The notes under the pieces: model-generated
Database searches by the model: none
The model's input: only the letters and a program-made list of their open reading frames with translations
Told to the model about the DNA's origin: nothing
Translations under genes and position numbers: made by a program
Shown: one piece after another, positions 1-14,384 of the stretch
How the letters are laid out: each line of letters starts with the position of its first letter
Numbering within the stretch: position 1 is the stretch's first letter
Source of the DNA: Aestuariibaculum sp.
GTDB lineage: Bacteria > Bacteroidota > Bacteroidia > Flavobacteriales > Flavobacteriaceae
Direction: 5' to 3'
DNA: 14,384 nt
Assembly: GCA_047975295.1 (NCBI GenBank)
Contig: JBKEDH010000167.1
Span: forward strand, 1-14,384

Positions 1-2
1 CC

Positions 3-2162
3 ATGAAAAAAGTAGCACCATTCATTTTATTACTTATTACAGTAATAGCCTGTAAAAACGATAAACCGAACAATATGGCAATTCAATATCCCGAAACCAA
101 AAAAACCGATATTTCAGACGATTACTTCGGAATAACAGTTGCCGATCCCTACCGTTGGTTAGAAAACGATCGAAGCTCCGAAACCGAAGCTTGGGTAAAA
201 GCCGAAAATAAAGTAACCCACACCTATTTAGATAAAATTCCGTATCGTGAAGCTTTAAAAAACCGTTTGGCAGCATTGTGGAATTACGAAAAAGTGGGTG
301 CTCCCTTTAAAGAAGGCGACTATACTTATTTTTACAAAAACAACGGGCTGCAAAACCAAAATGTTATATACCGCTATAAAACCGGAGAAGATTCTAATAC
401 CGCCCAAGTATTTTTAGACCCCAATACCTTTAGCAAAGGTGGTACAACATCGCTCGATGGCGTTAGTTTTTCAAAAAACGGTAAAATATTGGCATATTCT
501 ATTTCTGAAGGTGGCAGCGACTGGCGGAAAGTACTGGTAATAGATGTTGAAACCAAAACTATTGTAGAAGATACTTTAACCGATATTAAATTTACCCAGA
601 TTTCTTGGTACAAAAACGAAGGTTTTTACTATTCAAGTTACGACAAACCAACAGGCAGCGAGCTCTCGGCAAAAACCGACCAGCACAAAGTGTATTACCA
701 TAAATTGGGAACGCCACAACAGCAGGACCAACTTATTTATGGTGGCACGCCCGAAGAAAAGCACCGCTACATTTACGCTATGGTTACCGAAGACGACCAT
801 TACCTTATTATTGCACCTAAAGTATCTACTTCAGGAAATAAATTGTTAATTAAAGATTTAACCAAACCAAACACCAAGTTTACAACCGTTTTAAACCATA
901 CCGACAGCGATACCAATATTATCGATAGCGATGGCAGCACTTTATATTTAATCACTAATCTAAAGGCTCCGAACAAACGCATTGTAAAAGTAGATGCCGC
1001 AAACCCAACGCCCAGTAATTGGATAGATGTTATTCCCGAAACCGAACACGTGCTTTCGCCAACAACCGGTAATGGTTATTTCTTTGCAAATTATATGATC
1101 GATGCCATTTCGAAAATAAAGCAATACGATTACAGCGGTAAATTAATTAGGGATATTGAATTACCCGGTGTAGGAACTGCCAGTGGTTTTTCAGGTAAAA
1201 AGGAAGATCAGGTATTGTATTATTCATTCACCAATTACAATACACCCGGAAGTATTTACACTTACAATGCACAATCTGGAGAAACAAAACAATATTGGAA
1301 ACCCACATTGGAGTTTAATCCAGATGACTACGAAAGTAAGCAGGTGTTTTACAACTCGAAAGATGGCACCAAAGTCCCCATGATCATTACCTATAAAAAA
1401 GGCACGGAACTTAACGGTAAAAACCCAACCATTCTTTACGGTTATGGCGGATTCAATATTAGTTTAACACCCAGTTTTAGCATTGCCAACGCTGTATGGA
1501 TGGAGCAGGGCGGTATTTATGCCGTTGCCAATTTACGAGGCGGTGGCGAATACGGAAAAGCGTGGCACAATGCCGGAACACAGTTGAAAAAGCAAAATGT
1601 ATTTGATGATTTTATTGCTGCAGGCGAATATTTGATTGAAAATAAATACACCTCATCCGATTATTTGGCCATACGAGGTGGTTCCAATGGCGGATTGTTG
1701 GTTGGCGCCACCATGACACAACGTCCCGATTTAATAAAAGTAGCCTTACCGGCTGTTGGCGTATTGGATATGCTACGTTATCATACATTTACCGCTGGAG
1801 CAGGATGGGCTTACGATTATGGTACAGCCGAAGACAGTAAGGAAATGTTTGAGTATTTAAAAGGCTACTCACCCGTACACAACGTAAAAGCAGGCATCGA
1901 ATATCCGGCAACTTTAGTAACTACCGGCGATCATGACGACCGTGTGGTACCTGCACACAGTTTTAAATTTGCTGCCGAACTGCAAAACAAGCAAACCGGA
2001 CATAATCCGGTACTTATCCGTATAGAAACCGATGCCGGCCATGGCGCAGGAACACCCATAAGCAAAACCATAGAACAGTATGCCGATATTTTTGGGTTTA
2101 CACTTTACAATATGGGTTTTAAAACCTTACCAAAAAGTGAAGAACTAAAGGAAAAAAACTAA
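3..2162 (+). CDS. Prolyl oligopeptidase (S9A family serine peptidase), predicted lipoprotein
   Basis: 719-aa ORF. The N-terminus [17 protein letters not shown] is lipobox-like. The C-terminal alpha/beta-hydrolase catalytic region carries the nucleophile motif GGSNGGLL, then TGDHDDRV (Asp) and AGHGAG (His). The long N-terminal half fits the beta-propeller of prolyl endopeptidases. Confidence 0.9.
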
Positions 2163-2195
2163 ATCAAGAATCAAGACTTTTTGAGTTCCAGTTTC

Positions 2196-3122
2196 ATGCT
2201 ACAAGTAAAAAATATTTCGTTTCAATATAGCAGCAATACCGTTTTAAAGCATATTAATTTTAAAGCCAATAAAGGCGAACATGTTGCTATTATAGGCGAA
2301 AGCGGGTCGGGAAAAAGCACTCTTTTAAAATTGCTTTATGGTGTTCACGATCTATATGAAGGTGAAATACTATGGAGCGGCACCAAAATACTCGGTCCCA
2401 AATTCAACTTGGTTGTGGGCTACGATTTTATAAAATACGTAGCCCAAGAATTCGATTTAATGCCGTTTACATCGGTTGCCGAAAATATTGGAACATTCCT
2501 GTCCAATTTTTATCCTAACGAAAAGCAGGCTCGAATAAAAGAACTTCTAAAAGTGGTAGAATTAGAAGCCTTTGCCAATACCAAAGTAAAAACATTAAGT
2601 GGCGGACAAAAACAGCGGGTCGCCATTGCCAGGGCCATTGCCAAACAACCCGAAATACTATTGTTGGACGAGCCTTTTAGCCATATCGACAATTTTAAAA
2701 AACAATCACTAAGACGTAGTTTATTCCAATATTTAAAAGAAAAGCAAATCACCTGTATTGTGGCCACCCACGATAAAGACGATGTATTGGCATTTTCAAA
2801 TAAAATGATTGTTTTACACAATAATAAAATTATAGCCAACAGCAGTCCGAAACAGTTGTACAATAATCCGAAAACTACACTTATAGCATCTTTTTTTTGC
2901 GAATTTAACGAAATTGAAGGTTATGGTATAGTTTATGCTCATCGACTAAAAGTGGTAAAACATTCACCACTAAAAGCTAAAGTTAAACAGTGCTATTTTA
3001 AAGGCCATTTGTATTTAATTGAAGCCGAACTAACTGGCAAACGGATATTTTTTGAACACCATTCCGATATCGAAAAAGATAAAACAGTATTTTTAGAAGT
3101 AACCCATTTAGAGCCTGTTTAA
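2196..3122 (+). CDS. ABC transporter ATP-binding protein with C-terminal TOBE-like domain (orphan, no permease adjacent)
   Basis: Walker A GESGSGKST, ABC signature LSGGQKQRVAIARAI, Walker B ILLLDEPFSHID and H-loop ATHD are present. The C-terminal ~90 aa (YNNPKTTLIASFFCEFNEIEG...) resembles the transport-associated OB domain of importer ATPases (PotA/ModC/FbpC type). The ORF track starts at TTG 2181; the first ATG is at 2196 (MLQVKN...), and I prefer that start. Confidence 0.85.
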   Translation: MLQVKNISFQYSSNTVLKHINFKANKGEHVAIIGESGSGKSTLLKLLYGVHDLYEGEILWSGTKILGPKFNLVVGYDFIKYVAQEFDLMPFTSVAENIGTFLSNFYPNEKQARIKELLKVVELEAFANTKVKTLSGGQKQRVAIARAIAKQPEILLLDEPFSHIDNFKKQSLRRSLFQYLKEKQITCIVATHDKDDVLAFSNKMIVLHNNKIIANSSPKQLYNNPKTTLIASFFCEFNEIEGYGIVYAHRLKVVKHSPLKAKVKQCYFKGHLYLIEAELTGKRIFFEHHSDIEKDKTVFLEVTHLEPV

Positions 3123-3260
3123 ATTTGTATGATAGACTTTTTGTATAGTTTATTTTTGATTTATAATGAGGCAAATAGGGGTTACTTGATTAAATTTTAA
3201 CGAAATTATACGCAAAAAGAGACATAGAAAAACAATTGATATAAATTTTAAACAGGCTCT
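3110..3260. repeat. Perfect 14-bp inverted repeat pair (AGAGCCTGTTTAAA / TTTAAACAGGCTCT) bracketing a 151-bp A/T-rich intergenic segment
   Basis: 3110-3123 is the exact reverse complement of 3247-3260, checked base by base. The first copy overlaps the ABC gene stop codon. The second copy ends 7 nt before the next ATG. Confidence 0.5.
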
Positions 3261-3267
3261 TAAACAA

Positions 3268-4029
3268 ATGAAGACATTTTATACTATTCTATTAATTGTA
3301 CTATTACCCAACATTGTAATAGCACAAACCAAAACAATACATACTTTCGTTGCGTTATGCGATAATGAAAACCAAGGTATTGTTCCGGTTCCAAAATCGT
3401 TGGGAAATGGTAAAGACACAAAAAACAATCTGTATTGGGGTGCCGCATTTGGAGTAAAATCATTTTTTAAAAACAAAGCCGAAAATTGGAAACTTGTATC
3501 TACCATAACACTTAATAGTTCGACCATATTGGAACGGCTTTTATTTAAGCATAAAACAAAAGATGTTTACATGCTTGCCGATGCTTACGACGGCGAACAA
3601 ATAAAGATTTGTATTGAAGATTTTTTAAAGGCATCCAACAGCCAGTTACCGGTTACCATTACCCATAACAACCAAACACTTAAATTTGGTGGTCATGCCA
3701 ATGTTACAGCCTACGTAGGCCACGATGGCCTTATGGATTTTAAAGTAAGCATAGACTACAACAAATCCAACACTTCAAAAGATGTTATTATTTTGGCATG
3801 TTACAGCAAACGCTTTTTTTCGTCTGAGATAAAAAAATCGCAAGCCAACCCCGTTTTATGGACAACGCACTTAATGGCTCCCGAAGCCTATGTTTTAAAT
3901 GCTGCTTTAAATGGCTGGATTAACAACGAATCGGGAACAAGTATCGACGAACGTGCCGCCCAAGCGTACAACAAATACCAAAAATGTGGAATAAAGGGTG
4001 CGCGGAATTTGTTTACAACAGGGTTTTAA
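3268..4029 (+). CDS. Hypothetical secreted protein (signal peptide, function unknown)
   Basis: 253-aa ORF. The N-terminal MKTFYTILLIVLLPNIVIAQT is a typical signal peptide. I recognise no family motif. Confidence 0.6.
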   Translation: MKTFYTILLIVLLPNIVIAQTKTIHTFVALCDNENQGIVPVPKSLGNGKDTKNNLYWGAAFGVKSFFKNKAENWKLVSTITLNSSTILERLLFKHKTKDVYMLADAYDGEQIKICIEDFLKASNSQLPVTITHNNQTLKFGGHANVTAYVGHDGLMDFKVSIDYNKSNTSKDVIILACYSKRFFSSEIKKSQANPVLWTTHLMAPEAYVLNAALNGWINNESGTSIDERAAQAYNKYQKCGIKGARNLFTTGF

Positions 4030-4044
4030 CAAGAAAGTAATATC

Positions 4045-4557
4045 ATGCAAATATTAAGTAGTAAAACTGAAGATATAGATCTCATTCACAAACTTTATCG
4101 GTATGCAGCCAATTTTCAAAAAACAAAAGGAACTGTTATTTGGACAGATTTTGACAGAAGTTTAATTCAACAGGAAATATACAAAAAAAGGCAATGGAAA
4201 ATTGTAATTGACAATAAAATTGCCTCTATCTGGACAATTACGCATAGCGATCCCAAAATTTGGGGCAACAAAAATAGCGCCCCCGCCATTTACATACACC
4301 GAATTGCCACAAACCCCGAATTTAGGGGACAAAATTTGGTGGTTGAAATAGTTAGATGGGCAAGAAAATACGCTACCAAAAATGAAAAAAAGTTTATACG
4401 AATGGATACGGTCGGAGAAAATACGGGGCTTATTGAATACTATAAAAAATGTGGTTTCGATTTTTTGGGACTTTCAAAATTGGAAAATACTTATGGACTG
4501 CCTGCTCATTACAATAACGCTACTGTTTGCTTATTCCAAATGGCTGTTACCAATTAA
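4045..4557 (+). CDS. GNAT family N-acetyltransferase
   Basis: 170 aa. YIHRIATNPEFRGQNLVVEIVRWARKYA...FIRMDTVGENTGLIEYYKKCGFDF fits the GNAT core: beta4-alpha3 with an R/Q-x-x-G-x-G/A-like acetyl-CoA loop, and the C-terminal Y..GF motif. Confidence 0.6.
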   Translation: MQILSSKTEDIDLIHKLYRYAANFQKTKGTVIWTDFDRSLIQQEIYKKRQWKIVIDNKIASIWTITHSDPKIWGNKNSAPAIYIHRIATNPEFRGQNLVVEIVRWARKYATKNEKKFIRMDTVGENTGLIEYYKKCGFDFLGLSKLENTYGLPAHYNNATVCLFQMAVTN

Positions 4558-4587
4558 GTAACTCTCCCTGCTTAAAACATGAGGTTA

Positions 4588-5598
4588 TCATTCCTGTTTC
4601 CGTTCATAATTCCTAACCGCCAACTTTTGTTTAAACAAAATACGGTTTCGCAATTTTCTGGGCTTTAAAACCTCCAGACTTTCACCAAATCCGAGAATTA
4701 AACGCTCCAATTCGTAATTAATCTGAACAAAAATATTAAAAACAACGCCATCCTCACGGGTTTCTATAATACGCTGCGACCAATGGAAAGGCTTTGTAAT
4801 AATATAAGGTGCATTTTTTTTATTGACCCAAAATTGTATGCATTCGGCTTTGATGTTCGATACGGTTACGCCTACTACATCGCTATAAAAATCGTCGCCG
4901 TTAACGGCCATATCTATATATTTAAGTTTTTTGTTCTGTTTTATACCAATTATCCGGTCTAAAGCAAGTGTTATAAACTTTTCATTTTGGTAGGCCAGTA
5001 AAAACCAACGGTTATTAAACTCTTTTAATAATTGCGGGTGTACTTCTATAATTTTAGGTACTCTTGCCGAAAACGACTGATAATTAACATTAATAACAGT
5101 TTTATCTTGAATGGTTTTATAAATAACATCAATAAAGTTTAGCCCCTTTAATTGTTCGTTCTTATCTAAATGAATAATGGCCCGTTTATTGACCTGAGAT
5201 GCGTAAACCGAATCTTCCAGACGCTGTAAAACACCGTCCATCTCCTTAAAAAGCGAAAAATCCTTAAATTGTTTTAATACTTGGATGGCATTGTTCATTA
5301 TTTCAACGTCTTTATCGGTTACGGGAATGTTTACAATACTGTAATTTTCGTCTTCATATTTATAATACTTCCTATTGTAAACCACAATAGGCGCATTATA
5401 ACCAAGTTTATCACTACGCATTATTTGTATATCCAATTGTACGGTACGCTTGCTAACATTAACATCTTTACCTTCGTATTCGTAAAGAGCGTCCGATACG
5501 GCTTCTATTAAATCGTCTAATGTCCAGCTTCTAAAATGGTTTTGAAGACATTTATCTATGGTTTTATATCTAATAAGAGCGTTTTTATTAACGGCCAT
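4588..5598 (-). CDS. WYL-domain transcriptional regulator (N-terminal wHTH, central WYL, C-terminal WCX-like; BrxR/CapW/PafBC-like architecture)
   Basis: 336 aa. N-terminal HTH-like SKRTVQLDIQIM. Central segment INVNYQSFSARVPKIIEVHPQLLKEFNNRWFLLAYQNEKFITLALDRI matches the WYL domain consensus (Y.S....R.V.P..L......WYL.AY........F.LDRI). The length is typical for this family. The gene is divergent from the ncRNA/SPFH/RtcB cluster. Confidence 0.8.
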   Translation of the reverse strand: MAVNKNALIRYKTIDKCLQNHFRSWTLDDLIEAVSDALYEYEGKDVNVSKRTVQLDIQIMRSDKLGYNAPIVVYNRKYYKYEDENYSIVNIPVTDKDVEIMNNAIQVLKQFKDFSLFKEMDGVLQRLEDSVYASQVNKRAIIHLDKNEQLKGLNFIDVIYKTIQDKTVINVNYQSFSARVPKIIEVHPQLLKEFNNRWFLLAYQNEKFITLALDRIIGIKQNKKLKYIDMAVNGDDFYSDVVGVTVSNIKAECIQFWVNKKNAPYIITKPFHWSQRIIETREDGVVFNIFVQINYELERLILGFGESLEVLKPRKLRNRILFKQKLAVRNYERKQE

Positions 5599-5660
5599 AA
5601 TGTTACTGTTCTAATTCATTTTTACTAAAATATAAGAAATTTTTCAAAAAAAAATTAAAC

Positions 5661-5679
5661 TACGCAAAAACATTGCGTA
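5661..5679. promoter_or_regulatory. Perfect palindrome TACGCAA-N5-TTGCGTA, candidate operator (possibly for the adjacent WYL regulator)
   Basis: 7-bp arms are exact reverse complements with a 5-nt spacer. It lies 63 bp upstream of the WYL gene start codon and overlaps the candidate -33 element of a plus-strand promoter. Confidence 0.4.
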
Positions 5680-5700
5680 ATTACATGAAAATATTTGCAA
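5671..5700 (+). promoter_or_regulatory. Candidate Bacteroidetes-type sigma-A promoter for the plus-strand tRNA-like/Y-RNA-like transcript
   Basis: TTG at 5673-5675 and TATTTG at 5692-5697 approximate TAnnTTTG. The spacing is shorter than the ~19-nt consensus. A transcription start near 5704 is implied. This is a weak motif-only call. Confidence 0.25.
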
Positions 5701-5742
5701 TGTAATAATAAAGAAGTCTTCTTTTTAGACTTTGTAAGTAGT

Positions 5743-5772
5743 GCTCCACCAGACACAGGAAGCTGGTGGAGC
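5743..5772 (+). other. Strong hairpin: 10-bp perfect stem GCTCCACCAG/CTGGTGGAGC with 10-nt loop ACACAGGAAG
   Basis: Direct reverse-complement reading. It sits between the candidate promoter and the first tRNA-like module. It follows a second palindrome, AAAGAAG-T-CTTCTTT, at 5710-5724. Confidence 0.5.
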
Positions 5773-5798
5773 TTAACAAACGCTCTTAAATATATAAT

Positions 5799-5870
5799 CT
5801 GGAAAAATAACAATGGCTGTTTGCTCGCTTTGGAAGCGGGAGGTTGCAGGTTCGAATCCTGCTTTCCAGA
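5799..5870 (+). tRNA. tRNA-like, canonical order, Pro(UGG)-like anticodon loop; atypical D-arm (possible pseudo-tRNA or part of a Y-RNA-like transcript)
   Basis: Cloverleaf reads CTGGAAA/TTTCCAG (perfect 7-bp acceptor, C1-G72 as in bacterial tRNA-Pro), AA, weak D-arm TAAC-AATGGCT-GTTT, G, anticodon stem CTCGC/GCGGG, loop TTTGGAA (U33, anticodon TGG, A37), variable AGGTT, T-arm GCAGG-TTCGAAT-CCTGC, discriminator A. No CCA is encoded. A8 and the 3-bp A/T D-stem are non-canonical. Confidence 0.45.
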
Positions 5871-6017
5871 CAAATGCCTGTAATAAAAAATATCAAGCAA
5901 GTCCTGTTGGGTGTTTCGGTATAGCACTATTGTATAAAACCTTGCCGATGGGTATTAGGTATTTATATGCAACTTGACTTGAAGGTTTCGAATTGTTTAT
6001 CCAAAAAACAATCACCA

Positions 6018-6087
6018 TCTATCTGTCACGGGTTCGAATCCCGTTCCCAACAAAAGTTGGGATAGCTCAGTTTGGTAGAGCAATAGA
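6018..6087 (+). ncRNA. Circularly permuted tRNA-like module (YrlA-type Y RNA-like tRNA mimic)
   Basis: Order is TCTAT (anticodon-stem 3' strand), CTGTC (variable), ACGGG-TTCGAAT-CCCGT (T-arm), TCCCAAC (acceptor 3' strand), AAAA loop, GTTGGGA (acceptor 5' strand), TA, GCTC-AGTTTGGTA-GAGC (D-arm), A, ATAGA (anticodon-stem 5' strand). All helices are perfect Watson-Crick. The element spacings equal those of a real tRNA but the order is permuted and the acceptor stem is loop-closed. Confidence 0.55.
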
Positions 6088-6096
6088 TTATCAATT

Positions 6097-6166
6097 GTAG
6101 GTTCGAATCCTACTCATGCAAAAACGTGATGGCGAAATTGGTAAACGCACTGTAACTGGGTTACAG
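6097..6166 (+). ncRNA. Second tRNA-like module in the same T-arm, stem-loop, D-arm order (degenerate)
   Basis: T-arm GTAGG-TTCGAAT-CCTAC (6097-6113), weak stem-loop region 6114-6131, class-II-like D-arm GCG-AAATTGGTAAA-CGC (6132-6148), A, then hairpin CTGTA(A)-ACTGGGT-TACAG (6150-6166). The acceptor strands do not pair, so this is not a canonical tRNA. Confidence 0.35.
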
Positions 6167-6172
6167 CTTGAA

Positions 6173-6195
6173 ATGGACTCAAAATCCATATTTTT
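6173..6195 (+). terminator. Rho-independent terminator-like hairpin ending the tRNA-like/Y-RNA-like region
   Basis: ATGGA-CTCAAAA-TCCAT stem-loop followed by ATTTTT. A second similar hairpin, ACAGTT-ATATTAA-AACTGT plus TTTTAT, lies at 6286-6310. Confidence 0.4.
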
Positions 6196-6512
6196 AAAAG
6201 AAAACCAACTTTTTAAAATAGGTTACAAAAAAAACAAGGCAAAAGGTTACCGGCCAATAAGGCAATCGGGGTGACACCTTGAAATACAGTTATATTAAAA
6301 CTGTTTTTATAAGTTCTTTAAAGGTCCATACATTGGAAAAATATTGTGATTTTCACGATAAGCAACCAATATATCTGCCTTAAAAACAAGTTATAATACA
6401 CTTTAATCACTTGTATTTCCGTAGTTGGAACGATGGTTCTCTTTTGCTTTGTTTTCAATTAAAAAATAATAACAAATAAAAAATAAAAACCAATAATTAA
6501 ATAACTATAAAA

Positions 6513-7613
6513 ATGAAACGAGTACGTATTAACACAGGAACAGTAGGATTAGTGTTTAAAAACGGTAACTACAAACGTACACTTACCAATGGCACTTATT
6601 GGGTAGGATTTGGCAAACACGTCGAAAAATATGCTTTAAACCACGAATTTTATGCCCCAAAACCATTGGAAATATTAATGGAAGATAGTACACTAACAAA
6701 TATGCTACACGTGGTCGATGTTTTAGATAATGAAATTGTACTAGTTTACGAAAACAATAATTTTAAACGAGTGTTGGGAGCAGGCCGATACACCTTTTGG
6801 AATACCTTAATCGAATATAAATTCGTTACGGTCAATTTAAGTAAAATCGATATTACCGAAAGCATCGATAAAACTGTATTAAGCCATGCCCAGTTATTAC
6901 CTTATGTGCGTGTTTTTGAAATTGCTGCTTACGAAAAAGCCATTTTAATGGTCGATGATACATATATAAAAACATTGAATCACGGTACATACCGGTTTTG
7001 GAAAAACCAGCAAACCATAAAAATAGCAAAAGCCGATTTACGCCAATTACAATTAGAAATAGCAGGGCAAGAGCTACTTACAAAAGACAAAGCAACCATT
7101 CGAATCAATTTTTATGCACAGTATAAAATAACCGATATAGAAACCGCCTTAATGCAAAATAAAGATTACGAAAAACAACTTTATATAACTTTGCAATTGG
7201 CATTAAGGGCCTATGTTGGCACCTATACACTCGATGAGTTGTTAGAACAAAAAGACAACGTAGCAAAAGTCGTTTTGAACAATGTAAAAGCACAAGCCAA
7301 CAAATTAGGCGTTAACGTATTGCACACAGGTATGCGTGACATAATTTTACCGGGCGACATGAAAGATATTATGAATCAAGTACTAATCGCACAGAAAAAA
7401 GCACAGGCCAATGTTATTACAAGGCGCGAAGAAACAGCTTCTACACGAAGTCTGTTAAACACCGCCAAATTAATGGAAGACAACACCATGTTGTTCAAAT
7501 TAAAGGAAATGGAATACGTCGAAAAAATAGCCGATAAAATTGGAAAAATTACAGTGGCTGGAAACGGAAACGTTATTGAGCAATTAAAAGATATTTTTTC
7601 GGTTAACAAATAA
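6513..7613 (+). CDS. SPFH/band-7 (slipin/stomatin-like) domain protein, no predicted TM helix
   Basis: 366 aa. The C-terminal half (QELLTKDKATIRINFYAQYKITDIETAL...GVNVLHTGMRDIILPGDMKDIMNQVLIAQKKAQANVITRREETA) matches the SPFH core and the following coiled coil. The N-terminal half carries three G-x-Y-x-FW repeats ~65 aa apart. There is no N-terminal hydrophobic anchor. Confidence 0.7.
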   Translation: MKRVRINTGTVGLVFKNGNYKRTLTNGTYWVGFGKHVEKYALNHEFYAPKPLEILMEDSTLTNMLHVVDVLDNEIVLVYENNNFKRVLGAGRYTFWNTLIEYKFVTVNLSKIDITESIDKTVLSHAQLLPYVRVFEIAAYEKAILMVDDTYIKTLNHGTYRFWKNQQTIKIAKADLRQLQLEIAGQELLTKDKATIRINFYAQYKITDIETALMQNKDYEKQLYITLQLALRAYVGTYTLDELLEQKDNVAKVVLNNVKAQANKLGVNVLHTGMRDIILPGDMKDIMNQVLIAQKKAQANVITRREETASTRSLLNTAKLMEDNTMLFKLKEMEYVEKIADKIGKITVAGNGNVIEQLKDIFSVNK

Positions 7614-7620
7614 TTTTTTT

Positions 7621-7710
7621 GGGCGTAACCCCAAAACGGTAACCAATAGTTGGTTTCATAACAAAGTCAAGGCTAACCGTTTCGGGGTCGCGCTTTCCGC
7701 GCTACACGGT
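7621..7710 (+). other. GC-rich structured intergenic element (long imperfect hairpin plus CGCG-CTTTC-CGCG hairpin) between the SPFH and rtcB genes
   Basis: CCCCAAAACGGT (7629-7640) pairs with ACCGTTTCGGGG (7676-7687), and flanking bases extend the helix. There is an inner AACCAA-TAG-TTGGTT hairpin and a CGCG-CTTTC-CGCG hairpin at 7689-7701. Local GC is far above the window average. Confidence 0.35.
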
Positions 7711-7744
7711 AGCCAGCTCCAATCGCTTACGCAAATAAAACTAA

Positions 7745-9136
<1,392 letters not shown>

Positions 9137-9256
9137 ATTGAAATGATTTAGACTTTTCTATTTGCTAAAAAAGTAAAAGAAACCAAAAATTAAGGGTCAA
9201 AACGTTTCAATTTATAATTTTTGTACCGAACTTGTTCTATATCTTTAGTTTACTTT

Positions 9257-9276
9257 AAAAACCTATCAGGTTTTTT
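9257..9276. terminator. Bidirectional rho-independent terminator between convergent rtcB and ppc
   Basis: AAAAACCT-ATC-AGGTTTTTT is a hairpin with an A-tract upstream and a T-tract downstream. It is followed by a second T-run, CAGGTTTGTTTTTTTT. Confidence 0.5.
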
Positions 9277-9338
9277 AAACTAGACAGGTTTGTTTTTTTT
9301 AGTACAAAAAATCCAATCGTACCCTCAACTGTTCCCAA

Positions 9339-11957
9339 TTAAGCCGAATTTCTACTGGCATTAATATTTCCAAACAATGAACGTGTTACTATTTTTTCGT
9401 AAACTTTTAGTTTTTCCTCGTCAATGGTATCCATTTTTTCCATATCCTGTATTTTCTTTAAGGCGTATTGTTGGATGGTTAACAGAGGTAACACAATAGA
9501 TTCCCTAACCTCAATCGATGCTTTTCCGGAAGGTTCGTTTTCCATAAGTTCGTTATAACCGGTAAGTTTTAACAACAAGCGTTTGGTTGTGGCATATTCG
9601 GTATAGATAATATCCCAAAATGCACCAAATTCCTCGTCTTGCGACATATATTTGGTTAAATCGAAAAACGATTTGGTAAGCGACATCATACTATTTTCCA
9701 GTAGGGTTTTAAAAAATTTCGAATTGTTGTAAAGTTCTTGTACTTTGTGGAATTCGTTATTGTCTTCATACTTTTTTAGGGCAGTACCCACACCAAAAAA
9801 TCCGGGAACATTTTGTTTTAACTGGCTCCAAGACCCAACAAATGGAATAGCTCTTAAATCGGAAAACACCAAATGATCGGACTTTGAGCGTTTTGAAGGA
9901 CGACTACCAATATTGGTTTTGGCGTAGTATTTTAAAGTACTCATACGCTCTAAGTAAGGTATAAATTTTTCGTGATTTTTAAATGTTCTATAAGCTTGGT
10001 AACTGGTTTCGGCCAAATCGGTCATGACCAAACGGTCTGGTTCCGACATTTTTAGACTGTCTTTTGCTAATCGGTTAAACATCCCCGAACTTATCAATTG
10101 TTCCAAATTGTATTGAGATGAATCCAGAGTACCGAAATTCGAGCTTATGGTTTGTCCCTGTATGGTAAGCTGTACTTCCTTATCCTCAATGGTTGGCCCT
10201 AACGACGAGTAAAACTGATGTGTTTTTCCGCCACCACGTGCCGGCGGTCCACCACGACCATCAAAAAATATAGCGGTAATATCGTATTTTCGGGACATTT
10301 CGGTTAGTTTTTCCTTGGCGGTATAAATACCCCAGTTGGCCATTAGGTAGCCACCGTCTTTTGTTCCATCCGAAAAGCCCAACATTATGGTTTGTTTCAT
10401 CCCTCTTGCTTTTAAATGTGCCATGTATTCGGGATTGGTGTACAGTTGCTCCATAACACTTGGTGCATTTTCCAAATCGGTAATGGTTTCAAAAAGCGGT
10501 ACGATATCAACCGTTAAATCATTTTTAAAAGCCACCATTTTAAGCATGGCAAACAATTGCATAACGTTTAATGCCGTTTGGTTGTTACTTATTACGTAGC
10601 GGTTGGCACCCCGTTCGCCATTGGTTGTTTGTATTTGTTTAATAACTTCGATGGTTTTTAGCGTATTGTAAACCATTTCGTCTTCAAAAGCAGTTAAATC
10701 TATATTTTCATCCGATACTTTTGAAAGTACTCCAACCTGTTCGGCCTCCGATAAATCGTGATAGTTTTTCGGTATGGTATTGGCACCCTGTTCTATTAAA
10801 TAATCTATAACATTGGTAAATACCGAATGGTGTATGCGGCTGTCCTGACGGATATCTAAAGTTGCAAAATGATAACCAAAAATATGCACTCGGTTAATCA
10901 AGCTGTTTATTTCGTTAACGTACAGCGACTGGTGTTTTTCTACAATAACATCCCTTATGTCCAAAAGTTCTTTAAGAAACTCGCGTGAGGTAATGGTTTC
11001 GTAACGGGTATTTAGATCTATACTAAAGTTGTACATAATGGTCTCCAACCGGATAATACGCTCTTCTACACCTTTAAAGGTAAGACGGCGACGTAATGTT
11101 TTTAAGTCGTTGTAATATTGCTTCAGTACGGTTTGTTTTAGTTTATTGGCTACCCTTAAAGTGGTGTCGGGTTTAACAAAAGGGTTGCCATCGCGATCGC
11201 CACCGGGCCAAAAACCAACATTAATAATTTCGTTATGCTTTTTACCATCGGCATAAATATTTTGCTGTATGTAATTGTAAATAGTACCAAACGAATGGTA
11301 AAATACATTTTCCAAGTACCAAATCAAGCTTTTGGCCTCGTCGTAAGGTGTTGGCTTTTCACGCTTAAAAAACGGCGTTTTACCCAATTGCCCAAAAAGA
11401 TTTTTTATTTCGGACAGGTTATTACTTTTAATCGCTTTGGTTAAATCGGTAATAATACCCAATACAGTACCTGGATAAAACTGTGTAGGGTGCGCCGTTA
11501 AAACAATACGCACCTTAAACTCTTCGAGATACTTTTTTAAATCCTCCATTTTATTACTCGATATGGCGGTTTCTTTTAAATTTCGTAGCGAGCCAATACC
11601 TTCCATGTTATTTACAACAGGGAAGGCTGAATCCTCTACGGCATCGAAAAGCACTACTTGGCGCTCGATATATTGGATAAAACGGAACAGTAAATTAATT
11701 TGGCTCTGCTCGTTGCGGCGGGCTTGATATTTTTTAAAAAAAGTATCGACAATGGTCGTAGGGTCGTCACCATTGGCAAAACCCTTTTTACAGGTTTCGT
11801 GAAACAAGGGCAATAACGCTCCTGTTTTGGTAATGGCATCGAATGGAAGCGTCATAAATATACTGTTGTATATTTGATATTTGGATAATACGTTTTGTTT
11901 AAATCGGGATAATTTTGGTTCTACTGACATACAATCGGTTCTGTTGAAATGAGCCAT
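9339..11957 (-). CDS. ppc: Phosphoenolpyruvate carboxylase
   Basis: 872 aa. PEPC signatures VLTAHPTQ, FHGRGG-like FFDGRGGPPARGGG, and C-terminal region TIMLGFSDGTKDGG (the GYSDSxKDxG equivalent). The size fits Bacteroidetes-type PEPC. An alternative start 9 codons downstream (MSVEPK) is possible. Confidence 0.9.
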   Translation of the reverse strand: MAHFNRTDCMSVEPKLSRFKQNVLSKYQIYNSIFMTLPFDAITKTGALLPLFHETCKKGFANGDDPTTIVDTFFKKYQARRNEQSQINLLFRFIQYIERQVVLFDAVEDSAFPVVNNMEGIGSLRNLKETAISSNKMEDLKKYLEEFKVRIVLTAHPTQFYPGTVLGIITDLTKAIKSNNLSEIKNLFGQLGKTPFFKREKPTPYDEAKSLIWYLENVFYHSFGTIYNYIQQNIYADGKKHNEIINVGFWPGGDRDGNPFVKPDTTLRVANKLKQTVLKQYYNDLKTLRRRLTFKGVEERIIRLETIMYNFSIDLNTRYETITSREFLKELLDIRDVIVEKHQSLYVNEINSLINRVHIFGYHFATLDIRQDSRIHHSVFTNVIDYLIEQGANTIPKNYHDLSEAEQVGVLSKVSDENIDLTAFEDEMVYNTLKTIEVIKQIQTTNGERGANRYVISNNQTALNVMQLFAMLKMVAFKNDLTVDIVPLFETITDLENAPSVMEQLYTNPEYMAHLKARGMKQTIMLGFSDGTKDGGYLMANWGIYTAKEKLTEMSRKYDITAIFFDGRGGPPARGGGKTHQFYSSLGPTIEDKEVQLTIQGQTISSNFGTLDSSQYNLEQLISSGMFNRLAKDSLKMSEPDRLVMTDLAETSYQAYRTFKNHEKFIPYLERMSTLKYYAKTNIGSRPSKRSKSDHLVFSDLRAIPFVGSWSQLKQNVPGFFGVGTALKKYEDNNEFHKVQELYNNSKFFKTLLENSMMSLTKSFFDLTKYMSQDEEFGAFWDIIYTEYATTKRLLLKLTGYNELMENEPSGKASIEVRESIVLPLLTIQQYALKKIQDMEKMDTIDEEKLKVYEKIVTRSLFGNINASRNSA

Positions 11958-12193
11958 AAAATTAATGAAGCTTTAACAAATGGCTATGCTTTTTTCGAAA
12001 AATTAATAATTTCTTTAAGATTTGAAAAAATATTGAAAAATATGGACAAAACTTAAAATTCTGTTTCATTTTTCATACTTCAACCTTAAAAATACATAGA
12101 TACATACTCTCTTTCATGATAAATATCATAATTAAGACCAAATGAAACATCTATTTTTGTAACTTTTGAATTTAAAAAAATTTTGAAAAACAA

Positions 12194-14029
12194 ATGACAA
12201 ACAATAAGCATTCTTTTCATATTCCTGTTATGGGCATTGGGTTTACTATCGATTCACCATTAAAAGTGGCCCAATACGGTATCGATTCGGTAATTTCGTT
12301 GGTCGATGATATTTTAATCGAGAAATTACGAAAAATGTACAGTGAAAAACTAGAAATACCTTATCAGGAAATTACCAATAAAGTAGATGATTTTAGGGCA
12401 AAACGCATTACATCCTATCTCAATTTAATAAACGATATAGTTGATAAAAAGTTTGAAGCCTTAAAAAAAGCTGCTTTAGAAAAGGGTGATGAGTTTAAGA
12501 CTTATCTCGATATGTTACCCTCTACCGCAACACTTGGTGCCGAATTTAAGAAACTGACCGAAACAGGCGTATCGGTATCTGAAATTAAAATATGGCTTAA
12601 CAAAAACCTGGTTAAAGGCAGTATCGATGTTAACATTATGACCAAGGTTGATAAAGACAATTACGTTAAAAAACAAGCTTTACCTTCTAAATACAACGAT
12701 GCCCATGCTGCTTTTCGCGGTTTTGCTAATAGCGATTTATGTAGTTCGGTGGTTTTATCGGCAGGAATGAATCCCAGATTATACGCCTATATGAGCGAAT
12801 TTGACGATTTCTATCCGAATGAAAAAGGCACTTTTAAAAAGAAAATTATTTTAAAGGTAAGCGATTACCGATCGGCTTTAATACAAGGAAAATTCTTAGC
12901 TAAAAAAGGCCTTTGGGTGTCGGAATACCGCATAGAATCAGGTCTAAATTGTGGCGGCCATGCTTTTGCCACCGATGGTTTTTTATTAGGCCCCGTTTTA
13001 GAAGAGTTTAAGGCCAATAGGGAAACTTTAAGAACCTCGATAGAGCAGCTTCTAATTCAAGAATTAAAAAGCCAAAACAAAGTACTTCCAAAAACAAGTC
13101 TGAACTTTAAAATATCGGCACAGGGTGGTGTTGGTACCCACCAAGAACATGAATTTTTATTAGACCGATACCAGTTGGATTCCATCGGATGGGGGTCACC
13201 GTTTTTATTGGTTCCCGAAGCAACCACAGTCGATAGTAAAACCATGGAGCAGTTGGCCGCTGCCAAAGAAAACGATTTGTATTTAAGCGATATTTCGCCA
13301 CTTGGTATTCCTTTTAACAACTTAAGGAACAATACAAAAGACTTGGAAAAAGATGCTTTAATAAAAAAAGGACGACCAGGAAGCTCATGTCCTAAAAAGT
13401 TTGTTGCCCTTAATAAAGACTATAAGGAAACGGGTATGTGCACTGCCTCGAGAGAATATCAACATATAAAAATTAAAGAGTTAGAAGCACAAAACTTACC
13501 GGAAGACCAATACCAAACCAAATTCAACAAAATAGTTGAAAAATCGTGTACTTGTGTCGGTTTAGGTACATCGGCATTATTGGCGTACAATCTCGATACC
13601 AAAACCGAAGGTCCGGGTGTTTCCATTTGTCCGGGTCCCAATATGGCCTATTATTCTAAAATTATGAGTCTAAAAAACATAACCGACCATATTTATGGTA
13701 GAGGTAATGTTATTACACGTACCGATAGGCCCAATATGTTTGTAAAGGAATTGTTTATTTATATCGATTACTTAAAAAATAAGTTAGAGGAAGCCAAAAA
13801 CGAAATGACCAAAAAAGAAGAAAAATACCTGCTTACGTTTAGTGATAACCTGCAAACGGGTATTGGTTATTATAAAAGTTTATTTGTGCAATTACAAAAC
13901 AATATCCAAGATATAAAATTTGAAATTATCGAAGCTTTTAATCGTGGTGAAAATACCTTGAATACCTTACATTCCGAAATAGAAAATACCATAACAACGT
14001 TAAAAAACAACTCGGTTTCAACAGCATAA
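12194..14029 (+). CDS. Hypothetical protein (611 aa) with weak FMN-dependent TIM-barrel (nitronate monooxygenase/FabK-like) motif resemblance and C-terminal coiled-coil tail
   Basis: This is a long uninterrupted ORF. The N-terminal IPVMGIGFT and central SAQGGVGT...GWGSPFLLVPEA loosely resemble PIIQxxM and GGIGTG...GTRFLxxEE of NMO/FabK-type enzymes. Also present: GLNCGGHAF, and GPGVSICPGPNMAY with a Cys loop. I do not confidently recognise the family. Confidence 0.55.
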   Translation: MTNNKHSFHIPVMGIGFTIDSPLKVAQYGIDSVISLVDDILIEKLRKMYSEKLEIPYQEITNKVDDFRAKRITSYLNLINDIVDKKFEALKKAALEKGDEFKTYLDMLPSTATLGAEFKKLTETGVSVSEIKIWLNKNLVKGSIDVNIMTKVDKDNYVKKQALPSKYNDAHAAFRGFANSDLCSSVVLSAGMNPRLYAYMSEFDDFYPNEKGTFKKKIILKVSDYRSALIQGKFLAKKGLWVSEYRIESGLNCGGHAFATDGFLLGPVLEEFKANRETLRTSIEQLLIQELKSQNKVLPKTSLNFKISAQGGVGTHQEHEFLLDRYQLDSIGWGSPFLLVPEATTVDSKTMEQLAAAKENDLYLSDISPLGIPFNNLRNNTKDLEKDALIKKGRPGSSCPKKFVALNKDYKETGMCTASREYQHIKIKELEAQNLPEDQYQTKFNKIVEKSCTCVGLGTSALLAYNLDTKTEGPGVSICPGPNMAYYSKIMSLKNITDHIYGRGNVITRTDRPNMFVKELFIYIDYLKNKLEEAKNEMTKKEEKYLLTFSDNLQTGIGYYKSLFVQLQNNIQDIKFEIIEAFNRGENTLNTLHSEIENTITTLKNNSVSTA

Positions 14030-14046
14030 AGACTTTTATGTTTTTT
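14025..14046 (+). terminator. Rho-independent terminator overlapping the stop codon of the 611-aa gene
   Basis: CATAAA-GACT-TTTATG hairpin followed by TTTTTT. Confidence 0.45.
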
Positions 14047-14282
14047 AATTTAGTACACAACAAAAATTCTCTTTATTAAGTTAATTTTTAAGACCCTGAA
14101 GATTTTAAAAACCTTCGATTCTGATAATTTAATGCTTTGTCTGTTATATACAAATATTGAAAAGTGATTTGTGATTTTTTTACCGTGAACCAAAGTTGAT
14201 ACACAAATTGGTCAAATTTGCAACAAACCCACGTGTACCATTCTTAAAAGTTGTTATTGCGGGCAATTATTATATTTTTGTG

Positions 14283-14384
14283 TATGCAAGAACATAAACA
14301 ATTGATGAAATCACATTTTTTTAACACATTGGCAACAGTTATACTGTTGATTGGTAGTATTAGCTTTACTCATGCACAAAGCCC
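14283..14384 (+). CDS. Partial CDS (5' end only): secreted protein with N-terminal signal peptide
   Basis: ATG at 14283 opens MQEHKQLMKSHFFNTLATVILLIGSISFTHAQS..., which is a hydrophobic core plus an AQS cleavage-like site. It runs off the window end. The true start may be the second Met (MKSHFF...). Confidence 0.45.

Follow-up and report, generated by a model that had tools for sequence, protein, structure and literature searches.

A conserved palindromic site between a WYL regulator gene and RNA-repair genes in Bacteroidota as a candidate operator

Two palindromes in a divergent control region

For bacteria that lack the RtcR/sigma-54 system, we know of no described mechanism by which damage to RNA is sensed and RNA repair is induced. 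The locus studied here, in which two perfect palindromes lie between a gene for a WYL-domain regulator and a cluster of RNA and RNA-repair genes, raises the question of whether either palindrome is an operator and, if so, for which regulator and which genes.

The window, that is, the whole stretch of DNA analysed, is a complete contig of 14,384 bp from a metagenome-assembled genome of Aestuariibaculum sp. (Flavobacteriaceae). Its minus strand carries the gene (4588-5598) for a 336-aa wHTH-WYL-WCX transcription regulator, the presumed binder of the first palindrome. On the plus strand, a tRNA-like gene, a YrlA-like module, T-arm-like modules, a Band-7 gene and an RtcB gene follow in this order 3' of the palindromes. 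The tRNA-like gene (5799-5870, plus strand) is the first RNA after the leader, resembles tRNA-Pro(UGG) and is of the 'band-7-associated tRNA' type, with an Rfam tRNA score of 51.9 bits. ARAGORN calls no tRNA anywhere in the window, and it identifies the orthologue of this gene in the nearest relative (locus L001) as tRNA-Pro(TGG). The YrlA-like (Y-RNA-like) tRNA-mimic module (6005-6115, plus strand) matches Rfam YrlA with 47.1 bits (E 3e-9), a score below the Rfam gathering score of 69, and is overlapped by an Rfam tRNA match of 33.9 bits. More modules with T-arm-like sequences lie between the YrlA-like module and the gene for the Band-7/SPFH protein (6513-7613, plus strand; Pfam Band_7, 6e-26), which has the same orientation and is followed by the RtcB RNA ligase gene (7763-9136, plus strand; Pfam RtcB, 6e-38).

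Gene neighbourhoods for RNA repair that combine RtcB, Ro, Y RNA, Band-7 and tRNA-like RNAs have already been described. The Band-7/'b7a-tRNA'/RtcB arrangement is credited to Burroughs and Aravind 2016 in passages of bioRxiv 10.1101/312249, and the window shares with the neighbourhoods in those passages the order of tRNA-like RNA, YrlA-like RNA, Band-7 and RtcB. As quoted there, the earlier work covers the genes and the RNAs.

The first palindrome, TACGCAA-AAACA-TTGCGTA (5661-5679), consists of two perfect 7-bp arms (5661-5667 and 5673-5679) around a 5-nt spacer. The arms are not extendable beyond 7 bp, and the distance from the start of the palindrome to the ATG of the WYL gene is 63 bp. The second palindrome, AAAGAAG-T-CTTCTTT (5710-5724), likewise has perfect 7-bp arms (5710-5716 and 5718-5724). 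Both had been reported as perfect in a sequence-only reading of this stretch, and their sequence and positions match that report exactly. Within the window, however, they are unremarkable: it holds 22 perfect inverted repeats whose arms are 7 or longer and whose spacers measure 0-8, compared with 19.3 +/- 4.9 in dinucleotide shuffles, and for the 132-bp control region (5599-5730) the chance of at least one such repeat is 0.36 and of at least two 0.15. From the window alone, neither palindrome stands above chance, and functional claims about them must therefore rest on cross-genome comparison.

Conservation of the first palindrome and its place in the promoter

The comparison covered 80 loci of different species, each with a gene for a relative of the WYL protein (56-83% identity), 843 kb in total. 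Due to the selection of these loci via the WYL gene, the co-occurrence of WYL gene and palindrome is biased among them, and the independent test is the metagenome scan alone. The pattern TACGCAA-N5-TTGCGTA occurs in the 843 kb 24 times exactly, 64 times with at most one mismatch and 95 times with at most two, as opposed to 0, 0.05 and 2.25 sites, respectively, in the shuffled 843 kb. Sites of this type are present in 73 of the 80 WYL-anchored loci, in keeping with the conservation in orthologous promoter regions that the sequence-only reading had expected of an operator. The loci cover Flavobacteriaceae, Weeksellaceae (Chryseobacterium, Elizabethkingia), Crocinitomix, Saprospiraceae, Flammeovirga and one Bacteroidales genome. 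Winogradskyella sp. PG-2 and Polaribacter reichenbachii are among the carriers of the orthologue. After the cross-genome comparison, only the first palindrome exceeds chance.

The consensus of this family, TRCGCAAAAWNATTGCGYA, is asymmetric and longer than the palindrome itself. More specifically, spacer positions 8, 9 and 12 are A in at least 94% of the sites, although they lie outside the search pattern. At the symmetric positions 2 and 18, the combinations A/C (37 sites), G/T (13 sites) and G/C (2 sites) are found, and these changes are not compensatory. The sequence is thus kept rather than the pairing, which points to base-specific recognition of two half-sites and not to a hairpin. Each locus holds one to three copies, always at promoters.

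These features bear on an alternative to which we give next to no probability, namely that the first palindrome is a hairpin, such as a minus-strand intrinsic terminator or another RNA structure, or a dispersed repeat. A terminator scan does list 5682-5658 on the minus strand, followed by TAATTTTTTT. The match has just 3 G-C pairs, however, and its T-run is unconserved, being present only in the window and in L001. Furthermore, the arm sequences are conserved without compensatory change, the nearest upstream minus-strand gene (PEP carboxylase) ends at 9339, so that no minus-strand gene end lies within 3.7 kb upstream, and the palindrome is located upstream of the predicted transcription start. 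A minus-strand Rho-independent terminator at this position was rejected on these grounds, and the low copy number at promoters only speaks against a dispersed repeat.

With 95 sites against 2.25 expected, conservation at the level of sequence and tight linkage to WYL orthologues, the earlier proposal of an operator-type site is supported for the first palindrome. We regard the operator assignment, taken by itself, as highly probable, and the site most likely docks the neighbouring WYL regulator.

The orientation of the palindrome is constant across sites, with a -7 box on the A-rich side of the spacer. Housekeeping promoters of Bacteroidota are of the type -33 TTTG / -7 TAnnTTTG. Their -7 element, of which TTTG is the invariant end, reads T-12 A-11 T-8 T-7 T-6 G-5 (PMC6847099; PMC9723704); in Flavobacterium promoters, T-12/A-11 are nearly invariant, the start lies 5 nt past G-5 and the -33 element is weak (PMC6847099). 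In the window, the -7 promoter element AATATTTG is found at 5690-5697 on the plus strand, with TTTG at 5694-5697 and G5697 as position -5. The predicted transcription start (+1, a G), placed 5 nt past G-5, is position 5702 on the plus strand. A TTTG follows 3' of the palindrome at 88 of the 95 sites, after a gap of 13 nt at 80 of them and of 14 nt at 8, the window being among the latter. When these 88 sites are aligned, 87 have a purine at +1, which supports the start-site assignment, with the qualification that the 88 promoters are phylogenetically related and that such counts overstate their independence.

On this numbering, the first palindrome spans -41 to -23 of the predicted plus-strand promoter, with its centre at about -32, which agrees with the earlier statement that it overlaps the -33 region. 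All 88 promoters have the TTTG, T-12 and A-11 occur together in just 2 of the 88, and the commonest -7 boxes are TTACTTTG (31 sites) and AATATTTG (20 sites). No -33 element is found at its usual place in these promoters. The non-canonical -7 boxes are consistent with factor-dependent promoters, and these may not be promoters of the standard housekeeping type.

The site also faces the regulator gene. In about 30 loci, the WYL ATG is directly divergent at 27-42 nt from the palindrome, and in most divergent loci a TAnnTTTY box starts 15 nt from the palindrome on the WYL side; several WYL genes with such a box would be leaderless. The regulator side in the window is 22 nt longer than in those roughly 30 loci. 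Its candidate -7-like box, TTTTTTTG (5645-5652, minus strand), is uncertain, with TATATTTT at 5627-5634 as an alternative. One site probably serves two back-to-back promoters, with its centre at about -31/-32 of the target promoter and at about -37 of the promoter of the regulator gene. Across loci the site is probably common to both promoters, in agreement with its earlier placement in a control region shared with the divergent WYL gene. Where genes intervene between WYL and RtcB, the palindrome remains at the promoter of RtcB, the divergent target; the site belongs primarily to the target promoter.

The predicted leader and the second palindrome

In the predicted transcript, the second palindrome occupies +9 to +23. 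None of the 80 loci has such a palindrome at the homologous position, and it is missing in 14 of 15 other leaders; the remaining one, that of L001, has a 6-bp AAAAAG-T-CTTTTT. As an RNA hairpin, the second palindrome reaches -0.9 kcal/mol, with a pair probability of at most 0.02.

The same stretch is overlapped by a leader hairpin, H1, in which 5713-5719 (GAAGTCT) pair with 5727-5733 (AGACTTT) across a 7-nt loop on the plus strand. In the window, H1 is predicted at -5.9 kcal/mol with pair probabilities of 0.71-0.95. A hairpin at this position is found in about 20 leaders, with covarying arms whose sequence differs between species, such as AAGTCT/AGACTT, GAAGCC/GGCTTC, GGCGC/GCGC and AAAGGCA/TGCCTTT. 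The left arm of the second palindrome coincides with the A/G-rich, conserved beginning of the leader, whereas the right arm falls in the T-rich variable loop of H1.

As far as sequence can tell, the second palindrome is a chance palindrome inside the predicted leader and not an operator. The proposal of a second operator in the control region did not stand: the element lies within the predicted transcript, it is absent from the homologous position in orthologous promoters, and its arms are explained by the leader and the H1 loop. One might still read it as a lineage-specific second operator, or as an RNA structure that competes with H1, since it is perfect in the window and L001 has a palindrome in its place with both arms changed. 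We consider this very improbable in view of its absence from the other 14 leaders and the 80 loci, the low complexity of both arms (A/G-rich leader, then T-rich loop) and a predicted hairpin far weaker than H1.

A second leader hairpin, H2, lies further downstream on the plus strand, where 5743-5752 (GCTCCACCAG) pair with 5763-5772 (CTGGTGGAGC) to form 10 bp around a 10-nt loop. In the RNAalifold consensus of 21 sequences, compensatory changes occur in 8 of the 10 pairs and 1 of 210 cells is unpaired. A covariance model of the leader, R1, identifies 26 copies in the window and the 80 loci, all directly behind promoters of the palindrome-1 type, including two loci whose palindrome has three mismatches. 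No Rfam family matches the leader. The H2 loop was also considered as a mimic of the AACAAGG region of 16S rRNA; although the loop is AACAAGGAG in some leaders, conservation is limited to GGA(G/A), and the idea was set aside.

RNA-repair genes behind the site and the candidate regulator

The gene most commonly found first downstream of the palindrome-1 site is RtcB (52 of 96 sites). RlaP (PF10127, 'RNA repair pathway DNA polymerase beta family') holds this place at 10 sites, Ro/TROVE at 7, a T4-type RNA ligase at 2, DUF6331 at 2 and a PrfH-like RF-1 protein at 1, and at several other sites Y-RNA-like or tRNA-like RNAs lie immediately downstream.

The independent test consisted of metagenome contigs scanned by the DNA motif alone, which yielded 121 sites. 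A TTTG box accompanies 74 of them; a WYL orthologue is present in the fetched stretch at 41 of these 74, and a repair gene downstream at 45. The other 47 sites, without the box, lie in more G+C-rich DNA, with a WYL gene at 1 and a repair gene at none. A WYL or a repair gene is present at 29 of the 33 sites with the box whose flanks reach 1.5 kb or more downstream and 1.2 kb or more upstream. Of 35 matches on viral contigs, 33 are without the -7 box; these group into a small number of families, each nearly uniform in sequence, and are accompanied by neither WYL nor repair genes. They were rejected as coincidental. Several box-less metagenome matches share the flanks of these viral families and are accounted for by them. 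The combination of box and palindrome is specific to the RNA-repair gene set across the WYL loci and the metagenome and viral contigs scanned. The idea of a regulon, raised in the sequence-only reading, thereby found support, with the difference that the candidate regulon is one of RNA repair, as indicated by the 95 sites and the agreeing metagenome scan.

The same scan provides an argument for a different reading, in which WYL is a mere neighbour and the first palindrome serves either as a promoter element or as the target of some unlinked factor, such as a global regulator or an alternative sigma factor: about a third of the full-flank metagenome sites with the box have no WYL gene within 2.5 kb. 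We find this reading improbable. The two equally conserved half-sites suggest a dimeric DNA-binding protein and not a sigma factor, the TTTG at -7 is of the housekeeping sigma type, and no sigma-54 promoter is present. Moreover, WYL is directly divergent in the roughly 30 loci described above, it is the sole regulator that recurs next to the site in the loci viewed, and the motif resembles the operator of the WYL protein DriD.

The regulator of the window matches the Pfam models WYL (7.7e-8) and WCX (8.5e-10). No Pfam HTH model matches it; in the AlphaFold2 model, residues 1-90 form a helix-helix-helix-strand-strand arrangement with a pLDDT of about 80, within a model that is poor overall (pLDDT 61, pTM 0.40). 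A single-sequence search of solved structures with the regulator gave nothing useful, while a profile search against the PDB matched DriD, BrxR, CapW and PafC. Foldseek with the full-length, low-confidence model ranked DriD (3e-10) and PafBC (1e-9; PDB 9fnd) first, followed by CapW and BrxR. No NCBIfam family covers the regulator, and PADLOC matches it to generic CRISPR-associated WYL models only.

That WYL regulators act on palindromic operators in their own promoters is established for DriD, BrxR, CapW and PafBC, and we compared the window with each of these systems. DriD of Caulobacter crescentus, a wHTH-WYL-WCX activator of an SOS-independent DNA-damage response, has the same architecture and a similar length and is the best structural match, although its sequence identity to the regulator of the window is only about 15%. 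Its experimentally defined operator, ATACGACCGTTTCTGTCGCA, is a 20-bp palindrome that shares the outer TACG...CGCA and a 19-bp span with TACGCAA-N5-TTGCG(T/C)A, and DriD also has a site in its own promoter. The match in outer bases and length bears out the earlier remark that the first palindrome is of a size typical for a dimeric operator. The two sites differ in position, as that of DriD ends at -36, just upstream of a normal -35, whereas that of the window covers -41 to -23. They also differ in what they serve: DriD responds to ssDNA and controls a DNA-repair regulon, while the genes on the window side would form an RNA-repair regulon.

PafBC of mycobacteria and actinobacteria, whose motif (RecA-NDp) is not a clear dyad, is a WYL activator that works by 'sigma adaptation'. 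According to passages of PMC9186387, PafBC promoters are without a functional -35, and the site of the regulator takes that place next to the downstream element. The site in the window likewise occupies the -33 position, at a fixed distance from the -7 box. PafBC differs from the window in being a heterodimer or a fusion, in its role in the DNA-damage response, and in belonging to another phylum with another sigma factor. BrxR and CapW are wHTH-WYL-WCX dimers that bind inverted repeats in their own promoters (PMC9122601); they are shorter, match more weakly and are repressors of BREX and CBASS defence islands. With a neighbouring regulator gene, a 19-bp dyad in the own and divergent promoter and a conserved, coherent gene set, the first palindrome has the features by which a wHTH-WYL-WCX operator would be predicted.

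From this evidence, we think it moderately probable that the first palindrome is the operator of the adjacent wHTH-WYL-WCX regulator and forms, together with the -7 box, a composite regulator-dependent promoter with activating function. A dimer of the regulator would occupy both TRCGCAA half-sites, with the centre of the dyad at about -32 of the plus-strand promoter, from which the two-hairpin leader, the tRNA-like RNA, the Y-RNA-like RNAs, Band-7 and RtcB would be transcribed. The ligand-bound regulator would replace the -33 contact and make up for the weak -7 box, in the manner of PafBC and DriD at the promoters they control. As the palindrome lies upstream of the divergent WYL promoter too, autoregulation of the WYL gene is also probable. 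The same site before RtcB, RlaP, Ro, RNA ligase, PrfH and Y-RNA genes across Bacteroidota would make up an RNA-repair regulon. The signal may be one of nucleic-acid damage, plausibly damaged RNA, sensed by the WYL/WCX domains.

Activation is favoured over repression, and we infer it from the strict spacing and orientation across unrelated genes, the non-canonical -7 boxes and the missing -33 element at the usual place. The last of these proves little, since the -33 element is weak in Flavobacterium generally. Activation is also suggested by the closest matches of the protein, the activators DriD and PafBC, the latter of which acts at promoters that have no -35. In the opposite arrangement, apo-regulator on -41 to -23 would block RNA polymerase at both promoters until a damage-derived ligand releases it. 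The palindrome does overlap the core promoter, and -41 to -23 is also a classic place for a repressor; BrxR and CapW are WYL repressors whose binding sites are inverted repeats in the promoters of their own genes (PMC9122601). On the WYL side, 19 nt separate the TAnnTTTY box from the proximal TTG of the palindrome. This distance is the canonical -33 spacing in Bacteroides and Flavobacterium promoters, which suggests occlusion there. Nevertheless, in 88 of 95 promoters, which belong to unrelated genes, the palindrome keeps a strict distance and orientation to the -7 box, which would be unusual for simple occlusion, the -7 boxes almost never have T-12/A-11, so that the basal promoter looks weak, and the length and best structural matches of the protein are closer to DriD and PafBC than to BrxR and CapW. 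We judge repression less probable than activation, but a serious alternative.

The activating reading can be extended to the ligand. A ligand derived from damaged RNA is plausible by comparison with DriD, which responds to ssDNA, and with RtcR, which responds to damaged tRNA. RtcR is the sigma-54 activator of rsr-yrlBA-rtcBA in Salmonella and E. coli and is switched on by damaged tRNA (PMC7790460). It would be a functional analogue, as a nucleic-acid-sensing regulator encoded beside RtcB, Ro and Y-RNA genes; it differs in its CARF, AAA+ and HTH domains and its sigma-54 promoter, both of which the window lacks. Control of the sigma-54/RtcR type was accordingly rejected for the window, where neither such a promoter nor a CARF-AAA+-HTH gene is found among the nine large ORFs. 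In the surroundings of the RNA cluster and of RtcB, the plus strand has no match to the sigma-54 pattern (-24/-12, TGGCAC-N5-TTGCW), and in the window as a whole such matches are fewer than chance would give.

Our broadest proposal, which we offer tentatively as a possibility, is that the WYL regulator senses damaged RNA, such as cleaved ends of tRNA or rRNA, and that TRCGCAAAAWNATTGCGYA is the box of a phylum-wide, SOS-like 'RNA-damage regulon'. The loaded sensor would activate factor-dependent promoters by substituting for the contact that the housekeeping sigma factor of Bacteroidota makes at -33. Its protein-coding targets would include RtcB, T4-type ligases, RlaP, Ro, PrfH and Band-7, and its non-coding targets the two-hairpin leader, the b7a-tRNA-like RNA and Y-RNA-like RNAs. 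If this is true, the reach of WYL regulators extends from the control of DNA damage and phage defence to RNA repair. In the literature searched, which did not include Burroughs and Aravind 2016, no WYL regulator of RtcB, no such box or promoter geometry and no two-hairpin leader is described; the co-mentions of WYL and RtcB that were opened were entries in reference lists only.

The analysis yields an exact 19-bp box, a predicted start, a candidate regulator and a list of target genes and RNAs common to marine flavobacteria, Chryseobacterium, Saprospiraceae and other Bacteroidota. The box can serve as a simple finder for new RNA-repair genes and non-coding RNAs downstream of it.

Two further candidates for control by the box were rejected. 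In locus L003, an array of 18 tRNA genes near a box site has its own promoter, and the box site drives an RNA of about 190 nt that ends at a strong terminator. In the window, the 611-aa protein encoded at 12194-14029 was considered as a regulon member; it has no box upstream in the window, matches no Pfam family and is unrelated to the 612-aa protein behind the box in locus L005. A relative of the 611-aa protein comes after Band-7 in locus L036.

A two-hairpin leader behind the palindrome-1 promoter

The RNA predicted to be transcribed from the palindrome-1 promoter (palindrome at 5661-5679) begins with a 5' leader that spans 5702-5783 of the window, starts at the predicted transcription start and contains two hairpins, H1 (5713-5733) and H2 (5743-5772). 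Across the window and the 80 loci encoding WYL orthologues, we found 26 copies of this leader, each located immediately 3' of a palindrome-1 promoter and followed downstream by either RtcB or the RNA cluster. Eight of the ten base pairs in H2 show covariation, and GGA(G/A) is retained on the 3' side of its loop. No Rfam family matched the leader.

Palindrome 1 is itself adjoined by a third perfect inverted repeat with 7-bp arms (AATTTTT-CAAAA-AAAAATT, 5638-5656), which is missing from the list of the sequence-only reading. This repeat is A/T sequence of low complexity and overlaps one candidate for the WYL gene's -7 box.

RNA modules and probable terminators in the window

At 5799-5870 lies a tRNA-Pro(UGG)-like gene whose D-arm is defective and which scores 51.9 bits against Rfam. 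ARAGORN calls its orthologue in the nearest relative, L001, as tRNA-Pro, and does not call the window copy. Located 3' of this gene is a YrlA-like module (6005-6115), whose 47 bits fall short of the gathering score (69). The two elements correspond to RNAs predicted beside Band-7 and RtcB, namely the 'band-7-associated tRNA' and the Y-RNA-like RNAs. Between them, CAAGTCCTGTTG (5898-5909) pairs with CAACTTGACTTG (5970-5981) around an internal 2x2 mismatch, and the 5898-5981 segment is kept in L001 and in one further locus (L036). The pairing resembles a Y-RNA stem, yet a Ro gene is absent from the window. A further tRNA-like module at 6127-6190, partially conserved in L001, combines elements resembling a D-arm (GGCGAAATTGGTAAACGC) and a T-arm (GGACTCAAAATCC) with a 7-bp stem (CTGTAAC/GTTACAG).

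Two probable terminators were found around the protein-coding genes: a hairpin directly 3' of Band-7 (TTTTGGGCGTAACCCCAAAA, 7617-7636), which could separate Band-7 from RtcB, and a palindrome in the gap where the RtcB and PEP carboxylase genes converge (AAAAACCTATCAGGTTTTT, 9257-9275).

RNA genes and box sites in other contigs

Closely packed minus-strand arrays of tRNA genes with differing specificities, 18 genes in L003 (3-1746) and 8 in L033 (111-1092), lie within a few kb of the WYL gene. The palindrome-1 motif (box) was ruled out as the driver of the L003 array, which has its own promoter. In L003, a box site drives a minus-strand non-coding RNA of ~190 nt (about 2190-2450) with a strong terminator at its end (AAGCGTCCAACC...GGTTGGGCGTTTTTTT) and no match in Rfam. 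Flavo-1 RNA was matched with scores exceeding the gathering score in L001 (2798-2944) and L005 (769-845). In L001, the match is flanked by Band-7 and RtcB and lies on the other strand from these two genes.

In the viral contigs L223 (768-786) and L225, a tyrosine integrase gene is preceded at a distance of 575 nt by the box and a proper -7 element, an arrangement that suggests a prophage integrated beside a box-driven RNA gene. Four metagenome contigs (L088, L092, L130 and L134) likewise carry the box with a proper -7 element, and the sequence that follows (GTAGGGTTATAATTTTGCACCCAGAAAGAG) is identical in all four. Near these sites, which may represent additional regulon members, none of the searched-for repair genes was found.

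Genes upstream of WYL

In five loci (L006, L013, L027, L028 and L075), a gene for a ~205-aa protein lies immediately upstream of WYL on the same strand. Its HNLxH...FYHD motifs, judged by eye, appear HD-phosphohydrolase-like. In Chryseobacterium (L043-L079), a ~110-aa protein takes its place upstream of WYL, and both kinds of gene would share the divergent box.

Follow-up and report, generated by a model that had tools for sequence, protein, structure and literature searches.

Array-type tRNAs attached to RtcB repair systems are already known as a kind. The L-array of Anabaena is silent, becomes induced when translation is impaired, has 23 of its 26 tRNAs aminoacylated and is co-regulated with rtcB (PMC8421152), and in Anabaena the control exerted by the repressor TrcR extends to a slipin gene and to GNAT genes (PMC10272220). 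For phage tRNAs, anticodon-loop changes have been proposed as a means of escaping anticodon nucleases (van den Berg et al. 2023, PMC10264068), and the tRNA-like domain of the bacterial Y RNA YrlA is, according to Hughes et al., possibly a competitive inhibitor of an anticodon nuclease (PMC7790460). According to the account in 10.1101/312249, Burroughs and Aravind predicted a still unvalidated tRNA-like RNA beside Band-7 and RtcB genes, the 'Band-7-associated tRNA' or b7a-tRNA, for which Rfam has no family. Here we analyzed a tRNA-Pro(UGG)-like element at positions 5799-5870 of a 14,384-nt stretch of Aestuariibaculum sp. DNA (the window), whose genome is known only from a metagenome contig. Our analysis indicates that the element is probably an intact member of a conserved, supernumerary and non-canonical tRNA-Pro(UGG) family from arrays in the SPFH/RtcB RNA-repair islands, putatively WYL-regulated, that Flavobacteriaceae and related Bacteroidota carry, with the array here shrunk to one gene. 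The window gene would thereby be an added member of the known kind.

The element lies on the forward strand within a 914-nt intergenic region, with a WYL/WCX regulator gene on one side and an SPFH gene followed by an rtcB gene on the other. The predicted transcription regulator (4588-5598, reverse strand; Pfam WYL 7.7e-8, WCX 8.5e-10; PADLOC WYL 8e-20) is divergent from the RNA/SPFH/RtcB unit. An SPFH/Band-7 (stomatin-like) protein, whose nearest solved structures are stomatins, is encoded at 6513-7613 (forward strand; Pfam Band_7, 6.2e-26), with the tRNA-Pro gene 642 nt upstream of it. The next gene encodes an RtcB-family RNA ligase of a divergent subfamily (7763-9136, forward strand; Pfam RtcB, 6.4e-38) that is 71-85% identical to the RtcB proteins of the retrieved Bacteroidota genomes, mostly Flavobacteriaceae. 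Psychroserpens, Mesoflavibacter, Olleya and Winogradskyella are among the Flavobacteriaceae with RtcB relatives. PADLOC and NCBIfam yielded nothing beyond WYL and weak RtcB/HflK matches, and neither a Ro60/TROVE gene nor an integrase was found among the nine large open reading frames of the window.

A sequence-only reading of this DNA had drawn a full cloverleaf at 5799-5870, and the cloverleaf was borne out: the sequence matches the description, and the match to a tRNA covariance model is well beyond chance (Rfam RF00005, 51.9 bits against a gathering score of 29 bits, E = 6.7e-9, full length over model positions 1-71). The acceptor stem, CTGGAAA/TTTCCAG, is the 7-bp helix that had been described, with C1-G72, three G-C pairs and A73. 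The D-arm reads TAAC-AATGGCT-GTTT; the reported T-T mismatch is present as T10·T25, whereas the three pairs, given earlier as all A-T, are A11-T24, A12-T23 and C13-G22. The anticodon arm, CTCGC-TTTGGAA-GCGGG, has U33, the anticodon TGG at 5831-5833 and A37, and its stem, previously called perfect, is fully paired but includes a T·G wobble at 28·42. Next come AGGTT as the variable loop and GCAGG-TTCGAAT-CCTGC as the T-arm. The proposed likeness of this region to E. coli tRNA-Pro found no support, as BLAST of E. coli genomes gave only weak matches to tRNA-Arg genes. The 3' end reads ...CCAGA-CAAAT and CCA is not encoded. GC content is 49% for the element and about 36% for the window. Folded in isolation (z = -2.2), the RNA formed the acceptor stem and T-arm as drawn, whereas its anticodon helix was lengthened and its D hairpin weak.

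The canonical tertiary core of a tRNA comprises U8-A14-A21, G10-C25, G18 G19 and T54 Psi55 C56. The element has G18 G19 and TTCGAAT, but its core is otherwise non-canonical: position 8 is A rather than U, as had been noted, with U·U at 10·25 and T at position 21. The lack of a conserved U8, U10·U25 in place of G10-C25 and a position 21 that is not A count against a working tRNA. With default settings, ARAGORN called zero tRNAs anywhere in the window; with the threshold lowered to 95% (-ps), it called tRNA-Pro(tgg) at 5799-5870 and nothing else in the window. Its default settings recognized 16 of the 18 homologues from genome loci and missed the copies in loci L005 and L006. For annotation, this means that members of the tRNA-Pro family are missed or under-called by standard tRNA finders (ARAGORN in the window, L005 and L006).

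The window element aligned with the tRNA-Pro(tgg) genes of tRNA arrays at RtcB loci. From 80 genome loci fetched using RtcB as the anchor, and from metagenome stretches, we assembled 45 homologues (38 distinct), of which 19 came from 17 of the RtcB-anchored loci and 26 from the metagenome stretches. The metagenome members were retrieved by a pattern that fixes parts of the D-arm and A37. Across the 38 distinct sequences, C1-G72, A73, U33, the UGG anticodon and A37 were invariant; for A37, as for the D-arm columns, the independent evidence is the 19 genome-derived sequences only, all 19 of which carry A37, as does the window. The prolyl-tRNA synthetase (ProRS) identity set of G35, G36, A73 and C1-G72 was kept in 38/38 distinct members, including the window copy. 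All homologues have an A/U-rich acceptor stem that starts with C1-G72, and all have A9. The D-stem was (U/G)AAC...GUUU throughout, with three invariant pairs (A-U, A-U and C-G) and with 10·25 being U·U in most copies and otherwise G·U. The anticodon loop was UUUGGA(A/U), apart from CUUGGAC in one copy (L017). Position 8 varied freely among G, U, A and C.

This family is under visible constraint at the level of structure. Over the 38 distinct sequences, 95.5% of stem cells were paired (99-100% in the acceptor, anticodon and T stems), and compensatory double changes occurred at 13 of 21 stem pairs. None of 500 column shuffles matched the observed pairing and compensation values, and sliding the partner columns out of register reduced pairing to only 35-53%. 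The 19 genome-derived sequences alone gave the same covariation result. A protein-coding reading of the small open reading frames at 5695-5883 (forward strand) and 5655-5927 (reverse strand) was dropped, since substitutions follow RNA pairing. By these comparative measures, 5799-5870 is a real, conserved, non-canonical tRNA-Pro(UGG) gene of the array type, distinguished by A8, U10·U25, A37 and no encoded CCA.

We then compared the family with canonical tRNA-Pro. When the intergenic region was searched against plasmids, the one match was to ordinary tRNA-Pro(UGG) genes of Persicobacter (Bacteroidota) and not to a homologous locus. The Persicobacter tRNA begins CGGGGTG-TA-GCGT..., has the anticodon loop TTTGGGA with U8 and G37, and is 67% GC. 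It nearly matches the window copy from the anticodon loop onward, with the variable loop one base off and the T-arm identical; the acceptor stem and D-arm have diverged. Because the 3' half is so nearly that of a Persicobacter tRNA-Pro(UGG), the family is, on this alignment, derived from a true tRNA-Pro that kept its ProRS identity set and lost G37 and the conserved U8. G37 is the site of TrmD m1G37 methylation, which normally guards tRNA-Pro against +1 frameshifting. A37 removes m1G37 protection, and this, like the rejection of the element by ARAGORN at default settings, counts against a working tRNA. Position 37 is also altered in other array members. Array-type tRNA-Leu(UAG) has A37 and is 75 nt long, whereas the housekeeping copies in L051 and L056, two loci in which this housekeeping anticodon is duplicated within the locus, have G37 and are 83 nt long. 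The array tRNAs for Asp and Glu have U37 in place of A37, and those for Phe and Leu(UAA) have G37, against A37 in the housekeeping copies. A37 and the free variation at position 8 are not described in the literature that we consulted.

Many of the retrieved loci carry arrays on the RtcB strand, and the largest hold 20 tRNAs (L003), 18 (L049), 17 (L001), 16 (L007) and 14 (L014, 13 of them in the array). The fullest arrays, with up to 20 tRNAs, cover 17 amino acids, so that they look like decoding sets that are near-complete at about one tRNA per amino acid. Others have shrunk to Pro and Tyr (L002, L011, L017, L026) or to a single tRNA. Compared with 2-20 tRNAs in relatives (orthologous arrays of up to 20 include L003, L049 and L088), the window has one; it has lost the Tyr gene found after Pro in L002, L011 and L017, and selection in the window lineage may have relaxed recently. 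The divergent WYL/RtcB pair was present in about 60 of the 80 loci and SPFH in about 22, with the array placed either between the WYL/RtcB pair or downstream of RtcB. At L003, a related island, there are further genes for an Rnl2-like RNA ligase and an R2K ATP-grasp protein, together with genes for an RNase H-like protein and the RlaP nucleotidyltransferase. Judged by their gene content, the loci of the Pro-tRNA arrays are RNA-repair islands. The window tRNA-Pro gene appears to be supernumerary, because Pro copies have decayed in sister genomes (L019, L027, L033) and anticodons are duplicated in related loci.

The linkage was also recovered in the reverse direction. One metagenome scan by the Pro signature alone returned 22 stretches, in all of which the Pro copy lay in a tRNA array, except for one truncated stretch (L096). 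An SPFH homologue (50-67% identity) was encoded 1-3 kb downstream on the same strand in 13 of the 22. RtcB was present in four, two of which (L087 and L093) have no SPFH. Among the stretches with enough flanking DNA, only L100 had no SPFH, RtcB or associated structured RNA. A scan of viral contigs with the Pro-family pattern gave zero matches, and BLAST of the 20-tRNA array against phage and plasmid collections returned single generic tRNAs only. A recent phage or plasmid origin is unsupported, as these collections hold no homologous array.

Downstream of the tRNA-Pro gene, the intergenic region contains a structured noncoding RNA of roughly 300 nt (5891-6191), for which RNAalifold predicted 81 pairs, 39 of them with compensatory changes. 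Its Domain I (5891-5983, forward strand; model R2, with RNAalifold covariation) was found wherever a genome locus has SPFH with sequence upstream of it, as well as in 15 of the 22 metagenome stretches. Its place is invariably just upstream of SPFH, after the tRNAs. Two permuted tRNA-like modules follow on the same strand. Module 1 (6016-6090) is YrlA-like, consisting of a closing stem, T-arm, closed acceptor hairpin and D-arm, and its helices show many compensatory changes. Module 2 (6091-6191) consists of a T-arm, closed acceptor hairpin, D-arm, anticodon-like arm and terminal hairpin, again with covarying helices; a partial Rfam tRNA match falls at 6061-6115 (33.9 bits). The Rfam YrlA model matched 6005-6107 below threshold (47.1 bits against a gathering score of 69, E = 1e-8), in keeping with the earlier suggestion of a Y-RNA-like RNA in the same intergenic region as the tRNA-Pro gene. 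The further suggestion that 5799-5870 could be a domain of that transcript holds in part: co-transcription is probable, but the arms of the element follow the canonical order, and its evolution is that of an independent array tRNA. Three repeats containing TTCGAATCC (at 5844, 6026 and 6095) were considered as an integration site (att), and this was rejected, as the repeats are the T-arms of separately covarying modules.

Upstream of the tRNA-Pro gene we identified a promoter-like cassette. It begins with a palindrome, TACGCAA-N5-TTGCGTA (5661-5679), a candidate operator that occurs once in the window even at two mismatches (0.07 expected by chance) and recurs across loci. More than 20 loci have it 50-140 nt ahead of the RtcB match, and it is also found before tRNA/SPFH units and other genes. 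About 13 nt after it, at a fixed distance in nearly all aligned cassettes, is an A/T-rich box ending in TTTG (AATATTTGCA; 5690-5699, forward strand) that resembles the Bacteroidetes -7 promoter element. The box would act as a promoter, with transcription predicted to start near 5705; a generic scan for sigma-70 promoters and terminators gave counts no better than in shuffled sequence. A leader hairpin of 10 bp (GCTCCACCAG-loop-CTGGTGGAGC; 5743-5772, forward strand) follows about 40-45 nt past the TTTG box, is conserved with compensatory stem changes in many cassettes, and stands directly before the RtcB start codon in loci without SPFH. Across genomes, the palindrome, box and hairpin together precede RtcB (in loci without SPFH), tRNA/ncRNA/SPFH units and a few other genes. 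The promoter-like region and hairpin that the sequence-only reading had placed ahead of the tRNA-Pro gene are real, the cassette being conserved across many genomes. As the only cassette of the window, intact, precedes tRNA-Pro, co-transcription of tRNA-Pro with the 5743-5772 hairpin is supported.

The best-supported reading, and the most likely one in our analysis, is that the element is a stress-inducible spare tRNA-Pro, an emergency tRNA for use when normal tRNAs are damaged. We propose that the WYL protein would bind the candidate palindrome, which overlaps the promoter, and repress the unit, keeping it silent. Damage to tRNAs or to the translation apparatus would then lead to transcription of the leader hairpin, tRNA-Pro, the ncRNA and, judging from the single cassette, probably SPFH and RtcB. 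RNase P and RNase Z would release the tRNA, and CCA, which the gene does not encode, would be added. ProRS would charge it, consistent with the invariant G35, G36, A73 and C1-G72 and with a T-stem that is that of canonical Bacteroidota tRNA-Pro. The charged tRNA could decode CCN codons during periods in which RtcB is repairing housekeeping tRNA-Pro or the latter has been cleaved. The replacement of G37 by A37 might free the tRNA from dependence on TrmD methylation, make it harder for anticodon-loop nucleases to cleave, or do both.

An alternative is that the element is a tRNA-like cofactor, decoy or sentinel, that is, the 'Band-7-associated tRNA', acting as a scaffold for SPFH/RtcB, as a sink for anticodon nucleases, or as an RNA that is cleaved to signal to the WYL regulator (compare the tRNA halves proposed to activate RtcR). 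The tight SPFH/RtcB linkage in both search directions would fit such a role, as would the non-canonical core (N8, U10·U25) and A37, and it agrees with the Burroughs and Aravind prediction, as described in 10.1101/312249, and with the inhibitor role suggested for YrlA. The retention of Pro and Tyr in shrunken arrays, though the two are non-adjacent in full ones, likewise hints at a specific role. However, the family shows no variation in the ProRS identity set, U33 or the anticodon and has the T-stem of canonical tRNA-Pro, features that would be needless for a pure scaffold, if perhaps not for a decoy, and the array mates form a near-complete set with one tRNA per amino acid. Moreover, the RNA that tracks SPFH one-to-one is the permuted ncRNA at 5891-6191 and not tRNA-Pro, as several SPFH loci have no Pro gene. 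We therefore regard a cofactor or decoy as rather unlikely, if the most serious of the alternatives.

It is also conceivable that the element is a neutral relic of an array deleted down to one gene, intact by chance, unused and heading for decay. The reduction to one tRNA, the loss of Tyr and the default ARAGORN rejection are compatible with this, and loss does occur: the Pro copy of L019 has a 51-nt T-loop insertion and the anticodon loop TTTGAGT, that of L027 is mutated in the acceptor stem and anticodon, and that of L033 has a T-arm insertion. These decayed copies scored 50-77 bits on the family model R1, whereas intact members scored 81-102 bits and the window copy, at 90.2 bits, falls inside the intact range. 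The window copy retains all family-invariant positions, and its sole unique stem substitution, A42G, keeps pairing as U·G. The T-stem pair 52-62 is A-T in the related L011 copy and G-C in the window, both sides having changed in a compensatory manner, and the promoter cassette ahead of the gene is intact. The sequence-only reading had raised a decaying tRNA-Pro paralog as one option. The element is indeed a paralogue, its D-arm non-canonical and its acceptor stem A/U-rich, but not a decaying one, because its homologues share the odd features, their stems covary, it scores as intact and the decayed copies look different. Nor is the element absent from closely related genomes, in which it is widespread. 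A relic is thus improbable. That the element is an ordinary housekeeping tRNA-Pro(UGG) with a coincidental RtcB neighbourhood is very improbable even though it passes the Rfam tRNA threshold and has tRNA-Pro identity elements, since the Pro copy is absent or decayed at the RtcB locus in many sister genomes that still need CCA/CCG decoding, is present twice in each of L014, L087, L088, L099 and L101, and, when found independently, sits in arrays beside SPFH or RtcB in every case bar L100 and four contigs that are too short, and since U8, G37 and a GC-rich acceptor stem characterize the canonical tRNA-Pro(UGG) of Bacteroidota.

Returning to the spare, stress-inducible tRNA-Pro, we tentatively put forward a broader version of it, which we consider possible and would not yet lean on. 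Pro(UGG, A37) could be a minimal vestige of an 'emergency decoding set', encoded on the chromosome, in which position 37 is systematically rewired, so that the tRNAs work without their usual modifications and escape anticodon-loop toxins, and in which Pro and Tyr are indispensable. Connected with a WYL sensor and with an SPFH-RtcB module that has its own permuted-tRNA-like RNA, the set would constitute a dedicated tRNA-damage response of Bacteroidota. If true, a regulator, an operator, an odd tRNA, a structured RNA, SPFH and RtcB would make up a compact system for translation during tRNA cutting and repair, and the tRNA would be a natural tRNA-Pro that works without G37/m1G37 and without U8. 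It would also bear on the essentiality of TrmD and on the limits to which the tRNA core can drift.

Among described systems, the L-array (the trn operon of Anabaena sp. PCC 7120) resembles the arrays studied here in having extra tRNAs head to tail that duplicate housekeeping anticodons. It is likewise linked to rtcB, by co-regulation in Anabaena and by neighbourhood in some other cyanobacteria, its regulon has slipin/SPFH and GNAT genes, its repressor site overlaps the promoter, and such arrays have been reported in Bacteroidetes. Unlike in Anabaena, where the RHH protein TrcR and direct repeats are found, a WYL protein and the TACGCAA-N5-TTGCGTA palindrome are present here; array, structured ncRNA, SPFH and RtcB are physically joined; and the window has one tRNA rather than 20-43. 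Induction and charging have been demonstrated for the L-array of Anabaena only. The b7a-tRNA, compared by description only, is similar as a tRNA-looking RNA beside a Band-7/SPFH gene and RtcB, with YrlA-like RNAs sometimes in the same position. YrlA (RF02553), which combines a permuted tRNA-like domain with a stem that binds Ro60 and is encoded beside rsr, is a tRNA mimic in an RtcB operon, and a YrlA-like module lies 146 nt downstream of tRNA-Pro; in contrast to YrlA, 5799-5870 is in canonical order and has an anticodon arm and open acceptor ends, and the YrlA model gave no match on it. The array tRNAs share with the phage tRNAs (PMC10264068) that they are AT-rich, divergent extras, roughly one per amino acid, with anticodon-loop positions that differ from those of the host, here G37 to A in Pro and Leu(UAG), A37 to U in Asp and Glu, and A37 to G in Phe and Leu(UAA). 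Genes of the window type differ from the phage tRNAs in their chromosomal location, their synteny across genera and their ties to host repair genes.

Directly upstream of the SPFH gene lies a structured noncoding RNA (ncRNA) of about 300 nt (window 5891-6191), whose fold is marked by covariation (compensatory changes in 39 of 81 predicted pairs; RNAalifold). It consists of a domain I that is not tRNA-like and two circularly permuted tRNA-like modules, each running in the order T-arm, closed acceptor hairpin and D-arm. Searching with a model of domain I, we found the ncRNA at all SPFH-bearing genome loci with upstream sequence and also in metagenome stretches selected by the tRNA-Pro signature (15 of 22). 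The ncRNA is probably the true Band-7-associated RNA, which Burroughs and Aravind predicted beside Band-7 and RtcB.

Module 2 carries a hairpin resembling an anticodon arm (window 6149-6165; aligned positions in related loci L002-L053), the 7-nt loop of which varies from genome to genome: ACTGGGT in the window, CTCATAA in L049 and L033, and CTTTTAA in L053 and L036. The last hairpin of the ncRNA has the loop CTNAAAA.

A portable, putatively regulatory cassette was located at window 5661-5772, comprising the palindrome TACGCAA-N5-TTGCGTA, a box ending in TTTG some 13 nt further on, and then a covarying 10-bp hairpin with AGGAG within its loop. The same cassette is present at more than 20 loci (e.g. 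L049, at 4861 and 10382), and the genes behind it include RtcB, tRNA/SPFH units and others such as a nucleotidyltransferase-like ORF (L045, L055). Between SPFH and RtcB, at a site often occupied in relatives by a second putative operator cassette, the window has an imperfect inverted repeat rich in GC, GGGCGTAACCCCAAAACGGTAACC ... GGCTAACCGTTTCGGGGTCGCGC (7617-7700; z = -1.96 for folding). A pattern derived from this repeat had no match in any of 103 loci, and the repeat itself may be a small insertion.

Decayed relatives of the window tRNA-Pro were found at three loci: in L019 (2793-2916) the T-loop is interrupted by a 51-nt insertion, in L033 (8751-8846) the T-arm carries an insertion, and in L027 (1908-1980) there are point mutations in the acceptor and anticodon sequences. 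Array and housekeeping tRNAs differ systematically at position 37 (L001, L003, L007, L014, L049 and other array loci), where array tRNA-Asp and tRNA-Glu have a pyrimidine (U37), tRNA-Leu(UAG) has A37, and tRNA-Phe and tRNA-Leu(UAA) have G37. The "tRNA-Leu" genes of the arrays span 75 nt and have no long variable arm.

Related islands bear additional RNA-repair genes (e.g. L003, 2464-4842 and 6917-7663), encoding an RNase H-like protein (PF04308), an Rnl2-like RNA ligase, an R2K ATP-grasp protein and an RlaP nucleotidyltransferase. In 15 loci, among them L031, L032 and L047, a second RtcB gene, a distant paralogue with 28-30% identity, lies a few kb downstream.

In the window, a GNAT acetyltransferase gene (4045-4557) directly adjoins the WYL regulator gene. 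The TrcR regulon of Anabaena, which governs a tRNA array together with rtcB, likewise includes GNAT genes, and these are among the most strongly derepressed (PMC10272220).

What the first reader, a model, noticed from the sequence alone, without database searches (positions are those of the whole stretch)
6018..6087. Perfectly formed circularly permuted tRNA-like module, the architecture of YrlA-type Y RNAs
The helices of a complete tRNA are all present here, but the 3' half precedes the 5' half. The order is anticodon-stem 3' strand TCTAT, 5-nt variable CTGTC, T-arm ACGGG-TTCGAAT-CCCGT, acceptor 3' strand TCCCAAC, a 4-nt AAAA loop, acceptor 5' strand GTTGGGA, TA, D-arm GCTC-AGTTTGGTA-GAGC, A, then anticodon-stem 5' strand ATAGA. 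The acceptor is 7/7 Watson-Crick, the T-stem 5/5, the D-stem 4/4, and ATAGA/TCTAT 5/5. All spacings (variable = 5, positions 8-9 = TA, position 26 = A) are exactly those of a tRNA. A canonical-order reading fails, because only 16 nt separate the D-arm from the next T-arm and the acceptor strands do not match. From established knowledge (bacterial Y RNAs, YrlA class, described as tRNA mimics encoded next to rsr/rtcB in Salmonella, Mycobacterium and many others): those RNAs have exactly this topology. They have a T-arm, an acceptor-like stem closed by a loop, and a D-arm, and the position of the anticodon stem is occupied by the stem formed by the RNA's ends. An RtcB gene lies 1.7 kb downstream in the same orientation.
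Basis: partly seen in the sequence, partly recalled or inferred. Interest (0 to 1): 0.85.

Follow-up and report, generated by a model that had tools for sequence, protein, structure and literature searches.

The report
Capped tRNA mimic in RNA-repair locus
The flagged 70 bases are a real, conserved tRNA-shaped RNA module with its halves in swapped order. It is one unit of a larger unannotated noncoding RNA found next to a slipin (SPFH) gene in every related locus and near an RtcB RNA-ligase gene in the window and 24 of 80 loci. It resembles the tRNA-like part of bacterial Y RNAs but lacks what defines a Y RNA.

Summary
All four helices co-vary across 42 Flavobacteriaceae loci: 95% of cells are paired, against 38-49% in slid controls.

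The YrlA interpretation is only partly right.
- The Rfam YrlA model matches the tRNA-like core (47 bits, E 3e-9) but falls below its gathering score of 69.
- The closing stem is a 5-bp internal helix, not a long terminal Ro-binding stem.
- No Rsr/TROVE gene lies nearby.

The module is unit A of a tandem chain. A second permuted unit, B (6097-6166), keeps an anticodon-like arm. Both sit in a conserved noncoding region of about 330 nt (about 500 nt counted from the putative promoter). That region contains:
- a conserved operator and promoter,
- a tRNA-Pro-like element,
- a strongly conserved 95-nt 5' domain,
- the two modules, and
- a vestigial T-arm.

The same layout precedes the SPFH (slipin) gene in all 78 assessable related loci. 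Those loci often also carry RtcB, PrfH, a TPR protein and 10-17-gene tRNA arrays. Weaker matches to the same model lie upstream of slipin homologues in a Firmicute and several Proteobacteria.

This fits the "Band-7-associated tRNA-like RNA" predicted by Burroughs and Aravind (2016), which has not been validated experimentally. The function is inferred: a capped tRNA mimic acting as scaffold or decoy in RNA repair.

The parts
4588..5598 (-). Divergently transcribed WYL/WCX-domain regulator (336 aa)
   Evidence: Pfam WYL 7.7e-8 and WCX 8.5e-10. Homologues in the same position in 9 of 80 related loci.
5660..5680 (.). Operator-like palindrome CTACGCAAAAACATTGCGTAA in the divergent promoter region
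   Evidence: The motif TACGCAAAA-N4-TGCG[CT]A, followed after about 10-12 nt by ATATTTG, is conserved in at least 20 loci, 770-1090 nt upstream of the SPFH gene. Its role as an operator is inferred.
5690..5697 (+). AATATTTG, resembling the Bacteroidetes -7 promoter box (TAnnTTTG)
   Evidence: Conserved together with the palindrome. The promoter assignment is inferred from the known Bacteroidetes consensus. No transcript data are available.
5714..5772 (+). Two leader hairpins: AAGTCT/AGACTT (5714-5732) and GCTCCACCAG/CTGGTGGAGC (5743-5772)
   Evidence: Both appear in the predicted fold. The second co-varies in alignment A1, for example GCTCTGCCAG/CTGGCAGAGC.
5799..5870 (+). Canonical-order tRNA-Pro(UGG)-like element with a degenerate D-arm. 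It ends 21 nt before the conserved 5' domain.
   Evidence: Rfam tRNA 51.9 bits, but rejected by ARAGORN. The same slot holds a Pro-like or Tyr-like tRNA in related loci.
5892..5985 (+). Strongly conserved 5' domain (ATCAAGCAAGTC ... AACTTGACTTGAAGG) forming a three-way junction: P1, a P2 hairpin GTGTT-TCGGTAT-AGCAC, and a long P3 hairpin
   Evidence: Sequence motifs of the domain found in all 78 assessable loci (the 5' start motif in 73). RNAalifold on 38 loci gives 29 pairs, 14 with compensatory changes. No Rfam family matches it.
5990..6013 (+). Hairpin Px (GAATTGTT / AACAATC) with an A-rich loop, possibly forming a pseudoknot with the preceding GG
   Evidence: The stem co-varies on inspection, for example GACTGTT/AATAGTC and GGTTATT/AATAACC. 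RNAalifold left this stretch unpaired. The pseudoknot was only inspected by eye and not tested.
6018..6087 (+). Module A, the finding: a permuted, capped tRNA mimic. Closing stem 6018-6022 with 6083-6087; variable loop 6023-6027; T-arm 6028-6044; capped acceptor 6045-6062; TA 6063-6064; D-arm 6065-6081.
6097..6166 (+). Module B, a second permuted tRNA mimic derived from a tRNA-Leu-like body. T-arm GTAGG-TTCGAAT-CCTAC 6097-6113; capped acceptor TCATG-CAAAAA-CGTGA 6114-6129; TG; D-arm GCG-AAATTGGTAAA-CGC 6132-6148; anticodon-like arm CTGTA-ACTGGGT-TACAG 6150-6166.
   Evidence: 99.6% of cells paired in 31 loci, and 12 of 18 pairs change on both sides. Model R1 scores 82.6 bits here.
6173..6196 (+). 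Hairpin ATGGA-CTCAAAA-TCCAT followed by a T-run. It is a vestigial T-arm of the last tRNA-derived segment and a possible weak terminator.
   Evidence: Conserved in position and sequence in about half of the loci (41 of 79). The terminator role is inferred.
6203..6224 (+). 3' hairpin AACC/GGTT with the conserved loop CTTTTTAAAAT
   Evidence: The stem co-varies (GGTC/GACC, GATCA/TGATC, TCATCA/TGATGA) around a conserved loop.
6513..7613 (+). SPFH/Band-7 (slipin) protein of 366 aa with no obvious transmembrane segment. It is the constant partner gene of the RNA.
   Evidence: Pfam Band_7 6e-26. Named a slipin family protein in NCBI. Homologues in 80 of 80 loci. Sequence read.
7763..9136 (+). RtcB-family RNA ligase (457 aa)
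   Evidence: Pfam RtcB 6e-38. NCBIfam RtcB family models match below their cut-offs.

Best explanation
Positions 6018-6087 encode the first of two tRNA-shaped domains of a noncoding RNA. The conserved region spans 5892-6224 (about 330 nt), or about 500 nt counted from the putative promoter near 5700. This RNA is the cognate partner of the SPFH(slipin)/RtcB RNA-repair locus.

The RNA derives from tandem tRNA genes whose acceptor strands now pair between neighbours instead of within one tRNA. The T-arm of segment n stacks on a loop-capped acceptor helix. That helix is formed with the 5' acceptor strand of segment n+1. The D-arm of segment n+1, joined by the usual two nucleotides, can then dock on the T-loop to make a tRNA elbow. 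In module A the anticodon stem is also formed between neighbours and there is no anticodon loop. Module B keeps a local anticodon-like arm.

Because the acceptor end is capped, the module cannot be aminoacylated.

Inferred mechanism: by analogy with Rsr/YrlA, the conserved 5' domain binds the SPFH assembly. The capped tRNA mimics present tRNA-like surfaces to tRNA-recognising proteins. These could be RtcB or its cofactors, or incoming tRNA-cleaving toxins, for which the mimics would act as decoy or sensor. The whole unit would be induced from an operator-controlled promoter during damage to the translation apparatus.

Shown here: the structure, its conservation, its covariation and its gene linkage. 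Inferred: transcription, protein binding and function.
For: Structure and selection:
- Module A: (95% paired; 14 of 20 pairs compensatory).
- Module B: (99.6% paired).
- Neighbour pairing versus canonical pairing: 5.6 of 7 against 2.6 of 7.
- Acceptor loops of A and B are short caps such as GAAA, TAAC and AAAA. None of 91 starts with NCCA.
- Anticodon-like loops keep U33 (36 of 37) and a purine at position 37 (37 of 37), but the triplet varies. 12 different triplets occur among 37 orthologues, so they have no conserved decoding identity.

Larger RNA:
- The same order of 5' domain, modules and 3' hairpins is found in 78 of 78 assessable loci.
- The 5' domain fold has compensatory changes.
- A conserved promoter and operator lie upstream.

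Linkage:
- SPFH is present in 80 of 80 loci. RtcB, PrfH (TIGR03072, 226 bits), a TPR protein and tRNA arrays are in the neighbourhood.
- The module-B model gives full-length but modest, low-scoring matches (E 1.5e-4 to 0.04) on the + strand upstream of slipin homologues in Photobacterium, Subdoligranulum, E. coli and Citrobacter. In Burkholderia only the T-arm matches.
- In Subdoligranulum the operon is SPFH-RtcB-RlaP. In Citrobacter it is RtcR, then SPFH-RlaP.

Literature:
- A Band-7-associated tRNA-like RNA and YrlA next to Band-7 genes were predicted by Burroughs and Aravind 2016, as summarised in bioRxiv 10.1101/312249.
- The same preprint reports that the YrlA tRNA-like domain folds like tRNA and proposes an origin from a dimeric tRNA.
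- In Anabaena, rtcB, a slipin gene and a tRNA array are co-derepressed in the translational-stress regulon (PMC10272220; PMC8421152).
Against: - There is no expression, end-mapping, modification or binding data for this RNA in any organism.
- The role of the 5' domain as the SPFH-binding site is pure analogy.
- RtcB is within 4 kb in only 24 of 80 loci, and it lies upstream in some of them. The only constant partner is therefore SPFH.
- The RNA always lies upstream of SPFH on the same strand, so a cis-regulatory leader role cannot be excluded.
- The primary paper that defines b7a-tRNA could not be read. Identity with that class therefore rests on a secondary summary.
Confidence: 0.7

Rival explanations
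1. It is a genuine YrlA-class Y RNA. It would bind an Rsr (Ro60) protein encoded elsewhere in the genome and tether it to an effector, as in Salmonella or Deinococcus.
For: The YrlA covariance model matches with E = 3.3e-9. The T-arm, capped acceptor and D-arm align nearly perfectly. An RtcB gene is nearby, as in rsr-yrlBA-rtcBA operons.
Against: The score of 47.1 is below the gathering score of 69, and the Ro-binding stem segments are deleted or mismatched. The closing stem is only 5 bp and is internal. No TROVE domain is found in the window. No conserved large neighbour other than RtcB appears in 80 loci. No YrlA hit at gathering score is found in 16 loci.
Confidence: 0.07
2. It is a cis-acting leader of the SPFH (and RtcB) mRNA. 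The tRNA-like modules would sense a tRNA-handling activity (RNase P, modification enzymes, RtcB, or cleavage by a toxin) and control read-through at the hairpin and T-run at 6173-6196.
For: The RNA is always upstream of SPFH and on the same strand, in 78 of 78 loci. A hairpin followed by a T-run comes after the modules. A single conserved operator-controlled promoter lies upstream of the whole region.
Against: About 320 nt separate the last module from the SPFH start codon, and that gap holds further conserved hairpins. The terminator-like hairpin is weak (5 bp) and was not called by the terminator scan. The related YrlA RNAs are stable trans-acting RNAs. This rival is not exclusive of the main explanation.
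Confidence: 0.13
3. These are circularly permuted or split pre-tRNA genes. RNase P and tRNase Z would open the acceptor loops and RtcB would join the ends, giving functional tRNAs, as in Cyanidioschyzon merolae.
For: The 3' half precedes the 5' half. The acceptor is 7 bp. RtcB is adjacent. Full tRNA arrays lie next door in relatives. In the third module type (C, absent from this window) 6-11 of 42 acceptor loops begin with ACCA, ACC or ACT, like a tRNA 3' trailer.
Against: Module A has no anticodon loop at all. The acceptor loops of A and B are 3-6-nt caps without a discriminator or CCA (0 of 91). The 'anticodon' is not conserved among orthologues. The anticodon-like loop of module B in this window lacks U33. 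No bulge-helix-bulge motif flanks the closing stem, and no bacterial splicing endonuclease is known.
Confidence: 0.05
4. It is a decayed tRNA gene fragment, a rearrangement or an integration-site remnant with no function of its own.
For: The region is adjacent to tRNA arrays in relatives and contains a degenerate tRNA-Pro-like element and a vestigial T-arm.
Against: The same permuted module sits at the same place in at least 42 genomes from many genera. Compensatory changes occur in every helix and the tertiary-contact nucleotides are conserved.
Confidence: 0.02

Closest known systems
[quoted passage not shown] 2018, bioRxiv 10.1101/312249
   Same: It is a tRNA-like noncoding element encoded next to an SPFH/Band-7 gene in an RtcB-type RNA-repair locus. 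Homologous loci in Photobacterium and Burkholderia carry tRNA-like elements in the same position. That summary also says YrlA-like RNAs are occasionally found next to Band-7 genes.
   Different: The proteobacterial examples examined here are canonical-order tRNA-like genes. Their own acceptor strands pair 7 of 7 in Photobacterium and 6 bp in Burkholderia (by inspection). The Flavobacteriaceae version, and the one in Subdoligranulum, is register-shifted and capped. The Flavobacteriaceae version comes as 2-3 tandem modules and is fused to a conserved 95-nt 5' domain. I could not check whether the original paper described this.
YrlA (Rfam RF02553), the tRNA-like class of bacterial Y RNAs
   Same: The core topology and near-identical consensus nucleotides are shared: T-arm, loop-capped acceptor, D-arm and anticodon-stem-like closing helix. 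A likely origin from a tRNA dimer is shared. Both are linked to RtcB.
   Different: There is no long terminal stem with an Ro60/Rsr-binding site and no rsr gene. The score is below the gathering threshold. The module is embedded internally in a larger RNA and is followed by a second module that has an anticodon-like arm.
Circularly permuted tRNA genes of Cyanidioschyzon merolae and Thermofilum pendens (PMC3978253)
   Same: The 3' half (variable loop, T-arm, acceptor 3' strand) precedes the 5' half (acceptor 5' strand, D-arm, anticodon-stem 5' strand), with an intervening loop at the acceptor end.
   Different: There is no bulge-helix-bulge motif and no anticodon loop in module A. The acceptor loop lacks a discriminator and trailer. 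The anticodon identity is not conserved. Nothing indicates maturation to a decoding tRNA.
[quoted passage not shown]
   Same: Arrays of 10-17 tRNA genes lie directly upstream of this RNA in many related loci. In Anabaena an array, rtcB and a slipin gene are co-regulated.
   Different: Those are canonical, presumably decoding tRNAs. The element studied here is a non-decoding derivative. In this window the array is reduced to one degenerate tRNA-Pro-like element.

Membership tests
YrlA / bacterial Y RNA | A tRNA-like domain with T-arm, loop-capped acceptor-like stem and D-arm | tested here: met
   Sequence reading, fold, alignment to the YrlA model and covariation.
YrlA / bacterial Y RNA | A long stem formed by the 5' and 3' ends of the RNA that carries the Ro60/Rsr-binding site | tested here: not met
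   The middle 7-bp stem segment of the YrlA model is deleted and the outer segment is mismatched. The closing helix is 5 bp, and its sixth pair is unpaired in 30 of 42 loci. The T-arm of module B starts 9 nt downstream.
YrlA / bacterial Y RNA | Encoded next to rsr (Ro60 orthologue, TROVE domain) | tested here: not met
   No protein in the window has a TROVE domain. No conserved neighbour of 430 aa or more apart from RtcB appears in 80 loci within 4 kb either side. The rest of the genome could not be searched.
YrlA / bacterial Y RNA | Reaches the curated Rfam gathering score for RF02553 | tested here: not met
   47.1 bits against 69. None of 16 related loci reaches it.
Band-7-associated tRNA-like RNA (b7a-tRNA) | Encoded adjacent to an SPFH/Band-7 gene in an RtcB-type RNA-repair neighbourhood | tested here: met
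   In the window the order is RNA, SPFH, RtcB. The layout holds in 78 of 78 assessable loci. Weak (E 1.5e-4 to 0.04) model matches lie upstream of slipin homologues in four other bacterial genera, plus a T-arm-only match in Burkholderia.
Band-7-associated tRNA-like RNA (b7a-tRNA) | Strong resemblance to an authentic tRNA | tested here: inconclusive
   All tRNA arms and tertiary-contact nucleotides are present, and the Rfam tRNA model hits 6061-6115 at 33.9 bits. However, the connectivity is permuted and ARAGORN calls nothing. The defining paper could not be read.
Circularly permuted tRNA gene | The 3' half lies upstream of the 5' half with an intervening sequence at the acceptor end | tested here: met
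Circularly permuted tRNA gene | A bulge-helix-bulge motif at the termini and a complete anticodon loop after joining | tested here: not met
   The closing helix is a plain 5-bp stem with no anticodon-loop nucleotides and is flanked directly by other domains.
Circularly permuted tRNA gene | Processed into a mature, aminoacylatable tRNA | not testable with these tools
   This needs tRNA sequencing or Northern blots. It is indirectly disfavoured: acceptor loops lack a discriminator and CCA (0 of 91), and the anticodon is not conserved.
Canonical tRNA gene | Acceptor 5' and 3' strands of one contiguous cloverleaf pair with each other | tested here: not met
   ARAGORN finds no genes. Canonical pairing averages 2.6 of 7, against 5.6 of 7 for permuted pairing.

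The most novel reading that the evidence does not exclude
The tandem modules are substrates rather than mere mimics. RNase P and tRNase Z would open the capped acceptor helices, and RtcB would re-join the ends. The outcome would be split or re-circularised tRNA-like molecules, in the extreme functional tRNAs matured from permuted genes. That would be the first bacterial case of permuted tRNA genes and would give bacterial RtcB a dedicated physiological substrate.
Probability: 0.05. Interest if true: 0.95.

Novelty: new variant of a known kind. Interest (0 to 1): 0.6.

Why it matters
What bacterial RtcB repairs, and what its tRNA-like RNA partners do, is still unknown. The Band-7-associated RNA has only been predicted and never tested.

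This analysis defines a large, strongly conserved and co-varying RNA family that no Rfam family other than the tRNA model reaches at its curated threshold. The family has clear domain boundaries, and its conserved core is found in all 78 assessable Flavobacteriaceae loci examined. Several of the carrier genera are cultured (for example Zobellia, Tenacibaculum, Winogradskyella, Aquimarina). Weak matches upstream of slipin homologues in a Firmicute and in Proteobacteria are also reported. A slipin-RlaP locus is present in about 30% of complete E. coli genomes.

This makes the SPFH/RtcB/tRNA-mimic hypothesis directly testable. It also shows one way tRNA mimics can evolve from tandem tRNA genes, namely by shifting which acceptor strands pair.

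Tried and rejected
- ARAGORN on the window found no tRNA.
- Rfam at gathering threshold gave only two tRNA-model hits. Nothing matched the 5' domain.
- The canonical-order reading of the modules was rejected quantitatively.
- I checked whether the last module can switch to a canonical acceptor with a downstream strand. It cannot; the downstream 7 nt are not complementary.
- The odd 92-96-nt 'tRNAs' that ARAGORN calls in L022, L060 and L071 turn out to span module B, a variable arm and the next T-arm, with poor acceptor pairing.
- A scan of viral contigs with the SPFH protein found no relatives.
- The search for homologous proteins with SPFH returned only close Flavobacteriaceae relatives (68% identity or more among the 120 listed). 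It did not extend the taxonomic range. Plasmid tblastn did extend it.
- Burroughs and Aravind 2016 could not be retrieved by DOI or PMC id.
- A full-text search for b7a-tRNA found only the Wang et al. preprint.
- I considered that the P1 stem of the 5' domain, which contains ACUUGACU, might be an Ro-binding site. There is no Y RNA or YrlA model match there and no Rsr gene, so I did not pursue it.
- I considered that ACCA after hairpin Px mimics a tRNA 3' end. It is not conserved outside the close clade, so I dropped it.
Full report
**1.

Read directly from the sequence, 6018-6087 contains, in order:
- TCTAT
- a 5-nt variable loop, CTGTC
- a T-arm, ACGGG-TTCGAAT-CCCGT
- the acceptor 3' strand, TCCCAAC
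- an AAAA loop
- the acceptor 5' strand, GTTGGGA
- TA
- a D-arm, GCTC-AGTTTGGTA-GAGC
- A
- ATAGA

The isolated 70-mer folds into this shape at -23.0 kcal/mol with z = -3.4, although the minimum-free-energy fold closes with the shifted register UCUGU/AUAGA rather than TCTAT/ATAGA. ARAGORN finds no tRNA gene in the whole window. The Rfam tRNA model reaches threshold only for a canonical-order tRNA-Pro(UGG)-like element at 5799-5870. It also gives a weak hybrid hit at 6061-6115 that joins the D-arm of this module to the T-arm of the next one.

**2. It is a selected structure, not chance or debris.**

The SPFH protein encoded just downstream retrieved 80 loci from many Flavobacteriaceae genera. 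I picked orthologous segments by anchors that ignore base pairing: a conserved upstream motif, then the first T-loop. This gave an alignment of 42 loci. Projecting the window's structure onto it gave these results:
- 95.0% of cells are paired, against 38-49% for slid partners and 77% for shuffles.
- 14 of 20 pairs change on both sides.
- 0 of 500 shuffles reach the observed covariation score.
- The five outer pairs of the capped acceptor helix are paired in every sequence, and all co-vary.

The nucleotides that make tRNA tertiary contacts are invariant or nearly so. These are U8, A14, G15 with C48, the G18/G19 position, and the T-loop.

The sixth pair that would extend the closing stem is unpaired in 30 of 42 loci. 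The stem therefore has the length of an anticodon stem and no more.

**3. The module is one unit of a chain.**

Nine nucleotides downstream a second unit begins, at 6097-6166. It consists of:
- a T-arm, GTAGG-TTCGAAT-CCTAC
- a capped helix, TCATG-CAAAAA-CGTGA
- TG
- a tRNA-Leu-type D-arm, GCG-AAATTGGTAAA-CGC
- a 5-bp stem with a 7-nt loop

In 31 loci this unit is 99.6% paired, and 12 of 18 pairs are compensatory.

Across 92 consecutive T-arm pairs, the acceptor 5' strand pairs with the 3' flank of the preceding T-arm (mean 5.6 of 7). It does not pair with the flank of the next T-arm (2.6 of 7, which is random level).

The simplest description is a concatemer of tRNA-derived segments whose acceptor strands pair between neighbours. 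T-arm(n) stacks on the capped helix. D-arm(n+1) is joined to that helix by the usual two nucleotides and can dock on T-loop(n). Related loci combine three module types, A, B and C, as A-B, A-C, A-B-C or B-C.

The caps of A and B are short loops such as GAAA, TAAC and AAAA. None of 91 begins with NCCA. The anticodon-like loops keep U33 and a purine at position 37, but the triplet is not conserved among orthologues. These are mimics, not decoding tRNAs.

**4. The surrounding RNA.**

Upstream of the modules lies a 95-nt domain at 5892-5985. Its sequence is almost invariant across genera. RNAalifold folds it into a three-way junction in which 14 of 29 pairs show compensatory changes. No Rfam family matches it.

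A tRNA or tRNA-like element always precedes this domain. It is Pro-like in the window and Tyr-like in many relatives.

Further upstream is a conserved palindrome, TACGCAAAA-N4-TGCGYA. It is followed by ATATTTG, which resembles a Bacteroidetes -7 box (window 5660-5697). It lies in the divergent region shared with a WYL-domain regulator gene.

Downstream of the modules come a vestigial T-arm hairpin with a T-run (6173-6196) and a hairpin with a conserved loop (6203-6224). The order 5' domain, modules, 3' hairpins is found in all 78 loci where the upstream sequence is available.

**5. Gene context.**

The window encodes, in order: a WYL regulator on the minus strand, the RNA, an SPFH/Band-7 (slipin) protein, and RtcB.

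In the 80 loci:
- SPFH is constant.
- RtcB is within 4 kb in 24 loci, either downstream or upstream.
- PrfH (TIGR03072, above its cut-off) is present in 16 loci.
- A TPR-like protein is present in 43 loci.
- Nucleotidyltransferase-like, RNase H-like and phosphoesterase genes occur sporadically.
- Many loci carry arrays of 10-17 tRNA genes immediately upstream on the same strand.

No TROVE/Rsr protein is in the window. No conserved large neighbour other than RtcB exists.

**6. Beyond Flavobacteriaceae.**

tblastn of the SPFH protein against plasmid and chromid records found homologues at 32-41% identity in Subdoligranulum, Photobacterium, Citrobacter, E. coli and Burkholderia.
- In Subdoligranulum the operon is SPFH-RtcB-RlaP.
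- In Citrobacter it is RtcR, then SPFH-RlaP.

A covariance model built from module B gives full-length but low-scoring matches on the + strand upstream of the slipin gene in four of the five loci, with E from 1.5e-4 to 0.04. In Burkholderia only the T-arm matches.

By inspection the loci differ.
- Subdoligranulum has the same permuted layout: T-arm, 7-bp capped helix, TG, D-arm, hairpin.
- Photobacterium and Burkholderia have canonical-order tRNA-like genes whose own acceptor strands pair.
- The enterobacterial copies keep only a T-arm plus a capped helix.

In E. coli the slipin locus with its upstream region is present in 1628 of 5426 complete genomes. No RNA feature is annotated there.

**7. 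Comparison with what is known.**

The Rfam YrlA model matches the tRNA-like core (47.1 bits, E = 3.3e-9). It misses its gathering score of 69 because the Ro-binding stem is absent. None of 16 related loci reaches the threshold. Three of the four defining features of a Y RNA were tested and not met. The element works like the YrlA tRNA domain but is not a Y RNA.

The better fit is the class predicted by Burroughs and Aravind (2016). According to the summary in Wang et al. (bioRxiv 10.1101/312249):
- RtcB next to a Band-7 protein comes with a tRNA-like RNA called b7a-tRNA.
- YrlA-like RNAs are occasionally found next to Band-7 genes.

I could not read the primary paper. I therefore cannot say whether the register-shifted tandem architecture and the 5' domain were described there.

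Other literature context:
- The PrfH-RtcB-TPR-nucleotidyltransferase neighbourhood is known (PMC6514570).
- Long tRNA arrays occur in Bacteroidetes. In Anabaena they are induced by translational stress together with rtcB (PMC8421152).
- The same TrcR regulon includes a slipin gene (PMC10272220).

**8. Mechanism.**

Shown here:
- a conserved, co-varying, capped tRNA-shaped fold
- its tandem organisation
- its fusion to a conserved structured domain
- its strict linkage to SPFH, and looser linkage to RtcB, PrfH and tRNA arrays
- a conserved operator-like site upstream

Inferred:
- The RNA is transcribed from that promoter under control of the WYL regulator or a related repressor.
- The 5' domain anchors it to the SPFH assembly.
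- The capped mimics engage tRNA-recognising proteins. These could be RtcB or its cofactors, or invading tRNA-cleaving nucleases, for which the mimics would serve as decoy or sensor.

This follows the logic of Rsr/YrlA. A cis-regulatory leader role is a live alternative and is compatible with the main explanation. Maturation into real tRNAs is unlikely, for the reasons given in point 3. A non-functional remnant is excluded by the covariation.

**9. Verdict.**

The element is a new variant of a predicted but untested kind of RNA-repair cofactor RNA. It has a well-defined family and clear experiments to do. Interest is moderate to high (0.6). It is a striking and well-supported structure in an unsolved system, but it was anticipated in outline by earlier comparative genomics.

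Noticed in passing
L008 93-1852; L015 809-2100; L026 2044-3159; L033 763-2042; L043 2025-2990; L056 2238-3148; L071 218-2168: Arrays of 10-17 canonical tRNA genes lie immediately upstream of the noncoding RNA on the same strand in many related loci. In this window the array is reduced to one degenerate tRNA-Pro-like element.
   Followed up: partly
window 5799-5870: This tRNA-Pro(UGG)-like element scores 51.9 bits on the Rfam tRNA model, but its D-arm is degenerate and position 8 is A, and ARAGORN rejects it. The same odd D-arm is conserved in L001, L005 and L027. The element ends 21 nt before the conserved 5' domain, so it may serve as a processing signal rather than a decoding tRNA.
   Followed up: partly
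L007, L009, L010 (alignment A1 columns 229-285): The Tyr(GUA)-like tRNA that precedes the 5' domain carries an insertion of about 57 nt, made of two hairpins, inside its anticodon loop in these three loci. In L002, L012, L014 and others the loop is intact.
   Followed up: no
window 5660-5697: A palindrome, TACGCAAAAACATTGCGTA, followed by a promoter-like ATATTTG lies between the divergent WYL gene and the RNA. The motif is conserved in at least 20 loci, including loci with no WYL gene within 4 kb.
   Followed up: partly
window 5892-5985: A nearly invariant 95-nt structured domain forms a three-way junction and matches no Rfam family. Its P1 3' strand contains ACUUGACU, an 8-mer that, as I recall, also occurs in the Ro-binding stem of human Y1 RNA. 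This is probably coincidence and was not tested.
   Followed up: partly
L045 21-2181; L060 271-2490; L026 2-1230: In many related loci RtcB, PrfH (release factor H) and a TPR protein lie upstream of the tRNA array and the RNA, instead of RtcB lying downstream of SPFH. This links the RNA to the ribosome-rescue RtcB-PrfH system.
   Followed up: partly
L022 3702-3832; L053 3714-3841; L001 7942-8016 and 5130-5201(-): Rfam Flavo-1 (RF01705) matches above gathering score. In L022 and L053 they sit between the noncoding RNA and the SPFH start codon.
   Followed up: no
window 6513-7613 (protein residues 1-170): The SPFH protein has no obvious hydrophobic membrane segment. Its N-terminal part contains three copies of a motif like VxxxNGNYxRxLxxGxYxFW ahead of the Band-7 domain. 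No structure prediction was run.
   Followed up: no
L082 4469-5100 (E. coli); L081 4547-4994 (Citrobacter): A slipin-RlaP operon, with a T-arm and capped hairpin in its unannotated upstream region, is present in 1628 of 5426 complete E. coli genomes. In Citrobacter it lies next to a divergently transcribed rtcR gene, with a sequence resembling a sigma-54 promoter (by eye) in between.
   Followed up: partly
L009 2708; L030 2717; L033 2791; L042 786: Additional stand-alone permuted-looking modules lie about 700 nt upstream of the main RNA. Each has a T-arm, a 6-7-bp helix whose loop begins ACCA or ATCA, a D-arm and an anticodon arm. Whether they are junctions of tandem near-identical tRNAs was not checked.
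   Followed up: no

Follow-up and report, generated by a model that had tools for sequence, protein, structure and literature searches.

The window, meaning the whole stretch of DNA that was analysed (14,384 nt), holds a conserved structured RNA between a WYL regulator gene and a slipin-RtcB gene pair, and this RNA lies on the slipin-RtcB strand. The features of the locus are:

4588-5598, minus strand: divergent gene for a transcription regulator with WYL and WCX domains (Pfam PF13280, PF25583)
5799-5870, plus strand: tRNA-Pro(UGG)-like gene in canonical order (Rfam tRNA, 51.9 bits; missed by ARAGORN)
5892-5982, plus strand: upstream structured domain, with outer helix TCAAGCAAGT + ACTTGACTTGA and two inner hairpins
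5990-6013, plus strand: 5' hairpin, stem approximately ATTGTT/AACAAT, loop with CCAAAA
6017-6088, plus strand: module 1, a YrlA-like permuted tRNA-like domain (Rfam YrlA RF02553, 47.1 bits), made up of closing stem ATCTAT/ATAGAT, variable loop CTGTC, T arm (6028-6044), 7-bp acceptor hairpin TCCCAAC-AAAA-GTTGGGA and D arm (6065-6081), and without an anticodon loop
6091-6171, plus strand: module 2 (parts listed below)
6173-6189, plus strand: hairpin 3, ATGGA-CTCAAAA-TCCAT, with a 7-nt loop like the anticodon loop of tRNA-Leu(CAA)
6203-6224, plus strand: hairpin 4, AACCA...T(A)GGTT, loop CUUUUUAAAA, identified by eye
6513-7613, plus strand: slipin (SPFH/Band-7) gene (Pfam PF01145), named 'slipin family protein' in the sources
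7763-9136, plus strand: gene for an RtcB-family RNA ligase (Pfam PF01139, 131.5 bits)

NCBIfam RtcB models also match the product of 7763-9136, all of them under their cut-off. A hydrophobic segment is not evident by eye at the N-terminus of the translated slipin. At least 528 relatives were confirmed in a slipin-gene scan of GTDB species representatives; the best 80 of these, nearly all from Flavobacteriaceae, were examined. Only about 15 of these 80 loci have RtcB directly 3' of slipin (within a 3-kb flank), and thus slipin, rather than RtcB, is the tight partner. No slipin homologues were found in phages.

The tRNA-Pro-like gene lies about 20 nt 5' of the start of the conserved RNA block (at about 5890). 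It is conserved, with a covarying acceptor stem, and in relatives it sits within, or gives way to, a large tRNA array. These arrays, just upstream of the RNA, carry up to 16 genes (12 loci listed).

A longer structured RNA

From about position 5890 onwards 78 of the 80 loci align, and the block 5890-6140 is shared by these 78. An RNAalifold consensus was obtained for the upstream domain (5892-5982), with some compensatory pairs. The 5' hairpin shows changes on both sides in five of its seven pairs, with 94.7% of cells paired. For module 1, a MAFFT alignment of 44 loci has 96.6% of cells paired, compared with 38-52% when the strands are slid.

Downstream of module 2, the sequence-only reading had placed a terminator at 6173-6195. 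However, this is a recurring hairpin rather than a conserved terminator: the T-run that follows hairpin 3 is not conserved, and conserved structure continues downstream. The hairpin 3 stem has two G-C pairs, and the consensus scan reported no terminator at 6173-6195. By a strict pattern (loop CUNAAAA), hairpin 3 is found in 29 of 78 loci, with alternative stems that include AGACA/TGTCT, ATAGA/TCTAT and ATGAA/TTCAT. At loci L009 and L012, and by eye at L006, it lies directly 3' of the D arm and is itself the anticodon arm. Hairpin 4 is seen by eye in most downstream sequences, with stems such as GATCA/TGATC, TTATCA/TGATAG, GGTCA/CGACC and GACCA/TGGTC.

As judged from sequence conservation, modules 1 and 2 are parts of one predicted structured RNA of at least 330 nt (about 5890-6225), which possibly extends as far as the slipin start codon. 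An earlier proposal of one RNA with two tRNA-like domains is compatible with this, since both modules are in one conserved block. Promoter and terminator consensus scans around the block gave nothing usable, and no Bacteroidetes-type TAnnTTTG box was found at a fixed place upstream.

Module 2 as a circularly permuted tRNA mimic

In the window, the parts of module 2 are:

6091-6094, plus strand: 5' strand of the closing stem, TCAA, pairing with 6168-6171 in the fold of 6090-6205
6095-6096, plus strand: TT ahead of the T stem; T6096 corresponds to tRNA position 48 and is the Levitt partner of A6136 (position 15)
6097-6113, plus strand: T arm, GTAGG-TTCGAAT-CCTAC, read directly from the sequence
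6114-6129, plus strand: closed acceptor-like hairpin, TCATG/CGTGA with loop CAAAAA, from minimum-free-energy folds
6130-6131, plus strand: equivalents of U8 and G9
6132-6148, plus strand: D arm of class II (tRNA-Leu-like), GCG-AAATTGGTAAA-CGC, with A14, A15, G18 G19 and A21 present
6149-6166, plus strand: equivalent of N26, followed by the anticodon-like arm CTGTA-ACTGGGT-TACAG (hairpin 6150-6166)
6168-6171, plus strand: 3' strand of the closing stem, TTGA, pairing with 6091-6094 in the same fold

On the plus strand, 6097-6166 reads in the order T arm, acceptor-like hairpin, Leu-type D arm and anticodon-like hairpin, and the closing stem occupies the position of the class-II variable arm. The T arm, the D arm and the hairpin 6150-6166 were all found where the sequence-only reading had located them. 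It had also held that TCATGCA has no partner, with only a 3-bp TCA/TGA pairing available, but in the folds TCATG (6114-6118) pairs with CGTGA (6125-6129) to give 5 bp, including the G-U pair T6117-G6126, around a 6-nt loop, and in relatives the stem is mostly of 6-7 bp. Single-sequence folding z-scores (-2.05 and -1.32) are not decisive. As single-sequence thermodynamics does not show the arrangement, the evidence that it is beyond chance is comparative.

An orthologous module is present 5' of slipin, at a fixed position, in all 78 fetched Flavobacteriaceae loci with enough upstream sequence, and its helices covary. A covariance model (R1) was built from 22 seed sequences, and it scores the window module, itself a seed member, at 65.8 bits. 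In 67 of 81 sources R1 finds modules no more than 900 nt 5' of slipin with E ≤ 2e-12, and the remaining 12 sources with enough upstream sequence have weaker matches in the same place. In the covariance-model alignment of 84 modules, the four helices have 96.1% of cells paired, compared with 31-44% with slid partners, the covariation score is 0.725 (0.07-0.15 slid), the observed values are reached in none of 500 shuffles, and 19 of 21 pairs change on both sides; this alignment is fitted to structure, and related sequences inflate the shuffle statistics, both of which biases are mitigated, not removed, by counts made at fixed positions and on MAFFT alignments. RNAalifold on the MAFFT alignment gives the same four helices. 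Three pairs of the T stem, the D-stem pairs and all five pairs of the anticodon-like stem covary across the 84 modules.

The acceptor stem takes about 40 different sequences among relatives; all seven positions change on both sides, with 4-6 pair types each, and the hairpin loops are mostly of 2-5 nt, with some of up to 23 nt. In 62 of 63 synteny-defined loci the acceptor pairing, read at fixed positions extracted from covariance-model coordinates, is at least 5/7, and in the remaining one it is 4/7. For the canonical order, in which module 1 would supply the 5' strand and module 2 the 3' strand, pairing is no better than chance (mode 3/7). The closing stem has at least four contiguous pairs in 27 of the 32 class-II-like modules of relatives (37% in a swapped control), with sequences such as TTGTTTC/GAAACAG, ATTCG/CGAAT, TGTTTA/TAAACA and ATCGTT/AACGAT, and is absent from class-I-like modules. 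There is moderate confidence that this predicted stem is real.

The nucleotides that shape tRNA are also retained. Position 8 is T and position 14 is A in 84/84 modules, and the T-loop UUC, A58 and the G53-C61 pair are likewise invariant. The anticodon-like loop has 7 nt, with U33 and R37 in 82/84. At the Levitt pair 15:48 (R15 and the base 5' of the T stem), G:C is found in 43 modules, A:U in 37, A:C in three and A:A in one, and the two positions covary (Fisher p = 2e-20). ARAGORN recognises a tRNA in 83/84 modules after computational de-permutation and in 0/84 in native order; the de-permuted window module is called tRNA-Pro(tgg), and none of 2000 shuffles is called a tRNA. No canonical native-order tRNA is found at the module by ARAGORN (0 genes) or Rfam. 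The Rfam tRNA match at 6061-6115 (33.9 bits) is a chimera of the module 1 D arm and the module 2 T arm.

All the elements of a class-II tRNA cloverleaf are present in module 2, including an acceptor stem of seven positions with a short closing loop. Module 2 also retains the nucleotides of the L-shape (G18 G19, U54 U55 C56, A58, G53-C61 and the 15:48 Levitt pair), and its chain runs in and out through the variable-arm position instead of the acceptor end. Thus, from the covarying helices, the universal nucleotides, the Levitt switch and the de-permutation result together, module 2 is a complete circularly permuted tRNA mimic. The earlier suggestion of a second tRNA-like module with its T arm before its D arm, directly after the first, is borne out by alignment, covariation and de-permutation. 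Its description as a more degenerate copy of module 1 is not; module 2 is of a different and more complete type, with the class-II D arm and full anticodon-like arm that module 1 lacks, and it is attached via a variable-arm-like stem rather than the anticodon stem. The window copy is mildly degenerate relative to its orthologues, as its acceptor stem has only 5 bp and two mismatches, and its loop ACUGGGU is the sole anticodon-like loop of the 84 aligned modules with A32/C33 instead of Y32/U33. In this copy, with its weakened acceptor stem and no U33, the loop may be under relaxed constraint. The anticodon arms of the modules do not match those of same-anticodon tRNAs in the adjacent arrays, so specific mimicry of array tRNAs could not be shown.

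Function and alternative explanations

The stretch 6091-6171 is probably the second of two tandem permuted mimics in a conserved RNA, working as a tRNA-shaped protein-binding domain. From context and analogy we infer that the mimics would serve the SPFH-RtcB repair system as a handle, decoy or sensor. Module 2 could offer both a tRNA body and an anticodon-type loop to partners that recognise tRNA, of which RtcB, the slipin scaffold, the WYL regulator, modification enzymes and RNase P are candidates; tRNA-cleaving toxins are further candidates, in which case module 2 would act as a decoy. As it lacks a free CCA end, module 2 is not chargeable as transcribed. Cleavage by RNase P is plausible because relatives have 7-bp acceptor hairpins, as does the M. 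smegmatis YrlA that this enzyme cleaves.

A possible refinement, which does not exclude the protein-binding explanation, is that module 2 and hairpins 3 and 4 offer their anticodon-type loops to anticodon nucleases as decoys. Cleavage in the operon leader would titrate the toxin, and RtcB would reseal the RNA. The anticodon-loop rules noted above are consistent with this, as is the retention of specific loops within clades while their stems covary (CUUUUAA 23 times, CUCAUAA 12 times, CUGUUAA eight times). De-permuted modules are given Lys, Met, Asn, Leu, Arg and Gln identities by ARAGORN, and tRNAs of these classes are attacked by known anticodon nucleases. Large accessory tRNA arrays lie just upstream in relatives, enterobacterial homologues carry the element in a transcript from an RtcR/sigma-54-type promoter, and the RtcR ligand is a nicked or permuted tRNA (PMC10159003). 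However, no nuclease, cleavage product or regulator-RNA contact is known, the Salmonella YrlA is uncut by a DNA-damage-induced anticodon nuclease (PMC7790460), and the drift of the middle anticodon base among close relatives (UAG, UUG, UCG), like the loss of U33 in the window, also fits weak constraint. On balance the decoy reading is unlikely. Somewhat less likely again is a damage sensor or bait in which the nuclease-cut loop would induce expression via the WYL regulator (compare RtcR) and resealing by RtcB would reset the switch. If this were true, the cut mimic would be a natural 'nicked tRNA' with a closed acceptor end, and the anticodon changes from species to species would record an arms race with tRNA-targeting toxins.

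The complete-tRNA look of the de-permuted modules also raises the question of whether this is a permuted tRNA gene proper, with a transcript that would be cut at the variable-arm stem, circularised by RtcB and converted by RNase P, 3' processing and CCA addition into a decoding tRNA, as in Cyanidioschyzon merolae. The RtcB gene is adjacent, joining the ends across the closing stem would restore a variable arm of class II, and the 7-bp acceptor hairpins of relatives have loops of 4-5 nt, inside the span of 1-74 nt for the intervening sequences of permuted genes (PMC3978253). Such genes are, however, known only from algae and archaea (PMC3978253), the splicing endonuclease is absent from bacteria, and on inspection no bulge-helix-bulge is seen at the junction. 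Moreover, class-I-like modules are without a closing stem, module 1 is without an anticodon loop, a larger conserved RNA surrounds the modules, and the window copy has been kept despite its 5-bp acceptor stem, two mismatches and C33. This origin is highly improbable. Equally hard to credit are decayed remains of tandem canonical tRNA genes or their junctions, where a T arm and 3' acceptor strand would be followed by the 5' strand and D arm of the next tRNA. The upstream arrays and a plausible origin of the module by tandem tRNA duplication speak for this, and R1 also matches real tRNA-tRNA junctions at 35-60 bits, some of which show 7/7 'acceptor' pairs because array tRNAs share acceptor sequences. 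Against it, the module has a fixed position in the 78 loci with upstream sequence, the flanks yield no complete tRNA, and the match at 6061-6115 is without an anticodon arm. The syntenic module as a tandem-tRNA artefact was rejected on the covariation of the hairpin pairing, the chance level of cross pairing and the covarying Levitt pair. Tandem tRNA junctions are a known source of false YrlA-like matches.

The last alternative is a canonical Y RNA (YrlA) that binds the Ro60/Rsr protein. The Rfam YrlA match at 6005-6107 (47.1 bits, E 4e-9), the same arm order and the same tertiary nucleotides favour it, but the score is below the gathering score of 69, which is reached neither in the window nor in 20 related loci. 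The 7-bp helix of the Ro60 site is deleted in the Rfam YrlA alignment, the GNCGAAN0-1G motif is absent from 5599-6512, and there is no TROVE (Ro60/Rsr) gene among the nine large ORFs of the 14.4-kb window. YrlA membership was rejected on the score, the missing Ro60 helix and motif, and the lack of a TROVE gene in the window; a canonical YrlA is very improbable here.

Comparison with known systems

The locus bears on the role of the tRNA-like domain in bacterial Y-like RNAs and on how RtcB repair operons recognise damaged tRNA, and it makes testable the question of tRNA mimics as cofactors, decoys or sensors in RNA repair. Module 2 is a variant of the YrlA and Band-7-associated tRNA-like RNAs. 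The variant is natural and widespread, with at least 528 slipin-locus relatives among GTDB species representatives, and the class of permuted mimics is missed entirely by gene finders and Rfam thresholds. It is distinctive as a complete tRNA mimic, anticodon arm included, rotated so that the acceptor end is closed and arranged in tandem, and coupled not to Ro60 and RtcR but to an SPFH scaffold protein and a WYL regulator.

YrlA (RF02553; Chen et al. 2014, PMC4201824; structure in Wang et al. 2018, 10.1101/312249) has the same order of T arm, closed acceptor-like stem-loop and D arm as this locus. It shares with the modules the tRNA tertiary nucleotides and the compensatory G15:C48 / A15:U48 Levitt pair, and with the locus a linkage to RtcB RNA-repair genes. 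Levitt covariation and cleavage of the 7-bp form by RNase P are described for the YrlA tRNA-like domain (PMC4201824), and 7-bp acceptor versions occur in both YrlA and the modules, that of M. smegmatis YrlA being the RNase P substrate. YrlA, however, has no anticodon-like arm and is attached by the anticodon stem, whereas module 2 has the full arm and is attached at the variable-arm position. Unlike YrlA, this RNA is much longer and has tandem modules (two; up to three or four in relatives).

According to the summary in 10.1101/312249, the b7a-tRNA of Burroughs & Aravind 2016 (NAR 44:8525) is a tRNA-like RNA beside a Band-7 protein and RtcB, and it strongly resembles authentic tRNA; as far as this summary goes, it is like the present locus in having a tRNA-like RNA next to Band-7/SPFH and RtcB genes. 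In that source YrlA, too, occasionally adjoins a Band-7 protein gene. The tRNA-Pro-like gene 5799-5870 may be the b7a-tRNA proper. A T arm with a 6-7 bp hairpin is also found 5' of slipin in distant loci, in Citrobacter, E. coli and Subdoligranulum, and the Citrobacter locus also has rtcR and a sigma-54-like promoter.

Algae and archaea are the only known sources of permuted tRNA genes, among which class-II tRNAs are over-represented (reviewed in PMC3978253). Those of Cyanidioschyzon merolae, green algae and Thermofilum pendens are like module 2 in placing the 3' part (T arm, 3' acceptor strand) first, and in C. merolae-type genes, as in module 2, a short intervening sequence links the two acceptor strands. 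Their junctions, however, are at 20/21, 37/38, 50/51 or 59/60 with a bulge-helix-bulge (PMC3978253), whereas the module 2 junction is in the variable region; by inspection, 6083-6096 and 6167-6178 have no bulge-helix-bulge motif, only the 4-bp stem TCAA/TTGA. C. merolae-type genes are eukaryotic or archaeal and mature via a circular intermediate to decoding tRNAs, whereas module 2 is bacterial, and its window copy is not decoding-competent and is embedded in a larger RNA. tmRNA is like module 2 a bacterial tRNA mimic, permuted (two-piece) in some lineages, but in module 2 no tag reading frame is seen and there is no free CCA acceptor end as transcribed. No tmRNA is found in the window by ARAGORN, and the only Rfam tmRNA match is a 9.4-bit fragment.

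RtcR binds nicked or permuted tRNA (PMC10159003), and its best ligand is a synthetic permuted tRNA-Leu(UAG), which is also an RtcB substrate and is circularised by RtcB. The likeness to this molecule is a further distinctive feature of the locus. Its ACCA end is replaced by a tetraloop, and close relatives have a Leu(UAG)-like module with a 7-bp acceptor stem and a tetraloop. The engineered tRNA-Leu opens in the anticodon loop, with 5'-OH and 2',3'-cyclic-phosphate ends, whereas in the natural module the opening is at the variable arm, from which the chain runs on into the flanking RNA.

The second module and its gene neighbourhood

The window is an entire contig from a metagenome-assembled Flavobacteriaceae genome (source name Aestuariibaculum sp.), and its RNA region sits in a 914-nt gap where the sole sizeable ORFs are two overlapping the tRNA-like gene. 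Module 2, a tRNA-like element with the T arm before the D arm, is a tRNA body in circularly permuted order, conserved and correctly folded, with no free acceptor end. The T arm, D arm and CTGTA/TACAG hairpin described in the sequence-only reading are all present. The acceptor-like strand, which that reading left without a partner, in fact forms five pairs (one of them G-U) over a 6-nt loop in energy-minimised folds.

Module 2 and the flanking genes. Genes are from domain matches; other features were read from the sequence, the acceptor-like hairpin also from energy-minimised folds.
4588-5598 (-): WYL+WCX regulator gene, divergent
6091-6094 (+): 5' strand of the putative closing stem, TCAA
6095-6096 (+): TT before the T arm
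6097-6113 (+): T arm, GTAGG-TTCGAAT-CCTAC
6114-6129 (+): acceptor-like hairpin, TCATG-CAAAAA-CGTGA
6130-6131 (+): TG between acceptor-like hairpin and D arm
6132-6148 (+): D arm, GCG-AAATTGGTAAA-CGC
6149 (+): A after the D arm
6150-6166 (+): anticodon-like hairpin, CTGTA-ACTGGGT-TACAG
6167 (+): C
6168-6171 (+): 3' strand of the putative closing stem, TTGA
6173-6189 (+): hairpin 3, ATGGA-CTCAAAA-TCCAT
6513-7613 (+): slipin (SPFH/Band-7) gene, same strand as the RNA
7763-9136 (+): RtcB-family RNA ligase gene

The gene order agrees with an association that Wang et al. (10.1101/312249) relay, citing Burroughs & Aravind 2016: some bacteria encode RtcB beside a predicted tRNA-like RNA and a Band-7 protein, and YrlA lies occasionally beside the Band-7 protein. 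RtcB is found 3' of slipin in only about 15 of the closest loci (3-kb flank; the observation concerns L014-L080, L numbers denoting the related slipin loci), and the tRNA-like RNA and slipin are kept together in all loci; the conserved pair is RNA and slipin, not RNA and RtcB. The permuted tRNA body has a physical and evolutionary tie to slipin, to which RtcB and the WYL regulator are added in this clade.

The slipin protein carries about 130 residues before its Band-7 domain, in which three similar short segments can be seen by eye (e.g. GTVGLVFKNGNYKRTLTNGTYWV, EIVLVYENNNFKRVLGAGRYTFWN); no hydrophobic N-terminal anchor was seen by eye. These features point to a soluble SPFH protein whose additional N-terminal domain might bind the RNA. 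On the strand opposite to slipin, directly past its stop codon, several relatives have a Flavo-1 RNA (RF01705) match above the gathering score (L001 4130-4201 (-), L005 4137-4208 (-), L020 4131-4214 (-), L043 4132-4204 (-), L034 2780-2882 (+)). No such match was found in the slipin-RtcB spacer of the window.

Covariation and alternative origins

A slipin-protein scan of GTDB species representatives confirmed at least 528 relatives, of which the best 80 loci, nearly all Flavobacteriaceae by name, were kept. Searching with 5990-6205 gave matches immediately 5' of slipin in 68 loci, most of them across both modules, and a whole-intergenic search aligned 5890-6140 in 78/80, the remaining two being truncated upstream. 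A covariance model of module 2 (R1; 73 positions, 21 pairs) was built from a MAFFT alignment of 22 orthologues. Among its 84 best matches, 96.1% of cells are paired (31-44% with partners slid by 1-3 columns) and the covariation score is 0.725 (0.07-0.15 when slid), values reached by 0/500 shuffles. Both sides change at 19 of the 21 pairs, including all seven acceptor positions, with 4-6 pair types each, and the same four helices were predicted independently by RNAalifold. The structure is conserved in orthologues, with four helices covarying across 84 modules in the covariance-model alignment.

Two flavours of module 2 are seen, one with a 3-bp Leu-type D stem and 11-nt loop, as in the window, and one with a class-I D arm, GCTC-AGTTGGTA-GAGC. 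Class-II-like modules have a predicted short closing stem, with moderate support, between the sequence preceding the T arm and that following the anticodon-like arm, exactly in the position of a class-II variable arm; at least four contiguous pairs, of varied sequence, form in 27/32 (swapped control 37%). Class-I-like modules have no closing stem. Anticodon-like loops differ by clade (CUUUUAA 23, CUCAUAA 12, CUGUUAA 8, UUUCGGU 7, UUUAGGU 5), the loop being constant inside a clade while the stem covaries; the closest relatives vary at the middle anticodon base only (UAG, UUG, UCG). L009 and L012, and by eye L006, lack the CTGTA hairpin and have hairpin 3 directly after the D arm as anticodon arm. 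Some loci carry a third or fourth module, and in L031 and L061 the first module too scores as complete, with an anticodon arm.

The modules could instead be decayed tRNA junctions. The Rfam tRNA model matches 6061-6115 (33.9 bits) by fusing the D arm of module 1, the YrlA-like permuted domain just upstream, to the T arm of module 2, with almost no anticodon arm, and R1 also matches real tRNA-tRNA junctions in upstream arrays, although with lower scores and a median and mode of 4/7 acceptor pairs, except where tRNAs have the common acceptor sequence TGAGGTA/TATCTCA. As an alignment fitted to R1 leans toward the R1 structure, and tandem tRNAs can imitate YrlA (a warning of Chen et al., PMC4201824), acceptor pairing was re-counted at fixed positions (the 7 nt that follow the T stem versus the 7 nt preceding U8). 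Of 63 loci with module 2 defined by synteny only, all but one (4/7) form at least 5/7 pairs, from about 40 different acceptor-stem sequences. In the canonical reading, module 1 would supply the 5' acceptor strand and module 2 the 3' strand; this pairing is at chance (mode 3/7). U8, A14, T-loop UUC, A58 and G53-C61 are present in 84/84 modules, and U33 with a purine at position 37 in 82/84. Position 48, the base that directly precedes the T stem, covaries with position 15 in the D loop (G:C 43, A:U 37, other 4); 15:48 is the Levitt pair, as used for YrlA by Chen et al. (PMC4201824). The covariation, the cross-pairing counts and the Levitt pair all speak against decayed junctions.

ARAGORN found 0 genes in the window in native order. 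With the arms rearranged into canonical order (the 5' acceptor strand first, followed by the D arm, the anticodon-like arm, the 5 nt preceding the T stem, the T arm and lastly the 3' acceptor strand), it called a tRNA in 83/84 modules, versus 0/84 in native order and 0/2000 shuffles. The window module 2 became tRNA-Pro(tgg); the one failure was the window module 1, which has no anticodon arm. A true permuted tRNA gene is nevertheless unlikely: no bulge-helix-bulge motif was seen by eye, module 1 is without an anticodon loop, and erosion has affected the window copy. To our knowledge, the splicing endonuclease is absent from bacteria, which also counts against such a gene. With A32/C33 and a shortened acceptor stem, the window module 2 is an outlier among the modules; it is a slightly eroded orthologue of the permuted tRNA body.

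The surrounding RNA and neighbouring tRNAs

Module 1 (6017-6088) and its 5' hairpin (5990-6013) also covary (96.6% of cells paired versus 38-52% slid; MAFFT, 44 loci). Rfam YrlA (Y RNA-like) matches at 6005-6107 with 47.1 bits (E 4e-9) under permissive thresholds, the gathering score being 69. Upstream of both modules, 5892-5982 (+) is a conserved branched RNA domain, alignable in 78/80 loci, with an outer helix (TCAAGCAAGT with ACTTGACTTGA), two inner hairpins and some compensatory changes; it matched no Rfam family. Downstream, hairpin 3 is found in 29/78 loci (strict pattern), and hairpin 4 (6203-6224), whose stems vary, in most of the downstream sequences inspected by eye. Hairpin 3 is followed by a T-run that lacks conservation, and about 40 loci are alignable out to ~6450; thus 6173-6195, taken in the sequence-only reading as the transcript-ending terminator, is not the 3' end that relatives conserve. 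Promoter scans gave no placement for the RNA block.

Two more blocks of the slipin leader, 6274-6287 and 6413-6438 (+; ACACCTTGAAATAC, GTATTTCCGTAGTTGGAACGATGGTT), are conserved even in distant loci, and may act as RNA structure, as an operator or as part of a promoter. In 12 loci a second, different conserved RNA of ~260 nt lies 650-1300 nt upstream of the main RNA (L009 1641-1900, L045 1674-1935, L008 1588-1849, L030 1675-1921 and 8 more), embedding its own permuted tRNA-like module with a Leu-type D arm and CTGTA/TACAG arm. The window does not have this second RNA; there, module 2 is the only match to the module part.

A canonical-order tRNA-Pro(UGG)-like gene lies at 5799-5870 (+; Rfam 51.9 bits, missed by ARAGORN), whose D stem (AAC/GTT) is unusual in having 3 bp and whose C1-G72 acceptor stem shows covariation among relatives. 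The 'Band-7-associated tRNA' described in the literature may be this gene. Between it and the WYL gene is a perfect 10-bp hairpin at 5743-5772 (+; GCTCCACCAG-(10 nt)-CTGGTGGAGC), a stretch that aligns in about 21 close relatives. Most relatives have ~3 kb without an ORF upstream of slipin, holding a same-strand canonical tRNA array (L045 36-1296, L052 507-1552, L077 258-1671, L037 701-1949, and others), and in many the conserved RNA block directly follows the last tRNA. ARAGORN counts up to 16 tRNAs in the listed loci and up to 18 in one locus when all 80 are scanned. Many are atypical: a U1-A72 acceptor stem (TGAGGTA...TACCTCA) is common to Lys, Val, Ile and Met, and tRNA-Leu(UAG) is only 74-75 nt, without a long variable arm. 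Such arrays may represent accessory or back-up tRNAs that go with the repair locus.

More distant slipin homologues (32-41% identity) have a T arm and a 6-7 bp hairpin ~160-300 nt upstream of the slipin start codon. Citrobacter freundii (L081 4680-4845; rtcR divergent, nucleotidyltransferase gene downstream) and E. coli STEC639 (L082 4690-4860) have slipin-nucleotidyltransferase operons. In both, a sigma-54-type promoter precedes both the T arm (GGGTTCGATTCCC) and an acceptor-like hairpin of 6-7 bp, which places the element in the operon leader; no clear D arm was seen in these leaders. The leader is present in 1628/5426 complete E. coli genomes, with no non-coding RNA annotation there. In the Subdoligranulum element (R1 30.4 bits), a D-arm-like part and one more hairpin are present in addition.

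Proposed role and known systems

We infer that module 2 would be a tRNA-shaped interaction domain of an RNA partner of the SPFH-RtcB system. This role is guided by three observations: the YrlA domain is a true tRNA mimic, RNase P cutting the form with a 7-bp stem (PMC4201824); the inducing ligand of RtcR is nicked tRNA (PMC10159003); and competitive inhibition of anticodon nucleases was proposed by the YrlA authors (PMC7790460). The mimic may be a scaffold, a decoy or a sensor. A canonical Ro60-binding YrlA was rejected, four of its five defining features being absent.

In the literature covered, which took in Burroughs & Aravind 2016 through the summary of Wang et al., no earlier description was found of a permuted mimic of a whole tRNA that keeps its anticodon arm and is joined at the variable arm, of its tandem placement next to a YrlA-like module in a structured RNA at least 330 nt long, of its changing anticodon identities, or of its pairing with a WYL regulator. 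The kind is already known, since RtcB repair loci include Y-like RNAs that mimic tRNA as well as tRNA-like RNAs associated with Band-7 proteins. YrlA with Ro60 is the analogue of the proposed mimic with the SPFH-RtcB system, and the engineered permuted tRNA-Leu(UAG) of the RtcR literature, its acceptor end closed by a tetraloop and shown there to be both the best ligand of RtcR and an RtcB substrate, has a natural Leu(UAG)-like version in close relatives of the window.
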